Assembly: GCA_038893835.1 (NCBI GenBank)
Contig: JAWAQR010000001.1
Span: 32,001 to 96,000, forward strand
Direction of reading: 5' to 3'
DNA: 64,000 nucleotides
From: Archaeoglobaceae archaeon
Lineage (GTDB): Archaea > Halobacteriota > Archaeoglobi > Archaeoglobales > Archaeoglobaceae
Below are positions 1 to 64,000 of the stretch, in pieces. Made by a program: the position numbers and the translations under genes. Positions within the stretch are counted from its first letter, which is position 1; every line of letters begins with the position of its first letter. The notes under the pieces are model-generated. The model worked only from the letters and a program-made list of their open reading frames with translations, did no database searches and was not told where the DNA came from.

Positions 1-167
1 GTTATGGATACCTGAACGAGCAGGCGATTGCCAGGATGTATAGAGATGTCAGAATTCTTGAAATATATGAAGGGACTAGAGAAATAGAGATAGAAATAAT
101 TGCCAGATCTTTGATTGGCAAGATACCTTCAAGACTAGCTTCGATAAGAAAGCATCCATTCTCCTAA
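1..167 (+). CDS. Acyl-CoA dehydrogenase, C-terminal part (5' end outside window)
   Basis: Frame from nt 3 reads YGYLNEQAIARMYRDVRILEIYEGTREIEIEIIARSL...HPFS*, matching the ACAD C-terminal GYG..E...R.YRD.R...IYEGT motif; directly upstream of a thiolase. Not in ORF track. Confidence 0.9.
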   Translation, partial: YGYLNEQAIARMYRDVRILEIYEGTREIEIEIIARSLIGKIPSRLASIRKHPFS

Positions 168-182
168 TTTTTGGTGATCTTG

Positions 183-1427
183 ATGGAAGAAGTTTATATA
201 GTCGATTTTATCCGCTCCGCCTTTTCCCGTTCACGTCCAAGAGAGCCCGAGAAGGATGTATATAACAAAATAGATATGCCTGCTGTAGCTGCGATGCTTG
301 TAAGGGAGATGATAGATCGAACGAACATAGATCCAAGGGATATAGGAGACATAATCACCGGATGCACGATGCAAATGGGTGAAAACTGGCTTTATGGAGG
401 AAGAATAATAAATTTGCTCGCAGATCTACCAATTGAAGTCCCAGCACAGGGTACGGAAAGGGTTTGCATATCTGGAATGTCTGCAATGCATCAGTGTGCA
501 ATGGAAATAATGCTGGGCTACAGCGATATTACCATCGCATGTGGAATAGAGCACATGACCCATCTACCAATGCAACCAGATTTGAACCCGCACATGGGAA
601 TATCGCCAACTCTGATGAAAAGAATGGATCTAATTCAAAAATACGATCTGATGACTGCAATGAGCATGGGTCTTACTGCAGAGAAATTGTTTGAAAAATG
701 GAAGGAAAAGCTAGGTTGGACAAAAAGAGATCTTGACGAATGGGGAGTCAGGAGTCACAGGCTTGCAACTGAGGCTTTGAGAAAGAACTACTTCCTGAGT
801 GGAGAAGGATATCCGACAAAGCGCAAGGGAGAGATTTTACCGATCGAAGTTGAGCTATCAGATGGAAGTAGAAAAGTTATCGATGTGGACCAGTCAATAA
901 GACCAGATACTAGCTTAGAGGTTGTGGAAAAGCTTCCGCCAGCCTTTAAGCTTGGAGGTGTTATAACTGCTGGCAACTCTTCTCCATTGAACGCTGGAGC
1001 ATCTGCAATAATGCTGATGAGCAAAAAGAAGATGAAGGAATATGGTCTCGAACCGATGGCTAAAATAGTTTCAATGGGCTGGGCAGGGGTTGATCCGAGC
1101 GTTATGGGCGAAGGGCCTGTGCCGGCAACTCAGAAAGCTTTAAAGTATGCAAAACTGGAAATTAAGGACATAGATTTCTGGGAGATAAATGAGGCCTTCG
1201 CAGTTGTAACGCTATTTGCAATAAAGATGTTGAAAATAGATCCAGAAAAAGTCAACACGAGAGGAGGGGCAATAGCTATAGGTCATCCACTTGCAGCGAG
1301 TGGCATAAGGATTACCGGTACTCTTGCAAGGATTTTGAACATAGAAAATGCAAAATATGGATGCGCAACCCTCTGCGGCGGTGGAGGGCAGGGAGGAGCT
1401 ACGATAATAGAGAACGTGAACGTCTAA
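183..1427 (+). CDS. Acetyl-CoA C-acyltransferase (thiolase)
   Basis: RVCISG (catalytic Cys), TAGNSS, NEAF, GHPLAASG, CGGGGQG; ATG at 183 follows GGTGA (ORF open from 171). Confidence 0.93.
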   Translation: MEEVYIVDFIRSAFSRSRPREPEKDVYNKIDMPAVAAMLVREMIDRTNIDPRDIGDIITGCTMQMGENWLYGGRIINLLADLPIEVPAQGTERVCISGMSAMHQCAMEIMLGYSDITIACGIEHMTHLPMQPDLNPHMGISPTLMKRMDLIQKYDLMTAMSMGLTAEKLFEKWKEKLGWTKRDLDEWGVRSHRLATEALRKNYFLSGEGYPTKRKGEILPIEVELSDGSRKVIDVDQSIRPDTSLEVVEKLPPAFKLGGVITAGNSSPLNAGASAIMLMSKKKMKEYGLEPMAKIVSMGWAGVDPSVMGEGPVPATQKALKYAKLEIKDIDFWEINEAFAVVTLFAIKMLKIDPEKVNTRGGAIAIGHPLAASGIRITGTLARILNIENAKYGCATLCGGGGQGGATIIENVNV

Positions 1428-1488
1428 TTTTATTTATATATTTCGAATTTTAGCAACAAATTTAAAAATTTCTAAATCTAGAATTTTT

Positions 1489-2055
1489 ATGCTTAGCAAG
1501 TTTAAACCGCTGCTCACGGAGTTATTGAGACCGATGGCAAATGTTCTTGGAAAATTCTTGAAACCGAACCAAATAACGATACTTGGATTATTTCTTGGCT
1601 TTCTTGCATTTTTTCTAATCGTCCAGCGTGAGATATTTATTGCGGCAATCTTCGTTCTACTCAGTGGAATCTTCGACTTCCTCGATGGAATCGTGGCAAG
1701 AACTCAAAAGCTTGTCACGGATTTTGGCGGATTTCTCGATTCGGTAGTTGATAGATACGTGGACATCTTGATCCTCATAGCCCTTGGTATATATGGCATT
1801 GACTGGTTACTCATTGCAATTGCGATGAGCGGTGCGCTGATGGTTAGCTATACTAGAGCAAGGGCTGAAAAAATAATAGAGAGATGCGATGTAGGAATAG
1901 CTGAGAGGGGAGAAAGGATGATCTTTCTTTTCCTTTCAATGCTCACGGGCTACATCTATGAAGGTATTCTCATCATTGCAGCTCTGAGTCATATAACAGC
2001 TATCCACAGAATTCTTTACACTTTCAAAAAAACTAGAAATAAGTTCATCGCCTAA
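1489..2055 (+). CDS. CDP-alcohol phosphatidyltransferase (archaetidylinositol-phosphate synthase-like)
   Basis: PNQIT and DFLDGIVAR...GGFLDSVVDRYVD signature; hydrophobic helices. Confidence 0.9.
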   Translation: MLSKFKPLLTELLRPMANVLGKFLKPNQITILGLFLGFLAFFLIVQREIFIAAIFVLLSGIFDFLDGIVARTQKLVTDFGGFLDSVVDRYVDILILIALGIYGIDWLLIAIAMSGALMVSYTRARAEKIIERCDVGIAERGERMIFLFLSMLTGYIYEGILIIAALSHITAIHRILYTFKKTRNKFIA

Positions 2056-2484
2056 GCTCTGAGGGTAGCAGAGATGAAACTATCCCAAGTATTCCGAGAT
2101 AGACCTGTTTGTATCCACACTTTTCCTTTCCCATTGAATTCTGCAACCAATCCCTCACCGCTGAAAAGTGTGGCTTTAAGTCCTCCAGCTCCCTTTATTT
2201 TGAAGTCCAAGGAATCTTCAAACTCCACTATGTGTCTGGTGTAGACTGAGGGTTTTCCGTCAACTTCGAGAACTTCTATTCCGCCAAATGAGGAGAGAAA
2301 GAGATCTCCACTTCCCTCTATCTTTAAAAGAAAAAGCCCTTCTCCGGCAAAGAAAGTTTTAGCCCTGCCCCATTTCACATCGATGTTCAGAGTTGGAGAA
2401 GAATGACTCTCCACCCAGCAGAGTTCTCTTCAAACCACTCAGCAGCCCGCCTTTCATCGTTGGTGAAAGTTCTACATTTCTCAT
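2052..2484 (-). pseudogene. AIM24/TIGR00266-family remnant with frameshifts and an internal deletion
   Basis: MRNVELSPTMKGGLLSGLKRTLLGGESFF in one frame, then LNIDVKWG.AKTFFAGEGLFLLKIEG...LFSGEGLVAEFNGKGKVWIQT in another; C-terminal SISEYLG is shifted again. Confidence 0.75.
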
Positions 2485-2523
2485 GTAATTATGCAATAGT
2501 TCATTAAGAGTTGACCCCTTAAA

Positions 2524-3666
2524 TTAAAGTTTCTGCACGATTTCAGCAATTTTTTCAACCGCGAAATCAATTTCCTCCTTCTTTATTATTAGTGGAGGGA
2601 CAATTCTTATGTTATCATCTGAAGTAGCGTTGAGGATCAGTCCTTTTTCTAAAGCTTTTCTAACGACTTCTTCAGCATTCTTAATTCCAACTCCGATCAT
2701 TAGACCCTTTCCACGCACATCATCGCTCAAATCTCGCAACTTTTTCATGAAATACTCCCCCATCCTCTCCGCGTTCTCGACCAGTTTGTACTTCTCAATT
2801 ATTTCTATTGTCGCAATCGATGCTGTGCAAGCTAATGGATTTCCGCCAAAAGTTGATCCATGATCACCTTTTTCAAGTTTCTCTGCAACCTCCTCCTTCA
2901 TCGCTGCACAGCCTATTGGAAATCCTGAACCCATAGCTTTTGCCATCGCCATTATATCTGGTTCAAAGCCATAGTGCTCCTTTGCAAACCATTTTCCAGT
3001 TCTTCCAAAGCCTGTCTGAACTTCATCGAAAATTACAAGAAATCCATATTTTTCCTTAAGCTCAAATATAACCTTTACAAATTCCCTTTCCGCAGGAAAA
3101 ACTCCTGCTTCTCCTTGGATGAGTTCGAGAATTACTGCAGAAGTTTCTGAATCAACTTTTCTTTCTAAATCAGTGATGTCATTAAAATTTGCAAACTCAA
3201 CTGGCTGAACTAAAGGCTCAAATGCCTTTCTGAACTTCTCCTTATAAGTGATTGACAAAGATCCCATCGTTCTTCCATGGAATGCGTTTTTAAAAGCAAC
3301 AAACTTTTTTTTACCAGTTGCCTTCCTTGCAAACTTCAGCGAAGCTTCCATCGCCTCGGTTCCACTGTTACAGAAGAAGAATCTGTCCATTTTCGTTATT
3401 TTCCTGAGTTTTTCTGCAAGAATTATCTGCGGAATTGTATAAAATAGATTTGAAACATGGACGAGTTTTTTTAATTGTTCACAAACTCTTTCGATGAACT
3501 CCGGATGAGAATGACCTATAGAAACACAAGCTATTCCAGCGACTAAGTCTAAATATTTTTTTCCATTTACGTCATATAGATAACAACCCTCCCCTCTTTC
3601 AAAAACAACACCCATTCTTTTATAAACCTGTGGTATCAGCTTTTGTTCCATTTCGATCCAGTTCAT
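2524..3666 (-). CDS. argD: Acetylornithine aminotransferase (class III PLP)
   Basis: [36 protein letters not shown] (PLP Lys), [11 protein letters not shown]. Confidence 0.88.
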
Positions 3667-4805
3667 CTCCTCACCCTTAAGAAGTAATCCATCAACTTTA
3701 ATCCATCCATCACACCATACCTTCCTTCAAGACAAGATATTTCCGAGAACGTTTTTACATCATCTCTTTCAAAGCCGTAAATTGCAAATGGGACGCTTTC
3801 GGCAACATGAGTTCTCAGCTCAACTGGTGTTGGATGATCTGGAATTAGGAGAATTTTCAACTCACTTAAATCTGCTTTGTCAAGTATTTTTCCCACAAGT
3901 TTTTCATCGTAGATTTCTATCGCTTCTATTTTCCCTTCAAGATTTCCTTCATGACTCACTTCATCTATTCCCTCGGTATGAACTACGACTAGGTCAAAAG
4001 TTTTCAGAGCCTTTAAAGATTGCCTTACTATTCCTTTGTAATTCGTATCAACATACCCCGTTAACCCATCCACTTCGATAGACTCAAATCCAATTCCTTT
4101 TGCTATTCCTTTCAAAAGGTCAACTTCCGAAATCATCGCCCCCTTGATTCCTCGAATTTCTGATAAGTTTGGAAATTTTGGCATCTTTCCTCCTCCCCAT
4201 GGCCAGATCATGTTGGCTTTTTCCGTAACTTCTGGCAACACTCTTTTTGACCACTCGATCAAATCGATAAGCAATTCTGCCAGTTCTCCATCTTTTGGAA
4301 AGTAATCTTCAACCTTCTTTCCCAGAATATCATGTGGCGGATAAGTTTTCACCTCTCCAAATTCTCTCCTTATTATTAGCAGATTTCTGTAGCTTTTTCC
4401 TGGGTAAAACTCGATGAAATCATATTTCTTTTTTGAATTTAGATACCTTATTACTTTCCTCGCCTCATCGTCATCAATTCTTCCCCCAGCATAGTCTAGC
4501 ATGACGTCAGAAGCTTTAACGAGGTTACAGCGAAAAACCATTTTTGCATTTATACCCTTGGCAAGCGCCTCTATTGGTCCACGTCCAGTGTAGTATTTCT
4601 TAACATCTATTCCAAGAATCGTTAGATTTGCTATATCGCTACCCGGCTCGAATCCTTTTGGTATGGTATTGGCCTTTCCACATGCCCCTTCTTTGGCTAT
4701 GAAGTCCATGTTTGGCTTTTCAGCAACTTCCAGTGGTGTTTTTTTACCAAGTCTCTCTATTCTCCAGTCTGCCATTCCATCGGGGACGAGTAAAAGAAAT
4801 TTCAT
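3663..4805 (-). CDS. apgM: Cofactor-independent phosphoglycerate mutase, ApgM family
   Basis: PDGMAD, KTPLE, PGSD (catalytic Ser), [24 protein letters not shown]. Confidence 0.85.
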
Positions 4806-6442
4806 AACAATTCCCCGCAGTCAAAGATTTGCGTTAAATCAATTTCAAATGCCACGACTGGGTAAGGAATGCCAAAATTCTCTAAAACTTCTGGATGGAC
4901 TTCTCCGAAAATTCCTACGCTTTTTCCATTTACAACAACCTTACCTTGTCTCCCGATTATAAAAGCTCCATCTTCGGATTCTTCAATTCTCCAGTCAACA
5001 CCTATTTCTCTCATGAAAGCCTGAACATAGCTTCTGATTTCTGAGAAGGTTGCCCTAGAATTCATCAAACAGAAACAAAGGTTTAACCTGTTCTTCCCAG
5101 CAACAACAACATCTCCAACTTCAAATATCTTTACTGGAAGTTCGCAATGCACGTTATATGCGAGAACTTCAAGAAGCTTTGAAAGAAGCTCAGTTCTCAC
5201 AATGGTGTGCTCCACTGTAAGTGGATGCATCAGTACAACGTAATCCTCCCATGGCTTTGCAGATCTCCTAAGATTGCTATAAGATTTTTCACTCGTAAGA
5301 GTGAAAGTGATAACCTCAGTGAACCCCAGGCCTATCATTATCTCTCTAACAACGTTCCTAATCTCATTCCACGGATGAGCTTCACCTATTGTTGTCGTCT
5401 TTGGATATTCAGGAGGAATTCTTTCATAACCAAAACCTATTGCGATATCTTCGATGACATCCCACTCATGCATGATGTCCGCCCTGTATGGAGGTACAAG
5501 AACTTCAAAGACATCTCCTTTTTCTTTGCAACCAAATCTCATTTTTTCAAGTGCTAAAATGACGTCTTTTTCTGGAATATTTAGTCCTAGAAGTGAATAT
5601 ATTTCTTCTTTCCTCACTTCTATTTTCCTAGGACTAAGATCGGGTGTTATTTCCTTTCTATCTGGATAAATTACTTCTACAGTTTCTATTTCCCCTCCTC
5701 TATCGCTGAGCATGCATGCCAGAATCTTCAACGCCTTATCAACATATTCATCGAACCCGGTTACGTCGATGAATAGATTTTTCGTCCTCTCAGTAACTCT
5801 CGTTTTCTCAGCATTTATTATTGGCGGAAAAGAAATTGCTTCATTCTTTGAATCGATGATCATTGGATATTCTTTTTTCCCATGAAGTATAAAACCGTAT
5901 TCCTTTCCTTTTGGATGCTCCTTTAAGATTTCTTCAACGCTCATTCTTCTATTGGAATCCAATGGGATAAAGGAAAAGTTTGAGTCGACTGTAAGATATC
6001 TTAGTGGGAAGTAAACCTTGCTTAGATCGTGAATACCTATTGCCATTCTACGTCTGTTTCTTCCTATTGTCCAATGCAGGTCTTCCTGAATCTCTATAAG
6101 GCTCCTTATGACTTCATCGCTCATTTCTATGTTTCTAACAACGCATCCCACGATTCTGGGTCTAACAGAGAGAACGTTTTTTTCAACGAATATCTTCCAT
6201 CCTCCATCCCTTGTCTTATACTCCTTCAAGCCAGTTTCGATGCCAAGAAAACCTCTTAAAGCTCTTGCCACTCCTTCAATGCTGTACAAATCAGGTCTGT
6301 TTGGAAAGAACTCAACGGATATAGTTTCTTCATCATACCTTTCTACGTCGCAACCGATCATTGGTAATTTCTCCAAAATTAAATCTCTGTTCGCTCCAAC
6401 AAGTTTTTCAAGTTCTTTCCAGTTAAGAGTGATTACGGGCAT
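4802..6442 (-). CDS. pheT: Phenylalanine--tRNA ligase beta subunit
   Basis: [16 protein letters not shown]...[46 protein letters not shown]. Confidence 0.95.
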
Positions 6443-6519
6443 TAGTACTGCTAAATCTCGCGGATAAAAATCCTTTTCCGATTTATGACAAAATTTTTAA
6501 ATCACAGACTACGTTCATT

Positions 6520-6912
6520 ATGGAAACAAAGTTCATAATAAAGACGTTGTTCATAGCTTGGGAAAATGGGCAATATGTTGTAGGTCCAAGCGATTTGGCA
6601 AAGAAACTGGGAATTTCCAAATCAACAGCTCAAAAAATTCTGCTGAAAATTTCGAAATTGGGGTATGGAATTTATGTAGAAAGGAAGGGTCTAATCTTAA
6701 CTGAAAAAGGTATCAATGAAGGAAAAAAGCTTATGAGAAGACATAGACTCGTTGAATGCCTGCTGGAAGATCTTGGTGTTGAAAAAGAACTCATTTGCTG
6801 CGAAGCTTCTAAAATAGATCTGGAACTAGGAGAAGAACTAGAGAAGTTCATCGAAAGGAAATATGGTAAAAGGGGGATTTGTCCATGTGGAAAACCTATA
6901 CCCTCGTTCTAA
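6520..6912 (+). CDS. DtxR/MntR-family metal-dependent repressor (MDR1-like)
   Basis: HTH DLAKKLGISKSTA, LTEKG, RRHRLVE, C-terminal CPCGKPIP; heads a metal ABC operon. Confidence 0.85.
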   Translation: METKFIIKTLFIAWENGQYVVGPSDLAKKLGISKSTAQKILLKISKLGYGIYVERKGLILTEKGINEGKKLMRRHRLVECLLEDLGVEKELICCEASKIDLELGEELEKFIERKYGKRGICPCGKPIPSF

Positions 6913-7769
6913 TTCTATTTTCTGTAGCAAATGCAGGTATAGTTGTTTCGATTCCAGATTTAAAACCTTTAGTTGAAGAAATATATGGAGAAAGTGTTAA
7001 AAGTATACTTCCATCTAACGTGGATCCTCACATGTTCTCTCTGAGCTATAGAGATCTGGAAATGGCTAAGAAAGCGAAAATGTTGATCTTGGCAAACTCG
7101 AAGCTTTTGGGTTTTGAAGAAGAACTGAAAGGTCTTTGTAACGAAACTCTGGACTTTGAAGATTACGAAGCAACAATTCTCAGCTTTCCTGGAATTGGTA
7201 AGAACTACCATGCCTACTGGCTTTACCCTGAAAATGGTGTGAAGATCGCTTTAAAAGTAAAGGAGAAGCTATCATCCATTTTTCCGGAGAATGCTGAGAA
7301 ATACGAGAAGAACTTTGAAAGATTTGTGCATCATCTTTCCAAAACGGAGAGAGATGCAGAAAAAATAGTTTCCAAAGTTAAGAATTACGACTTCATCGCA
7401 ATGGATCCACATGTTGCCTATGCGATTTCAGCGTTGAAGTTGAATGTTTCATTCGTTTTTCCTGAAGAAATTTCTCCAAGTATTTTAGAAATTCCTAAAA
7501 AAAGAGGGAATTGCATTTTGGTGATGGCTGAATATCAAAAGGGAACAAAGCTTGAGGAGGTTGCAAAAAAATTAGCTTCAGAAATGGAATGTGGAATCTC
7601 TGTCATAGACGTTTTGTCGAACATCAGCTACGAATCCCGGCTGGTATTAAATGCGGCAAGACTTTCAAATCCGCAGATTGTAGAGAGGGAAGGGTTCATC
7701 GTATATTTGCTTGGAGCGATTACAGTTTTTGAAGCAGTAGTCATCGCAATTCTATGGCGATTGAGGTAA
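6885..7769 (+). CDS. Zn/Mn ABC transporter substrate-binding protein (ZnuA-like)
   Basis: Signal peptide, LPSNVDPH, NYHAYWLYP, YEKNFERF, C-terminal hydrophobic anchor. Confidence 0.82.
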   Translation: MWKTYTLVLILFSVANAGIVVSIPDLKPLVEEIYGESVKSILPSNVDPHMFSLSYRDLEMAKKAKMLILANSKLLGFEEELKGLCNETLDFEDYEATILSFPGIGKNYHAYWLYPENGVKIALKVKEKLSSIFPENAEKYEKNFERFVHHLSKTERDAEKIVSKVKNYDFIAMDPHVAYAISALKLNVSFVFPEEISPSILEIPKKRGNCILVMAEYQKGTKLEEVAKKLASEMECGISVIDVLSNISYESRLVLNAARLSNPQIVEREGFIVYLLGAITVFEAVVIAILWRLR

Positions 7770-8473
7770 AAAATCTGAGTTTTTCGTATGGAAAAAGAAG
7801 GATACTCGAAAGAATAAGTTTTGAGATAAAAGAAGGGGAATTTGTGGCAATTTTGGGCCCTAATGGGGCTGGAAAGACTACTTTGCTAAAGTGTATCTTG
7901 GGATTGCTGAAGGCTGAGGGAGAAATTTTGGTCTTAAAAAAGGATCCCAGAAAGTGCAAAGAAGTTCTTAATCATATTTCTTACGTTCCACAGAAAAGTT
8001 CTCTCTCAACAGAATTACCTGTTAGAGTTATAGATGTTCTAAGGATGAATTCAAAGAAATTGGACTGGAATTTGATAGAAGAGCTTGAAATCTCGGACAA
8101 GCTTGAACTTCTCTTTCGCGAACTAAGCGGGGGATTTCAACAGAGGGTTTTGATAGCGAGGGCATTAATGAAGAGACCAAAAATCCTTCTTCTTGATGAA
8201 CCATTTAACGGTGTGGACGTTTTGAGTCAAAAGAAGATCGTAGAGATTTTGGAAAAAGTTAAAGCAACGAAAATAATCGTAGTTCACAACATAAACCCGA
8301 TCTTGCATGCTATTGACAAAGTTATGCTTTTGAATCGAGAAATGATAGCCTTTGGAAAACCAAACGATGTTTTTACAAAGGAGAACTTATTTAAGGCTTA
8401 CAACACTGAAATTCCGGTTGTAATCTGTGAGGAAGGAGTAATACATCCACTTTACGGTGATCAACATGGATAG
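7754..8473 (+). CDS. Metal ABC transporter ATPase (ZnuC-like)
   Basis: GPNGAGKT, YVPQ, LSGG, LLLDEP, H-loop. Confidence 0.92.
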   Translation: MAIEVKNLSFSYGKRRILERISFEIKEGEFVAILGPNGAGKTTLLKCILGLLKAEGEILVLKKDPRKCKEVLNHISYVPQKSSLSTELPVRVIDVLRMNSKKLDWNLIEELEISDKLELLFRELSGGFQQRVLIARALMKRPKILLLDEPFNGVDVLSQKKIVEILEKVKATKIIVVHNINPILHAIDKVMLLNREMIAFGKPNDVFTKENLFKAYNTEIPVVICEEGVIHPLYGDQHG

Positions 8474-9242
8474 CATTTTTGCATCTATTTTTTTGATTTC
8501 CATGATTTCATCAATTTCTGGATGTCTTTCAGTCTTTAGAAAAGCTTCTTTCCTTATCGCAAGCGTATCACATTCAGCATTAGCTGGAGTGGCCTTTTCT
8601 CTTCTTTTATCATCTTACGGAATTGAAATAGACTACTTCATTGTAGCCATAGCTTTTGCAACGATTCTTTCAGCAATCGCAACGCTTCTTTCAAAATTCC
8701 ATAATATAGATGTTGGAATAAGCATATCCTTTGCCCTTTCAATGTCGTTGGCGGTAATCTTTTTATCCCTTTCCAAAAATTTTGCTGCAAAACTCTGGAA
8801 TTTTATGTTTGGCGAACTTTATTTGCTAACAGAAAAAGATTTTCTCTACCTCGTCATCTCCGCGATCCTAGTTCTTTTATTCTTTGTATTTTTTTATGAA
8901 AAATTCCTTTTTTATCTCTTCGATCCCGAAGGGGCAGAAGCTTCTGGCTTGAACGTTAAAGCACTCGATGCAATTCTTTTTGCAATCATTACAATTTCCG
9001 TAGTTTCTGTGGTAAGAAGCGTTGGAGCGATATTGGCTTATGCAATATTCATCGCCCCTTCAGCGATTGGAAAGAAATTTGCCCGAAACGTCATGCAAAA
9101 CCTGCTCTATTCCTTTCTGATAACCTCCCTATGTTTGACCTCCGGATTCTTCATATCTCTTCTACTCCCAATCTCTGCAAGCGCGATTTCCGCTTTTTTA
9201 GCTTCAATCATCTACCTCTTTGCAATGTTTAGAAAAGATTGA
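8466..9242 (+). CDS. Metal ABC transporter permease (ZnuB-like)
   Basis: SHSALAG, FMFGEL, FDPEGA, VGAIL; multiple TM helices. Confidence 0.88.
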   Translation: MDSIFASIFLISMISSISGCLSVFRKASFLIASVSHSALAGVAFSLLLSSYGIEIDYFIVAIAFATILSAIATLLSKFHNIDVGISISFALSMSLAVIFLSLSKNFAAKLWNFMFGELYLLTEKDFLYLVISAILVLLFFVFFYEKFLFYLFDPEGAEASGLNVKALDAILFAIITISVVSVVRSVGAILAYAIFIAPSAIGKKFARNVMQNLLYSFLITSLCLTSGFFISLLLPISASAISAFLASIIYLFAMFRKD

Positions 9243-9295
9243 TCAATCGAAAATCTTACTTGAGATGGATCATGACTGGAATAATTCTCGACTTC

Positions 9296-10288
9296 TTAAC
9301 AGCAGACTATCGCTTCTATATCGATAAAACTAGCCCTTCTAACCAGTGTTGCAATAGGGTTTTTTGCATTTCTGAAATTCCATTTTTTGTGGAAAACGAT
9401 GTAACCTTTTTTTAGTCCAAGCTTACCACCAAAGATCCTGTGACCGTTTATTGCAGCCCTTAAAATACTCCAATCATCCTTTAAGATCAGGGAAGAAAAA
9501 TGCATCTCTTCTAGCATCGAGGGATTGAAAAGCATTCCATTGTCTGTTCCAAGAAGCCATTTTTCGTAGGATGAAAGAATTTTGTAGGCTCTTGGGTTAA
9601 CCAAATCGAAGAATGCGTTCGATCTTATACATGAGACAATAGGAATCTCCTCTTCGATTAAATTTCGAAGAAAATCGATACAGGAATTCATATGCACAAC
9701 GAGGTCAGGTTTTAGCTCTATTGCCCTTTCAACATCATCGCAGTCAATTTCCCCAGCATGGATTGCGAACATTAAATTCCTTTTTTTCGCAATTTTTCTC
9801 ACTTCTATTAAAAAATCGAGATTGTGATCCCGAACGCTGCTCATAGCAAAGCCTATGCAGCTCATTTTTTCTGCCTCTTCAACACTTCTAGGCCTTCCTA
9901 GAGGGATTATGCAATCTATACCTTCAACAACCCTTAATCCCTCCATCCCCGATTCGCGAAAATCGAGGAAAAATGCAGTTCCAGCCTTTTTTGCAATTTC
10001 AATCTCGTTTAAAATTGCGGATCTGAGCTCTTCTATAGAATGAGAGCTAAGGATTCTGAACTTGTATCCTCCAGGACCAACCATTGAGCGAAGATCTATG
10101 AATGGTGGATCTTTTGCAATCGAATCTCCAAGATGTGTATGTGCGTTGAAAAAAGTTGGAGTTATTATGAAATCCTCAAAGTCCACTCTACTCTCCTCAA
10201 ACTTCCCTTCTACGAGATATCCGTGTCTTATTCCATCGATGTCTATGTATATTCCTCTATATCCATATGAACTTGCAAGCTTCTTCAT
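9296..10288 (-). CDS. Metal-dependent amidohydrolase (deaminase-like)
   Basis: NAHTHLGD, AIHAGE, VHMN, LGTDN; start uncertain (ORF open to 10321). Confidence 0.8.
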   Translation of the reverse strand: MKKLASSYGYRGIYIDIDGIRHGYLVEGKFEESRVDFEDFIITPTFFNAHTHLGDSIAKDPPFIDLRSMVGPGGYKFRILSSHSIEELRSAILNEIEIAKKAGTAFFLDFRESGMEGLRVVEGIDCIIPLGRPRSVEEAEKMSCIGFAMSSVRDHNLDFLIEVRKIAKKRNLMFAIHAGEIDCDDVERAIELKPDLVVHMNSCIDFLRNLIEEEIPIVSCIRSNAFFDLVNPRAYKILSSYEKWLLGTDNGMLFNPSMLEEMHFSSLILKDDWSILRAAINGHRIFGGKLGLKKGYIVFHKKWNFRNAKNPIATLVRRASFIDIEAIVCC

Positions 10289-10922
10289 ATCCAATTTCAA
10301 CCACCGTATCGACGAATGCAATATGCCTTCTTATCAATCTCAACCATTCTTCATCGTTCACTTTTTCTCCTTTAAGCTCTTTCATTGCAATTTCATAAAG
10401 TCTGTCGATCGGTCTTTTGAAGTCGTAGAGCATAACTCTTTCAACCTTAAAGTCTCCCTCAAGCTCTTTTTCAACCTGTATTGGAATATTTATGCAAGCA
10501 TTTCTTTTTCCAGCATTCTCCCTTATCTTCATTTCTATGTATTCAGCGGACTCATTTCTAGATTCGAGATCCCTAAATATCACCCTTTTCCATTCATCAA
10601 CCTCTATCTTTTTGCTTATCTTCGCCCTTAAAACAAGCCTTGCTAGCTCCAGTTGTGCATTAACTCTCTCCCTTGATGCCTTGTTTTCAAGATAACAGTA
10701 AATTGGAATACCCTCCTCCCAACAAAATCTTATTATCGGTTCAGACGCTCTTAAATCCTGTGAAAGACCTATCTCCACTTCTGGAATCATTCCATTTGCG
10801 AAGTATGCTTCGAAGTGTTCAGGCAAGTCGAGGAAAACAGTATCGAATTCTATCTTTCTCATAAAATCCACAACCTTTTCTCTGTTCCAGCTGGTATTTA
10901 CAGTGAGGAAGTTGACGATCAT
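10257..10922 (-). CDS. Hypothetical protein
   Basis: 221-aa ORF with typical composition, overlaps the downstream gene, divergent from polB. Confidence 0.7.
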   Translation of the reverse strand: MIVNFLTVNTSWNREKVVDFMRKIEFDTVFLDLPEHFEAYFANGMIPEVEIGLSQDLRASEPIIRFCWEEGIPIYCYLENKASRERVNAQLELARLVLRAKISKKIEVDEWKRVIFRDLESRNESAEYIEMKIRENAGKRNACINIPIQVEKELEGDFKVERVMLYDFKRPIDRLYEIAMKELKGEKVNDEEWLRLIRRHIAFVDTVVEIGYEEACKFIWI

Positions 10923-10997
10923 CGACTTGGTTCATCAAAACTCTTTAAAAATCTTGGCTTCGGTTAAACTTAAATCTCTTTTAAGGTTATTAAAAAT

Positions 10998-13337
10998 GTG
11001 GTTGAAGGTTTGCTGCTGGATGCTGAATATGTTACGGTTGATGAAAAAGCTGTGATAAGGCTCTGGTGTAAAGGTGAGGAGATTTTTACAGCCTACGATA
11101 GAAATTTCAAGCCATATTTCTACGTCTTTGGGGTAGATGAGGAAGTAATAGAAAAAGTCGTCGTAAAGAGCAAAAAAGGAATGATAGCTCCAGAATCATA
11201 TGAAAGGAGGAAAGTTAAAGTCTTTGGAAAAGAAGAAGAAGCTTTTGTAATCTATGCAAAACATCCTCAGCATGTTCCAAAGCTCAGAGAAATCTTTTCA
11301 GAATTCGGGGAAGTAAGAGAAGCAGATATTCCATTCGCTTACCGTTATTTAATTGATAAGGATTTAGCTTGCATGGATGGTGTAAGGATAAGTGGAAGGG
11401 AAATAGAGGGGAAAATAAAGAGTTATGAGATCGAAAATGTGGAAAGAATAGACATGGAAGTTCCTGAGATGAGAATACTTGCTTTTGATTGCGAAATGCT
11501 CTCTTCTTTTGGCATGCCAGATCCGGAGAGGGATCCAATAATTGTCATCGCGGTCAAATGGGGGGAAGGAGAAAAGGAAGAGGAGCTGATAGTAGGGGAA
11601 GAAAGAAAAATCCTGCAAAGGTTCGTTGAAATAATAAAATCCGTTGACCCTGACATAATCGTTGGATACAACCAAGATGCCTTTGATTGGCCTTACATAA
11701 GGAAAAGGGCTGAAAAACTGAAGGTTCCACTCAACATTGGCAGAGATGGAGGATCAATTAGTTTTAAAGGAGGGAGGCCAAAGATAACTGGAAGGTTAAA
11801 CGTGGATTTATACGATATCGCGTTGAGGATTAGTGAAGTGAAGATAAAGAAGTTGGAGAACATTGCAGAATTTTTGGGTGCAAAAGTTGAGGTTGAAGAC
11901 ATCGAAGGCAAGGATGTGGCCAAATACTGGGAAAAGGATAGAGAAAAGGTTCTTTTGCATGCAAGGAGGGATTTGATACACACTTTTACAATAGCCAAGG
12001 AGCTTTTACCAATGCACTATGAAATGTCGAAGCTAATAAGACTTCCCTTAGACGATGTAACCAGAATTGGTAGAGGGAAGCAAGTTGACTGGCTCTTGTT
12101 GAGCGAAGCTAAAAAGCTTGGAGAAGTTGCACCAAATGCAGTGGAGGTTGCAGAAAGTTATGAAGGAGCTTTTGTAATTGAGCCAGAAAGAGGGTTGCAT
12201 GAGAATGTTGCAGAACTAGATTTTGCTAGTATGTATCCGTCGATAATGATAGCCTTCAACATCAGCCCAGACACACTGAGTCCGAATGGGGAATTTGTAG
12301 CGCCGGAAGTTGGTTATAGATTCAGGAAACAACCGGATGGATTTTTCAAAAGAATCCTGATTTCTCTGATAAAGAGAAGGCAGGAGATAAAGAAGGCCAT
12401 GAAGACAATGGATGAAAGGGATCCGAAGTACAAGTTGTTGGACATAAAGCAGCAAGCACTGAAAATTCTCACAAATTCCTTCTATGGCTACATGGGCTGG
12501 AGCGGGGCGAGATGGTATTGCAAGGAATGTGCTGAAGCAACTACAGCATGGGGAAGATACTTTATAAAGACTTCTGCAAGAATTGCTGAGGAGATGGGAT
12601 TCAAAGTCCTTTATGGCGATACGGACAGCATATTCGTTTCCAAACCCGTTGGTATCGAAGAACTTAAAAAAGATGTAGAAAAGCTAATAGAGAGAATTTC
12701 AAAGGAGCTTCCGGTGCAAATAGAGCTCGATGAACTCTTTAGAACGATCTTCTTTGTTGAGAAGAAAAGATATGCGGGAATAACTGAGGACGGGAAAATA
12801 CTGGTAAGAGGGCTTGAAGTTAGAAGAGGAGACTGGTGCGAATTGGCGAAGAAGGCACAGAAGGAAGTAATAGAAATCCTTCTGAGAGAGAAGAATCCCG
12901 AAAAAGCTTTGAATTTTGTTATGAAAGTTATTGAGACGATCAGAAGTGGTAAGATTAAGCTGGAAGATGTTGTAATATACAAGGGGCTGACGAAGAAACC
13001 ATCGAAATATGAGGCTGTTCAGGCACATGTAAAGGCTGCTAAGAGAGCTGAGGAGATAGGGATCGTTTACCCAGTTGGATCAAAAGTTGGTTACGTCGTC
13101 GTCAAAGGGGCTGGAAATGTTGGAGATCGCGCTTATCCTATAGATATGGTAGAGAACTTCGATGGCGAGAATTTAAGGATAAAGCGCAGAGATGGTTATG
13201 AAGTCAAAAAGCTCGACAAGGATTACTACATAGAGCATCAAATACTCCCAGCTGTGATGAGAATTCTGGAAAGATTTGGTTATTCAGAAGCCAGGTTAAA
13301 AAGCACGCAGACTAGTTTGGACTCATTTTTCAGCTAA
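10998..13337 (+). CDS. polB: Family B DNA polymerase (PolB3 type), no intein
   Basis: EADIPF, ExoI FDCE, ExoII YNQDAFD, DFASMYPS, KILTNSFYG, YGDTDS, KKRY, RGLE.RRGDW, C-terminal QTSLDSFF PIP box. Confidence 0.97.
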   Translation: MVEGLLLDAEYVTVDEKAVIRLWCKGEEIFTAYDRNFKPYFYVFGVDEEVIEKVVVKSKKGMIAPESYERRKVKVFGKEEEAFVIYAKHPQHVPKLREIFSEFGEVREADIPFAYRYLIDKDLACMDGVRISGREIEGKIKSYEIENVERIDMEVPEMRILAFDCEMLSSFGMPDPERDPIIVIAVKWGEGEKEEELIVGEERKILQRFVEIIKSVDPDIIVGYNQDAFDWPYIRKRAEKLKVPLNIGRDGGSISFKGGRPKITGRLNVDLYDIALRISEVKIKKLENIAEFLGAKVEVEDIEGKDVAKYWEKDREKVLLHARRDLIHTFTIAKELLPMHYEMSKLIRLPLDDVTRIGRGKQVDWLLLSEAKKLGEVAPNAVEVAESYEGAFVIEPERGLHENVAELDFASMYPSIMIAFNISPDTLSPNGEFVAPEVGYRFRKQPDGFFKRILISLIKRRQEIKKAMKTMDERDPKYKLLDIKQQALKILTNSFYGYMGWSGARWYCKECAEATTAWGRYFIKTSARIAEEMGFKVLYGDTDSIFVSKPVGIEELKKDVEKLIERISKELPVQIELDELFRTIFFVEKKRYAGITEDGKILVRGLEVRRGDWCELAKKAQKEVIEILLREKNPEKALNFVMKVIETIRSGKIKLEDVVIYKGLTKKPSKYEAVQAHVKAAKRAEEIGIVYPVGSKVGYVVVKGAGNVGDRAYPIDMVENFDGENLRIKRRDGYEVKKLDKDYYIEHQILPAVMRILERFGYSEARLKSTQTSLDSFFS

Positions 13338-14119
13338 ACTCCAAATGTTATCCTTAGCGCATTTCTCAAAGCTGGAGCAAAGCCAAAGACTAATAACACG
13401 AGCTTTATGAAATTTTTGAGAGTTCTTTTTTCTTCGCCTTCGATCAGGTAAAGGATTGTTGAGATCACGATGAACTTTACAATTGGCAGAGCTAATGGGC
13501 CGAAGTTGTCTACGATGAATCTTGGAAGCACATGGATTTCTACGTAGTCATAGAACTGAATTCCAATACAACTCGCAAAGCCATCGAGCATGTGGGCGAA
13601 CATGATCAGAATGCTCAGAAAATTCCTTGTTTTCTTAAATGTAGCGTAATAAAGAAAGGCTACAAGAGACGCCAATGCGATCGAGTTTGGAAAAACAAGC
13701 GGATTCACTATTACCAAGTTCGAGAAGAGAAGAAGAAATGTAAAGAAAGAAGGAATCAATCCCACGAACGCGTAAGGGATGTAATATCTCTTTGTCAATC
13801 TTCCTGAAATCATAAGTGTTGGAAAGGCTAAAAGAAAAATTAGGAGAAAGATGAATGGAGACATGAAGAGATAAGAAATTGGAGGATTTAGAAATCCGGC
13901 ATCCTCCAAAACTCTTGAAGAAGAGCCGAGAAAAATATATGGTACTGTCGCAATCACGAATTTCTCATCGATCTCGAATCTCTTTTCGAGAAAACGATAG
14001 AGAAGGAAGACTGCAATCACGAGGATTGCTGCCCAAGTAATCGTGTTCACCACGTTGTATCCTTCCTTGTACACAATGGAATCTATGTAATATTTCCTTA
14101 TGAACTCCCAAATGTCCAT
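13334..14119 (-). CDS. DUF63-family membrane protein
   Basis: GYNVVNT, RVLEDAG, AHMLDG, Y.EIHVL, GFAPALR. Confidence 0.78.
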   Translation of the reverse strand: MDIWEFIRKYYIDSIVYKEGYNVVNTITWAAILVIAVFLLYRFLEKRFEIDEKFVIATVPYIFLGSSSRVLEDAGFLNPPISYLFMSPFIFLLIFLLAFPTLMISGRLTKRYYIPYAFVGLIPSFFTFLLLFSNLVIVNPLVFPNSIALASLVAFLYYATFKKTRNFLSILIMFAHMLDGFASCIGIQFYDYVEIHVLPRFIVDNFGPLALPIVKFIVISTILYLIEGEEKRTLKNFIKLVLLVFGFAPALRNALRITFGV

Positions 14120-14140
14120 GGAAAAAATTCCTGCTGCTTA

Positions 14141-15025
14141 TTAATCTTCCTGCTTAACGATGAGCCCCATGTTTCTTAGAATTCTAACTACTTCAGCATT
14201 ATATGGAAATGAGTCCTGTTCAGCGTATTTGGCTAAAAAATCTTCTGCAAGCTCTATTGGGCTGCCGTTTACTTCTTCACTTCTTTTTACCTTTATCTCC
14301 ATTTCAAGTAGCTTTCTCTTCAGTTCTCCATGAAATTCACTTCCATCACTCACATCTATCCCCTCAACACATCCACGCCAGAAAATCGTCATACCTTCTC
14401 CAAATATTTCCCTATACTTAATAAACTGTTTTCTGGAGTACAATTCATAAATTCTGTGATCTGCAAAAAGCGCCTTACTTTCGATCCATCTTATTTTTTT
14501 ACCAAATATTTCCACCGGCTCTTCTAGCAAAAAGTCGGGTGTTTTCTGCATTCTCAACTCCTTCTCCCTTTTAAACCTAACTCTAAGCCTCTTTAACTCC
14601 TCTTCAACTATTTTTTCTCCTATTTCTCCAAGAACGGATTGAAGTTTTATTGCTATTGGAGAATAAATGAAGTCAATTGAAACTGCTCTATAAACGACTT
14701 TTGAAAGATCGTTATCAAGAATTTCTGGTCTTCTTAATGCCATATTTATTTCCTTTGTAGAAAAACCCATCGCATTTAGTAAAAGTCGAACTTTCATAAC
14801 CGGGGTTAAAGTTAACCATTCAGGAAATTTTTTATTTTCTTTCCAGTATTTAAGTATTTCCATCTTTTTTTCTACAAATAAATGATACTTCTTTTTGACA
14901 TTTTCCACTTTCTTCTGGAGGAGAATGGAGTGTAAAACCCCTCTGGGAAGATTAAACTTGTTTAAATCTGCAATTTTATTTATTTTCTTTCTGATCTCCA
15001 AGTAATCCTGCAACGGGAGTTTCAT
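14141..15025 (-). CDS. C15orf41/CDIN1 (TPD domain) PD-(D/E)XK nuclease-like protein
   Basis: D..YSP, GEIGE, KTPDFLL, WIESKALF, QF..Y; ATG at 15025 overlaps the Pcc1-like stop (ATGA). Confidence 0.8.
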   Translation of the reverse strand: MKLPLQDYLEIRKKINKIADLNKFNLPRGVLHSILLQKKVENVKKKYHLFVEKKMEILKYWKENKKFPEWLTLTPVMKVRLLLNAMGFSTKEINMALRRPEILDNDLSKVVYRAVSIDFIYSPIAIKLQSVLGEIGEKIVEEELKRLRVRFKREKELRMQKTPDFLLEEPVEIFGKKIRWIESKALFADHRIYELYSRKQFIKYREIFGEGMTIFWRGCVEGIDVSDGSEFHGELKRKLLEMEIKVKRSEEVNGSPIELAEDFLAKYAEQDSFPYNAEVVRILRNMGLIVKQED

Positions 15026-15225
15026 ATCTGTTCGCACATCTTTATGTGAATTAAGTAATCGTCCAACGCATAAAGGAGGGAACTGATCTTGTGAGTTTTA
15101 ACTTCTATCACTATTTTATCCCCATCAGCATAACATCTACACCATTCTGGATCGTCAATGCTGAGGGCTTTTACGATTTTTTCTGCATCTCTAATTTCTA
15201 TTTCTAGGCGAGCATAGCACAGCAG
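15022..15225 (-). CDS. pcc1: KEOPS subunit Pcc1-like protein, probable CTG start
   Basis: 67-aa frame (L)LCYARLEIEIRDAEKIVKALSIDDPEW...DKIVIEVKTHKISSLLYALDDYLIHIKMCEQI*; GGAGGT 9 nt upstream of CTG; downstream of RecJ, the usual archaeal position. Confidence 0.75.
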   Translation of the reverse strand: MLCYARLEIEIRDAEKIVKALSIDDPEWCRCYADGDKIVIEVKTHKISSLLYALDDYLIHIKMCEQI

Positions 15226-16514
15226 AGCCTATCTACCTCCTTCAGAAATTCCTCTATCTTTTCCCGAGCTATGTTTGCCCCAGCAGCAACTCTATGTCCC
15301 CCTCCTATTCCGTTTACCTTTGCGGCGGATAAGCGCATGACTTCCGCTAAATCGAGCTTTTTTGCAATTTTTTCTGTAGTTCTTGCCGAAACTTTCACTT
15401 TTCCATCCTTCTTTATATTTAGGACTATCAGTGGCTTGTCTGGGAAAAGGTAACGGGAAAGGATTGTTGCAACAGAACTAGTTGAGGGTGCATCATCCAT
15501 TATTAAATAGCGGATGCAAAAACCTTCTCTAACCTCATTTCTTCTCCTATAAATCTCCTCCAAGATTTCGATTTTGAACTTTTCTGCGATTTCCATTCCC
15601 TCTTTAAGCGCCTTTTCATCTCCTAGCAAAATGCTAAATGCAATGCCAGTTGCGCCAATTCTTCCGCATGAGTTGATTATGTCCACCATTGTTACTGGAT
15701 TTTTGACTACCAGGTTTTTTACCAAGATCTTTTTTCCTATTATCTGATCGAAGACACCCTCATATGCACCAAGCTTTAAAAGTCTCAGAGCAATTGCATC
15801 AGCAAGTCTCTGGACTTCGATTTCTGAAAGTTCATCAACTTCTCTATCTTCATCAATCTTTAAACTTCTCAGGAATTTTTGAAGCTCCTCATCTTTTTTG
15901 TAAAAGTCCAAGAATGGTTCAAAGCTCATCTTCAGGGCTTTAGAAATCTTTCCCGAAGGTAGGTTTATACCCCTGTTCACTTCAATACACCCTGCCTCTA
16001 TTCCCTCTCTCATGATCTCTCCATTCAATCCTATGAACTTTTGCTTATCTCCAATTGCCCCCAAAATTGCCAAAGATGCTAAATCCCTGTTGCCATTTAA
16101 CTCTCTTGCAAATAAATAAGCTACGCCACTTGCAGAGATTTCATAAGTGCCATCGATGCCAAAGAGATGTGGATTAACGTGTACAAGGTTTTTCTTACCC
16201 CTTATTTCTCCATCTGGCTTATGATGATCCAGTATTATTATATCGGAATCTATTTTGGAAATCTTTTCACTGTATCCACTTCCCATATCCGCGAATATTA
16301 TTAGCTCAGCCTCATCGGCCTCGAAATCGTTTAAACCTTTGAGAAAGCTAATCTGGAACTCTTTCCCAAGTCTCAGCAAGGCTCTTGCTATTATTGCACC
16401 AGCCGAAATTCCATCAACATCGTAATGAGTATATATTCTTACAAACTCGTGTCTCAAAAGCAGATTTGCAGCCTTCTTTGCACTTTCTTTAATTGTTAAG
16501 CCCGAACTCATCAT
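15204..16514 (-). CDS. recJ: RecJ/GAN-like DHH-DHHA1 phosphoesterase
   Basis: HYDVDG, DMGSG, DHH, SASG, GAIGD, SAR, GGGH.VAAGA. Confidence 0.88.
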   Translation of the reverse strand: MMSSGLTIKESAKKAANLLLRHEFVRIYTHYDVDGISAGAIIARALLRLGKEFQISFLKGLNDFEADEAELIIFADMGSGYSEKISKIDSDIIILDHHKPDGEIRGKKNLVHVNPHLFGIDGTYEISASGVAYLFARELNGNRDLASLAILGAIGDKQKFIGLNGEIMREGIEAGCIEVNRGINLPSGKISKALKMSFEPFLDFYKKDEELQKFLRSLKIDEDREVDELSEIEVQRLADAIALRLLKLGAYEGVFDQIIGKKILVKNLVVKNPVTMVDIINSCGRIGATGIAFSILLGDEKALKEGMEIAEKFKIEILEEIYRRRNEVREGFCIRYLIMDDAPSTSSVATILSRYLFPDKPLIVLNIKKDGKVKVSARTTEKIAKKLDLAEVMRLSAAKVNGIGGGHRVAAGANIAREKIEEFLKEVDRLCCAMLA

Positions 16515-17877
16515 GCACTATTTTTACAGCATTTATTCCATCTTCGGATTTCACGACAAAAGATATGTTGTACTCTGAACAACTCTGGCTTATCATTATT
16601 ACATTTATATTATTCCTACCAAGAGCCGAGAATATTCTTCCTGCCACTCCAGGAGTCCCAGCCATTCCCGCACCAACTGCACTTATTACAGCAACGTTCT
16701 CAGTTTTATTAACCTTTATTACACCATTTTCTATTTTCTTCAGCGCTTGATAAGCTTTTTCGAGATCTTTCTGATCCACAACAATGGACAAGCTCAACTC
16801 AGATGAACTCTGAGCCACCATTATCACTCCAACTTTTTCCTCAGCAAGTAATCTGAAAACTTCTGCCATAATTTCTGCAAAATCAAAACCAGCACCACTT
16901 ATGCTTACTATTCCGGCCCTCGGTATTAGGCTCAATGCCTTAACAACATCCTTGCTCTCCCTTGTATCAGAGCAAATAACAGTCCCCTCAAAGTCTGGAT
17001 TAAAAATATTCTTTATCCTGACTGGAATGTTCTTCCTCATTACCGGAATTAGAGCGAGGGGATGCAGGATTTTTGCTCCAAAATGAGAGAGCTCCATCGC
17101 TTCCTGATAAGATATCTGTGGGATAAATTTTGCGTTTGGAACAAACTTCGGATCACATGTCATTATCCCATTAACTTCCTTCCAGAGCCATACTTCATCT
17201 GCATTAAGCGCCGAGGCAAGTATTGTCGCTGTATAATCGCTACCGCCCCTTCCAAGCGTTGTTATACTCCCATCATCTGCACAGCCTATGAATCCCGTAA
17301 CGACCGGAACCATCTTCTTTATCTTTAACAATGGTTCAATTCTGTTCCTTATCAACTCATAAACTCCTGGCAATGGCTTCGCCTTTCCGTAGTTCTTATC
17401 TGTTATAATTCCGGCATCACATCCAGTTAGGGCAACAGAGTCGACGCCAAGGGAAAGAAGGGAGGCTGAAAATATTGGTGCTACAAGTCTTTCCCCAAAG
17501 GAGACGATATAATCTTCACTCCTCTTTGTCAGCTCTCCTAGATAAGTTATACCAAGCAGAACTTTTTCCAGCTCATCAAAGAGTTTTTCAAGAGCATATA
17601 TAACTCTGTTCTTAACATCTTCATTCAAAACAGCTTTTTCCACAGCTTCATAATGCTTTTTCATCATTTCCGCAACAAAGAGCTTTACAAATCCTGCTGA
17701 GGCCTCGGAACTGCATTTTTTAGCAGCATTTATGAGTGCATCGGTAACTCCTGACATGGCAGAAACTACAACTACGATTTCATTTCCATTCGCAAATTTT
17801 TTCACGAGATTAGCGCTATGAAGTATGCTTTCCCCATCCTTTACACTTACACCTCCGAATTTCATGACTATTCTCAT
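16489..17877 (-). CDS. lysC: Aspartate kinase with two ACT domains
   Basis: MKFGG, VVSAM, SFGERL, TTLGRGGSDYTA, GAKILHP, GTPGVAGRIF. Confidence 0.95.
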   Translation of the reverse strand: MRIVMKFGGVSVKDGESILHSANLVKKFANGNEIVVVVSAMSGVTDALINAAKKCSSEASAGFVKLFVAEMMKKHYEAVEKAVLNEDVKNRVIYALEKLFDELEKVLLGITYLGELTKRSEDYIVSFGERLVAPIFSASLLSLGVDSVALTGCDAGIITDKNYGKAKPLPGVYELIRNRIEPLLKIKKMVPVVTGFIGCADDGSITTLGRGGSDYTATILASALNADEVWLWKEVNGIMTCDPKFVPNAKFIPQISYQEAMELSHFGAKILHPLALIPVMRKNIPVRIKNIFNPDFEGTVICSDTRESKDVVKALSLIPRAGIVSISGAGFDFAEIMAEVFRLLAEEKVGVIMVAQSSSELSLSIVVDQKDLEKAYQALKKIENGVIKVNKTENVAVISAVGAGMAGTPGVAGRIFSALGRNNINVIMISQSCSEYNISFVVKSEDGINAVKIVHDEFGLNN

Positions 17878-17962
17878 ATCCCGAAAGCAAAGGTTAGAAA
17901 ATATAAATCTGTCGAACTTTTAAAATCGAAAAATTTTAATTGATCGTTTCATCTAAAACTAA

Positions 17963-18607
17963 ATGGTGATTCCAATGGAGTTTTCAAGGGTAAATTTTTT
18001 CAGATGGAGATATGAAGCCAGGTTTGAGTATAAGCTAATGCTAGCCATAATCTTCGCCATTTTTACTGGCATGTGTGCCCAGATACGAATTCCACTCCCT
18101 TGGACACCAGTTCCGATCACGATGCAGACTTTCGCAGTCTTTCTGAGTGCTATAATCTTAGGAAAGAACTGGGGAGGGATTTCGCAGTTTATCTATGTCT
18201 CACTTGGAACTCTTGGCATTCCTTGGTTTGCCGGATTTAAGGGGGGAATTTCTGCAATTCTTGGCCCTACAGGCGGGTATTTGCTTGGCTTTATAATTGC
18301 AGCATTCTTCATTGGTTACTTCATAGATCGCTTTATCTTATCTAGGTTTTTCATAACCTTACTTCCACTCCTGCTTTTCGCAAACTTCATCATAATCCAT
18401 GGTCTGGGATGTACTTGGCTTTATTTCTGGCTTCTTTCAATAGGAAAAGATCCTTCATTGTCTGAAATTCTGCTCATGGGGTCTTTACCATTCGTTCCTG
18501 GCGATCTTGCCAAGATATTTGCCTTAGCAGCAATAGGAAAACTGATAATGCCAAAGAGTGCATACAACGGTGAGATTGATGTGGGAAGGAAATATAAATT
18601 GTTTTAA
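17963..18607 (+). CDS. bioY: Biotin transporter BioY
   Basis: PWTPVPITMQTFAV, GIPWFAG, GPTGGYLLGF, LPFVPGDLAK. Confidence 0.92.
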   Translation: MVIPMEFSRVNFFRWRYEARFEYKLMLAIIFAIFTGMCAQIRIPLPWTPVPITMQTFAVFLSAIILGKNWGGISQFIYVSLGTLGIPWFAGFKGGISAILGPTGGYLLGFIIAAFFIGYFIDRFILSRFFITLLPLLLFANFIIIHGLGCTWLYFWLLSIGKDPSLSEILLMGSLPFVPGDLAKIFALAAIGKLIMPKSAYNGEIDVGRKYKLF

Positions 18608-18616
18608 AAAATAATT

Positions 18617-19039
18617 TTATTTTTTGAACAACTTTGAAGAATCCCAGGAGTAAATTTTCTCTGGCTTTACCTTTACAACTACCCTTGGTATCTGGAGCAG
18701 TTGCTGGAATTCAGGATCTTCGGGGGAAAGGTATTTCAGAAGAACTTTTCTTGAAAGTTCTTCGCTTTCAACTATTTCCGCCGTTCCCCTTATGATGACT
18801 CCTTTGTTTCCCTCCTTTTCCGATACATCAACAACTACTGCTACCTTGGGATTTCTAATTATATTCCTAACCTTGGCTGAGAACTTGCCAGTAGAGATGT
18901 AGATGAACTCACCATCATATAAAAACCAGACTGGATGAACGTTTGGGGTCAAATCTTTTCCAACTGTGGCTATTCTCGCTATAAGGGGCTTGGAAAGAAA
19001 TTCCTGTATCTCTTTTTGGCTCATACTTATATCGATCAT
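18617..19039 (-). CDS. Pyridoxamine 5'-phosphate oxidase-like (split barrel, FMN/F420-binding)
   Basis: ARIATV, P.V.PVWF, KVRNI..NPKVA, GVIIRGTA, PEKIYSWD. Confidence 0.82.
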   Translation of the reverse strand: MIDISMSQKEIQEFLSKPLIARIATVGKDLTPNVHPVWFLYDGEFIYISTGKFSAKVRNIIRNPKVAVVVDVSEKEGNKGVIIRGTAEIVESEELSRKVLLKYLSPEDPEFQQLLQIPRVVVKVKPEKIYSWDSSKLFKK

Positions 19040-19122
19040 GAGTAAAATTAGCTTCTCTATTTAAAAAATTAACTAAATTGGTTTCCCAACATAAATCTAT
19101 TAATAAAGACTCAATTTTCTAC

Positions 19123-19731
19123 ATGGACATCGTCGTTGGTGGTGGTAGATTTGGTGTTAAAGCGGCTGAGTATCTTGTGTCTAAGAAAAGAGAGTTCATC
19201 GTTCTGGATCCGGATGAGAACTGCGATGCTGCGAAAAAATTTAAAGAAAGATTTATAAAAGCTAAAGCTAAAGATTTGCGAAGATTTGTTGAAGAGCTAA
19301 AGCCTGAATGGATTTTTCCCACTGCACCGATTCACGTTGCTGCAGAAGCTCTAAGTGATAACTTTAAGCCTTGGAAAGAGAAAGTCAACGAGATCTTGGC
19401 AGGTCTTCCTTTGAAAGTAATTGTATCCATTGGAAAAGGGAGTATTGCTGTGAGTTATAATAGAGATGATACCTGCATTCAAAACTGTTCATCGCCAGAG
19501 ATATGTCCTGTGACAAAGATTAAACGTCCATGCCCGATGTACGATTTGCTGAGTTTTGCCTGTTCTGAGGCACATATTTTGATAAGCCATCAGTTGGCTC
19601 CGGGTTTGGGGGCTATAAGGGGAGAAGATTTGCTTGAAGTTTTAGAAATTTCAAGAAAAGTTGATAAGCTAATAGTTGCAACTGCCTGCAAATGCCATGG
19701 AGTAATAACGGCTCTGATCAAGTCTTCTTAG
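19123..19731 (+). CDS. Hypothetical protein, Rossmann-like N-terminus plus Cys-rich C-terminus
   Basis: VVGGGRFG, PTAPIH, CIQNC..PEICP, CPMY, SHQLAPGLG, TACKCHG. Confidence 0.72.
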   Translation: MDIVVGGGRFGVKAAEYLVSKKREFIVLDPDENCDAAKKFKERFIKAKAKDLRRFVEELKPEWIFPTAPIHVAAEALSDNFKPWKEKVNEILAGLPLKVIVSIGKGSIAVSYNRDDTCIQNCSSPEICPVTKIKRPCPMYDLLSFACSEAHILISHQLAPGLGAIRGEDLLEVLEISRKVDKLIVATACKCHGVITALIKSS

Positions 19732-21376
19732 CCTGAAGCTCGTAAAGTTCTTCCACTCTCTCGATCGTATCCGCCTCGCTCACATCCTTATCATCCCTTA
19801 AGCGTATGAACCTCGGAAATCTAAGAGCGTATCCGCTTTCGTATTTCGGACTCTTCTGAATTTCCTGATAGGCAACTTCGAAGACGTATTTTGGCAAAAA
19901 TCCCAGAATCTTTCCTTCCCTGTAAACTATAATATTTTTGAAAAGTTCAGTCAGTTCTTCTAAATCTTCATCGGTGAAACCAGTTGCAACTCTTCCAACT
20001 CTGAGCAATTTTCCGGTATTTTTGTCTATGCAAGCTAGCTCATAGGAACTTATGAGATGACTTCTCTTCCCCTCTCCCCATTCTCCTCCAACCACTACCA
20101 AATCCAGCGTCTCCATTACGGATTTGAGCTTTAACCAGTGCTTTCCTCGCTTTCCTGGAATATATGGAGATTCAGGATTTTTAAGCATCACTCCCTCATG
20201 ACCGGCGCTTATGGCCTCGTTAAATATCTTTTCCACTACATCCTTGTCTTTCGTCACAACCTGTTCGGCTATTTTGATCTTTTCAGATTCCTTTATATAT
20301 TCTTTCAACAACTCCCTCCTTTCCTTTAGAGGCTTGTCTATAACTTCTCCATTCGCATAAAGGACATCGAAAATGAAGAGCTGTAATGGGATCTTTTCAA
20401 CCATCTTTGAAACTTCATGCTTTCTTCTGAATCTCCTTAAAACATGCTGAAAAGGCAATGGCTTTCCGTCTTTAACTGCTATAACTTCTCCATCAAGAAT
20501 CACTCCTTCTTTAACACACCTCTTAATCTCCTCCACGATCTCTGGCAGAGCATTTGTTACGTTTTCAAGTTTTCTTGAATAAATCTTTAACACACCATTT
20601 CCCCAGTGAATCTGAACTCTACTTCCATCGAATTTCCATTCTACCGCAATGTTTCCATTCTCTATTGCTTCCTCAAAGCTTTCCGCAACTTGTGCAAGCA
20701 TCATTTTAACCGGAATTCCTAGCTGTATTTTCATTTCTTCAAGCCCCTTTCTTCCTTTATTTTTCGCAATCACCGCGACTTTTCCAAGGTCGTTGGTTAT
20801 CATGTAAGCTCTTTCCACTATTTCCTCATTGATTCCAAATGCCCTAGCAATCGCGTCTCTAACAATTCCTTCTCCAACTCCTAAGCGCATCTCGTTCATT
20901 ATAAGCCTTGTTATATACTTCGCCTCCAAAGGAGTTGCTTGGCCATATAAGCCAGTAAGAAGGAGGATTTTTCTTTTTCTGCTCCCCTCTCCAGTAAGAC
21001 CTGCAATCTCGTCGAATATCTCTCTCAATCTCTTCATCGTCAACTCCTCAACTTCCAGTGTCAGCATGCTCTTTTCAGTTATCAACTTCGAACTAACCAA
21101 TCCAAGATCTCCGAGTTCACGAACCATGTCTTCTATTTTTTCCTTCTTTTTTCCACTGACGTTTTCAAGGGCTTCATATAACAATCCAACTCCAACTCCT
21201 AGCTCTCTTTCATCCCAGGGTGGATAAATTCTTCCCATTATGAAAAGAACAAAATTATATAGATCATCATCGTCCTTTATCTTCTTAATTACCTCTGCAA
21301 TTCTCACAGTCAATTCCAGCGTTGAAGAGATTTTTTCAATGCTTTCACAGAATTCTGCAAAGTCCCTGAACCTCAT
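19718..21376 (-). CDS. lig: ATP-dependent DNA ligase
   Basis: EWKFDGSR (adenylated Lys), LDGE, FDVLY, EGVMLK, WLKLK, ALRFPRF..LRDDK. Confidence 0.96.
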   Translation of the reverse strand: MRFRDFAEFCESIEKISSTLELTVRIAEVIKKIKDDDDLYNFVLFIMGRIYPPWDERELGVGVGLLYEALENVSGKKKEKIEDMVRELGDLGLVSSKLITEKSMLTLEVEELTMKRLREIFDEIAGLTGEGSRKRKILLLTGLYGQATPLEAKYITRLIMNEMRLGVGEGIVRDAIARAFGINEEIVERAYMITNDLGKVAVIAKNKGRKGLEEMKIQLGIPVKMMLAQVAESFEEAIENGNIAVEWKFDGSRVQIHWGNGVLKIYSRKLENVTNALPEIVEEIKRCVKEGVILDGEVIAVKDGKPLPFQHVLRRFRRKHEVSKMVEKIPLQLFIFDVLYANGEVIDKPLKERRELLKEYIKESEKIKIAEQVVTKDKDVVEKIFNEAISAGHEGVMLKNPESPYIPGKRGKHWLKLKSVMETLDLVVVGGEWGEGKRSHLISSYELACIDKNTGKLLRVGRVATGFTDEDLEELTELFKNIIVYREGKILGFLPKYVFEVAYQEIQKSPKYESGYALRFPRFIRLRDDKDVSEADTIERVEELYELQAKKT

Positions 21377-21411
21377 GAACTTCTTTTCTCGAAATATCAC
21401 TTAAATCTTTT

Positions 21412-22191
21412 CTATGACTGGACATCTCTACTCCTCATCGCCAAAACTGCTGCTCCCAATGCTCCAACTATCTGTGGCTCTTCTGGCACTTTTATCTTTA
21501 CACCAAGTTTCTCCTCCAGCGCCTTCTTAACTCCAACGTTTTTTGCAACTCCTCCAGTTAAAACAACATCCTCCCTTACACCAACTCTATTCACCAATCC
21601 AACAATTCTGCTCGCAATGGAATCGCAGATTCCTGCAACTATCTCCTCAATTCTTTCCCCCATCGCTATGTAACTAACAACTTCAGATTCTGCAAAAACT
21701 GTGCAGGTTGAAGAGATAGTTATTCTTCTCCTAGCCCTCATGGCTATCTCTCCAAGCTCTTCTACTTTTAAATTCAGAGCATTGGCCATAACTTCAAGAA
21801 ACCTTCCTGTTCCTGCAGAGCATTTGTCGTTCATAACGAATTCCAACACCTTCCCATTCTCAACAGCGATAACCTTGCTATCCTGACCACCGATGTCGAT
21901 GACTGTGTGGACAGTTGGAATTAGAAAAAATGCTCCCACGGCATGGCAAGTGATCTCTGTCACACTTTTATCCGCAAATTTGACCCGAGATCTTCCGTAT
22001 CCAGTAGAAAAAACTTTAGAAATATCTTCTTTCCTCAATCCAGTGATCTTTAAAGTTTCTTGGAATATTTCTTCAGCCGTCTCTTCAATACTTGGCTTAA
22101 CCTTCGAAATTCTATAAGCCAAGATTCTTGAATCTTGCAATATCACGCATTTTGCTGTGAGAGAACCTATGTCGATACCGGCTGAGATCAT
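21412..22191 (-). CDS. hgdC: 2-hydroxyacyl-CoA dehydratase activase (HgdC/BcrAD ASKHA ATPase)
   Basis: GIDIGS, TGYGR, EITCHA, DIGGQDSK, NDKCSAGTGRFLE, STCTVFAESE. Confidence 0.88.
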   Translation of the reverse strand: MISAGIDIGSLTAKCVILQDSRILAYRISKVKPSIEETAEEIFQETLKITGLRKEDISKVFSTGYGRSRVKFADKSVTEITCHAVGAFFLIPTVHTVIDIGGQDSKVIAVENGKVLEFVMNDKCSAGTGRFLEVMANALNLKVEELGEIAMRARRRITISSTCTVFAESEVVSYIAMGERIEEIVAGICDSIASRIVGLVNRVGVREDVVLTGGVAKNVGVKKALEEKLGVKIKVPEEPQIVGALGAAVLAMRSRDVQS

Positions 22192-23354
22192 AACATTTCC
22201 AGAAAAGCTTCTAACCTGTTTAAAATTTGCGCCTCGCTAAATGCGCGCTCATCTACCATGTCAGCCTCGATTATAACAGCCGGAACTTTAAGCCTCTTTT
22301 GAATCTCATACTGATTGAACGAATATGGCTTGCAGCTCCTATTTGAATGCATAACTACTCCATCAACTTCGTAGAATTCTATCAGTCCGTTTATGATTTC
22401 CACCATCCTTTCAAGCCCTATGTTTAAATATGACACCGTATAAACCTCCGCAAGGCTTGAAATTAAATCTGTGCTCTTAATTGTTCCAAATCCAGTCCAA
22501 GCGTTTGTGTATGTATCTGCTACCAAGCAGGCATTTCTATTTTCAAAGAATTCACCAAGCCATCTCAGACGATACCAAATCGGTATATTATCCCATAGAA
22601 GTCTTTTCTCTTCCCTTTCTATGGCAGAAATACAATTTTTCACCCTTTCTTCAAGCTCCTCTTTCATCTCTCTGTAAAAAGATATCGCATAATCCGTTCC
22701 ACGAAGACAAACAATTGGAGCCATGTTTATAAAAGCATCGAAGCAGGTCATGGGTGATGGCTTGAATCTAGCCATTTTTAGGCATTCACCGTAAAGTTTT
22801 ACCGCTTCAACGGATTTTGTAGCAACTTCTCTTAACTTTGAATCATCCAATGGATTTCCAGTGATCTTTTCAACGAATTTTATGAAATCGTATAGTTGCT
22901 CTTCCACATATTGCAAATGATATTCTTTTAGTTCTTTTCTTATGAATGGCACGTCTAAAATGAAAAGGGGGACTTTGAATATTCTACTGAGAACTTCATA
23001 CCACTTTACAACCGTGTTACAGATATTATTACAAGCAAATAGAAAACTAGGTTTTGGCAATCCACCTATAGGACTCGTTCCCGCAAAAACACAACCAATG
23101 TCGCACCTCGCATAAGAACATAGGTCTCTAGAAAAACCCCTCTTTTCCGCAAAATCAGAGTAATAAGCTCCAAGTTTTGCAGCACCTATTAGAGCTCCAT
23201 GGTTCTCTGGATAAACTGGATAAATGTCCATCGCATATAGAATTTCCACCGGAGCTCCGCTCGTTATCCAGGCTCTGAAATTTGCACTATGTCCCATCAT
23301 GTAGTAACCTGCCATGAGATTTCTCATTCTTTCAGCAATCCTCAATCTTTTCAC
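22188..23354 (-). CDS. 2-hydroxyacyl-CoA dehydratase subunit (HgdA-like)
   Basis: YPENHG, DLCSY, NNICNT.VKW, HSNRSCK, EADMVD, RLEAFLE. Confidence 0.85.
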   Translation of the reverse strand: MKRLRIAERMRNLMAGYYMMGHSANFRAWITSGAPVEILYAMDIYPVYPENHGALIGAAKLGAYYSDFAEKRGFSRDLCSYARCDIGCVFAGTSPIGGLPKPSFLFACNNICNTVVKWYEVLSRIFKVPLFILDVPFIRKELKEYHLQYVEEQLYDFIKFVEKITGNPLDDSKLREVATKSVEAVKLYGECLKMARFKPSPMTCFDAFINMAPIVCLRGTDYAISFYREMKEELEERVKNCISAIEREEKRLLWDNIPIWYRLRWLGEFFENRNACLVADTYTNAWTGFGTIKSTDLISSLAEVYTVSYLNIGLERMVEIINGLIEFYEVDGVVMHSNRSCKPYSFNQYEIQKRLKVPAVIIEADMVDERAFSEAQILNRLEAFLEML

Positions 23355-24325
23355 TCAATCACCTCTTTTAGAGCTTCTGCTCTCGTTCTTATCTGCTCAT
23401 AAGATGAAATTGGAAATTCTAATTCGATCAACACAACTTTCTTTCCTATCTCCTCTAATTTTTCTTTAAGCTGTGGAAAGTCAAAGAAATGGGGTTCACA
23501 GAATTTAACTAACATGAAAACCACTGCCTCGCAATCTTCTGCAAGCTTCAGCAAATATCTGAATCTGTAGTCGTCATCGTAATGCTTAGTCGGGCATGGA
23601 GCTTTTTTAAAGTATTTCTCAGCCAAATACTTCAGCGCAGAATCCATATCTCTAAGCTCGAAATTTGGATAATCGAATTCAAAAGCCCTTCTTCCTGTGC
23701 AGAGATCATCCTTTAAAACAAAGCCAGCCTTTCTAAAAATTTCATAAACTTCTGGATATGGACAAACACTTCCGGTTATTAGAATTTTCTTTCCATCTCT
23801 TTTTTTAGCACACCTTAACCTTTTATCCACAAGATCTATCGCCTTTTCTACTTCCATTTGCTGAGCTTTAATTGCAAGCTCGTAATCGGCGTCGATTTCA
23901 AAAAGTCTCATAATTTTTTCTTCTAGTTCTCTATACAATTTTATACTCTCTATCAACCCTTCAAAGCTAACTTCCCCTCCCCATTTTTCCATAACTTCGA
24001 TGAAATCCCTAAGTTCTCTTACGTAGTAATCCAGGTTTCCAATCTTTGTCGGAAACTCTATGTTATGGACCTTTTTTCCGAGGAACTCCAAGATGTCTGT
24101 CAATCTCATTAGTGTATCGCAGCTCCTTGTTACAACGAATCCTTGGAAATCCTCTCCGTTAAGTATAACTTCCAGTGCACCTCTTACTTGAGAGCAGGAA
24201 TAGCTCTGGATATAAGCTGAAGCGAGAGCGATTGGTTTTTTTGTTGCGAATATTCTATAAGGCAGAAAGCCTGCTGAATGTATTATTTCCCTAGGAGTAA
24301 AGCTGCAGAAATAGCCAATCCTCAC
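23351..24325 (-). CDS. 2-hydroxyacyl-CoA dehydratase subunit (HgdB-like)
   Basis: CSFTPREII, SYSCS, RSCD, DDLCTG, PCP, KFCEPH, QIRTR.EA. Confidence 0.82.
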   Translation of the reverse strand: MRIGYFCSFTPREIIHSAGFLPYRIFATKKPIALASAYIQSYSCSQVRGALEVILNGEDFQGFVVTRSCDTLMRLTDILEFLGKKVHNIEFPTKIGNLDYYVRELRDFIEVMEKWGGEVSFEGLIESIKLYRELEEKIMRLFEIDADYELAIKAQQMEVEKAIDLVDKRLRCAKKRDGKKILITGSVCPYPEVYEIFRKAGFVLKDDLCTGRRAFEFDYPNFELRDMDSALKYLAEKYFKKAPCPTKHYDDDYRFRYLLKLAEDCEAVVFMLVKFCEPHFFDFPQLKEKLEEIGKKVVLIELEFPISSYEQIRTRAEALKEVIE

Positions 24326-24361
24326 AAAGTAGAAGGGTTTTTCAAAAAATAAAAAATTTTC

Positions 24362-24631
24362 CTATCTCGCGATCGTGATTTCTATAGTTGAAACATTAAC
24401 TTTCCTCCCATCCTGGGATTCGAGTTCTTCAGTATCTATTTTGATGTTCTTTATCTTTAAACCCTGAACAAATCTGTTTCTCACTATTTCAACGACGTCA
24501 ACTGCCCTACTGATAGCCTTTCCTCTCGCCTTAACCGTAATTTCATTTGCCCCCTCATTCAGCTGCGTTAATGTTGCAAGCACATAGTTCATGACCGGTT
24601 TTTTGCCTACCAAGATGACGTTTTCCGCCAT
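24362..24631 (-). CDS. albA: Chromatin protein Alba
   Basis: [33 protein letters not shown]. Confidence 0.96.
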
Positions 24632-24703
24632 GGTGCATCACCAAAAGAGCACTTTGCTCTCAAAATTTAAATTTTGCTACAAAATAAATTTAAGTAATAA
24701 ACA

Positions 24704-26173
24704 TTAAATTAGCATGTTCAATCCCTCGATGAACGCCTCAACAGATGCCATTACAATGTCAGCTCTCGCACCTCTTGCTGTCACAATTTTATTTCCCCTT
24801 TTAAGCTGAACTACAACATCCACCAGTGCATCAGTCCCACCGGTTATCGCCTCAACATAATAACTGACGAGTTTGATATCCGCATAGCTCTTTACAGCCT
24901 TTCTTATCGCATTTATTGCAGCATCAACTGGTCCCACACCTATTGCTGTCTCAATCCTCTCTTCACCATCTATTTTCAGCCTGACGCTTGCCATTGGAGT
25001 AATATTCTTGCCCGTAACTACGGTGAAATCTTCGAGCTTCACTTTCTTTTCACTCTTTATCTGCAAAACTGTCTCTATTATCGCTTTAACGTCTGCATCC
25101 GTTATTCTCTTCCCTTTATCCCCTAATTCCTTTATTCTGGACAGTATTTCTTCCATTTGCTGCTGATTTGCAGAATAACCAAGTTCCCTCAATATCGCCT
25201 CAACACTGGCTTTTCCAGCGTGCTTCCCTAGGACTATTACTCTCTTTCTACCTATTACTTCCGGAGAAATAGGTTCGTAAGTTCTGGAATCTTTCAATAG
25301 TGCTGAAGTATGGATCCCACTTTCGTGCGTAAATGCATTGTCTCCAACGATTGGTTTGTTTGGCGGAACTACGATTCTTGTAAACTTCTCAACCAGTTTG
25401 GAAGTTGGATAGATTCTATCCTTTTTTATATCAAGCTTTATTCCATATAGAAATTCAAGAGTCATCACAACTTCTTCAAGAGCTGCATTTCCAGCTCTCT
25501 CTCCTATTCCATTTATCGTTGCGTGAAATTCATTTGCCCCATTTTTAATCGCACACACCGTATTTATCGTCGCCAATCCAAAGTCGTCATGACAATGAAT
25601 CGCTATAGGTCTTTTGAGTTCCATCTTCAACCTTCTTATTACTTCCTCAGTCTTTTCAGGAGTTAAAACTCCCACAGTATCGGCAAAGGTTAGCCTTTCA
25701 GCCTTCGCATCCTCCCCAGCTTTGAGTAATGAAATTACAAAATCCAAATCTGCTCTTGAAGCATCTTCAGCCCCAAATTCTACTATTAGTCCTCTCTCTC
25801 TAGCATATTCTATTGCTTCAATGCTCTTCTCTATCACGTAATCTTTCCCTTTTCCAGGAAACTTGGCATTTATATGGTAATCCGAAGATGGGGCTACCAT
25901 GAAAATTGAATCAGCATTTGCATCAGCTGCGGCATCGATGTCCTCTTTTTTTATCCTTGCAAAACTGCAAATCTCTGCTTTTAATCCTCTTTCAGCTATT
26001 TGCTTTATAGCCTCGAACTCACCCTTTGAGGCGATTGCAGTTCCAGCTTCGATTATATCAACTCCAAGTGAGTCGAGAGCTTCTGCAATCATGACCTTTT
26101 GCTCCACTGTAAGTGAAACCCCCGGTGTCTGCTCACCATCTCTTAGCGTGGTATCCAAGACTAGCACTTTCAC
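24704..26173 (-). CDS. LeuA/CimA-family synthase (citramalate or 2-isopropylmalate)
   Basis: LDTTLRDGEQTPG, HCHDDFG, GIGERAGN, HESGIH, LeuA dimerisation domain. Confidence 0.88.
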   Translation of the reverse strand: MKVLVLDTTLRDGEQTPGVSLTVEQKVMIAEALDSLGVDIIEAGTAIASKGEFEAIKQIAERGLKAEICSFARIKKEDIDAAADANADSIFMVAPSSDYHINAKFPGKGKDYVIEKSIEAIEYARERGLIVEFGAEDASRADLDFVISLLKAGEDAKAERLTFADTVGVLTPEKTEEVIRRLKMELKRPIAIHCHDDFGLATINTVCAIKNGANEFHATINGIGERAGNAALEEVVMTLEFLYGIKLDIKKDRIYPTSKLVEKFTRIVVPPNKPIVGDNAFTHESGIHTSALLKDSRTYEPISPEVIGRKRVIVLGKHAGKASVEAILRELGYSANQQQMEEILSRIKELGDKGKRITDADVKAIIETVLQIKSEKKVKLEDFTVVTGKNITPMASVRLKIDGEERIETAIGVGPVDAAINAIRKAVKSYADIKLVSYYVEAITGGTDALVDVVVQLKRGNKIVTARGARADIVMASVEAFIEGLNMLI

Positions 26174-26219
26174 GCTGCGATAAATGAGACAAGTTTAAAA
26201 AGCTTGTCTATGTATCCTT

Positions 26220-27209
26220 TTGATGAATCTTGAGGAATTTATAGAAATTGCTAATAGCGGGAAAGGAGATTTAAAAGAACTCTGCAAAATTGGAGAGGAA
26301 ATTCTGAAGAATTTAGATGGTCATGAACGTGGCAGAATTCTTGGAACTCTTGGAAATTTAAACTATGTTCTCGGGAATTTCGAAAAAGCTGAGAATTTTT
26401 ACCATGAAGCCTTGCTGCTATACTTGAAACTCTCGCAGGATGATGAAAGCTACATTCGATACGTTGTTGGTTGCCTTTTCAACTTGGGAAATCTTTACCA
26501 TACTTCTGGTAGGTATATGGAGGCTAAAGAATGTTACAGAGATGCATTGGAGACCTGTAATTTTTTAAAAAACGAAGAGTTCAAATTTGAAATCCTTTCA
26601 GCTTTGGGTTTACTGGAAATAAAGTTGGGGAATTATAGGGAAGCGGAAAAACTGCTAAGAGAGGCGATTGAAATAAAGAGGGATGTTAAGGTTTTGAACA
26701 ATCTTGCAGTCACTTTGATTAGACTTGGAAAAAAAGATGAAGCAAAAAAAGTTCTATTGGAAGCTTTAAAAATTGATAAAAACTTTGCAGTTTTTCAGAA
26801 TTTACTCGCACTTGGTGAAATGAACGTGGAGGAATTGGAAAACCTAGATCTTCCAATTGAGTTTAAAGCGAAGCTGAAATACTTGAAAGCTAAAAAACTC
26901 GAAAAAGAGGGAAAAGATGCAAGCAGAGAATTTTTAGAGGCCGGATGTTTGGGATTTCTTGCGATAAGAAATGGTTGCAACGATAGCATAAATTATATGC
27001 ATTGCTTTGATAAGGTTATAGAAAGTAATTCCGAACTTTCTAAAGTTGCGGAAGAACTGAAGAAAATAATCCTGCGCTGCTATTATCGTGCAGACATCGA
27101 AGTTGATGGATTGGATTTGTGGAATAAGATAAGAAGGGGAGATTTTGGCGATGGGATTTTATCGATCCTTCTTAGAAGGATCGCCGACGACGTCAAAGGA
27201 TTTCTTTAG
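26220..27209 (+). CDS. Tetratricopeptide repeat protein
   Basis: Repeated LG.L....G.Y..A...Y..AL units. Confidence 0.8.
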   Translation: MMNLEEFIEIANSGKGDLKELCKIGEEILKNLDGHERGRILGTLGNLNYVLGNFEKAENFYHEALLLYLKLSQDDESYIRYVVGCLFNLGNLYHTSGRYMEAKECYRDALETCNFLKNEEFKFEILSALGLLEIKLGNYREAEKLLREAIEIKRDVKVLNNLAVTLIRLGKKDEAKKVLLEALKIDKNFAVFQNLLALGEMNVEELENLDLPIEFKAKLKYLKAKKLEKEGKDASREFLEAGCLGFLAIRNGCNDSINYMHCFDKVIESNSELSKVAEELKKIILRCYYRADIEVDGLDLWNKIRRGDFGDGILSILLRRIADDVKGFL

Positions 27210-27662
27210 TTTTTCATACGTCTCCTCCAAAGCTTCTGGAATTATTTGAACGTCTGCAAGAATTGGCATAAAAGATGTATCTCCGTTCCATCTCGGAACT
27301 ACGTGAATATGCAAGTGCTCAGCAATACCGGCGCCAGCAACCTTTCCTATGTTTACGCCAACGTTGAAGCCATCCGGATTCATGCAGTTCTTTATCGCCC
27401 TCATCGATAATATTGTGAGCTTCATGATTTCGAGCATCTCTTCTTCATCGAGGTCTTCAAGTGAAGGAACATGGCGATTTGGGCACACCATTACATGCCC
27501 AGGATTGTATGGGTTTCTGTTCATTATTACAAAGCTCTTTGAACCCTTGTAAACCACGAGTGCATCCTTTTCATCACTTTTCAAAGCGTTACAGAAGATA
27601 CATTCTTTTGGTTTTGGGGCAAGGATGTATCTGATTCTCCAAGGAGCAAATATTCTCTCCAT
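27159..27662 (-). CDS. HIT-family nucleotide hydrolase
   Basis: APWR..YI, CIFC, PYNPGH, AGAGI..HLHIHVVPRW.GD. Confidence 0.92.
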   Translation of the reverse strand: MERIFAPWRIRYILAPKPKECIFCNALKSDEKDALVVYKGSKSFVIMNRNPYNPGHVMVCPNRHVPSLEDLDEEEMLEIMKLTILSMRAIKNCMNPDGFNVGVNIGKVAGAGIAEHLHIHVVPRWNGDTSFMPILADVQIIPEALEETYEKLKKSFDVVGDPSKKDR

Positions 27663-27682
27663 ACAAAAAATCGAACTCGATT

Positions 27683-27994
27683 TTAAATATTTCCTAAAGA
27701 TTTCTCGAGTCTGAAAAACTCTTCTAATATCTGGCTTTTTATTCTCTTAACTACTTCTCTTGGCTCTTCTGCAATGTACTTGTACCCAAGCCGTCTCTCC
27801 TCAACTATTCTTTTCTTTACAATTCCTCTTTTCGTGAGCTCTTTCAATCTTTCCCTAACAAACCTCGTCGAAAGACCTAGTTCTTTTGCGATCTCTTTAA
27901 CTCCAAGCTCCTTGTTTAGAAGGATGGAGTATATCTTTACGTCTGATGGCTTCAATTTTATTTTCTCGATTATTTCAGCTATTTCATTCAGCAT
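27683..27994 (-). CDS. Small winged-HTH regulator (TrmB-like)
   Basis: IYSILL, EIAKELGLS.RFVRERLKEL..RGIV, YKY.AEEP; GGAGGTGA RBS. Confidence 0.8.
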   Translation of the reverse strand: MLNEIAEIIEKIKLKPSDVKIYSILLNKELGVKEIAKELGLSTRFVRERLKELTKRGIVKKRIVEERRLGYKYIAEEPREVVKRIKSQILEEFFRLEKSLGNI

Positions 27995-28010
27995 TCATTC
28001 ACCTCCATAG

Positions 28011-28043
28011 TATGAAGTTTTAAAATCATAATCTATTTAAACA
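28011..28043. promoter_or_regulatory. Divergent promoter region with candidate operator
   Basis: TATGA-N10-TCATA inverted repeat at 28011-28030; TATTTAAACA at 28034-28043 can serve as a TATA box in both directions. Confidence 0.45.
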
Positions 28044-28062
28044 TTGCGAAAGCATAATTACT

Positions 28063-29451
28063 ATGATCGACAAAGTTAGTTTGTTCTCTCATTTTATTAA
28101 TCCGATTACCAGATTAGGTTTAAAACAAATTTCCTCTTATTGTGAAGATTGTGGGAAAAATAGGATCGAAGTGGCACTTGAATTATTTGTGGGAGTTCGT
28201 AAAAATTCATGCTGGAAATGTAAGGCTGCTGAAAAGTTGATAGAACCGGTTTTGACGAGAGGTGGAGACAGCTTTAATGTTACGGTTGATGAGCTAAAGG
28301 AGAAATTTAAGGATCCCTACTGGCGCAAAGGGCTGGCAAGTGTGATAAAGGGTTTGGCAGAATTTGGAGTTAGAAAGCCATTCGTTCCCGGTGCACCGTT
28401 TCAAGTCGTATGGGATATAACTTATGCCTGCAACCTTCGATGCAAACACTGCTATGCAACAGCCGGTAAACCTTTGGAAAACGAGTTGACAACGGAAGAA
28501 GCTATGGACGTAATAGATAAGCTGGACAGACTGGGTGTGACGATTATAGCTTTTTCAGGTGGAGAACCGTTGGTAAGAAGAGACATTTATGAATTGACGA
28601 AATATGCAGCTGAGAAAGGAATATATGTTGCAATCGCAACAAATGGGATAATGATAAATGATGAAGTTGCGAGGAAGTTGAAAGAGAGTGGTGTAAGTTA
28701 TCTTCAGATCAGTCTAGATGGAATGAGGGAAACACATGAAGCTTTTCGCGGGATAAAAGGGATTTTTGATAGAACTGTAGAAGGAATAAAGAATGCAGTT
28801 AAAAATGGCTTTTTTGTCAACGTCTCGATGACCGTGACGAGATACAATTATGGAGAGGTTGAAGAGGTAATAAAGTTATGTGAAGAGCTTGGTGTAAACT
28901 GGTTCATGCATTACAACTTCATTCCAACTGGCAGAGGTAAAGAAATCGTTGAGGCAGATATAACTCCGGAACAGAGAGAGAAATTGCTTAGGATGCTTTA
29001 TGAAAGAAATTTCAATTCAAACATAAGCCTTCTCTCAACGGCACCCCAGTTTGCTAGAATAGCCTTTCAATGCTCTGGGAGCATAATACCAACGCACTTC
29101 TACAATGTAAATGCTGGAGAGAGACTTAAACAGCTTGCTGAATTCATAGGTGGCTGTGGAGCGGGAAGATTTTACTTTGCAATAAAAGCAAATGGCGATA
29201 TTACTCCTTGTGTCTTCTTCCCCTTAGTCGTTGGAAACGTTAGATTTGACGATCTTGAAGACTTGTGGAAGAACAACAGAGTATTCGAGGATTTGAGAAA
29301 CAAGGATAAAATAGAGGGTTGTGGTGAATGCGATTATCGTTACGTTTGTGGAGGATGTAGGGCAAGGGCTTACAACTATTTTAGTGATTATTTGAAGCCA
29401 GATCCTGGTTGCATTAGAAATAAGGCAGTTTGGAAGAAAATAACTGTATGA
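28063..29451 (+). CDS. Radical SAM/SPASM protein, probable GMGT (H-GDGT) synthase Gms-like
   Basis: CNLRCKHC, SGGEP, GGCGAGR, TPCVF, CGEC....CGGCRARA, PDPGC; N-terminal extension with CEDC/CWKC and DPYWRKG...G.AEFG..KP...GAPF. rSAM/SPASM is certain, Gms is inferred. Confidence 0.7.
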   Translation: MIDKVSLFSHFINPITRLGLKQISSYCEDCGKNRIEVALELFVGVRKNSCWKCKAAEKLIEPVLTRGGDSFNVTVDELKEKFKDPYWRKGLASVIKGLAEFGVRKPFVPGAPFQVVWDITYACNLRCKHCYATAGKPLENELTTEEAMDVIDKLDRLGVTIIAFSGGEPLVRRDIYELTKYAAEKGIYVAIATNGIMINDEVARKLKESGVSYLQISLDGMRETHEAFRGIKGIFDRTVEGIKNAVKNGFFVNVSMTVTRYNYGEVEEVIKLCEELGVNWFMHYNFIPTGRGKEIVEADITPEQREKLLRMLYERNFNSNISLLSTAPQFARIAFQCSGSIIPTHFYNVNAGERLKQLAEFIGGCGAGRFYFAIKANGDITPCVFFPLVVGNVRFDDLEDLWKNNRVFEDLRNKDKIEGCGECDYRYVCGGCRARAYNYFSDYLKPDPGCIRNKAVWKKITV

Positions 29452-30806
29452 TAGCATTGATAAATCCAAATGCGAGAGTTGAAGTTGTTAAAATGCTTGA
29501 AATATCTTCTCCTCCACTTGGAATTAGTTATCTCGCATCTGTTTTGCGTGAAAGGGGGTTTAAGATAAAAATAATCGACGACCTTGTTGAAAATTTGAAT
29601 TTTTCGGATTTGATAAAAAGGATAAGGGATTCTATAATAGTCGGTATAACCTCGACAACTCCAACCTTTAAATCAGCTCTAGAATATGCAAAAAAAATCA
29701 AAGAGGTTCTTCCAAACGTTTTTGTGATCATTGGTGGAGTTCACGTTACTTTTCATCCAGAAGAAGCGTTGAAAAATGAATTCGTTGATGCAGTTTGCAT
29801 AGGAGAGGGAGAGGAGACTATTGTTGAGGTTGCTGAAAAAATAGAGGCTGGGAGAAGTCTTGAGGGTGTAAAAGGGATATACTACAAGGAAGAAGGTAAA
29901 ATTGTGAAAAATCCTCCAAGAGATTTCATTCAAGACTTGGATTCTATCCCATTTCCAGCTTTTGACCTTTTACCATTGGAGAAATATTCTGTTTTAGGTA
30001 AAAAGCTGGAAGTTTTTCCAATGATAACCTCTAGGGGATGTCCCTTTGCTTGCAGATACTGCAGCTCCTCTCTTCTCATGGGTCATCGATTTCGTGCGAG
30101 GAGTGCGAAGAATGTAGTTGACGAGATGGAATGGCTTGTTGATGAATTCGATGCGAAACACATAGCCTTTGGCGATGATACGTTTACGTTGAAAAAGAGA
30201 AGGGTTGAGGAGATATGCAAAGAAATAAAGGAAAGAAAGCTGGAAGTAACCTGGAGCTGCTCTTCTAGGATAGATACTGTGAGTGAAGAACTTCTGAAGA
30301 TGATGAAATCAGCTGGTTGCACTGCGATTTATTATGGAATAGAATCTTCGAGCAAAAGAATTCTTGAATATTACAGAAAAAGAATTTCACTCGAAAGGGC
30401 GAAAGAAGTTGTTAAAATGACGAAAAAGTTAAAAATATCGACGATTTGCTCCTTTATCATTGGTGCACCGATTGAAACCAAAAAGGAAATGGAGGAAACT
30501 TTGAAATTTGCAATCGAGCTGGATCCAGATTATGCGCAATTCTCAATTCTCACACCATATCCTGGGACTGAGATATATAAAGAGGCAAAGGAAAAGAACT
30601 TGCTTCTGACGGAAGATTATGAAAAGTTCACAGCAGGGAAGCCTGTGATGAAGACTTTGATACCAGCTGAAGAGCTTGCAAAGTTTTTGAGAAAATGCTA
30701 TCTCAAATTTTATCTGCGACCGAAATTCATACTGCGTGAAATAAGAAAGGGGCACATTGGTTTAATCTTTAGCGTTATTAAGAAGGCTATAAAGTCTAAT
30801 TTCTGA
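29448..30806 (+). CDS. B12-binding class B radical SAM methyltransferase (Gmm-like)
   Basis: PPLGISYLAS, GGVHVT, GEGE, TSRGCPFACRYC, GIES, TPYPGT; ATGA overlap with the upstream rSAM gene. Confidence 0.75.
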   Translation: MIALINPNARVEVVKMLEISSPPLGISYLASVLRERGFKIKIIDDLVENLNFSDLIKRIRDSIIVGITSTTPTFKSALEYAKKIKEVLPNVFVIIGGVHVTFHPEEALKNEFVDAVCIGEGEETIVEVAEKIEAGRSLEGVKGIYYKEEGKIVKNPPRDFIQDLDSIPFPAFDLLPLEKYSVLGKKLEVFPMITSRGCPFACRYCSSSLLMGHRFRARSAKNVVDEMEWLVDEFDAKHIAFGDDTFTLKKRRVEEICKEIKERKLEVTWSCSSRIDTVSEELLKMMKSAGCTAIYYGIESSSKRILEYYRKRISLERAKEVVKMTKKLKISTICSFIIGAPIETKKEMEETLKFAIELDPDYAQFSILTPYPGTEIYKEAKEKNLLLTEDYEKFTAGKPVMKTLIPAEELAKFLRKCYLKFYLRPKFILREIRKGHIGLIFSVIKKAIKSNF

Positions 30807-30942
30807 ACTCCTTTAAAATTCTTGACTTTTTCAGGGCAAAGTAGGAAATTATGGAACAAAAAGCTGCAAGAAATATTGATCTTAAGCCAAAATTAGACAA
30901 ATAAAAGGCTATTAGAGTGACAAAGAATACGGAAACAACTGT

Positions 30943-30968
30943 TGAGCTGGCGGATATTTTCCAGCTCA
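30943..30968 (-). terminator. 8-bp hairpin overlapping the iorA stop codon
   Basis: TGAGCTGG-N10-CCAGCTCA perfect inverted repeat; terminator function is unproven. Confidence 0.3.
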
Positions 30969-32834
30969 GCTCTCTGATTTTCTCCTTATCGCCCCTTTCC
31001 TGCAAATCTGACTGCATACCCCACAGCCTATGCATGACGTTGCATCTATTTTAACCTTCCCATCATAGATCAAGGCTGGACAAGCGAATGTATTTACGCA
31101 TTCCATGCAAAGATCGCAATCTTCAGTTACTGTAAATGGAATAATCCTGCCCCTTCTCTTCATTTCTCTTGTCCATATCATCGCGCATGGCTGCCTTGCA
31201 ATTATAACAGCAACACCATCATGCTTTAAAGCCCTTCTTAGCACCTCTATCATTCTCTTAACGTTGTAAGGATTCACAACTTCAACGAATTCAACTCCAC
31301 AACCCCTTACAATGTCCTCTATAATCACCCTTTTCCCCCTTTCCCCACAAGCTCTAACTCCAGTCCCCGGATGGGGTTGATGACCAGTCATGCCGGTTGT
31401 TGAGTTATCCAGAATTACTAAGACGAATTTAGCTCCATTGTAAACAGCATTTATCAAAGCCGGTATTCCGGCGTGAAGAAAAGTAGAATCTCCGATAGTG
31501 GCTATTATTTTATCCTTTAAAAGATGGGCCAATCCATTGGAAACGCCCACACTAGCACCCATGCAAATGGTTATATCCACAGCTTCCATCGGTTTGTTAA
31601 TTCCAAGAGTGTAACAGCCTATGTCGCTTGGAAGACAGGCATTTCCGAGTTCGTTCACAACTTTCCTTATAGCATAAAAAGTGGCTGTATGTGGGCAACC
31701 TGCACAAAGAACTGGAGGACGAGGAGGGGCGAGAGACTTCAATTCGTCATTCTTTGTTATCGAAACCCTGTCAAAGCTAGTTTCCAAGCCAAGAACTTTT
31801 GCAATTCCACCTTCCACTATATTTATGTTATACTCATAGTCCATTGGAAAGTAGCCATTCAATTTGCCGAAAGTTTTTATCCCCATAGCCTTTATATGAA
31901 GCTCCAAAAAAGGATCGACCTCCTCAACCACGATTACAGCGTCGAGATTTGATGTAAACTTCTCAACAAGTTTCTCAGGCACAGGGTGTGCTGAAGACAA
32001 CTTCAGCAACGGTAGATTTAGCTTCAAATTTTCCATAGCTTCCTTCACATAACTGTAACTTAGCCCACAAGCAACCACACCAATCTTCCCCTTCCCATCC
32101 TCGATCCAGTTCATGCTCCAGTTGTTGAAAAATCTCTCAACCTCTTCGAGTTTTTTATCTAGAATTAGCTTCAACTTCCTCGCATGAGCTGGTAAAACTA
32201 CGTCGGTTTCTGGACTTCTCTTCCAATTTACTTTCTCAAGCTTTTTCCTCGGCAACTCTCCAAGAACCACAACTCCGCTTGCATGACTTAACCTAGTATA
32301 GCTGCGTAACATGACTGGTAATGAAAATCTTTCAGAAATTTCAAAGCATTGTTTCGTCATTTCCTTAAGTTCTCCAACACTTGAAGCCTCCACTACAGGC
32401 AACTTTGCCATCTTTCCATACCATCTGTTATCCTGCTCATTCTGACTGCTGTGCATCATGGGATCGTCTGCTGAAACCAGCACCAATCCACCCCTAGCGC
32501 CTACGTAAGCGAAGCTAAGCAGGGCATCCGCTGCAACGTTGACGCCAACGTGTTTCATACAAGCCATACCCCTTTTACCTGCAAGCGAGGCACCAATTGC
32601 GACTTCTAGTGCAACCTTTTCATTTGTAGAGTATTCCACATGATATTCAAGTCTATCCTTCAAAATTGAACATGCACTGCTCAAAGTATCTAGGATTTCT
32701 GAAGAAGGCGTTCCTGGATATGCTGCACAAACATCTATTCCAGCCTCAAGCGCTCCTCGTGCTATTGCCTCGTTTCCAAGTAGAAATACTCTTTCCCCAA
32801 CGCTGTCCTTGATGACGTCTTTTAGCATGAACAC
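30966..32834 (-). CDS. iorA: Indolepyruvate:ferredoxin oxidoreductase alpha subunit
   Basis: LLGNEAIARG, YPGTPSSE, NEKVA, KHVGVNVA, SSQNEQD, LCAGCPH, GDSTF.H, MTG.QP, two C-terminal ferredoxin motifs. Confidence 0.95.
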   Translation of the reverse strand: MFMLKDVIKDSVGERVFLLGNEAIARGALEAGIDVCAAYPGTPSSEILDTLSSACSILKDRLEYHVEYSTNEKVALEVAIGASLAGKRGMACMKHVGVNVAADALLSFAYVGARGGLVLVSADDPMMHSSQNEQDNRWYGKMAKLPVVEASSVGELKEMTKQCFEISERFSLPVMLRSYTRLSHASGVVVLGELPRKKLEKVNWKRSPETDVVLPAHARKLKLILDKKLEEVERFFNNWSMNWIEDGKGKIGVVACGLSYSYVKEAMENLKLNLPLLKLSSAHPVPEKLVEKFTSNLDAVIVVEEVDPFLELHIKAMGIKTFGKLNGYFPMDYEYNINIVEGGIAKVLGLETSFDRVSITKNDELKSLAPPRPPVLCAGCPHTATFYAIRKVVNELGNACLPSDIGCYTLGINKPMEAVDITICMGASVGVSNGLAHLLKDKIIATIGDSTFLHAGIPALINAVYNGAKFVLVILDNSTTGMTGHQPHPGTGVRACGERGKRVIIEDIVRGCGVEFVEVVNPYNVKRMIEVLRRALKHDGVAVIIARQPCAMIWTREMKRRGRIIPFTVTEDCDLCMECVNTFACPALIYDGKVKIDATSCIGCGVCSQICRKGAIRRKSES

Positions 32835-32905
32835 AAAATCGATTTGCGATTAAAATCCTTTTCATATTTTCATAAGAAACTTAATATCTATCATCAACTC
32901 TTTAT

Positions 32906-34153
32906 ATGTTTGATTTAGTCGTGGAAGGGGGAATTTGTCTCATCAATGGAAAATTCCTCGAATGTAATATCGGGATAGAAGGGAACAAAATTGCATTTGT
33001 TGGGAAAGAAAAGGTTATTGGAGAAGAAAAAATAAATGCCAAAGGTTGTCTGATCCTTCCCGGTTTTTTCAATGCCCATACACATTCGGCTATGACTATT
33101 CTAAGGGGATATGTAGAGGGGATTCCACTGAAAGATTGGCTCAATAAAGTCTGGAAGATTGAAGCGAGGTTCGATGAAAACATCGTTTACTGGGGAGCCA
33201 TGCTTGCCTGCGTTGAAATGCTCAAAAATGGGATTACATGTTTTGCCGACATGTACATCCACATGGACAGCGTTGCGAGGGCTGTGAAGGAGAGTGGAAT
33301 AAGAGCGGTATTGGGATACGGAATGGCAGACAGAGGAATTGAAGAAAAGGGGAAAGAAGAATTAAAAATAGCCCTTAAGTTCTTGGAAAAATGGAATCAA
33401 GAATCAAGGATAAAGTGCATACTTGCGCCACATGCAATATACACTTGTTCCCCAGAATTCCTTTCAAAGGTTAATGAAGTTGCGAAAGAAAAAGGTCTTT
33501 TGAAGCACATCCATGTTTCCGAAACTCTCTGGGAAGTGAAAGAATCGAAGAAAAAGTTTGGGAAGAGTCCTGTAGAATTACTGGATTCCATAGGTTTTCT
33601 GGATAATAAAACAGTTCTGGCGCATTGTGTGTGGGTTAAAGATAGAGAAATAGATTTGATTGCTAAAAGAGGAAGTAGCGTAGCACATTGTCCTTCTAGT
33701 AACCTGAAGCTGTCTTCTGGGATAGCAAAAATAGTTGAAATGGTTGAGAAAGGAATTAATGTTGCAATAGGCACAGATGGAGCTGCGAGTAACAATCTTT
33801 TGAACCCATTTATTGAAATGAGAACTGCAATCTTGCTACAGCAGCTTAGAAGAAAGTTTCTAAGTCCAATGAAATACGTTGAGATGGCAACCAGAAACGG
33901 TTATATCGCATATGGAATCGATGGAGGGGAAATAGAGGTAGGTAGACTTGCAGACATCATCGTTTTTGAGCCAAAGTTACAAAATTTTCCATTATACGAT
34001 TACGCAAATTCGCTCATCTTTTCTTCAAATGGATGTGAAGTCAGGGATGTAATTGTAGATGGTAAAGTAGTTGTTGAGGACAGGCAACTCATATATGTGG
34101 ATGAGGAAAAGGTAATTGAAAAAGTTGTCGATGCTACAGCATTACTTTTTTAG
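32906..34153 (+). CDS. mtaD: 5'-methylthioadenosine/SAH (5'-deoxyadenosine) deaminase
   Basis: NAHTH, FADMY, APHAIYTCS, HIHVSET, AHC, HCPSSNLKL.SG, GTDGAASNN. Confidence 0.8.
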   Translation: MFDLVVEGGICLINGKFLECNIGIEGNKIAFVGKEKVIGEEKINAKGCLILPGFFNAHTHSAMTILRGYVEGIPLKDWLNKVWKIEARFDENIVYWGAMLACVEMLKNGITCFADMYIHMDSVARAVKESGIRAVLGYGMADRGIEEKGKEELKIALKFLEKWNQESRIKCILAPHAIYTCSPEFLSKVNEVAKEKGLLKHIHVSETLWEVKESKKKFGKSPVELLDSIGFLDNKTVLAHCVWVKDREIDLIAKRGSSVAHCPSSNLKLSSGIAKIVEMVEKGINVAIGTDGAASNNLLNPFIEMRTAILLQQLRRKFLSPMKYVEMATRNGYIAYGIDGGEIEVGRLADIIVFEPKLQNFPLYDYANSLIFSSNGCEVRDVIVDGKVVVEDRQLIYVDEEKVIEKVVDATALLF

Positions 34154-34450
34154 TAATTATCAATGATGAGGTTTCGATCAAACTTCTCAAGAAGAAGTCT
34201 TCTGAATTAGATGAAACTGAAAAACTTGAAAAATTTGAGGAAGAGGCAATAGAGGTATAGTTTACGTAATAGCTTCGACATTCCTTTCAACACTCGTCGA
34301 AGCTGCGATGAGGTGCAAAAAGCCGGTGTTTTGCAGAATTCTTGAGTGATAGGAGAAGATAGCGTTTCAGCGGGAATAAAGCATTCGCTAGTCATGGTTT
34401 TAATAGCTTACATCGGCTTCAGCGTGATGTTTAGATTTGGAGTAATCTGA
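34154..34450 (+). pseudogene. Degenerate remnant ending in a TadC/GspF (T2SS-F)-like C-terminus
   Basis: 34346-34450 reads VIGEDSVSAGIKHSLVMVLIAYIGFSVMFRFGVI*; the upstream part has stops and no usable start. Confidence 0.55.
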
Positions 34451-35431
34451 TCACCAGGGAAATTTCACTGCTTTTATTTTTTTCCCCTGAAATTCTATTT
34501 CTTCGAAAAGACTTTCTCCAAGTATTTCTTCAAGCTTTTCAATTTCATTAGCTTTGTAAACTTCGAAAACTGGCACATCTGCCAGTCTCAACTTCTCAAC
34601 AGCTTCTCTTGTAGTTAGATTTTCCATTTTTCTTTCAATCTCTTCCCTTATCCTTTCATAGTTGTTTATTCCATCCGCGAGACTGATCTTTGGCATTCCA
34701 AGAACTTCGCAAAGTTTTTTCCAAAAATGCTCCTCCGCAACTATGCCTATGGTTATGTATCCGTCTTTTGTCTTGTATATACCATATCCAGGATTCCTCG
34801 TCAGCGCTTTTACAAAGCTAAGACCGTTTAGGATTGAAGTGAAGTGAATTGGGACACCGAAAATTGCAGATTTCAGCATGCTAACATCTATCCTTTTTCC
34901 AACTCCAGTTCTTTCTCTCTCAATCAACGCCGAAAGTATCGCTATTACAGCCACCATTGAGGAAGAAAAGTCTGCAAACTGTAGATTTGGATCAAAAGGT
35001 TCCCCCTTTCCGCACAAGTCAAGTATGCCTGCCAATCCAAGGATGTTCACATCGTGAGCTGGAAACCTCGAGAACTTTGTTTTTTGTCCAAAAGCGGAAA
35101 TTGAGCAATATATTATTCCAGGATTTATTTTCGAAATAGTCTCATAATCTATTCCAAGTCTTCTCGCAGTTCCAGGTCTGAGACCTTCAACTATGACATC
35201 GGATTTTTCAGCCATCTTTAGAAATTTTTCTCTTCCATCTTCTGTTTTGAGATCAAGCTGAATTATTTTCTTACCAAAGTTTAATACCGCATAAATTTCT
35301 CCAAGCGCTCTTGCCGGATCTCCGTAAGGTGGTTCGATCTTTATAACTTCTGCTCCCAAGGATGCTAAAATACGAGTGGCAAAAGGGGCAGGATAATAAA
35401 ATGCAACTTCCAGAACTTTCACTTCCAGCAT
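34451..35431 (-). CDS. CaiB/BaiF family III CoA-transferase
   Basis: LGAEVIKIEPP.GD, LDLK, EGLRPG, CSISAFGQ, AHDVN, ADFSS. Confidence 0.9.
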   Translation of the reverse strand: MLEVKVLEVAFYYPAPFATRILASLGAEVIKIEPPYGDPARALGEIYAVLNFGKKIIQLDLKTEDGREKFLKMAEKSDVIVEGLRPGTARRLGIDYETISKINPGIIYCSISAFGQKTKFSRFPAHDVNILGLAGILDLCGKGEPFDPNLQFADFSSSMVAVIAILSALIERERTGVGKRIDVSMLKSAIFGVPIHFTSILNGLSFVKALTRNPGYGIYKTKDGYITIGIVAEEHFWKKLCEVLGMPKISLADGINNYERIREEIERKMENLTTREAVEKLRLADVPVFEVYKANEIEKLEEILGESLFEEIEFQGKKIKAVKFPW

Positions 35432-35468
35432 GATTTCAATTAGTCTAAGAAAATATAAAGTTGTCTGA

Positions 35469-35864
35469 CTATTTTAAAATTATGCCCTCAATCTTTTCTC
35501 TGTCTAAATTCTCTACCAACTGAATAAATTCGGCCAAGTCCTTCATCCAGACCTGGACAGCTTCAACTATTTTCTTCTTAAATTCCTCAAAATTTATAGG
35601 CTTGTATAGATATTTATACCCTCCAGATCGGAGTATTCTGTAATCTCTTTCGACAAGCCCCTTTTCTAGCAGTTTTTGTAGGGACTTGTAAACTGTGCTT
35701 TTATCCTTATTTAAAGCATCCGCAAGATCATCGACAGTTGTAGGGTTCTTTTTTAAAAGATTAACATAGACTTCCATGTCAAAGCATGAGATGTCGAAGG
35801 AACACTTTAATATGCATTTGACATGTTCCGAACATTTCAGCTCCATAATATTGTTACTCATCAT
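35469..35864 (-). CDS. TrmB-like HTH regulator with Cys-rich N-terminus
   Basis: TVDDLADALNKDKSTVYKSLQKL.EKGLV, GGYKYLY. Confidence 0.82.
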   Translation of the reverse strand: MMSNNIMELKCSEHVKCILKCSFDISCFDMEVYVNLLKKNPTTVDDLADALNKDKSTVYKSLQKLLEKGLVERDYRILRSGGYKYLYKPINFEEFKKKIVEAVQVWMKDLAEFIQLVENLDREKIEGIILK

Positions 35865-35936
35865 TTACTTTTTAAACTTTTGACTTTATAGCTATCATTT
35901 AAATGCCGATGCTGAAAATTTGATTTGGGGTTAAAG

Positions 35937-36875
35937 ATGATCATAGCCTTTGTAGGCTATCCGCTTTCTGGAAAAAGCACCGCAGCAGAGGTTGCAAAGG
36001 AGCTAGGAATTCCGGTTGTTACAATGGGGGACTTTGTAAGAGAAGAAGCGATGAAGCGTGGTTTGGAACCGAATGCAGAAAATCTAGGTAAAATTGCAGA
36101 AGAGATTAGGAAAAAGGAGGGAATGGATGCAATAGCGAAGAGATGCATTCCTAAAATAAAATCTCTCGCTCCAATCGTTGTTGTTGATGGGATAAGAGGT
36201 ATTGATGAAATTAGAGCTTTAAAGAGAGAATTTGGGAGCGTTGTTATAATTGCGATCGAAGCACCATTACAGCTTAGATTTCAGAGAGCGAAGCAGAGGG
36301 GGAGGAGTGATGATGTTTTGAGAATCGAAGATTTGATCGAAAGAGATCGAAGAGAAGAATCATGGGGGCTAAGAGAGGCTATGGAAATCGCAGATTTCAC
36401 GATAGAGAATACAGGAAACTTAAAGGACTTCAAGGAGAAGATCAAAGCATTGTTAAAAAAGCTTCTGAGCGTGGAAGTGGAAATAGAAACTTTCATACAC
36501 CCAACTGAAGAGGAGGAAAAAGTTGTAAAGGCTGTTAAGAACCTCTTTCCAGATGCAAAGGTTGAAATAAGGGATGGAAAGTTATTTGCTACAGCCAGAG
36601 ATTTGAAACAGTTCAAAGAATTGTTAAAGAGGCAAAAAATTCTCGACACAGCTCGAAGTGAGCTTATAAGATGCAAAAGAGGGAATGAGATAGTGATATA
36701 TCTAAACAAACAAACGGCAACAGTTTCAAGGATAAATTTCTGCGATGAAGATGCAGTTTTATCTCCATTGAAAGTGACCTTTAGACTTCTGGGAGTCTCT
36801 TTTCAAAGATTCCTAGACTATTTAGCACCAATGACAAAAAATGGCAAACCTGTGAATGAAGTGGAAGAGTTATGA
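35937..36875 (+). CDS. UPF0200 (P-loop, dephospho-CoA kinase-like) / UPF0201 (DUF54) fusion
   Basis: GYPLSGKST, MGD, DGIRG, RGRSDD, RDRRE; then HPTE...KV..AV, QKILDTAR, LNKQ. Confidence 0.85.
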   Translation: MIIAFVGYPLSGKSTAAEVAKELGIPVVTMGDFVREEAMKRGLEPNAENLGKIAEEIRKKEGMDAIAKRCIPKIKSLAPIVVVDGIRGIDEIRALKREFGSVVIIAIEAPLQLRFQRAKQRGRSDDVLRIEDLIERDRREESWGLREAMEIADFTIENTGNLKDFKEKIKALLKKLLSVEVEIETFIHPTEEEEKVVKAVKNLFPDAKVEIRDGKLFATARDLKQFKELLKRQKILDTARSELIRCKRGNEIVIYLNKQTATVSRINFCDEDAVLSPLKVTFRLLGVSFQRFLDYLAPMTKNGKPVNEVEEL

Positions 36876-37369
36876 ACCTGAATCCAATTCATCGAATTCT
36901 TCTAACAACAGATGGCTCTGTAACAGCGATAATCGAGGCTTACACACAGAAGGCTGTGGTTGTGGAGACAGTTGAGCAGAGAATCATCAAAGCTGATGAG
37001 GAGATAGCGAAAAGATTGGGGATAAAAGAGGGAGATGAAGTGAACTATCGAATAGTTTATCTAAAAGCTGGTGGAGAAATATATGCGAAGGCAATATCTT
37101 ATACACCGCTGAAAAGACTTCAAAATGGTTTCAGAGATGACTTAATGCGTGCAGACATACCAATAGGGAAGATAATGAAAAAGCATAGGATAGAGGCTAG
37201 AAGGGAAATAAGATGGGGGGGAGTTTTGGAAAGCAAAGAGCTGGCTGTGGAGATGGGTGTTAGAAAACCATTTTTTATAGTCAGAAATTACAGCATAATT
37301 CATAGAAATGAAGTTCTCATGGATATAACGGAATTTTTTCCAATGGAAAAATTCGAGCAAAAGTTTTAA
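36872..37369 (+). CDS. Chorismate pyruvate-lyase-like protein (DUF98)
   Basis: RILLTTDGSVT, DLMRADIPIGKI, EARRE, ITEFFP. Confidence 0.8.
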   Translation: MNLNPIHRILLTTDGSVTAIIEAYTQKAVVVETVEQRIIKADEEIAKRLGIKEGDEVNYRIVYLKAGGEIYAKAISYTPLKRLQNGFRDDLMRADIPIGKIMKKHRIEARREIRWGGVLESKELAVEMGVRKPFFIVRNYSIIHRNEVLMDITEFFPMEKFEQKF

Positions 37370-37408
37370 ATATCTTCTGATCGAAGTTTAGAAAATTAAA
37401 AATATGAG

Positions 37409-37624
37409 GTGTTGAAATTGAAGGAATTCGGATTTAGCAGACCGCCTGTAAAAGTTGGGGATGTAAGGGAAGTGAAAATAGAAGCTTTGGGTAGCGAGGG
37501 AGATGGTATTGCAAAGATAAATGGCTTTGTGATCTTTGTGCCCGGAGCGAAACTGAACGATAACGTAAAAATAAGGATAACAAAAGTTCTCAAAAAATAT
37601 GGATTTGCGGAAATAGTTGATTAG
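37409..37624 (+). CDS. Stand-alone TRAM-domain RNA-binding protein
   Basis: PPVKVG, IE.LG.EGDGIAKI.GFVIFVPG, ITKV...YGFAE. Confidence 0.9.
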   Translation: MLKLKEFGFSRPPVKVGDVREVKIEALGSEGDGIAKINGFVIFVPGAKLNDNVKIRITKVLKKYGFAEIVD

Positions 37625-37920
37625 AGACTTTTGACCATTTCTTCAATTTTGGATATTAGTTCTTTTATTTTTTCAATCTCACTTTTTAGATTTTCAATCT
37701 TCGAATAACCCTCATCTTTTATCATTGCTCCATATTGTGTTGGCACTATTATCCCTGACTGTTCCAGAACCCTTAGAGAATATCGAACTCTATGTTTTGG
37801 CATGTTTAGGAGGTCTGAGAGTTTGAAGATTCCTATGGGCTGCTTTTCCATTACAGCTTTTAGAACCTCGAGATGTCTTATCACTATTTCCGCCTCAGAT
37901 TGCAGTTTGCTGAATACCAT
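37621..37920 (-). CDS. Conserved archaeal wHTH protein
   Basis: RHL.VL..V...QPIGI.KLS, HRVRYSLRVLEQ.G.I.PT..GA. Confidence 0.78.
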   Translation of the reverse strand: MVFSKLQSEAEIVIRHLEVLKAVMEKQPIGIFKLSDLLNMPKHRVRYSLRVLEQSGIIVPTQYGAMIKDEGYSKIENLKSEIEKIKELISKIEEMVKSL

Positions 37921-38006
37921 AACTATAATAAGTATTTTGAGTATATAAAAGTTATGATAACTAGTCTCATTATTTTGATCTCATTGTCAAATCAAATTTA
38001 TTATTA

Positions 38007-38348
38007 TTATTTTATTTCACTCACCTCTATCACTTCTAATGCAATGTTCGGCATCCTCTTCCCTATCTCTCTCTTCGCAATTCTTTCAGCATGTTCTTTA
38101 TTTTGAGCATTGAAAACCTTCATTTCCAAAATTAGTCCAACTAAAGCTGTTTTTGAAACCAGAAAAGCTGATTTAAATGCTGATCCACATTTTGGGCACT
38201 CAACTGTGCCCACGTTTATTCTAACAAAACTGAGATCTGGTGATAGCTTTTTTCCAGCTTCAGCGATCGCGATGTTTATGGCATCTTCAACTGTATCAAC
38301 CCTTTTCACTATCCACCCTACCTGAACTACGACGAGATAATTTGGCAT
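38007..38348 (-). CDS. UPF0212 (DUF555) protein
   Basis: DAI.IAI.EAGK.L, CPKCG, TALVGL.LEMKVFNA, EHA.RIA. Confidence 0.85.
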   Translation of the reverse strand: MPNYLVVVQVGWIVKRVDTVEDAINIAIAEAGKKLSPDLSFVRINVGTVECPKCGSAFKSAFLVSKTALVGLILEMKVFNAQNKEHAERIAKREIGKRMPNIALEVIEVSEIK

Positions 38349-38390
38349 AGCTTATCGCGTTTTTATGCTTAATAGCTGTTGCTAGACTCG

Positions 38391-38978
38391 CTATATCTTA
38401 TAATACTTTTCGAACAGTTTTTTCCAATCAGTCTTGATAACAATTACTGTGAAAAAAATAGTCAGAATAAAGAGAAGGATAAAGCTGAATAAGTAATCAC
38501 CCATGAATTCTCTCATGAATTCTCCTAAAAATTTCCCCGTTAAAAGGACAGAAGATGTCACGATGATTTTTCCAAAGAACACGGCTGTAAAATAGTGAAG
38601 GAGTTTATACCTTGCTATTCCAAGTGGAATGTACAGCACGTCATCTGGCAAAGGACTTGCCGCGAAGAGAAAAATTGCAAAGAAACCCCATTTTTCAAAA
38701 ATTTTCTGAAAAAACTGCAAATTTTCTTTTGTTTTTTCAGATAGTGCCAATCTCATTCCTGCTCCGATTGAGTAAATTATGATTTTACCCATAGTTGCTC
38801 CTAGAGCGGAGATTATGGCGAGAATTGTCATTTCCTCAAAGCTCATAAGTGGGGAGAGGATGAAGAGAAAATTTAAATAAGGTATACTAACAAAAGGGAT
38901 TGAATTGGAAATTAGAGAGATCAAAAAGATTCCGGGATATCGAAATCCTAGAAGACTATTTAGCAAATCTTCCAGCAT
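38391..38978 (-). CDS. DedA/VTT (SNARE-associated) membrane protein
   Basis: LGATMGK, FAASPLPDD, PLG, GKI. Confidence 0.82.
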   Translation of the reverse strand: MLEDLLNSLLGFRYPGIFLISLISNSIPFVSIPYLNFLFILSPLMSFEEMTILAIISALGATMGKIIIYSIGAGMRLALSEKTKENLQFFQKIFEKWGFFAIFLFAASPLPDDVLYIPLGIARYKLLHYFTAVFFGKIIVTSSVLLTGKFLGEFMREFMGDYLFSFILLFILTIFFTVIVIKTDWKKLFEKYYKI

Positions 38979-40607
38979 CTACATCCTCTCCAAAGCCTTT
39001 ATTCCGAGCAAATCCAAGCCAAGGCAAAGAACCTTTCTCACAGCTTTAACTATGGCTAGTCTGTGTTTTCTTATTTCATCCTCTGCCTTTAAAACCGGAT
39101 AATCTCGATAGAAATCGTTGAACTTCGATGCCACGCTTAGCAAGTATTCTGCAAAGAGATTTGGTTTCAACTCTTCCACAACCTTCTTTACATAATAGGG
39201 CATTTTTGAAAGAAGAACGACCAAATCGCGTTCAACCTTATTGCACAGCTCGGATTTGAATTCTTCTTTTTCATCCGCTTTCTTCAATATGCTGCAGGCT
39301 CTGGAATGCGTGTACTGGATATAGCTGGCAGTTTGCCTTTCAAAGTCTACTGCCTTCCTCATGTCAAAGATCATTGGTTTTTCTGGTGCAACTTTTATAA
39401 AATCAAATCTTATTGCTCCAACAGCTACGGCTTTGGCAATTTCCTCCCTTTCCTCCTCGCTGAATTCCCTGTTTGCAATCAATCTTTTAACTTCTTCCTT
39501 AACTTTTTCTATCAGCTCATCAGCAGAGATAAATCTTCCCTTTCTCGTGCTCATTCTTCCTTCTGGAAGCGATACGAATTCAAAGAAAACGATTTCAGGT
39601 TTCTTTATTCCAAGAATGTCCAGAATTCTGCATAATTGCTGACCATAGAGCTTGTGATCTGCACCCCAAATATTTATCGACCTTTCATAATTCTCGCTTT
39701 TCCATAGATGATATGCCAAGTCCCTAGTTATGTAAAGAGTCGTTTTATTTTCCCTTTTCAGAACGACTTCCTTCAAATCCTCGAACTCAATTATCCAAGC
39801 TCCCTCCTTCTTTATCAATCCTCTTTCATCGAGCAATCTTAAAACTTTTTCAACGTAACCGTTCCTGATAAAGTCGCTTTCCCATAAAAATTCATCGTGA
39901 AAGACGTTAAGCTTTTCTAGGGTTTCTTTTATTCCTTTCATTGCAAATTCGATCAGTTCTCTGAATTTTTTCACAGTCTCTGCGTCACCTTCCTCGTATT
40001 TTATCATGAGCTTTTCGACCTCTTTTTCCAACTCCTTTTTTTCCTCTAAAAGCCTATTCGCTGAAATATATGCATCGGCAACAGCATGATCTGGCTTTTT
40101 ACTGCTCAGACCAAGTTTCTCCACTCCTAGCAACGTTATCGCCATTTGTCTACCCATGTCGTTTATGTAATAATGCGTAGTAACATCAAATCCAGCCTTT
40201 TTGAAAAATCTTGCAAGAGTGTCTCCTATGACTGCATTTCTTACATGTCCAACATGTAAGGGCCCATCTGGATTTGCGGAGGTGTGCTCAATCAGAATCT
40301 TTCCTTTCATGTTCAAAGATCCATATTTTGGATCAGAGAGGATCAACTTGATCGTATCGCTGAGAAATTCTTGGTTGACAAAGAAATTTATGTAACCACC
40401 AACGATTTCAACTTTTCCAACATAACCAACGGGATTAATCGTCTCTACTATCGAACAAGCCACATCTTCAGGTCTGGAATTCCTTTCTTTTGCAATTTTG
40501 AAAGCTATTGTAGTTGATAGATCTGCATGCTCACTTTCTCTTATGTATCTCTGATCCGCAAAGTTTCCCAAGGTTCTAATCACGTCATCGACGAACAGCA
40601 GAAACAT
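38979..40607 (-). CDS. argS: Arginine--tRNA ligase
   Basis: EHTSANP.GPLHVGH.RN, NDMGRQ, LYITRDLAYH, MSTRKG, YIQY.H.R, C-terminal ERM. Confidence 0.96.
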   Translation of the reverse strand: MFLLFVDDVIRTLGNFADQRYIRESEHADLSTTIAFKIAKERNSRPEDVACSIVETINPVGYVGKVEIVGGYINFFVNQEFLSDTIKLILSDPKYGSLNMKGKILIEHTSANPDGPLHVGHVRNAVIGDTLARFFKKAGFDVTTHYYINDMGRQMAITLLGVEKLGLSSKKPDHAVADAYISANRLLEEKKELEKEVEKLMIKYEEGDAETVKKFRELIEFAMKGIKETLEKLNVFHDEFLWESDFIRNGYVEKVLRLLDERGLIKKEGAWIIEFEDLKEVVLKRENKTTLYITRDLAYHLWKSENYERSINIWGADHKLYGQQLCRILDILGIKKPEIVFFEFVSLPEGRMSTRKGRFISADELIEKVKEEVKRLIANREFSEEEREEIAKAVAVGAIRFDFIKVAPEKPMIFDMRKAVDFERQTASYIQYTHSRACSILKKADEKEEFKSELCNKVERDLVVLLSKMPYYVKKVVEELKPNLFAEYLLSVASKFNDFYRDYPVLKAEDEIRKHRLAIVKAVRKVLCLGLDLLGIKALERM

Positions 40608-40649
40608 GCCTATCCCTCTGCCCTTCTAAACTCTCGGAATAAAAATCTA

Positions 40650-41690
40650 TCAAACTATCCCAGTAACCTGCAAAATCTGCTCAAAATCATCTCTAGTTGG
40701 ATTTAGAGCTTCTAGAATTGTAAACCTTTTTCTCCTTATCTTTTTCGCATAAAGTAAAGCTTCAATAGCTTGTTCTTTGCTTATCCCTATTTCCTGAACC
40801 CTCACCGGAGCACCAGCTTTCTTTAACGCGTTTTTTACAGCTATCCAATTTCCATCACCATAGTTTTTTTCATACATGTATTCGAAGATTATGGTCCCAA
40901 TCCCAACTTGCTCTCCATGCGTACCATTTCCATAGCCCAAATAATCGATTGCGTGACTGAACTTGTGCTCAGCTCCACTTGCTGGCCTAGAGCTTCCAAC
41001 CATCGCGATTGCAACTCCACTCATTATCAATCCTCTCAGTAACAACTCTATCTCATTTTTTAAAACAAAATCTCCATTTGCTTTGTTCAGCATCAGATAG
41101 GCAGGGATTGTTGCAATTGAAGCCGCAACTTCGTTGTAACTCTCTCCATTGATGTCTCTCGAGAGTTTCCAGTCTTTAACAGCCGTTATGTTAGAAATCA
41201 GATCACCAAAGCCAGAATGTATTAATCTTGGAGGACAATTCTCTATTATCTCAACATCAGCTATCACTGCTATTGGTGATTTGGCCGTTATCGAAACAGG
41301 CTTTCCACCTTCTTTAAAGCTCGCCATCGGTGAAGCTATTCCATCATGGGAGGCAGTTGTTGGAACGCTTATGAATGGAACATTTAACTCAGTTGCAACA
41401 ACTTTAGAAACATCCAGAACTTTTCCTCCACCAATACCAACAATCGCATCAACATCGCTATAGCTGAGCATCAAAACGATTCTCCTAACTTCCAAAATGC
41501 TTGCATCGTTTATCAAAATCTCTTTCAACCCTAGTTCCGAGATTTTACTTTTCAAAATTTCTGAAACAACTGGATCCGTGATTATTATAGCATTCTGTGA
41601 GTTTATTTTATCCAGAACACTTTTTATCTTCGAGAACGCTCCTCTCTGAATGTAGACAAAAGATGGTATCTTAACCTCCATCCTGCTCAC
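40650..41690 (-). CDS. egsA: sn-glycerol-1-phosphate dehydrogenase
   Basis: GGGKVLD, PTTASHDGIAS, GD..SN, SSRPASGAEH..SH, HGEQ. Confidence 0.9.
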   Translation of the reverse strand: MSRMEVKIPSFVYIQRGAFSKIKSVLDKINSQNAIIITDPVVSEILKSKISELGLKEILINDASILEVRRIVLMLSYSDVDAIVGIGGGKVLDVSKVVATELNVPFISVPTTASHDGIASPMASFKEGGKPVSITAKSPIAVIADVEIIENCPPRLIHSGFGDLISNITAVKDWKLSRDINGESYNEVAASIATIPAYLMLNKANGDFVLKNEIELLLRGLIMSGVAIAMVGSSRPASGAEHKFSHAIDYLGYGNGTHGEQVGIGTIIFEYMYEKNYGDGNWIAVKNALKKAGAPVRVQEIGISKEQAIEALLYAKKIRRKRFTILEALNPTRDDFEQILQVTGIV

Positions 41691-42064
41691 CTTCTCAAGA
41701 TTTCGATCAATTTTTCCACAGAATTAACATAGAAGCAGGAAAGATTTCCTTCATAGCCTATACAGAACTTTGGAACACTTTCAACGAAGATTGGTGATGC
41801 CGATGGATTCGGTATGTAGACCAGTATGTATCTCGATGCCATTTCATCATAAAATTCCTTATTTTTTCTGAAGAAATCTTTGAATTCTCTACATTTTGGA
41901 CAATATGGAGCGCTTATGAAAATGAGCATTTCCTTTCCTGTTTTTTTCGACTCCTCAACCCCTTTTTCATAGCTTACCCAGCCAAAAAGCTCATTTTCAC
42001 TTGTGAAAAAGATCATAATTGCTGCAAATGAGAAAACGAGAAGTAATATGTAAAGATAGCGCAT
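41687..42064 (-). CDS. Exported or membrane-anchored thioredoxin-fold protein
   Basis: N-terminal hydrophobic helix, CPKC, SVP cis-Pro loop. Confidence 0.72.
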   Translation of the reverse strand: MRYLYILLLVFSFAAIMIFFTSENELFGWVSYEKGVEESKKTGKEMLIFISAPYCPKCREFKDFFRKNKEFYDEMASRYILVYIPNPSASPIFVESVPKFCIGYEGNLSCFYVNSVEKLIEILRR

Positions 42065-42141
42065 GAGGTCAATAGCTCTTTAGGATATTAAATTTTCTGT
42101 CGAATAGACAAAGTTTTTATCCTAGAGATTCCATTGTTACT

Positions 42142-42612
42142 GTGCGCGTATACATCCTCGACTCAGGAGCGATTTTTAGGAGAAAGATAGTATATGAGAA
42201 CATGGTAACAGTTCCCGAAGTCGTTTCCGAAGTTCTCGATGAGGATTCCTCTCTTTATCTCAGCGTTAAGAACTTAAAAGTTGAGTGTGCAAGTGAGGAG
42301 AGTTTGAAAATTGTCAAAAGAATATCGAAGGAAACTGGAGATATATATAGATTGTCCGAGACGGATTTAAAAATACTGGCAAAAGCTTTGGATGAGAAGA
42401 CTCAAGGTAATGAGCCCATTATAGTTACGGATGATTATTCAATTCAAAACGTTGCAATGGCACTTGGGATAGGAATAGAAGGTGTTGTTAGAGATAGAAT
42501 ATCGAAAGGTTTTAAGTGGGTAAAAGTGTGTAGAGGTTGTGGTAGGAGAGTGAATACAGATCTCTGTCCAACTTGTGGTAGTGAAACCGTGTTAAGGAGG
42601 GTGAAGAAATGA
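42142..42612 (+). CDS. nob1: Nob1 PIN-domain endonuclease with zinc ribbon
   Basis: ILDS, V..E, LSETD, TDDYSIQNVA, CRGC...CPTCG. Confidence 0.88.
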   Translation: MRVYILDSGAIFRRKIVYENMVTVPEVVSEVLDEDSSLYLSVKNLKVECASEESLKIVKRISKETGDIYRLSETDLKILAKALDEKTQGNEPIIVTDDYSIQNVAMALGIGIEGVVRDRISKGFKWVKVCRGCGRRVNTDLCPTCGSETVLRRVKK

Positions 42613-43175
42613 AAATCGAAAGTTTGGTTGAAAAAGCTAGAAAGCTTAGGGAAAAGGGCCTAACAACTGAGGAGATAGCAGATGAATTAAACGTTTCCTT
42701 CGAAACAGCAATGTGGCTTTTGACTAGAGCAACCGAGACGCCGCCTTCGGATATATATGTTGAGTGGAAGAATCTTTCAAAGCCTTCGAGACTGAGATTG
42801 ATTGCAATGGCTCTCGCAGATATGATCTTAGAAAAGTGCAGCAACATCGATGTGATCGTTGGAATTGCCACAAGTGGAATACCCTTGGCTTCAATGGTTG
42901 CCGAGGAACTTTCGGCTGATCTGGCGATTTATTACCCAAAGAAAATTCGTGGGCAAGAAATAAAGGGTGGTCTCCTAAGCGAGAACTTTGCTGGAGTTGA
43001 TGGAAAGAATTGCGCTATAGTGGATGATGTAATATCCACGGGGAGGACGATATCGGAGGCAATTGAAGTCATTTCTATGAACAACGGTAAAGTCCTCTGC
43101 GTTGCAGTCATCGCGAACAAGGGAGGAAAAGTGGACGTTCCCGTGCTGAGCCTTTTAAGAATAACCAGGATATGA
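42609..43175 (+). CDS. gfcR: HTH + phosphoribosyltransferase protein (GfcR/PyrE-like regulator)
   Basis: GL..EEIADELNVS.ETA.WL, P.DIYV.W, S.NFA.V, VDDVISTG. Confidence 0.78.
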   Translation: MKIESLVEKARKLREKGLTTEEIADELNVSFETAMWLLTRATETPPSDIYVEWKNLSKPSRLRLIAMALADMILEKCSNIDVIVGIATSGIPLASMVAEELSADLAIYYPKKIRGQEIKGGLLSENFAGVDGKNCAIVDDVISTGRTISEAIEVISMNNGKVLCVAVIANKGGKVDVPVLSLLRITRI

Positions 43176-44065
43176 ATGTGACAGTCGTAATTCCAACGCT
43201 GAACGAGGAAAAAGGGATAGGAGGTGTTGTTGAAAGCTTTAAAAAGATGGGGTTTGAAGTTCTTGTAATCGATGGGAGGAGTAAGGATAGAACTAGAGAA
43301 ATAGCTGCTGAAAAGGGGGCAAAAGTCCTATTGCAGACTGGAAAAGGGAAAGGAAATGCAATTGCAGAAGCTTTTAAGATCGTTGACAGTGAAATTTTAG
43401 TTCTAGTGGATGGAGATGGTAGTTATCCAGCAGAGGAAGTTTGGAAGCTGATCGAACCTATTGAAAAAGGTTTTGCCGATCACGTGGTTGGAAACAGATT
43501 TGCAAAGTATGAAAGAGGGGCTTTCAGCAGATTAAACCTTTTAGGAAATAAACTTCTGAACGCATTTTTCAGATTCGCCTACGGAGTAAACCTGAACGAC
43601 ATCCTTTCTGGATATAGAGCTTTGAAAAAGGATGTTTATAAGAGCATTGAAATAAGAAAGACGGGATTTGAAGTTGAAGCTGAAATGACAGTAGAAACTC
43701 TTGCAAAGGGTTTCAGAATTCTGGAAGTACCAATAAATTACAAAAAGAGGGAGGGAAAGACAAAACTTCGTCCTTTAAGGGATGGAATAAGGATTGGAAA
43801 AGCGATTTACGAACTCATTGGAAGATACAGCCCAGCAAGATATCTTTATATCTTTGGTTTAATTTTTTTAGCTCTTGGAATCCTGACAGGTATCTATGTC
43901 GTCTATGCATGGTTTAATGCAGTCTCGCATTATATGCTAGCCCTTCTTACAGTCCTTTTCATAATCACCGGCGTTCAGTTTGTGATCTTTGGTCTGATAG
44001 CTGATTTGATTTTCAGAACGACAGTTGAGTTCAAAAGAGAAATAAAACAGCTGATGAGAAAGTAG
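43172..44065 (+). CDS. aglJ: GT2 dolichol-phosphate glycosyltransferase (AglJ-like)
   Basis: IPTLNEE, DG.S.D.T, GKG.A, DGDGSY, DILSGYR, GFEVE, two C-terminal TM helices. Confidence 0.78.
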   Translation: MNVTVVIPTLNEEKGIGGVVESFKKMGFEVLVIDGRSKDRTREIAAEKGAKVLLQTGKGKGNAIAEAFKIVDSEILVLVDGDGSYPAEEVWKLIEPIEKGFADHVVGNRFAKYERGAFSRLNLLGNKLLNAFFRFAYGVNLNDILSGYRALKKDVYKSIEIRKTGFEVEAEMTVETLAKGFRILEVPINYKKREGKTKLRPLRDGIRIGKAIYELIGRYSPARYLYIFGLIFLALGILTGIYVVYAWFNAVSHYMLALLTVLFIITGVQFVIFGLIADLIFRTTVEFKREIKQLMRK

Positions 44066-44068
44066 CAT

Positions 44069-44821
44069 ATGATTATAACGCTGCTTACAGATTTTGGAGA
44101 TTTTTATCCTGGCGTTATGAAAGGAATCATTCATAGCATAGCTCCCGGGGCTACAATAGTAGATATAACTCACTCCGTAGAACCGCAAAATGTTTTTCAG
44201 GGTGCTTTTTTGCTCTATCATTCATATAAGTATTTCAGAAATGCCATACACATTGCAGTAGTCGATCCAGGAGTTGGAGGGAAAAGGAGGGCTATAGTAG
44301 TTCAGACCAAGAACCACTTCTTTGTAGCCCCAGATAATGGGCTCGTATATCCTTCAGCAGCTGAAGATGGAATTTTGAAAATTTTCGAAATAGACTACAG
44401 AATTTCTGAACTTGTCGGTGAACTTTCTAACACTTTTCACGGCAGAGATATCTTCGCTCCCTGTGCTGCCTTAATTCTGAGGGGTGACTTTAGCTATTTA
44501 AAAGAGACAAAAAATTTGGAAAAACTAGAAATATTTGACTTCAAAAAGGTTGGAAATAAGATAATTGGTAAAATCGCTTTTGTCGATAGATTTGGAAACA
44601 TAATAACGAACATACCTGCAAGTGCAGTTAGAGGGGTAAAATTTTTTAAAGTTTCAGACGTAGTATTCCCGATGGTAAGAACTTATGAAGATGTAGCTCT
44701 ATACGAACCCCTAGCTCTGATAGGCAGTTTTGGCACCCTAGAATTCAGCGTAAGAGAAGGAAACGCCTCCGATCTTTTAAAAATGCGTAGAGGAATTATT
44801 GAAGTGGAGGTGTTTGAATGA
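44069..44821 (+). CDS. SAM hydroxide adenosyltransferase (DUF62)
   Basis: ITLLTDFG, DITH, VVDPGVG, PDNG, SNTFHGRDIF, DRFGN. Confidence 0.9.
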   Translation: MIITLLTDFGDFYPGVMKGIIHSIAPGATIVDITHSVEPQNVFQGAFLLYHSYKYFRNAIHIAVVDPGVGGKRRAIVVQTKNHFFVAPDNGLVYPSAAEDGILKIFEIDYRISELVGELSNTFHGRDIFAPCAALILRGDFSYLKETKNLEKLEIFDFKKVGNKIIGKIAFVDRFGNIITNIPASAVRGVKFFKVSDVVFPMVRTYEDVALYEPLALIGSFGTLEFSVREGNASDLLKMRRGIIEVEVFE

Positions 44822-45219
44822 ATGAAAAAATACTGGCAAAGATGATAGAAGCGGTAAACAGACATATGCCAGCAGTGACAAAAAGCCTTGAAGAAATGCT
44901 CAAAGAAAAAGATCCGAAGATATTGGCAAAAGATGGGAATGAATACTACATCGAACCAAAAGAGCTTGAGTTTATCGCAAGTTTTGTTGAAGAAGAGGAT
45001 AGAAAAAAGTTCAGAATCCCAATTATTCTGGAGATGTGCGACATAGGAGGTGAAAGAGTTATTTTTGTCAGAGATAAGCTGCACATAGAGTTCATAAGGA
45101 AGGCATTTGGATTCGATCGAATCGTGAACAACAATCTAATGCTTTACTTTTACGAACTCCCAGCAATAAGGAGAAGATTAAGAACAGCTTCTCAAGTTAT
45201 GTTCAGGGTGGAGTTATGA
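44818..45219 (+). CDS. UPF0216 (DUF61) protein
   Basis: NRHMP...KSL, KDG, ELE, PIILE, IRRRL.T.SQ. Confidence 0.78.
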   Translation: MNEKILAKMIEAVNRHMPAVTKSLEEMLKEKDPKILAKDGNEYYIEPKELEFIASFVEEEDRKKFRIPIILEMCDIGGERVIFVRDKLHIEFIRKAFGFDRIVNNNLMLYFYELPAIRRRLRTASQVMFRVEL

Positions 45220-46529
45220 GCTTGTTCGGAACTAACGGTGTTAGAGGAATTGCAAATGAAGAACTTACAGCAGAGATGGCACTGGATCTTGGAAGAGTTA
45301 TAGCTACATTAAAGCCAGGAAAAATTGCGGTTGCATGCGATACTAGGATATCGAGTTTCATGCTCAAGAGTGCAGTTTTGGCTGGTATAATGTCAGCTGG
45401 AAGCGATGCAATCGATCTTGGCATCGCTCCTACTCCAGCGTTGCAGTATTATGCAAAGATAAATAGAATTCCCGGAGTCGTTGTGACTGCGAGTCATAAT
45501 CCAAGAGAATACAATGGAATAAAGTTCATTCAAGAGAACGGAGCTGAATTCTTTAGAGAAATGGATGAGGAGAGTGAAAGAATTTATATCAGCAAAAAGT
45601 TCAGAATCGTGAAATGGAATGAAATCGGTTCCCTAATCATCGACAGCTGTGTTGATCTATACGTTAATGCAATCGTCAACAGCGTCAGCTTGGATAAGAA
45701 ATACAGAGTTGTCGTCGACTGTGGAAATGGTGCAACTTTTTTAACAAGTCCAGAAATTCTAAGAAGGCTGAAATGTGATGTCCACAGCATAAATTGTCAT
45801 CCAGATGGTAGATTTACTGCAAGAAATCCAGAACCAGTTGAGAAAGAGCTAGATTTACTCAAGAAATCTGTTGTTAACTTCAAAGCAGACTTCGGAGTTG
45901 CACATGATGGTGATGGAGATAGGGCAGTGTTCGTTGATGAAAGGGGAGAGTTTGTTCCCGAAGATGTAATGCTAGCTTTGATTGCAAAATACTACGTTGA
46001 GAAAAATGGAGGAGGAATAGTTGTTACACCAGTATCCTCTTCACGCTGTGTAGAGGATGCTGTGATTGAAGCTGGTGGAAAAGTTGTCTACACAGCCGTT
46101 GGCTCGCCAGTAGTTGCGAAGGTTATGATGGAAACTGGAGCGATCTTTGGTGGGGAAGGAAATGGAGGTTTTATATTTCCAGAACATTTACTTGCAAGAG
46201 ATGGTGGGATGAGCATTGCGAAGGTTTTACAGTTGATGGATGAGACAGGAAAAAAGCTCAGCGAACTCACTGCAGAAATACCTAGGTACTACATGATAAA
46301 GGGAAAAATTGAATGTAGAAAAAAGGAAAAAGTTCTTTCAGAGCTAAGAAGAATTTATCCAGAAGCAAACCACATCGATGGGGTTAGAGTTGACTTCGAA
46401 GATGGCTGGATCCTTATACGCCCTTCAGGAACAGAGCCAATAGTTAGGATTTATGCGGAGGGAAAAACAAGAGAAAGAGCTGAAGAACTTTACAACGAAG
46501 GTTTAAGGGTTTTAGGGAAAATTCTTTAG
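45216..46529 (+). CDS. Phosphohexomutase (GlmM/PMM-PGM family)
   Basis: FGTNGVRG, TASHNP, DGDGDR, GGEGNGG, RPSGTEP. Confidence 0.92.
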   Translation: MSLFGTNGVRGIANEELTAEMALDLGRVIATLKPGKIAVACDTRISSFMLKSAVLAGIMSAGSDAIDLGIAPTPALQYYAKINRIPGVVVTASHNPREYNGIKFIQENGAEFFREMDEESERIYISKKFRIVKWNEIGSLIIDSCVDLYVNAIVNSVSLDKKYRVVVDCGNGATFLTSPEILRRLKCDVHSINCHPDGRFTARNPEPVEKELDLLKKSVVNFKADFGVAHDGDGDRAVFVDERGEFVPEDVMLALIAKYYVEKNGGGIVVTPVSSSRCVEDAVIEAGGKVVYTAVGSPVVAKVMMETGAIFGGEGNGGFIFPEHLLARDGGMSIAKVLQLMDETGKKLSELTAEIPRYYMIKGKIECRKKEKVLSELRRIYPEANHIDGVRVDFEDGWILIRPSGTEPIVRIYAEGKTRERAEELYNEGLRVLGKIL

Positions 46530-46542
46530 TGGAGGCTTCCGG

Positions 46543-47736
46543 TTAGACAAACATAACCCCTTTTAAATCTGGAATTGGCGAAGCCCTTCTTAAGACTTTT
46601 TCCACCGCTCTTGTGAAATCAAGCATCGTTACTTTTACCCTCTCTTCCCTTATCGCAAACATTCCCGCTTCAGTGCATATCGCCTTTATATCAGCCCCAC
46701 TGGCACCTTCAGTAATTCTTGCTAGTTCTTTAAAGTCAACGTCATCGGCAAGTTTCATTCTCTTCGAATGAATCTTAAATATCTGTATTCTTCCCTCAAA
46801 ATTCGGTAAAGGTACTTCAATTATTCTATCAAACCTCCCTGGACGGAGAATTGCTGGATCCAAAATGTCTATGCGGTTCGTTGCACCTATGACTTTTACA
46901 TCACCTCTTGGATCGAAGCCATCTAGTTCTGAAAGTAATTGCATCATCGTTCTCTGCACTTCTCTATCTCCACTTGTGTCGCTGCTAATTCTTCTAGCGG
47001 CAATTGCATCGAGTTCATCGATAAATATTATACTCGGTGCCTTCTCTCTGGCAAGCTGAAAAACTTCCCTTACAAGCCTAGCTCCTTCGCCTATGAACTT
47101 CTGAACAAACTCACTTCCAACAACTCTTATAAAGGTCGCCTTTGTCTGATTAGCTACAGCTTTTGCCAGCAAAGTCTTCCCCGTCCCAGGAGGGCCATAA
47201 AGAAGAACTCCTTTCGGCGGCTCTATGCCCACTTCTTTGAAAAGATCTGGCTTCAATAATGGTAGCTCAATCGCTTCCCTTATCTCCTCTATCTGCTGAC
47301 TCAGCCCGCCAATGTCCTCGTAAGTAACGTTTGGTCTTTCTTCAACTTCAAAACCATATACCATTGGATCCTTTGACGATGGCAATATGTTGACGACTGC
47401 CAAAGTTTGCTGGTTTAGAGCGACTCTGGTTCCAGGTTTTAAATCTTCAGGATTTATGTATTGTGAAGCATAGACTACGAATTTTGGTCCAGTAGAACTT
47501 CTAACAATAACCCTTCCATCTTCCAGAACATCCGAAATCGTGCCGACGAGGAGAGGGGGTGATCTTAATCTTTCTATTTCGCTCTTCAATCTTCTAACTT
47601 CTCTTTCATACCTGAGCCTTTCGCTTTCTATAAATCTTTTCTCATCTTCAAGTCTTCTATAAAGTTCTCTAAGCTTGTAATATTCCTCTTCAAGTTTTTT
47701 CAACTTTTCTAGTAGGTAATTCAGATCTTCCGACAT
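46543..47736 (-). CDS. pan: Proteasome-activating nucleotidase
   Basis: Coiled coil, [27 protein letters not shown]-terminal MFV (HbYX-like); likely start MSEDLNY at 47736. Confidence 0.95.
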
Positions 47737-47806
47737 TGGCTCCTCCCCGGAAGCCTCCAAATAAATATATATCCTTTTACTATATGAACTTATTGCTGGT
47801 GGGAAA

Positions 47807-48268
47807 ATGAACTGTGAAATATGTGGGAAAGAAATAAGACCGCCTGGATATAGGATAATTGTCGAAGGGACAGAACTCAGAGTTTGCGCATCCTGCAGAA
47901 AATATGGGACTGAAAGTGTTCCAACCGTAAAGCCTGATTTTAGGAAAATCGTTTTGAGGAAAAGAAAACCGCAAAAAAAGGTTGAGTTAGAAGAAGAACT
48001 TGTAGAAAACTTCAACGTCATAATAAGAGTTGAAAGAGAAAAAAGGGGATGGAGTCAGGAGCAGTTGGCTAAGAAGATTCAGGAAAAGGAGTCTGTTATA
48101 AAGAAGATAGAAAATGCTGAAATAACTCCTGAGCCAAAAATAATCGAAAAACTTGAAAAGCTTTTCGGTATAAAGCTCAGAGAAAGTCCGGAAAGTATTA
48201 GAGTAACGAAGCCCTCTCAGTTTGTCCCAACCTTTGGCGATATCGTGGTTGTTAGGAGGAAGGAATGA
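47807..48268 (+). CDS. Archaeal MBF1 (zinc ribbon + HTH)
   Basis: [29 protein letters not shown]. Confidence 0.9.
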
Positions 48269-48579
48269 ATATGTACACGTTCATTTACATAACCACCAGT
48301 TCGAAAGAAGAGGCTGAAAAAATCGCCAGAGCTGTGTTGGAAAAGAAACTGGCAGCATGTGTTAACATTTTCCCAATAAAATCTTTCTTCTGGTGGAATG
48401 AAAAGATAGAGGTTGCTGAAGAATATGCTATGATCGTTAAGACGAAGACAGAGAAGTTTTCGGAGCTTAGAGATTTCGTAAAAAGCATCCATAGCTATTC
48501 AGTTCCATGCATTTGCTCAATTCCAGTGGAAAGAGGACTGAGAGATTTTTTGGACTGGATAGATAGAACGGTGGAATGA
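48265..48579 (+). CDS. cutA: Divalent cation tolerance protein CutA
   Basis: EAEKIA..VLEKKLAACVN, S.FWW, KT, HSY.VP. Confidence 0.92.
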   Translation: MNMYTFIYITTSSKEEAEKIARAVLEKKLAACVNIFPIKSFFWWNEKIEVAEEYAMIVKTKTEKFSELRDFVKSIHSYSVPCICSIPVERGLRDFLDWIDRTVE

Positions 48580-49253
48580 AGGAAATAGAAGTTCGTTATG
48601 ACGGAGAGAAGTGGAAAATCCTGAATTTAAAGAGAGAGAAAGCAAAGAATTTGATGAGAAAACTTGCTGAGAATAACATAAACAGTATTCTTTATGGAAG
48701 TGTTGCCCGTGGAGATGTGAATGCCAAGAGTGACATCGACATCTTCATTCCACAGTTAATACCTTCATTTAGAATAGAGCTAGCACTTGAAGATTTTAAT
48801 ATATTGGAAAAGAGAATCGTACAGGCAACGCCAAACTATGCTATAAAGGGCGAGCTTGTGATAGATGAAGAGACAACTGTCAGCTTTCCCCTTGTTAAGA
48901 TGAGAGAAAGGGAACTGGATTTTTACAGATTCGGTGGATGCATAAGTTATGAGGAACTTCTGAAGAACAAAAGAGTTCCCGGAGTTGATAAAAGACTCAT
49001 GCTGATAATTCCCATTGAAAACGGGCATAAAGAAATATCTATTCACGATCTCCATCCAAGCATGGTTGCAAAAATTCTCAACGTTTCGCTTGAGATAGTC
49101 ATTGAAAGAATGAGGGTGCTTGGAAGGAGGAGAGAAGTAGGAAGAACTGGGATTTATCTACGAGAAAGTATACCACTAAACGAGAGCTTCGAGTCCGCTC
49201 TTATGGAAATTGCTCTAAAGGATCCCGCGGTTAGGAGAAGGATAAATGATTGA
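48576..49253 (+). CDS. Pol-beta superfamily nucleotidyltransferase (conserved archaeal)
   Basis: YGSVARGDV..KSDID, QATP, FYRFGG, RVPGVDK, GRTG. Confidence 0.82.
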   Translation: MKEIEVRYDGEKWKILNLKREKAKNLMRKLAENNINSILYGSVARGDVNAKSDIDIFIPQLIPSFRIELALEDFNILEKRIVQATPNYAIKGELVIDEETTVSFPLVKMRERELDFYRFGGCISYEELLKNKRVPGVDKRLMLIIPIENGHKEISIHDLHPSMVAKILNVSLEIVIERMRVLGRRREVGRTGIYLRESIPLNESFESALMEIALKDPAVRRRIND

Positions 49254-50390
49254 CTAAACGTTTTCTCTAATCCCAAAGTATTCTTTGGCACATTCTTTCA
49301 CTTCTTCAACGAACTCCTTTTTTGTATAAACTCCAAGTTTCCAGTTCTCCATCCAAAAAGCTCTTAGAGCTTTAACCAGTGGCGAAACTTCCTCTATTTT
49401 CCTTATCTTGCCATTAACCTCAACTCTTACCGAGAATTCCTTCGCCTCTTCCAGTTTCGGAATGTCCACTATTACATATCTTTCATCAATTCCAGCCATT
49501 TCAGCGATGCTTTTTTCAGCTTCTCTCTCTTTTACCTTCTTTATCTCATTCAAATCTATACAGTCTTTACCGATGTAAATAGCTCTTTTGAAAAGCCTCC
49601 GATTTCTTATCATGGAATAGAATTCAGGTTCATGAACTTTTAGAAGCATCATGGCATCACAATCATCGAGGGAAAATAGATCTTCAGCCTTCAATTCCTT
49701 ATCCACGATTCTCTCCATTGCCTTTTCAAACATTTTTGCCGCTATTCTGCAGACGTGATGATAATAGACTGCAGGATACATTAAGAAGCGTGAAATCAGC
49801 ATGGACTCAACAGCCCTTATGCCCCCTTCCTCAATAATAACACCATCTTCAAACTTTATCTTGTCAATCAGCCTCGGAACGTCAAATATTCCATAAGCCA
49901 CACCAGTGTAATGCGCATCCCTTACCAAGTAATCCATCCTGTCCACATCCACATCCCCGCATACTATTGACTTTACTTCTCCACTTATCATTTTCTTAAT
50001 TTCTCCAACGCTGTATCCCAGTCTGTTCAGTTCTTCTTTCAGCTCCCCCTTTATCGCGATTTCAACATTTTCGTGACTTAGCATATAATTTTTTAGCAAA
50101 CTATCACAGCTGTGCGAAAATGGAGGATGGGCTATATCATGAAGCAAAGCTGCTATTACAACTTCTTCTCCCAACTTGAGTCTTTCATCAAGAATTCTTG
50201 CCAAATGCATAGTTCCAAGACTGTGTTCAAATCTCGTATGATTTGCCCCAGGGTAAACCAGATATGCAAAGCCCAATTGCTTTATACCCCTCAAACGCTG
50301 AAACTGTGGAGTATCGATCAATTTCAATATATCCTCATCAAGTCTAATCAAACCATGTATTGGGTCTTGAATCGCTTTGTACACAAACAA
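49254..50390 (-). CDS. HD-domain phosphohydrolase (SAMHD1/dNTPase-like)
   Basis: DPIHG, FQRLR.IKQLG, HTRFEHSLG, LLHDI.H.PFSH, DVDRMDYL.RD, VYYH. Confidence 0.9.
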   Translation of the reverse strand: MFVYKAIQDPIHGLIRLDEDILKLIDTPQFQRLRGIKQLGFAYLVYPGANHTRFEHSLGTMHLARILDERLKLGEEVVIAALLHDIAHPPFSHSCDSLLKNYMLSHENVEIAIKGELKEELNRLGYSVGEIKKMISGEVKSIVCGDVDVDRMDYLVRDAHYTGVAYGIFDVPRLIDKIKFEDGVIIEEGGIRAVESMLISRFLMYPAVYYHHVCRIAAKMFEKAMERIVDKELKAEDLFSLDDCDAMMLLKVHEPEFYSMIRNRRLFKRAIYIGKDCIDLNEIKKVKEREAEKSIAEMAGIDERYVIVDIPKLEEAKEFSVRVEVNGKIRKIEEVSPLVKALRAFWMENWKLGVYTKKEFVEEVKECAKEYFGIRENV

Positions 50391-50430
50391 AATGAAGAGA
50401 AGACTATAAAAATGCTTTCCACATTAGTCT

Positions 50431-51663
50431 GTGGACATTGGAATAAGGGGATTTTTGACAAAAACTCCTCCAATGGGAGGAGAGATAAAGAGGAGAGCTG
50501 AGGATTTCTACGTTGAAGAGTTAATGGACATAGAGCTTGGAGAAGGGGATTACTGTATAGTTAAAGTCAGGAAAAAAAATTGGGACACTTTAAGGTTCGT
50601 AAAACAGCTATCAAAAGTTCTTGGGATAAGCCAAAAAAGGATATCCTTCGCTGGAACAAAGGATAAAAAAGCCATAACAGTCCAATATTTTTCGATAAAA
50701 GGTGTAAAGGCTGAAGAAATTTCTAGGATTTCCATAAAGGATGCTGAAATAGAGTTTGTTGGTTATTCAAGAAAAGAAATCGCACTTGGCGATCTTATAG
50801 GGAATTCGTTCAGGATAAAGGTTCACGGTTGCAGAAATGGGGAGATCTTTTTGAAAACAAAAGAAGAATTAGAAAAAAAAGGTATACCAAACTTCTTTGG
50901 TGAGCAGAGATTTGGAATTCGAATGATAACACACGAGGTTGGAAAGCTAATTCTTCAGGGAAAATATGAAGATGCTTTTTGGACCTATGTTGCTAAACCG
51001 AGTGAGTTTGAAAAGGAAGAGGTTGCTGAGGTTAGAAAAATTTTATGGGATTGCAGGGACCCTGTTTTTGGGCTTAAAGAGTTGCCAAAGCATTTAACCT
51101 ATGAAAGAACTTTGCTCCAGAAGTTAAGGGAAGGAATGGATGAAAAAAGGGCATTGCTATCGTTGCCCAAGAACTTAAAGCTGATGTTCGTTCACGCTTA
51201 TCAGTCTTATATTTTCAACAGACTTTTATCGAAGAGAATAGAGGACTTTGGAAATCTAAAGGAGATAACAGATGAAGATTGGGCATGCTATCTTACTTTT
51301 AAAACAAAAAAACCAACCTTTAAAGACTTTAGCAAGATCGGAGCAAACAAATCAAGGGTTAAATTTTTAATTGAAAAAAACTACGCAACACTTGCATTGC
51401 CACTGGTTGGCTATGATACAAAGCTTGAAGGTTGGAACAGAGTTGCAGAGGAATTTCTTGCAGAAGATGACCTGACAATTTCCAGCTTTAAAACAGAGTT
51501 CAAGGAGTTCTCATCTAGCGGATCTTTCAGAAGCGCCGATATACCTTTAAATATAACCGAGCTTGAGTTCGACGGGGAAAACTTTCAATTTTATCTACCG
51601 GCAGGCTGTTATGGGACGATTTTCCTTAGAGAATTTATAAAGAAAGAGTTTATATCTGATTAA
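50431..51663 (+). CDS. truD: tRNA pseudouridine(13) synthase
   Basis: [44 protein letters not shown]. Confidence 0.93.
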
Positions 51664-52043
51664 AATATGCGGAACGCCGAATTTATTATTGCAAGCGTTA
51701 CCAAATAATCTTCACCTATTGGCTCGCAGATTATAACTCTTTTTCCCTCAAATATCCCCTCCTTTTTCCCCTTACCTTTCGGAAATCCCAGCATTTCTGG
51801 TAGTTCTTCAGTAACATGTAATCCATAGGATATGAAGAGTGGAACTACGAAAATCGTATCGCTTTTCATACTTCTTATAGCCTCATCCGGCGAAGGTTTT
51901 CTTTTCCTGGCAGCAAATGCTATCCTTACTTCATCAAATATCCCAGCCTTTTCTATCCTTTCTTTATGCTTTTCCATCACTTCTCTATAATGCTCGAGTT
52001 GACTTCCATGCCCAACTATCACCAGACCACGCAATTCAATCAC
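51660..52043 (-). CDS. cbiX: Short sirohydrochlorin chelatase (CbiXS/CfbA type)
   Basis: [23 protein letters not shown]. Confidence 0.85.
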
Positions 52044-52578
52044 CCACGTAAATTATGACGTTGTTGGACTCTATCCTCATTTCTCTAGCATCTCCGACTT
52101 TAATCCTTTCTCCGGAGCATAAGTCTTCGAGTAGAGTGATTCTTTTCCCTCCAAAAGTTGAAAGATCGAAATTTTTATCCGCCAGTATCAGCATACCTCT
52201 TTTACCAATTTCGAATTTTCTCCCATGTGCGTTTACAACAAGGACTTCACAAAGGTCCAATTTTAGTTTAGCTAATGCGAGCTGAACGCTGGAAATCCCT
52301 GGCTCTATTTCGGCTTCCTTAAAAAACTTTCCAAGTCCAGCAACCATTGGATCTCCAGTTGATAGAACCGCAACCTCTCTCTTTTTCCCCTCCCTTTCTA
52401 TTTCAGCATAAACCTCGCTGTTGAACTTTCTCATCACAACCTTTTCTCCCTTTATACATTCCTCTGCAAGCCTTATGGCCTTTTCACTACCATAAACGAT
52501 CTCAGAACTCTTTATCAAGGCCTTTGCCCTATCTGTCAAATGCCCCTCACATATTCCAACTCCAATAATCCTCAGCAA
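52036..52578 (-). CDS. cbiE: Cobalt-precorrin-7 C5-methyltransferase
   Basis: [27 protein letters not shown]. Confidence 0.8.
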
Positions 52579-53413
52579 TTAAATCCACCTCCACTCCAAA
52601 AGATTTTGCCTTTTCAAACAAATCTTTCCCTCCAGCCCATTTCTTCAACAATCCAGGAAATCCTACTATTATCTTTTCTCCATCGTGCTCTGAAAGTATT
52701 TCATCGATATGAACTCCGAACACGAAGGGCTGGAAGTCCGGATATTTTCTCCTCGCATACTCCCAAGCTCTTCTGCCAGTTGTTATCGCAATCTTTCTAT
52801 ACTTCTTCGCAATCTCGACTTTCACCCTTACCAACTCCTTACACCAAGGCTCGACAAAGCCTGTAGTACCGAGGATTGAAATTCCACCCTTTATTCCTAG
52901 CTCCTCATTTTTCGTATCTTTCGCAATTCTTTTGCCTTCAGGTATTTCAACCAAAACTCCTCCTTTGTAACCAAATCTTTTGCAAACTTCTTCAAAGTTT
53001 TCTAGTATTTGCTTCATCGCACTTCTACTTACAGATTTTCTACCATTAATTTCCCCAATTCCTTCACCAAATTCGATGCCAAAACTCCTCGTTTTCGCAA
53101 CGATCTCCACTCCACTAGTTGCATCAAATTCATGATCACCAGAAAATTTCCTCGCAATTGCCGTTCCCTTTTTCGCTTCCACCTCCACCAAAACCCTTAT
53201 TCCTACTGGAGTGGAAATTGAAACAAAGTCGAATTCTGAGTAAAGAGAGGCAACAGCTGCGACTATTGCTGCTGAAGCTGTTGAAGCTGTAGTTATTCCC
53301 CTTCTCAGAAAACCATCCTTTTTCAATATGAAAAGCCCGCTTTTGACGAGCGAAGATTTTCCCTCACACCACTCTTCTGGATATTCGTAGAGTTCAATTG
53401 GATCTCTCAGCAT
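52547..53413 (-). CDS. cbiD: Cobalt-precorrin-5B C1-methyltransferase
   Basis: LRRGITT, K..GD...D.T, T.N..LGI.GGISILGTTG.V.P. Confidence 0.9.
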   Translation of the reverse strand: MLRDPIELYEYPEEWCEGKSSLVKSGLFILKKDGFLRRGITTASTASAAIVAAVASLYSEFDFVSISTPVGIRVLVEVEAKKGTAIARKFSGDHEFDATSGVEIVAKTRSFGIEFGEGIGEINGRKSVSRSAMKQILENFEEVCKRFGYKGGVLVEIPEGKRIAKDTKNEELGIKGGISILGTTGFVEPWCKELVRVKVEIAKKYRKIAITTGRRAWEYARRKYPDFQPFVFGVHIDEILSEHDGEKIIVGFPGLLKKWAGGKDLFEKAKSFGVEVDLIAEDYWSWNM

Positions 53414-54719
53414 ACTCTATTAGACAGTTTAAAATTGCAACACAGATGTTGCTCCCTCCTCTAGTTCCAACGGTCGTTATCGATGGCACATCCAAGCCGG
53501 CTATCATCTCCTTAGCTTCTCTGGCATTCACGAATCCAACAGGTGTTGCCACTATGAACCTTGGCTTATATCTCTTTGCTATTTCATAAACAGCCATCGC
53601 AGCTGATGGCGAATTTCCTATTCCTATAACACTACCCTCGACAAGCTTTTCCATGCTCTTAAAACCAGATGAGACACGCGTATCCTCGTTGCCTGCAAAG
53701 TCCATTGCACAAATTGAATTCATCCTAAGTCCAACCTTTACCATTTTTACATCAACTATGATCCTACTTCCTTTCCTTATTGCATCCACACCTTCTTCAG
53801 GATCTCCTTTGAATCTTATGAACTCCTTTATATTTGGATCACCAGTAGTAGCTATACATCTCCTCAGAATTTCATCTTTCAAAGTATCCCCTGGAACTAT
53901 TCTTTTCAAAATTTCAGAACTCGTTTCGACGATTTCAACAGCTCTCTTCGTCATTCCCCCCATCTTTATAGCTCTGAACTTTCTTGGTGTGAACATCTTT
54001 CCTTTTTCGACTATCGTTTCAGAATTTGGGATTATTAGAATTGTGTTCATGTCCACGATATCCAAATTTTTTAGCAAATTGCTTAATCTAACGATTTGAA
54101 CACTTTGATCATCTCTAAACGCATTTCTCACAACTCCAATTTGCACATCTCCTCTTTCAGCACTTATCAAATTGAGTGCTTTTACAAGGTTTTCTCTTCT
54201 TGCAGAACTCGAGGGATTGTAAATAGCGATCACAAAATCCCCACGTAAAGCGTAAGTGAGTCTAGTTTCTATCACACTCCATGGAATCAATAGATCGCTG
54301 AGACTTATAACTACGTGATCCCCGCTTATCGGACATCCGAGCAATGCAGTAGCAGCATTGCTTGCGGAAACACCTGGAATTACCTCGACATCTAATTCTA
54401 TATCATTCTTTATTAAAAACTCATATAAAAATGGAAGAATTCCATAAATCGCCGGATCTCCTCCACTGACAAGAGAAACTACACTCTCTTTTGCAAGTTC
54501 AACTGCTATCTCAACCCTCCTCATTTCCTCCCTCATTCCAGTTGTTATAACTTTTTTCCCCTTCAGAAATTCCGAGATCTCTTTGACATACTTTTCATAT
54601 CCAACCACGTATTCTGACTCTTCGAGCGCTTTCAAAGCCTTTATCGTTATCAGTTCCTTTCCAGCTCCAATGCCAACGACATAAAGTTTACCTCGCGATC
54701 GCAATTGTGACACCTCCAA
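53394..54719 (-). CDS. cbiHC: CbiH-CbiC fusion (C17-methyltransferase plus methylmutase)
   Basis: VSGGDP.IYG, ISLSDLL.PW, YNP, VDM.T, TPR; then DV.MV..G, IGNSPSA, PVGFV, GTRGGS. Confidence 0.88.
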   Translation of the reverse strand: MEVSQLRSRGKLYVVGIGAGKELITIKALKALEESEYVVGYEKYVKEISEFLKGKKVITTGMREEMRRVEIAVELAKESVVSLVSGGDPAIYGILPFLYEFLIKNDIELDVEVIPGVSASNAATALLGCPISGDHVVISLSDLLIPWSVIETRLTYALRGDFVIAIYNPSSSARRENLVKALNLISAERGDVQIGVVRNAFRDDQSVQIVRLSNLLKNLDIVDMNTILIIPNSETIVEKGKMFTPRKFRAIKMGGMTKRAVEIVETSSEILKRIVPGDTLKDEILRRCIATTGDPNIKEFIRFKGDPEEGVDAIRKGSRIIVDVKMVKVGLRMNSICAMDFAGNEDTRVSSGFKSMEKLVEGSVIGIGNSPSAAMAVYEIAKRYKPRFIVATPVGFVNAREAKEMIAGLDVPSITTVGTRGGSNICVAILNCLIEYAERSN

Positions 54720-55404
54720 AAATTCTTTTTGGCAATATAAGTTCCTTTTTCTTTGAAAATTTTAGGGCACAACCTTCAGCAACGTTTTTCACACCAATGA
54801 TTTTAGCTTTTGTTTCTTGAAGATTCATCTGATTCAACTCCTCTTTTTTAACGAAGAAGAGAGGCTTTTTCAGAATATCTGCAACTTTGACTATAGCGCT
54901 ATTTTCTTTCCCCTCTACAGTTGCGATAACTCTAATGTCATTAAAACAAAGCCCAAGTTCATCTAGAGCACTTCTAATCGCTTCCACTATCTCTTTTTCC
55001 CCAACATTTTTTCTGAAGCCTACCCCAACGCTGACCCCATCTGAGAACTCCATCGAAGTCGTTATCACAGGCTCAATGCCCAGCTCAGCCAGAAATTCCG
55101 CGACTTCATTGCCTCCATGATGTCCGCCTAGGATGACAACCGCATGTCTCAACGGTTTATCAAGAACTATTATCGCTGGATCTAGCCATTTGCTTTTTAA
55201 AAATTTTGATATTCCCCTCACCACGATTCCCGAGGCCATATATGCTACTATGCAATCAAAACGCATTACATCTTCCCAGATATTCTTCCTGTAAAACAGC
55301 AGTTCGACATCGTATTTCTTTTCAAGATGCTCAACGATCCCTTTTATTTTTTCCGCATCTTTTTCAAAGCACAGAACCGCTATAGAGGTGCGATCTACCT
55401 TCAT
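54688..55404 (-). CDS. cbiG: Cobalt-precorrin-5A hydrolase
   Basis: MASGIVVR, K..DPA, LGGH.GGN, PVITT, VAEGCAL. Confidence 0.88.
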   Translation of the reverse strand: MKVDRTSIAVLCFEKDAEKIKGIVEHLEKKYDVELLFYRKNIWEDVMRFDCIVAYMASGIVVRGISKFLKSKWLDPAIIVLDKPLRHAVVILGGHHGGNEVAEFLAELGIEPVITTSMEFSDGVSVGVGFRKNVGEKEIVEAIRSALDELGLCFNDIRVIATVEGKENSAIVKVADILKKPLFFVKKEELNQMNLQETKAKIIGVKNVAEGCALKFSKKKELILPKRIFGGVTIAIAR

Positions 55405-56080
55405 ATCCTAGCACCGCTTTTCCAATTATTATGACTGCCATCCTTCTAATCCCTTCCTTCTCCATCATTTGCTTTAAATCTGATAGTTTACAAAAGAACT
55501 TCTTTTCGTCCTCTCTGGAGGCTTTATAAACAACCGCACATGGCTCATCCAGTCCACGGACTTTTCCGACTTTTTCAACTATGTGATCAACTTTATCCGC
55601 GCCTAGAAGTATTACAAGGGTGAGAGGTAACTTTGCGATTTCCTCCAAATGATCCTCTTCTAGCGTTCTACCTTTTGGTCTAACTATCGCAACTCCTACA
55701 AGCTCAGGAGATGTGAGCTCTATTCCAAGTGATGCAGAAGCTGCAAAAATGCTGCTAACACCTGGAACTATTTCTGCTTCAATTCCTCTCTTTTTTAATT
55801 CTCTAATTTGCTCCCAAATCGCCCCAAATATACTCGGATCTCCGCTCTGCAATCTTACAACAATCTTTCCAGCTCTAACAGCTTTCTCCATCAAATCAAC
55901 AATTTCCTCAAGTCTCATTCCATGACTGTTGACTTTCTCTGCCTTGAAATCCTCTAACATTCTCTCTTCAATTATCGATCCCGGATAAATTATCAGATCC
56001 GCCTTTTCCAGTAACTTCAGCCCCCTTACTGTTAATAGTTCCTTGTCACCTGGCCCAAAGCCAACAAAATAAACCTTCAT
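55364..56080 (-). CDS. cbiF: Cobalt-precorrin-4 C11-methyltransferase
   Basis: VGFGPGD.ELLT, RLQSGDPSIFGA..EQ, PGVSS, ELT.PE, VYKAS. Confidence 0.9.
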   Translation of the reverse strand: MKVYFVGFGPGDKELLTVRGLKLLEKADLIIYPGSIIEERMLEDFKAEKVNSHGMRLEEIVDLMEKAVRAGKIVVRLQSGDPSIFGAIWEQIRELKKRGIEAEIVPGVSSIFAASASLGIELTSPELVGVAIVRPKGRTLEEDHLEEIAKLPLTLVILLGADKVDHIVEKVGKVRGLDEPCAVVYKASREDEKKFFCKLSDLKQMMEKEGIRRMAVIIIGKAVLGYEGRSHLYSGSVL

Positions 56081-56664
56081 AGCTTTGCAACAACTATACT
56101 AAAGTAATCGGCTCTTTCGGGCAATTCTCTACTCATTTTTTCTCCATTCATGAACATTCTCTCAAGAAACCAGAAGTTTTTGAACCCCATATTTCTAAGC
56201 CTATTTTCAATCTCCTTCGGCTTTTTTGCTTTCATAACAACCAAAACATCCGGTTTCTCGAATTCTGGAGTCGTGATCATTATCCCCTTCTCCACAAAAA
56301 CTCTCGTTTTTGCCAATGCACTTGAGAAACTCGAAATTCCTGGCACTATCTCTACTTCAAATTCAGGGTTTAACTCAACAATCTCACGGTAAAGAGTGTG
56401 AAATGTTGAGTAAAGCATAGGATCGCCAAGGCAACAAAAAGCAATATCGTGCTTTTTTTCAACCAATTCCCTCGCAAGTTCTCTTGCAACCCTCTCCCCC
56501 TCACCCATCGGAAACTCTACGATTCTAGCATTGCAAAAGTCTTTAATGAGATCGTATGCAATTTTTCCTGGAACTATTACTTCTTCAACCCTTTCAATCA
56601 CTTCTAAAGCCTTTAAACTCAGCAACTTCTTATCTCCTGGTCCTAAACCAACGGCATAAAGCAT
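56077..56664 (-). CDS. cbiL: Cobalt-factor II C20-methyltransferase
   Basis: VGLGPGD, FPM, LGDPMLYSTF, PGISS, VMK, YFS. Confidence 0.85.
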   Translation of the reverse strand: MLYAVGLGPGDKKLLSLKALEVIERVEEVIVPGKIAYDLIKDFCNARIVEFPMGEGERVARELARELVEKKHDIAFCCLGDPMLYSTFHTLYREIVELNPEFEVEIVPGISSFSSALAKTRVFVEKGIMITTPEFEKPDVLVVMKAKKPKEIENRLRNMGFKNFWFLERMFMNGEKMSRELPERADYFSIVVAKL

Positions 56665-56754
56665 GGAACAACTTCGCTTTTAGACATAAATTTTTTTTGA
56701 ATTAAACTTCGAAAAACTTAAATAAACTAATCTTGAACTAGTCAAGGTGATTTA

Positions 56755-57399
56755 ATGCACATAACCGAAGGATTTCTACAGCCGGAGTGGTGCATTTTCT
56801 GGTATGCATTCTCCCTACCATTTCTAATCTATGGATCCCTGAAAATAAGGGCTCTCATTAAAAATAGAGTGAATAAAATTTTGCTAGCAGTATCAATAGG
56901 CTTCATCTTTGTCCTTTCAGCTATGAAAATACCTTCCGTAACTGGAAGCTGTTCACATCCAACGGGAACCGGACTAGCAGTAGTCCTTTTTGGTCCAGCG
57001 GTTACTTCTGTTTTATCTGCAATAGCCCTTTTTTATCAAGCTTTACTTTTAGCACATGGTGGAATAACGACTTTAGGAGCAAACGTTGCCTCCATGGGAA
57101 TCATAGGACCATTCTTTGGGTGGATTTTGTATAAAATTTTGAATAAAAATAGGAAATTGGCTGTCTTCACAGCTACAGCTGTTGCGGATATAATTACTTA
57201 TTTAGTCACTTCAATTCAACTTGCACTCGCTTTTCCAGCATATCCTGGAATTTCGGGAGTTTTAGATTCGGCCATTAGATTTATGGCAATCTTTGCAATA
57301 ACACAAGTGCCAATAGCGTTTGTTGAAGCCATAATCGCGGTTGTAATCTTTGAACAGGTCGTGAATAGGGTCAGTTTGGTGGAGGTGAGCGAGACTTGA
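56755..57399 (+). CDS. cbiM: Cobalt ECF transporter S component
   Basis: MHITEGFL, SVTGSCSHPTG, QALLLAHGGITTLGAN, TQ.PIA. Confidence 0.95.
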   Translation: MHITEGFLQPEWCIFWYAFSLPFLIYGSLKIRALIKNRVNKILLAVSIGFIFVLSAMKIPSVTGSCSHPTGTGLAVVLFGPAVTSVLSAIALFYQALLLAHGGITTLGANVASMGIIGPFFGWILYKILNKNRKLAVFTATAVADIITYLVTSIQLALAFPAYPGISGVLDSAIRFMAIFAITQVPIAFVEAIIAVVIFEQVVNRVSLVEVSET

Positions 57400-57602
57400 T
57401 CTTACTTTCTTTACTCAGCTGGCTAGGTGCTGATGAGATTGCGAAGGACTTGATAATGGAAATTAATCCCGAGTTTGAACCTTGGCTTAATCCAATCTTT
57501 GAGCCGAGTGGTGAGCTTGAAACTTTTTTATTCAGCCTTCAAGCTGCAATTGGGGCGATAATAATAGGTTACATTTTAGGCTACCTGCATGGAAGATCTT
57601 GA
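57396..57602 (+). CDS. cbiN: Cobalt transport protein CbiN
   Basis: GAD, FEPW..P.FEPSGELE..LFSLQAAIGA.IIGY. Confidence 0.9.
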   Translation: MILLSLLSWLGADEIAKDLIMEINPEFEPWLNPIFEPSGELETFLFSLQAAIGAIIIGYILGYLHGRS

Positions 57603-58299
57603 AAGAATACAGGTAAATGCAAGAAGGTTAATTACTGGAGATGTCAACATTTATTTTTCCTTCATCGCTTTAATCATCACACTACTTTCTGAAAAAGCCC
57701 AACTCGTCAGTATCCCCATTTTTATGACATTATCACTTTATGCAGCTGGAAAGAATTACTTTAAGTTGCTCGAAATACCTTTCTTCTTCTTGATTTCAAG
57801 TTTTGCGATAATCCTGTTCACAATACATGGCAATATTGTCTTCGAGTTCTGGTTTCTTAGAATTTCAGACAGAGCACTAGAAGTGGCAGTTTCAACTTTT
57901 TTTAGAGTTCTTGCAATGCTCAACATCCTATTTTACCTCATGATCACTACATCGCTTCCCGAGCTAATTTCAACATTAAAAAGGATTAAATTGCCACAAT
58001 TCATAGTAGAAATGATGTTTTTGAGTTACAGAACAATTCAGGTTCTTTATGGAGAAGCGAAGAAATTAGAAACCTCCGCAAGGGTAAGATTGGGTTATTC
58101 CAGCTTTAAAAATTCTGTTTACACTCTTTCTTTAATCGCTGAATCCCTATTTTTGAGAGCGATAGATAGAGTTGAAAAAACGGTTATAGCAATGGAGTTG
58201 AGAGGTGAGGAAATTCCGGAGTTGGAGAAGCAAAGCAAGGGAATTTGGCTCTCCATATCCATTCTTTCCCTAATGGTGATCGTCTCATGCTTGAGGTGA
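57589..58299 (+). CDS. cbiQ: Cobalt ECF transporter T component
   Basis: TT...L...L..IKLP, YR.I, RLGY, LF.RA, AME.RG. Confidence 0.85.
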   Translation: MEDLERIQVNARRLITGDVNIYFSFIALIITLLSEKAQLVSIPIFMTLSLYAAGKNYFKLLEIPFFFLISSFAIILFTIHGNIVFEFWFLRISDRALEVAVSTFFRVLAMLNILFYLMITTSLPELISTLKRIKLPQFIVEMMFLSYRTIQVLYGEAKKLETSARVRLGYSSFKNSVYTLSLIAESLFLRAIDRVEKTVIAMELRGEEIPELEKQSKGIWLSISILSLMVIVSCLR

Positions 58300-59483
58300 A
58301 GGATCTCTGGTTTAGATATGGGAAAGAATACGTACTCAAGGGTGTTAGTTTCAAGGCTGAGAAAGGAGTTACGATAATAATGGGAAGAAATGGATCTGGG
58401 AAAACAACCCTTCTTTTGAACATAATCGGGATTTTGAAGCCTGAAAGGGGAGAAATAATCGTTGAAGGTGAGAAAGTAAAGTTCGATAAAAAGAGTCTGG
58501 ATGAATTGAGAAAAAAGGTTACACTTGTATTTCAAAATCCTGATGATCAAATCATAGCTCCGACTGTATGGCAAGAAGTAGCTTTTGGGGCTAAGAATGC
58601 TGGAAAAGATTTTAAAAAGCTGACAAAAAAAGCCTTGGAGCTTTGTGATCTGAGTGAATTCGAAAGAGCTCCATGTTCTATACTGAGCGGGGGAATGAAA
58701 AAACTTTTAACGATAGCCTCTGCAATTGCGATGGATCCGAAGATAATCTTGCTCGACGAGCCGACAGCCGGTCTTGATGGGATCTCTTTTAAAAAATTAG
58801 TAAATATTATAGAAAATCTTAAAGATAGTGGAAAAGTGCTGATAATTGCAACCCATGACTACGACTTAGCCAGGGCAGTTGGGGATAAGTTCGTTTTCTT
58901 AAACGAGGGCAGGGTTATTTATGAGGGGAGGGAAATCAGAAAAGATATTGCGAGAAAAATAGGGGTTAGATTAGGTGAGGCAATGGAAGGAAAGAGGACA
59001 AAGGATGAAGTGATAGGGATAATCTTTTCAAAATTAAGTCCAGAAGGGGATGAAATATTCGCGGACATCGGCTGTGGAACAGGTTCTGTTTCAGCTTTTT
59101 TCGCAAGATTTGTGAAAAAAGTTTATGCAATTGAGGAAAGCACTGAAGCTTTTGAAATCGCAAAAGAAAGGCTGAAGGATTTTAAAAATGTTGAGGTTTT
59201 GAGGATGAATGGTCTTGAATTCCTAACTACCCATGATTGCGATCTCGCATTCTTTGGTGGAACAAAAAATATAGAAAGAATGCTCGAAGTCTGTAAGGCT
59301 AGAAGAATTGTGGTAAATGCAGCAAGGATAGAAGTTGCGATGAACGTAATGAACAAGATGAAAGAACTCGGAATTTTTAAAGAAATGATGATTGTAAACA
59401 TTTCTAAAAGCTACGAGCTCGCAAATGCTACTGCATTTAGAAGTGAGAATCCCGTTTTCATAATTTTTGGATCAAGAGAATGA
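58287..59483 (+). CDS. cbiO: CbiO ABC ATPase fused in frame to CbiT (C15-methyltransferase)
   Basis: GRNGSGKT, FQNPDDQ, LSGG, LDEPT, THD; then from ATG 58983 TKDEV, DIGCGTGSV, FFGG, VVNA...E, NPVFI. Confidence 0.85.
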   Translation: MLEVKDLWFRYGKEYVLKGVSFKAEKGVTIIMGRNGSGKTTLLLNIIGILKPERGEIIVEGEKVKFDKKSLDELRKKVTLVFQNPDDQIIAPTVWQEVAFGAKNAGKDFKKLTKKALELCDLSEFERAPCSILSGGMKKLLTIASAIAMDPKIILLDEPTAGLDGISFKKLVNIIENLKDSGKVLIIATHDYDLARAVGDKFVFLNEGRVIYEGREIRKDIARKIGVRLGEAMEGKRTKDEVIGIIFSKLSPEGDEIFADIGCGTGSVSAFFARFVKKVYAIEESTEAFEIAKERLKDFKNVEVLRMNGLEFLTTHDCDLAFFGGTKNIERMLEVCKARRIVVNAARIEVAMNVMNKMKELGIFKEMMIVNISKSYELANATAFRSENPVFIIFGSRE

Positions 59484-60455
59484 AACCGTAACGCCACTGT
59501 CGAATGAAAACTTTGGGAACATCTTTCTCTTCACACCTATTAAGCCATGTGCCAGTATTGGCAGCGCTATGGTTGCATCGACAAAAACCTGAACTTTCTT
59601 GCCCTTGCAACTGATCTTTCCCCAGCTTATTCCCTCTTCAAGAGTGCAGCCACTCAGTCCGCCAAAATGGGGGGAATCTGTTGTTATTTGTATCGCATAA
59701 TCATGACCAGAAACGTTGTAGTTCTTTAGCCTACCAACTATTTCTGTTTGCTGTATGAAGTTCTTTGGAACCCCCCCGCCTATATAGATTACCCCGGTTT
59801 TTTCCGACTTCGCGACTATTTCCGTTAACTCTTCTATATCTTTTATCGTGTCAACAATGCACCTTTTTCTCGCAAGAGAGGCGCCAATGCCTATGGAGCT
59901 ATCTGCAATTGCCGGGCAGAAAATTGGAACTCCCTCCTCATAAGCTGAAATTAGGATTGAATCCTCCTTCGCAATCTTTCTTATCTTCTCCGCAATTCTT
60001 TCTATTATTTCCCTTGAAGAGAGAACTCCTTCTGTTTCCTCAAAAATCTGGGATATCATGAAGTCCAGCAAATTGAACTCCCTTTCTTTGGCAAATACGT
60101 CGTAAATTCTATCTATACCCTGTCTGAATAGCTCCTCATCGCTCACAAAATCGCTTCCCAAGTAATGCTTGAAACCCAGAGCTTCATGGATGTCGTGGAA
60201 TAAGTTTGCTCCAGTTGAAACCAACACGTCGATGAACCTGTTCCTTATAAGCCATGTGAGAACTTTTCTCATTCCTGCTGGAACCATTGCTCCAGCAAGT
60301 CCCATTAGAATTGTTATTCTTTCTTCATTTATCATTTCCAGCCATATCTCAAACGCTTCCCCTAATCTCCTTCCCTGAAATCCTGTGTTGCTCATCGATT
60401 TTAAGAGGTCAAAAAAATTTCTATCCCTAACATCTATCGGAACTGTTGGTCTCAT
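59472..60455 (-). CDS. dys: Deoxyhypusine synthase
   Basis: GFQG, AGAMVPAG, TGANL.HD, DRIYD, PAIADS, GGGVPKN, GGLSG.T..E.ISWGK, DATIALP. Confidence 0.92.
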   Translation of the reverse strand: MRPTVPIDVRDRNFFDLLKSMSNTGFQGRRLGEAFEIWLEMINEERITILMGLAGAMVPAGMRKVLTWLIRNRFIDVLVSTGANLFHDIHEALGFKHYLGSDFVSDEELFRQGIDRIYDVFAKEREFNLLDFMISQIFEETEGVLSSREIIERIAEKIRKIAKEDSILISAYEEGVPIFCPAIADSSIGIGASLARKRCIVDTIKDIEELTEIVAKSEKTGVIYIGGGVPKNFIQQTEIVGRLKNYNVSGHDYAIQITTDSPHFGGLSGCTLEEGISWGKISCKGKKVQVFVDATIALPILAHGLIGVKRKMFPKFSFDSGVTVSFS

Positions 60456-61015
60456 ATCACGAATACTGCTGCAGCTAAAACAGTTGTATATTCATTCTCC
60501 CCAACTTCGGCAATGGCGGTGATGTTGAAAGTTTTTGCAGGTTCTATGTCAAAGGCAGTCCTTAGCATATAAGCTGCCATTTCTTCAGCATGTCTTCCTT
60601 CTTCTCCATTACAGTAGCCATGGTATTCAGTGAGATAACCATTGAGGTTCGGATTCTCAGGAATTGCGACGCCTATGCTTGCAAATATTTTCTTTCCAGC
60701 CTCACAACTCGTCATGCGTGACATAACGCAAAAAACTATTTGTCCTGGATAGAGATCTTTAAGCCCCTCTTCTTTTGTCACTATCTCACAGCCGGGAGGA
60801 AAAATGCTGCTAACGGTCACTAAATTGAACTTCTCAATTCCAGCATCCCTTAACGCTAGTTCAAAGCTTACTAGCTGGTCAGGGTGTTTTCCAACACCTA
60901 AAGTAAAAAAGACTTTTCTTGGCAATAATCTGCTTTCAGAGGCAAATCCAAAGCCAATTACTTTGCTTCTGTTCTGTTTATATCCCATCAATCCCGACTC
61001 AGACGTTTCCAACAT
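60452..61015 (-). CDS. pdaD: Pyruvoyl-dependent arginine decarboxylase
   Basis: PRKVFFT.G.G.H, SFE.ALRDAGIEKFNLV.VSSI.PP (SS cleavage site), GY..E; start uncertain. Confidence 0.88.
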   Translation of the reverse strand: MLETSESGLMGYKQNRSKVIGFGFASESRLLPRKVFFTLGVGKHPDQLVSFELALRDAGIEKFNLVTVSSIFPPGCEIVTKEEGLKDLYPGQIVFCVMSRMTSCEAGKKIFASIGVAIPENPNLNGYLTEYHGYCNGEEGRHAEEMAAYMLRTAFDIEPAKTFNITAIAEVGENEYTTVLAAAVFVI

Positions 61016-61451
61016 GTCCTTTCACTGGGATAATTGCTATTAGATAAGTATTTAAACTTTTCTATTGTTTTGAACCTGTAAACTTGGAAAAGTTGCGTAA
61101 TAGTCATTTAAATCAAAAACAGAGCCGTTTTAACTAAATTACGACATATTATTAAATAAATAAATAGAAATTTGATGTCTCGATTAAACGAGTTCTACCC
61201 GCAAAAGCTTTCTTTAAAATAAAGGAAATAGAAAATGGTCAGAATTAGATTAATTTTTTTACAGCAAATCTTATAAAAATAATTTAAAAAGCAATAATCC
61301 TGAAATCATCCACCCTTCCACGTTCTTTTCAATTTAAAAGTTTTTTAAGTCCAAGGGGGCAAATGAGTTCACCCAGAAGAGCTCTTCCAATTTTCCTCCT
61401 TTCAATCATAAAACAAAAAGGATATATTCTTCGGGTTTCAAAAGAGTTCCG

Positions 61452-62333
61452 GTGATTGAGAACTGGGAAGAATACATTGTTTTTGAGAGAGAACTTGAAA
61501 AATTCGTTGAGGTAGTTGAGGCTAATCCAAAAATCAAAAAAGCTTTGAAATACGTGATTTTTTCAGGAGGAAAGCGTGTAAGACCCCTTATCGTGCTTTT
61601 AAGCGGTAAGATGTTAGGTGGAAGTTATGATATGCTGATGAATCTTGCAATCGCCGTTGAATTAATACATACGGCGAGTCTCGTTCATGACGATATAATC
61701 GACAGAGCAATGGTTAGAAGAAGTAGAAAGCCTCTTCACGTAGAATACGATTTGGCTTTAGCTTTAATTTTTGGCGATTGGCTGATTTCAAAATCCGTAG
61801 AGTTGACAGCCGTTTATGGCAAAGAAGTGATAGAGGAATCTGCAAGAGTTGGAGCTATGATGAGCGAGGGAGAGATATTGGATTACTACAGCGTAAAAGA
61901 ACCTTTTACAGAAAAAGACTACTTCGAATGTATCGAGAAGAAAACAGCTGCTCTTTTTGCTTATTCTGCAAAAACTGCCTGTAAAATAGTTTCCAATGAT
62001 GAGGAGGCTGTTAGAAAATTGTATGATTATGGTTACAATCTTGGCATGGCGTATCAACTTGTTGACGATCTACTCGAGTATCTAAGGACGCTTAATGACA
62101 AAAGTTCGGAATTCGAATCTCGTACACTTCCTCAGATATATGAGGAAAAGTTTGGCAGAGAAATTGCGGTAGAAAGGATCCTTTCAATGATTAGGGATCT
62201 ATCGAAAAAGAGTATTTCCAGCCTAAACGGATTTCCTGAAAGGGAAGAAAAGGAAAAATTAAAGATGATAGTTCGTTATATGACGGAAGACATCCTGAAT
62301 AGAAACGGTTTACCTTTTAAGCTTTTTGAATAG
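61452..62333 (+). CDS. Trans-polyprenyl diphosphate synthase (probably medium/long chain)
   Basis: GGKRVRP, HTASLVHDDIID, RR, GD.L, KTA.LF, G.AYQ.VDD. Confidence 0.88.
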   Translation: MIENWEEYIVFERELEKFVEVVEANPKIKKALKYVIFSGGKRVRPLIVLLSGKMLGGSYDMLMNLAIAVELIHTASLVHDDIIDRAMVRRSRKPLHVEYDLALALIFGDWLISKSVELTAVYGKEVIEESARVGAMMSEGEILDYYSVKEPFTEKDYFECIEKKTAALFAYSAKTACKIVSNDEEAVRKLYDYGYNLGMAYQLVDDLLEYLRTLNDKSSEFESRTLPQIYEEKFGREIAVERILSMIRDLSKKSISSLNGFPEREEKEKLKMIVRYMTEDILNRNGLPFKLFE

Positions 62334-62945
62334 CCTTTCATTGTTCTTGAAAACATTTTCCCAATCCTTTACTCCAGCACCTTTAAGAATTTTTTCTGCC
62401 ATTTTATCGTCGATGATGTCAAAGGGGGAATGAGCATCGGTGTTTAAGACAAGGTTAAATGAGTAAATTTCAGCCATCCTCGCAACATGACCATTTGTCA
62501 AACAATGTCCTTCTCTGCTTGTGATCTCGAGGTAAATTCCATTTTCCCTCGCCTTCTCTGCTTCTTCCTCATTCAATATCCCAGGATGAGCCAGAATGTT
62601 TATTTCCTCATCCAATGCTGAAGAATTTGTTCCTGGAAGAACTGGTTCTACAATCGTTTCTCCATGAACCAATACTATTTCAGCCCCTTCTTTCCATGCT
62701 AGCTCTACAGCTCTTCCAATTAGCTTTGGTGGGACGTGGGTTATTTCCACACCTATCAAAAAATCTATTTCGAACTCAAACTCTCTTAGCTTTTGCAGAT
62801 TTCCGAGAATAAGGGGTATGGTTGAAAAGTCTGCATGATCCGTTATCGCAATTCCCTTGTTTCCCTTTGAAGCTGCCCTACGTATCAGCTCCGAGGGAAT
62901 CAACTCTCCATCACTGAAAATTGAATGGGTATGCAAATCGAACAT
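62310..62945 (-). CDS. PHP-domain protein (histidinol phosphatase-like)
   Basis: DLHTH...SDG, ITDH, GVEITHVPP, HGET.VEPV, LAHPG, TDAH; start MFDLH at 62945. Confidence 0.87.
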   Translation of the reverse strand: MFDLHTHSIFSDGELIPSELIRRAASKGNKGIAITDHADFSTIPLILGNLQKLREFEFEIDFLIGVEITHVPPKLIGRAVELAWKEGAEIVLVHGETIVEPVLPGTNSSALDEEINILAHPGILNEEEAEKARENGIYLEITSREGHCLTNGHVARMAEIYSFNLVLNTDAHSPFDIIDDKMAEKILKGAGVKDWENVFKNNERLFKKLKR

Positions 62946-62981
62946 ACAAAAAATTAATAACAGCGATAAATATCTTTTCCC

Positions 62982-63269
62982 ATGGGTAACATTAGAAGGC
63001 TTGTCCTCGATGTCCTCAAACCCCATACTCCTTCAGTGGTCTTCTTCGCCTCAAAGTTAAGTGAGCTTGAAAACGTAGAAGGTGTGAACATCACTCTCTC
63101 AGAGCTGGATGTGGAAACCGAGTCGATAAAGATCACGATAGTCGGAACAAACCTCGATTTTGAAGAGATAAAAAACCTGATAGAAAGCCTTGGTGGAGTT
63201 GTACATAGCGTTGATGAAGTTGTTGCGGGTAAAAGAATAGTTGAGGCTGTTAGAACTGAACAGGATTAA
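62982..63269 (+). CDS. DUF211-family protein
   Basis: IRRLVLDVLKPH.P, GVNI...E.D.ET, G.VVHSVDEVVAG. Confidence 0.88.
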   Translation: MGNIRRLVLDVLKPHTPSVVFFASKLSELENVEGVNITLSELDVETESIKITIVGTNLDFEEIKNLIESLGGVVHSVDEVVAGKRIVEAVRTEQD

Positions 63270-63337
63270 CTTTCTCATCTACATTTCATAATTAAAAAGC
63301 GGACAAATTTTTTATTTCCCGCTATCAACTTCATTCA

Positions 63338-64000
63338 ATGACTTTGATCGAAGAGGCGAGGAAAGGAATAGCGGATGAATTCGTTAAAGAATGTGCGAGA
63401 ATTGAGGGGATTGAAGTCGATAAACTTTTGAAGCTCATCGCAAAGGGTTATGTTGTAATACCCAAGAACGTCGTTCGGGAATTGGAACCAAGAGCCATAG
63501 GCTTGATGGTGTCAACAAAGGTAAATGCGAACGTTGGAACTTCTGAGGAATACATAAACATAGAAGAAGAAGTTGAGAAGGCAATAGTGGCGCAAAGATA
63601 TGGAGCGGATGCTGTGATGGATCTTTCCACAGGTGGAGATTTGAGGGAGATAAGGAGGAGAATAATGGAAGTTGTAAAAGTTCCATTTGGGACTGTTCCA
63701 GTTTATGAAGCTGCTAGGGATTGCAGGAAGATCGCTGACATCAGCGAGGACGATTTCATCAAAGTAGTTGAAGAGCAGGCTAAAGAAGGAGTAGATTTTA
63801 TGACGATTCATGCTGGGGTCAATTGGATTAGCGTTGAAAGGCTGAAGAGATCGAGAAGACTTTTGGGGATTGTAAGCAGAGGAGGAGCGATAATAGTTGG
63901 ATGGATGCTGCAGAATGAGAAGGAGAACCCATATTATCAGAATTTCGATTACATACTCGATATTCTTAAGGAATACGATGTTACAATAAGCCTTGGCGAT
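63338..64000 (+). CDS. thiC: ThiC-family radical SAM protein (3' end outside window)
   Basis: MTLIEEARKG..., TKVNANVGTS, GADAVMDLSTGGDL, GTVPVY, GVDFMTIHAG, IVSRGG, ENP, SLGD; missing from the ORF track because there is no stop in the window. Confidence 0.85.
   Translation, partial: MTLIEEARKGIADEFVKECARIEGIEVDKLLKLIAKGYVVIPKNVVRELEPRAIGLMVSTKVNANVGTSEEYINIEEEVEKAIVAQRYGADAVMDLSTGGDLREIRRRIMEVVKVPFGTVPVYEAARDCRKIADISEDDFIKVVEEQAKEGVDFMTIHAGVNWISVERLKRSRRLLGIVSRGGAIIVGWMLQNEKENPYYQNFDYILDILKEYDVTISLGD

Follow-up and report, generated by a model that had tools for sequence, protein, structure and literature searches.

The question raised by this locus is what two overlapping radical SAM genes do in an Archaeoglobaceae archaeon with a small genome (1.17 Mb). 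The window, the whole stretch of 64,000 nucleotides that was analysed, holds the two genes as a pair, and very probably they are the published Gms and Gmm, which respectively cross-link and methylate tetraether lipids, as judged from sequence. The pair is thus a fresh example of an already known system and does not extend its chemistry. The features of the locus are as follows.

27683 to 27994, minus strand: regulator candidate, a 103-aa winged-helix protein (TrmB/ArsR-like), divergent from gms.
27995 to 28062, no strand: divergent intergenic region of 68 nt, with TATA-like and A/T-rich elements.
28063 to 29451, plus strand: putative gms, GMGT synthase, 462 aa, with N-terminal domain (residues 1-110), radical SAM and SPASM domains.
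[quoted passage not shown]

The first-pass annotation had described two radical SAM genes joined by an ATGA overlap, and this is what the junction contains: positions 29446-29454 read gtATGAtag, with the ATG at 29448 overlapping the TGA stop of the first gene at 29449-29451. The ORF caller places the start of the second frame at a TTG at 29430, but the consensus start of 43 aligned homologs, MIxLINPNA, matches at the ATG at 29448, which is therefore taken as the gmm start and gives the 452-aa product.

The domains of the first protein are those that had been read from its motifs. The CxxxCxxC motif is CNLRCKHC (C123, C127 and C130), with a Pfam Radical_SAM match at 119-273 (E 4.5e-36). The full SPASM Cys set is made up of seven downstream cysteines (365, 383, 420, 423, 429, 432 and 450), invariant in 60/60 aligned relatives, and is accompanied by a Pfam SPASM match at 365-424 (E 8.7e-11). 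The extra N-terminal CxxC pairs are likewise present, as CEDC (residues 27-30) and CWKC (50-53). An extension of 110 residues precedes the radical SAM core, and AhbD-like paralogs align to the protein only from residue ~111. Pfam has no family that matches residues 1-110 at E <= 0.01. In the AF2 model of the protein (pLDDT 87.8, pTM 0.90) there are six N-terminal helices. A PDB sequence search with gene 1 returned no Gms structure, only the general radical SAM relatives SkfB, PqqE and GDGT-MAS.

Modelled alone, the N-terminal domain reaches a pLDDT of 86.8. It has no recognisable solved relative, since Foldseek gives nothing at E <= 0.001 (best 4.4) and the best Z in a VIA-align comparison with 48,161 chains is 4.3. 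A phmmer search with this domain (residues 1-110) against a library of 1.84 billion representative proteins found 72 matches at E <= 1e-3, and in 71 of these the best-scoring stretch begins within the first 50 residues. Because many of the matches are short and contig-end fragments are indistinguishable, these numbers allow no statement on free-standing N-terminal domains.

Orthology places protein 1 with Archaeoglobus. Aligned over 99% of its length, it shows 74% identity to the A. fulgidus protein WP_048064511/AAB89245, and the two share a 22-row Archaeoglobi clade (SH-aLRT 94). In the tree, 63 extension-bearing proteins stand apart (SH-aLRT 97) from the AhbD-like and AhbC-like paralogs of the same genome, which stand for AhbD and AhbC in this tree. 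Protein 1 groups with the A. fulgidus protein and is widely separated from these paralogs, so the outcome that the first-pass annotation named as refuting, a grouping with AhbC, AhbD, NirJ or peptide maturases, is not seen. Garcia et al. 2024 (PMC11214058) report both Gms and GMGTs for A. fulgidus; the A. fulgidus Gms, like the A. profundus Gmm, was assigned there by homology and by the lipid profile of the organism, not by expression of the gene. Within the PNAS datasets of that study, organism names were found in Dataset S5 alone, and accessions of the Archaeoglobus proteins in none.

The second protein bears the B12-binding domain and the CPFACRYC motif ascribed to it, with Pfam matches to B12-binding (PF02310, 21-128, E 9.2e-26) and Radical_SAM (PF04055, 192-355, E 1.7e-29) and the motif itself at 198-205. 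The criteria used for Gmm by its discoverers were a BLASTP E <= 1e-65 to the T. guaymasensis protein (Tg-Gmm) and a place in a Gmm clade apart from MoeK5 (PMC11214058). As a proxy for these two, protein 2 lies with A. profundus WP_012940057 (61% identity) and the G. acetivorans protein (53%) in one 18-row clade (SH-aLRT 98). A length of at least 400 aa is also asked of a Gmm, and the protein has 452. Both species are reported to have gmm, and Me-GMGTs are made by A. profundus (PMC11214058). A PDB sequence search with gene 2 gave no Gmm structure, only the radical SAM relatives AprD4, OxsB, TokK and CysS.

A gmm gene lies directly downstream of gms in 17/19 genomes of the same genus, in 27/95 other Archaeoglobi genomes and in 16/80 fetched loci, these 80 being 79 MAG records and one named strain, Methanocorpusculum petauri, with no Thermococcus, Pyrococcus, Methanothermococcus or cultured Archaeoglobus among them. 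A prediction of a Gms-Gmm complex scored 0.00 and 0.00, which speaks neither for nor against binding. A conceivable ring synthase (Grs) of this genome is a weak B12-dependent radical SAM protein of 484 aa at G000:C25:6527-7981, whose homologs adjoin gms in 12 of the 80 fetched loci.

The Gms-Gmm reading, first made from motifs, now has the support of homology, architecture and phylogeny, and of gene neighbourhood and pathway context as well. If the two proteins are Gms and Gmm, a pathway can be proposed, with its chemistry taken from the literature on the Thermococcus, Pyrococcus and Methanothermococcus enzymes. Tes, which would form the tetraether GDGT, is encoded at G000:C5:51558-53141 (NF045702, 762 bits against a cut-off of 450), so that a GDGT substrate should be available to Gms. 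The [4Fe-4S] cluster of Gms would cleave SAM, and the resulting 5'-deoxyadenosyl radical would take a hydrogen from a methyl group of a biphytanyl chain; the SPASM auxiliary clusters would then assist formation of a C(sp3)-C(sp3) bond to the other biphytanyl chain, giving the H-shaped GMGT. Holding of the lipid is ascribed to the N-terminal domain, which is hydrophobic and has six helices. Translation of Gmm would be coupled to that of Gms by the overlapping ATG, and Gmm would use methylcobalamin and a second SAM-derived radical to place one to three methyls on the GMGT alkyl chain. The GMGT-forming and methylating activities of this particular pair are thus proposed by analogy, as is a preference of its Gmm for GMGT over GDGT.

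Other readings of the pair can be drawn from database names and from the folds. Older names would place it in tetrapyrrole metabolism, as a NirJ-2/AhbD-type heme synthase with a BchE-like cyclase. The best NCBIfam matches are indeed AhbD (TIGR04545, 299.3 bits) and NirJ2 (279) for protein 1 and BchE (279) for protein 2; in its database record the A. fulgidus ortholog is called 'heme biosynthesis protein (NirJ-2)', and JGI applies the name 'anaerobic Mg-protoporphyrin IX monomethyl ester cyclase' to several homologs of gene 2. However, these scores are far under the respective cut-offs of 500, 500 and 481 bits, and neither protein is over any NCBIfam cut-off, with no Gms or Gmm model among the listed matches. 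The genome moreover has its own shorter genes of the AhbD-like and AhbC-like kind: a separate 355-aa AhbD-like protein, which lacks the extension and passes TIGR04053 (454 against 395 bits), and an AhbC-like protein. The AhbD model TIGR04545 itself finds no place in the genome over 500 bits, the best (C18) reaching 360. Long branches lie between gene 1 and these two paralogs, whose end branches are 2.3 (AhbD-like) and 3.1 (AhbC-like) changes per site, and bacteriochlorophyll synthesis would not be expected in an Archaeoglobaceae archaeon. Gms was, in addition, defined as an AhbD-like radical SAM protein with an N-terminal extension of ~100 aa that is absent from AhbD (PMC11214058), a description that agrees with a best NCBIfam match to AhbD below its cut-off. 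A tetrapyrrole role is therefore highly improbable. Slighter still is the chance of a cassette for the maturation of a RiPP or a cofactor, in which a SPASM maturase and a B12 C-methyltransferase act on a peptide. The SPASM fold does resemble that of peptide maturases, the top Foldseek matches of the Gms model being SkfB, SuiB, PqqE and anSME, and there are sub-threshold NCBIfam matches to RiPP enzymes (including ApyD at 209 bits), but every RiPP family score is under its cut-off. As the first-pass annotation had remarked, no credible precursor-peptide ORF adjoins the genes; the only intergenic small ORF beside them is a 24-aa TTG-started frame at 30822..30896, and a scan of 18 neighbouring proteins gave no peptidase, transporter or RRE. 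The orthologs are also near-universal core genes of the Archaeoglobi, with a match reaching into the extension in 83/96 genomes.

A less remote alternative, although an unlikely one, accepts gene 1 as Gms and takes gene 2 not to be specific for GMGT, so that it methylates unbridged GDGT or archaeol, as Cgm and Pgm would, or carries out some other B12-dependent radical SAM chemistry on lipid tails, such as a Ted-like desaturation. Gmm homologs are diverse in their proven activities, Cgm and Pgm methylating GDGTs and Ted being a desaturase (bioRxiv 10.1101/2025.10.20.683597), and Tg-Gmm itself methylates GDGT at trace level (PMC11214058). Gmm orthologs also persist in Archaeoglobi that have no Gms-type gene: five genomes of one genus (g12) have only AhbD-like matches yet encode a Gmm homolog with 52-59% identity to that of the window, and G. 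acetivorans is reported to have gmm without gms (PMC11214058). Because such close relatives occur in gms-free genomes, the substrate preference of Gmm cannot be read from its clade. Against a lipid substrate other than GMGT stand the translational coupling of gmm to gms and their adjacency in most genomes of the genus, and the fact that A. profundus, with its 61% identical protein, makes methylated GMGTs (PMC11214058). Ted is only a distant homolog, 31% identical to Tg-Gmm, and Cgm homologs, likened here by description, were collected at >495 aa, a length that protein 2 does not reach (bioRxiv 10.1101/2025.10.20.683597).

The gene that diverges from gms is a candidate for its regulation. Its product matches Pfam TrmB (E 2.1e-7) and also HTH_11 and HTH_24. 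Homologs at E <= 1e-8 are found anywhere in the genome in 56/95 other Archaeoglobi genomes, and in 36 of the 95 one is divergent within about 350 nt of the Gms-type gene; a divergent homolog also lies beside the Gms-type gene in 13 of the 80 fetched loci. This winged-helix protein probably controls the gms-gmm operon. Between the two genes, a TATA-like TATTTAAAC at 28034-28042, 20 nt 5' of the gms ATG, is kept in the five closest loci, an A/T-rich element TGAAGTTTTAAAATCA lies at 28013-28028, and six loci retain a loose TGAA-N8-(A/T)TC(A/G) dyad (alignment A4). By their sequence, these elements may serve as promoter and operator. The short distance from the TATA-like element to the ATG suggests that the gms mRNA is leaderless or near-leaderless. 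A sigma-70 promoter and terminator scan is inapplicable to archaea and so uninformative here.

The suggestion that the N-terminal Cys pairs may form an additional metal site stays plausible: Cys27, Cys50 and Cys53 are near-invariant in the aligned relatives, and position 30 is either Cys or Asp. In the AF2 model, a short hairpin knuckle bears C27 and C30, and a helix has C50 and C53 at its N-terminus. Fold likeness, as judged from the model of the domain, speaks neither for nor against a metal site. The Cys triad could be a metal site that has been overlooked and not described. A broader proposal, which is doubtful, is that in the lipid-binding N-terminal domain of Gms Cys27, Cys50 and Cys53, together with Cys or Asp at position 30, make up a mononuclear metal site, and that the winged-helix protein is a switch for the temperature-dependent rise of GMGTs in Archaeoglobus cultures. 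If this were true, the site may be a fourth metal centre whose function is comparable to that of the rubredoxin-like Fe in Tes, and the Gms paralogs that in some Archaeoglobaceae form a clade lacking the Cys would be a natural variant without it. A 2026 review describes Gms as being without a rubredoxin domain. Neither a regulator beside gms nor the Cys triad appears in the main texts consulted on Gms.

Both GMGTs and methylated GMGTs serve as biomarkers for temperature and redox conditions, and a stiffening of membranes in heat is ascribed to them. Listing uncultured Archaeoglobaceae that encode a complete Tes-Gms-Gmm route would help in assigning environmental GMGT signals to producers, and a regulator kept beside gms across several Archaeoglobi genera would provide a handle on heat-triggered GMGT production.

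For the window pair, the analysis itself shows the gene structure, the domains and motifs, the orthology with Archaeoglobus proteins, how far the operon is conserved, and that Tes is encoded, and the tested Gms and Gmm proteins of Thermococcus, Pyrococcus and Methanothermococcus are likened to it through published descriptions only. The closest curated family by score to protein 1 is the AhbD heme b synthase (M. barkeri Mbar_A1458), which has the same radical SAM/SPASM core; in contrast to it, protein 1 scores below the family cut-off, has the additional N-terminal domain and occurs in a genome with a separate AhbD-like gene. Cgm, Pgm and Ted (Saci_1785, a T. aggregans homolog and Ca. Bathyarchaeota B1_G15) are, like Gmm, to which they are homologous, B12-dependent radical SAM modifiers of lipid tails, but their genes are without reported gms coupling.

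The tested Gms proteins are those of T. guaymasensis (X802_RS00105/WP_062369926.1), T. celer (A3L02_02305), P. furiosus (PF0647) and M. okinawensis (METOK_RS04425) (PMC11214058, PMC11186832), and the window protein is an Archaeoglobaceae ortholog known from sequence. It has in common with them the AhbD-like radical SAM/SPASM core and an extension of ~100-110 aa, named the 'COG4001 domain' by the authors (PMC11214058), that is predicted as six helices, as reported for M. okinawensis Gms (Li et al. 2024, PMC11186832). Two of its radical SAM cysteines, C123 and C127, also have the same numbers as in the M. okinawensis protein; where that protein has C370 and C372, the window motif is GGCGAG, with one Cys in place of the CGC of some relatives (alignment A1). 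Like the known Gms hosts, the archaeon is an obligate anaerobe with Tes. The tested Gmm is that of T. guaymasensis (X802_RS00110/WP_062369928.1; Garcia et al. 2024, PMC11214058). The Archaeoglobi clade of protein 2 includes members from gms-free genomes as well. The window protein shares with the T. guaymasensis Gmm its B12-binding and radical SAM domains and its length of about 450 aa, and, just as gms and gmm overlap in T. guaymasensis (PMC11214058), gmm here lies downstream of gms and overlaps it.

A gms-gmm operon of this Archaeoglobaceae archaeon is supported by sequence comparison, with the predicted activities of a GMGT synthase (Gms, protein 1) and a GMGT methylase (Gmm, protein 2). 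The two genes lie as follows in a window of about 39% G+C.

28063..29451, + strand: ORF 1 (gms), 462 aa
29448..30806, + strand: ORF 2 (gmm), 452 aa from ATG, start set by homolog consensus

The ORF caller started ORF 2 at the TTG at 29430; the ATG at 29448 is preferred because it agrees with MIxLINPNA, the start consensus in an alignment of 43 homologs. This ATG overlaps the ORF 1 stop (gtATGAtag, 29446-29454), so that the ATGA overlap of two radical SAM genes described in the first-pass annotation stands. Its account of the motifs is also borne out. Protein 1 carries CEDC (27-30) and CWKC (50-53) in its N-terminal extension, then CNLRCKHC (123-130) and seven more cysteines, with Pfam matches to Radical_SAM (119-273) and SPASM (365-424); the Pfam scan gave no match within residues 1-110. 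Protein 2 has a B12-binding domain (21-128) and a Radical_SAM domain (192-355) with CPFACRYC. A small-ORF check of the flanks found no credible precursor ORF on either side of the pair, as the annotation had held in setting aside a peptide-maturation cluster.

The reading of the pair as Gms-Gmm, which had been made from motif similarity, is strengthened by phylogeny. The top matches of both proteins are from Archaeoglobaceae, B12-radical SAM proteins in the case of protein 2. Protein 1 is 74% identical to A. fulgidus WP_048064511/AAB89245 across 99% of its length; protein 2 is 61% identical to A. profundus WP_012940057 and 53% to the G. acetivorans protein. The Gms tree comprised 63 extension-bearing proteins (that of the window, three named proteins and 59 of 74 full-length locus proteins, the other 15 being dropped as near-duplicates), with the genome's own two AhbD/AhbC-like paralogs as outgroup. 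Protein 1 falls inside a 22-row Archaeoglobi clade with the A. fulgidus protein (SH-aLRT 94) and not with these paralogs, which sit on very long branches. In the 25-row Gmm tree, an 18-row clade (SH-aLRT 98) unites protein 2 with those of A. profundus and G. acetivorans. Neither protein passes an NCBIfam cut-off; the nearest models are AhbD (299 bits versus a cut-off of 500), NirJ2 and TIGR04053 for protein 1, and BchE (279 versus 481) and HpnJ for protein 2. In PDB sequence searches no close relative had a solved structure, and in a fold search the full-length protein 1 model matched SPASM enzymes generally (SkfB, SuiB, PqqE, anSME).

The genome (1.17 Mb, 35 contigs, 97% complete) has AhbD-like proteins in three places: the window, contig C18, where a 355-aa protein lacking the extension passes TIGR04053 (454 versus 395 bits), and contig C15, where the protein is AhbC-like. 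It also encodes the tetraether synthase Tes (762 bits versus a cut-off of 450), so production of the GDGT substrate is expected. Outside the window, at C25:6527-7981, a 484-aa protein that matches the B12-binding and radical SAM domains weakly and passes no NCBIfam cut-off may be a GDGT ring synthase (Grs). Its homologs directly adjoin gms in 12 of 80 fetched related loci (e.g. L076, L087, L037, L044), from Thermoplasmata, Baldrarchaeota and Archaeoglobaceae.

Matches to protein 1 that reach into the extension occur in 83 of 96 Archaeoglobi genomes. Eleven others have AhbD-like matches only (starting near residue 111, 36-41% identity), and the two with no match are 54% and 90% complete. Protein 2 is matched at E <= 1e-60 in 66 of the 96. 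Coordinate comparison places gmm immediately after gms in 17 of the 19 genomes in this genus; of the other two, one is without gmm and one is too fragmented to judge. Of the 95 other Archaeoglobi genomes, 27 have the two genes side by side; since related genomes are not independent, such counts are a description of conservation, not a statistical test. Among the 80 loci, several of which end too near gms to judge, gmm follows gms in 16, and in four Thermoplasmata loci a B12-radical SAM gene (39-42% identical) lies just upstream instead. In the related genomes G011 (C7:19610-20957) and G007 (C93) the gmm ortholog is split between two neighbouring fragments, suggestive of a frameshift or assembly error, and several other matches contain one in-frame stop. 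Some Archaeoglobaceae have a second Gms-type paralog, 52-62% identical (loci L073, L084, L085, L087, also L079, L088, L091; genomes G004, G007, G029, G030, G062); the window's genome has one Gms only. At L087 and L079 a homolog of the 484-aa protein comes after this paralog.

Three of the four N-terminal cysteines are strongly kept. Among the 60 extension-bearing proteins aligned, 56 have C27, 55 have C50 and 56 have C53; at position 30, 25 have Cys, 34 Asp and one Thr. The exceptions to the triad are L077 and the four paralogs at L073, L084, L085 and L087, which lack all three cysteines and form their own clade (SH-aLRT 100); the triad is invariant in a 44-row N-domain alignment whose rows were chosen without these exceptions. 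In predicted models (pLDDT about 90), a short hairpin carries C27 and C30, and the other two, C50 and C53, are placed where helix 51-70 begins, an arrangement often seen in Cys4 metal sites. A zinc or mononuclear iron site is possible; fold searches with the N-terminal domain found no relative. A fourth Fe-S cluster is unlikely, because the single-cluster variants of Li et al. (2024, PMC11186832) account for three only. The word 'zinc' is absent from the available text of that paper and from the PNAS main text (Garcia et al. 2024, PMC11214058), and 'cysteine' and 'metal' from the latter, whose SI appendix may already show the triad.

Upstream of gms, on the opposite strand, is a gene for a 103-aa winged-helix protein (TrmB/HTH matches). 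This putative regulator is the sole neighbour kept with gms where the rest of the neighbourhood differs. In 36 of the 95 other Archaeoglobi genomes a homolog of it is divergently oriented next to a Gms-type gene, including 15 of 19 of the genus and members of seven other genera (g2, g5, g6, g10, g15, g17, g20), and it adjoins gms in 13 of the 80 loci, some sharing no other flanking gene. The 68-nt spacer contains a TATA-like TATTTAAAC 20 nt before the gms ATG and, just upstream, a loose dyad; both are kept in the nearest relatives and would be putative control elements. The words 'regulator' and 'transcription' are absent from the PNAS main text (PMC11214058), and 'regulator' from the 2025 preprint as available (10.1101/2025.10.20.683597). 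Downstream of gmm is a convergent indolepyruvate-oxidoreductase-like gene, and the remaining neighbours are housekeeping genes. A hairpin with a 7-bp stem (GAGCTGG...CCAGCTC, 30946-30969), at the 3' end of the oxidoreductase gene and about 140 nt past the gmm stop, may be a shared transcript end. Elsewhere in the window, three consecutive genes at 21412-24325 (-), for a BcrAD/BadFG-type activator ATPase and two HGD-D (2-hydroxyacyl-CoA dehydratase D-component) proteins, together with a family III CoA-transferase at 34451-35431, look like a dehydratase system of amino-acid or hydroxy-acid fermentation.

The main text of Garcia et al. (2024, PMC11214058) describes Gms as an AhbD homolog with an N-terminal extension of about 100 aa (COG4001), for which a hydrophobic lipid pocket is predicted. 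Expressed in T. kodakarensis, Gms of T. guaymasensis, T. celer and P. furiosus yielded GMGTs, and the adjoining B12-radical SAM gene encodes Gmm, which methylates GMGTs, and GDGT at traces only; the overlap of Tg-gms and Tg-gmm in the experiment is the native T. guaymasensis arrangement. According to the same text, A. fulgidus carries gms alone and produces GMGT-0; A. profundus combines gms with gmm and grs, and its GMGTs are methylated and cyclised; in F. placidus and G. acetivorans gmm is present but gms is absent. Gmm homologs include the GDGT methylases Cgm and Pgm and the desaturase Ted (Garcia et al. 2025 preprint, 10.1101/2025.10.20.683597), and a 2026 review (PMC13459092) summarises mechanisms and states that Gms is without a rubredoxin domain. 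The M. okinawensis Gms, active in vitro, has three [4Fe-4S] clusters and a six-helix N-terminal domain (Li et al. 2024, PMC11186832). A minority of protein 1 relatives (P0087, P0091, P0108 in their alignment) have GGCGCG, which resembles the C370/C372 pair mutated in that enzyme, whereas protein 1 has a single Cys there (GGCGAG, residues 363-368), so that the fourth ligand of one auxiliary cluster may differ in this lineage. The system is already known and recently published, and the pair is a further example of it, to which the linkage of the putative regulator to gms and the N-terminal Cys triad are modest, testable additions.
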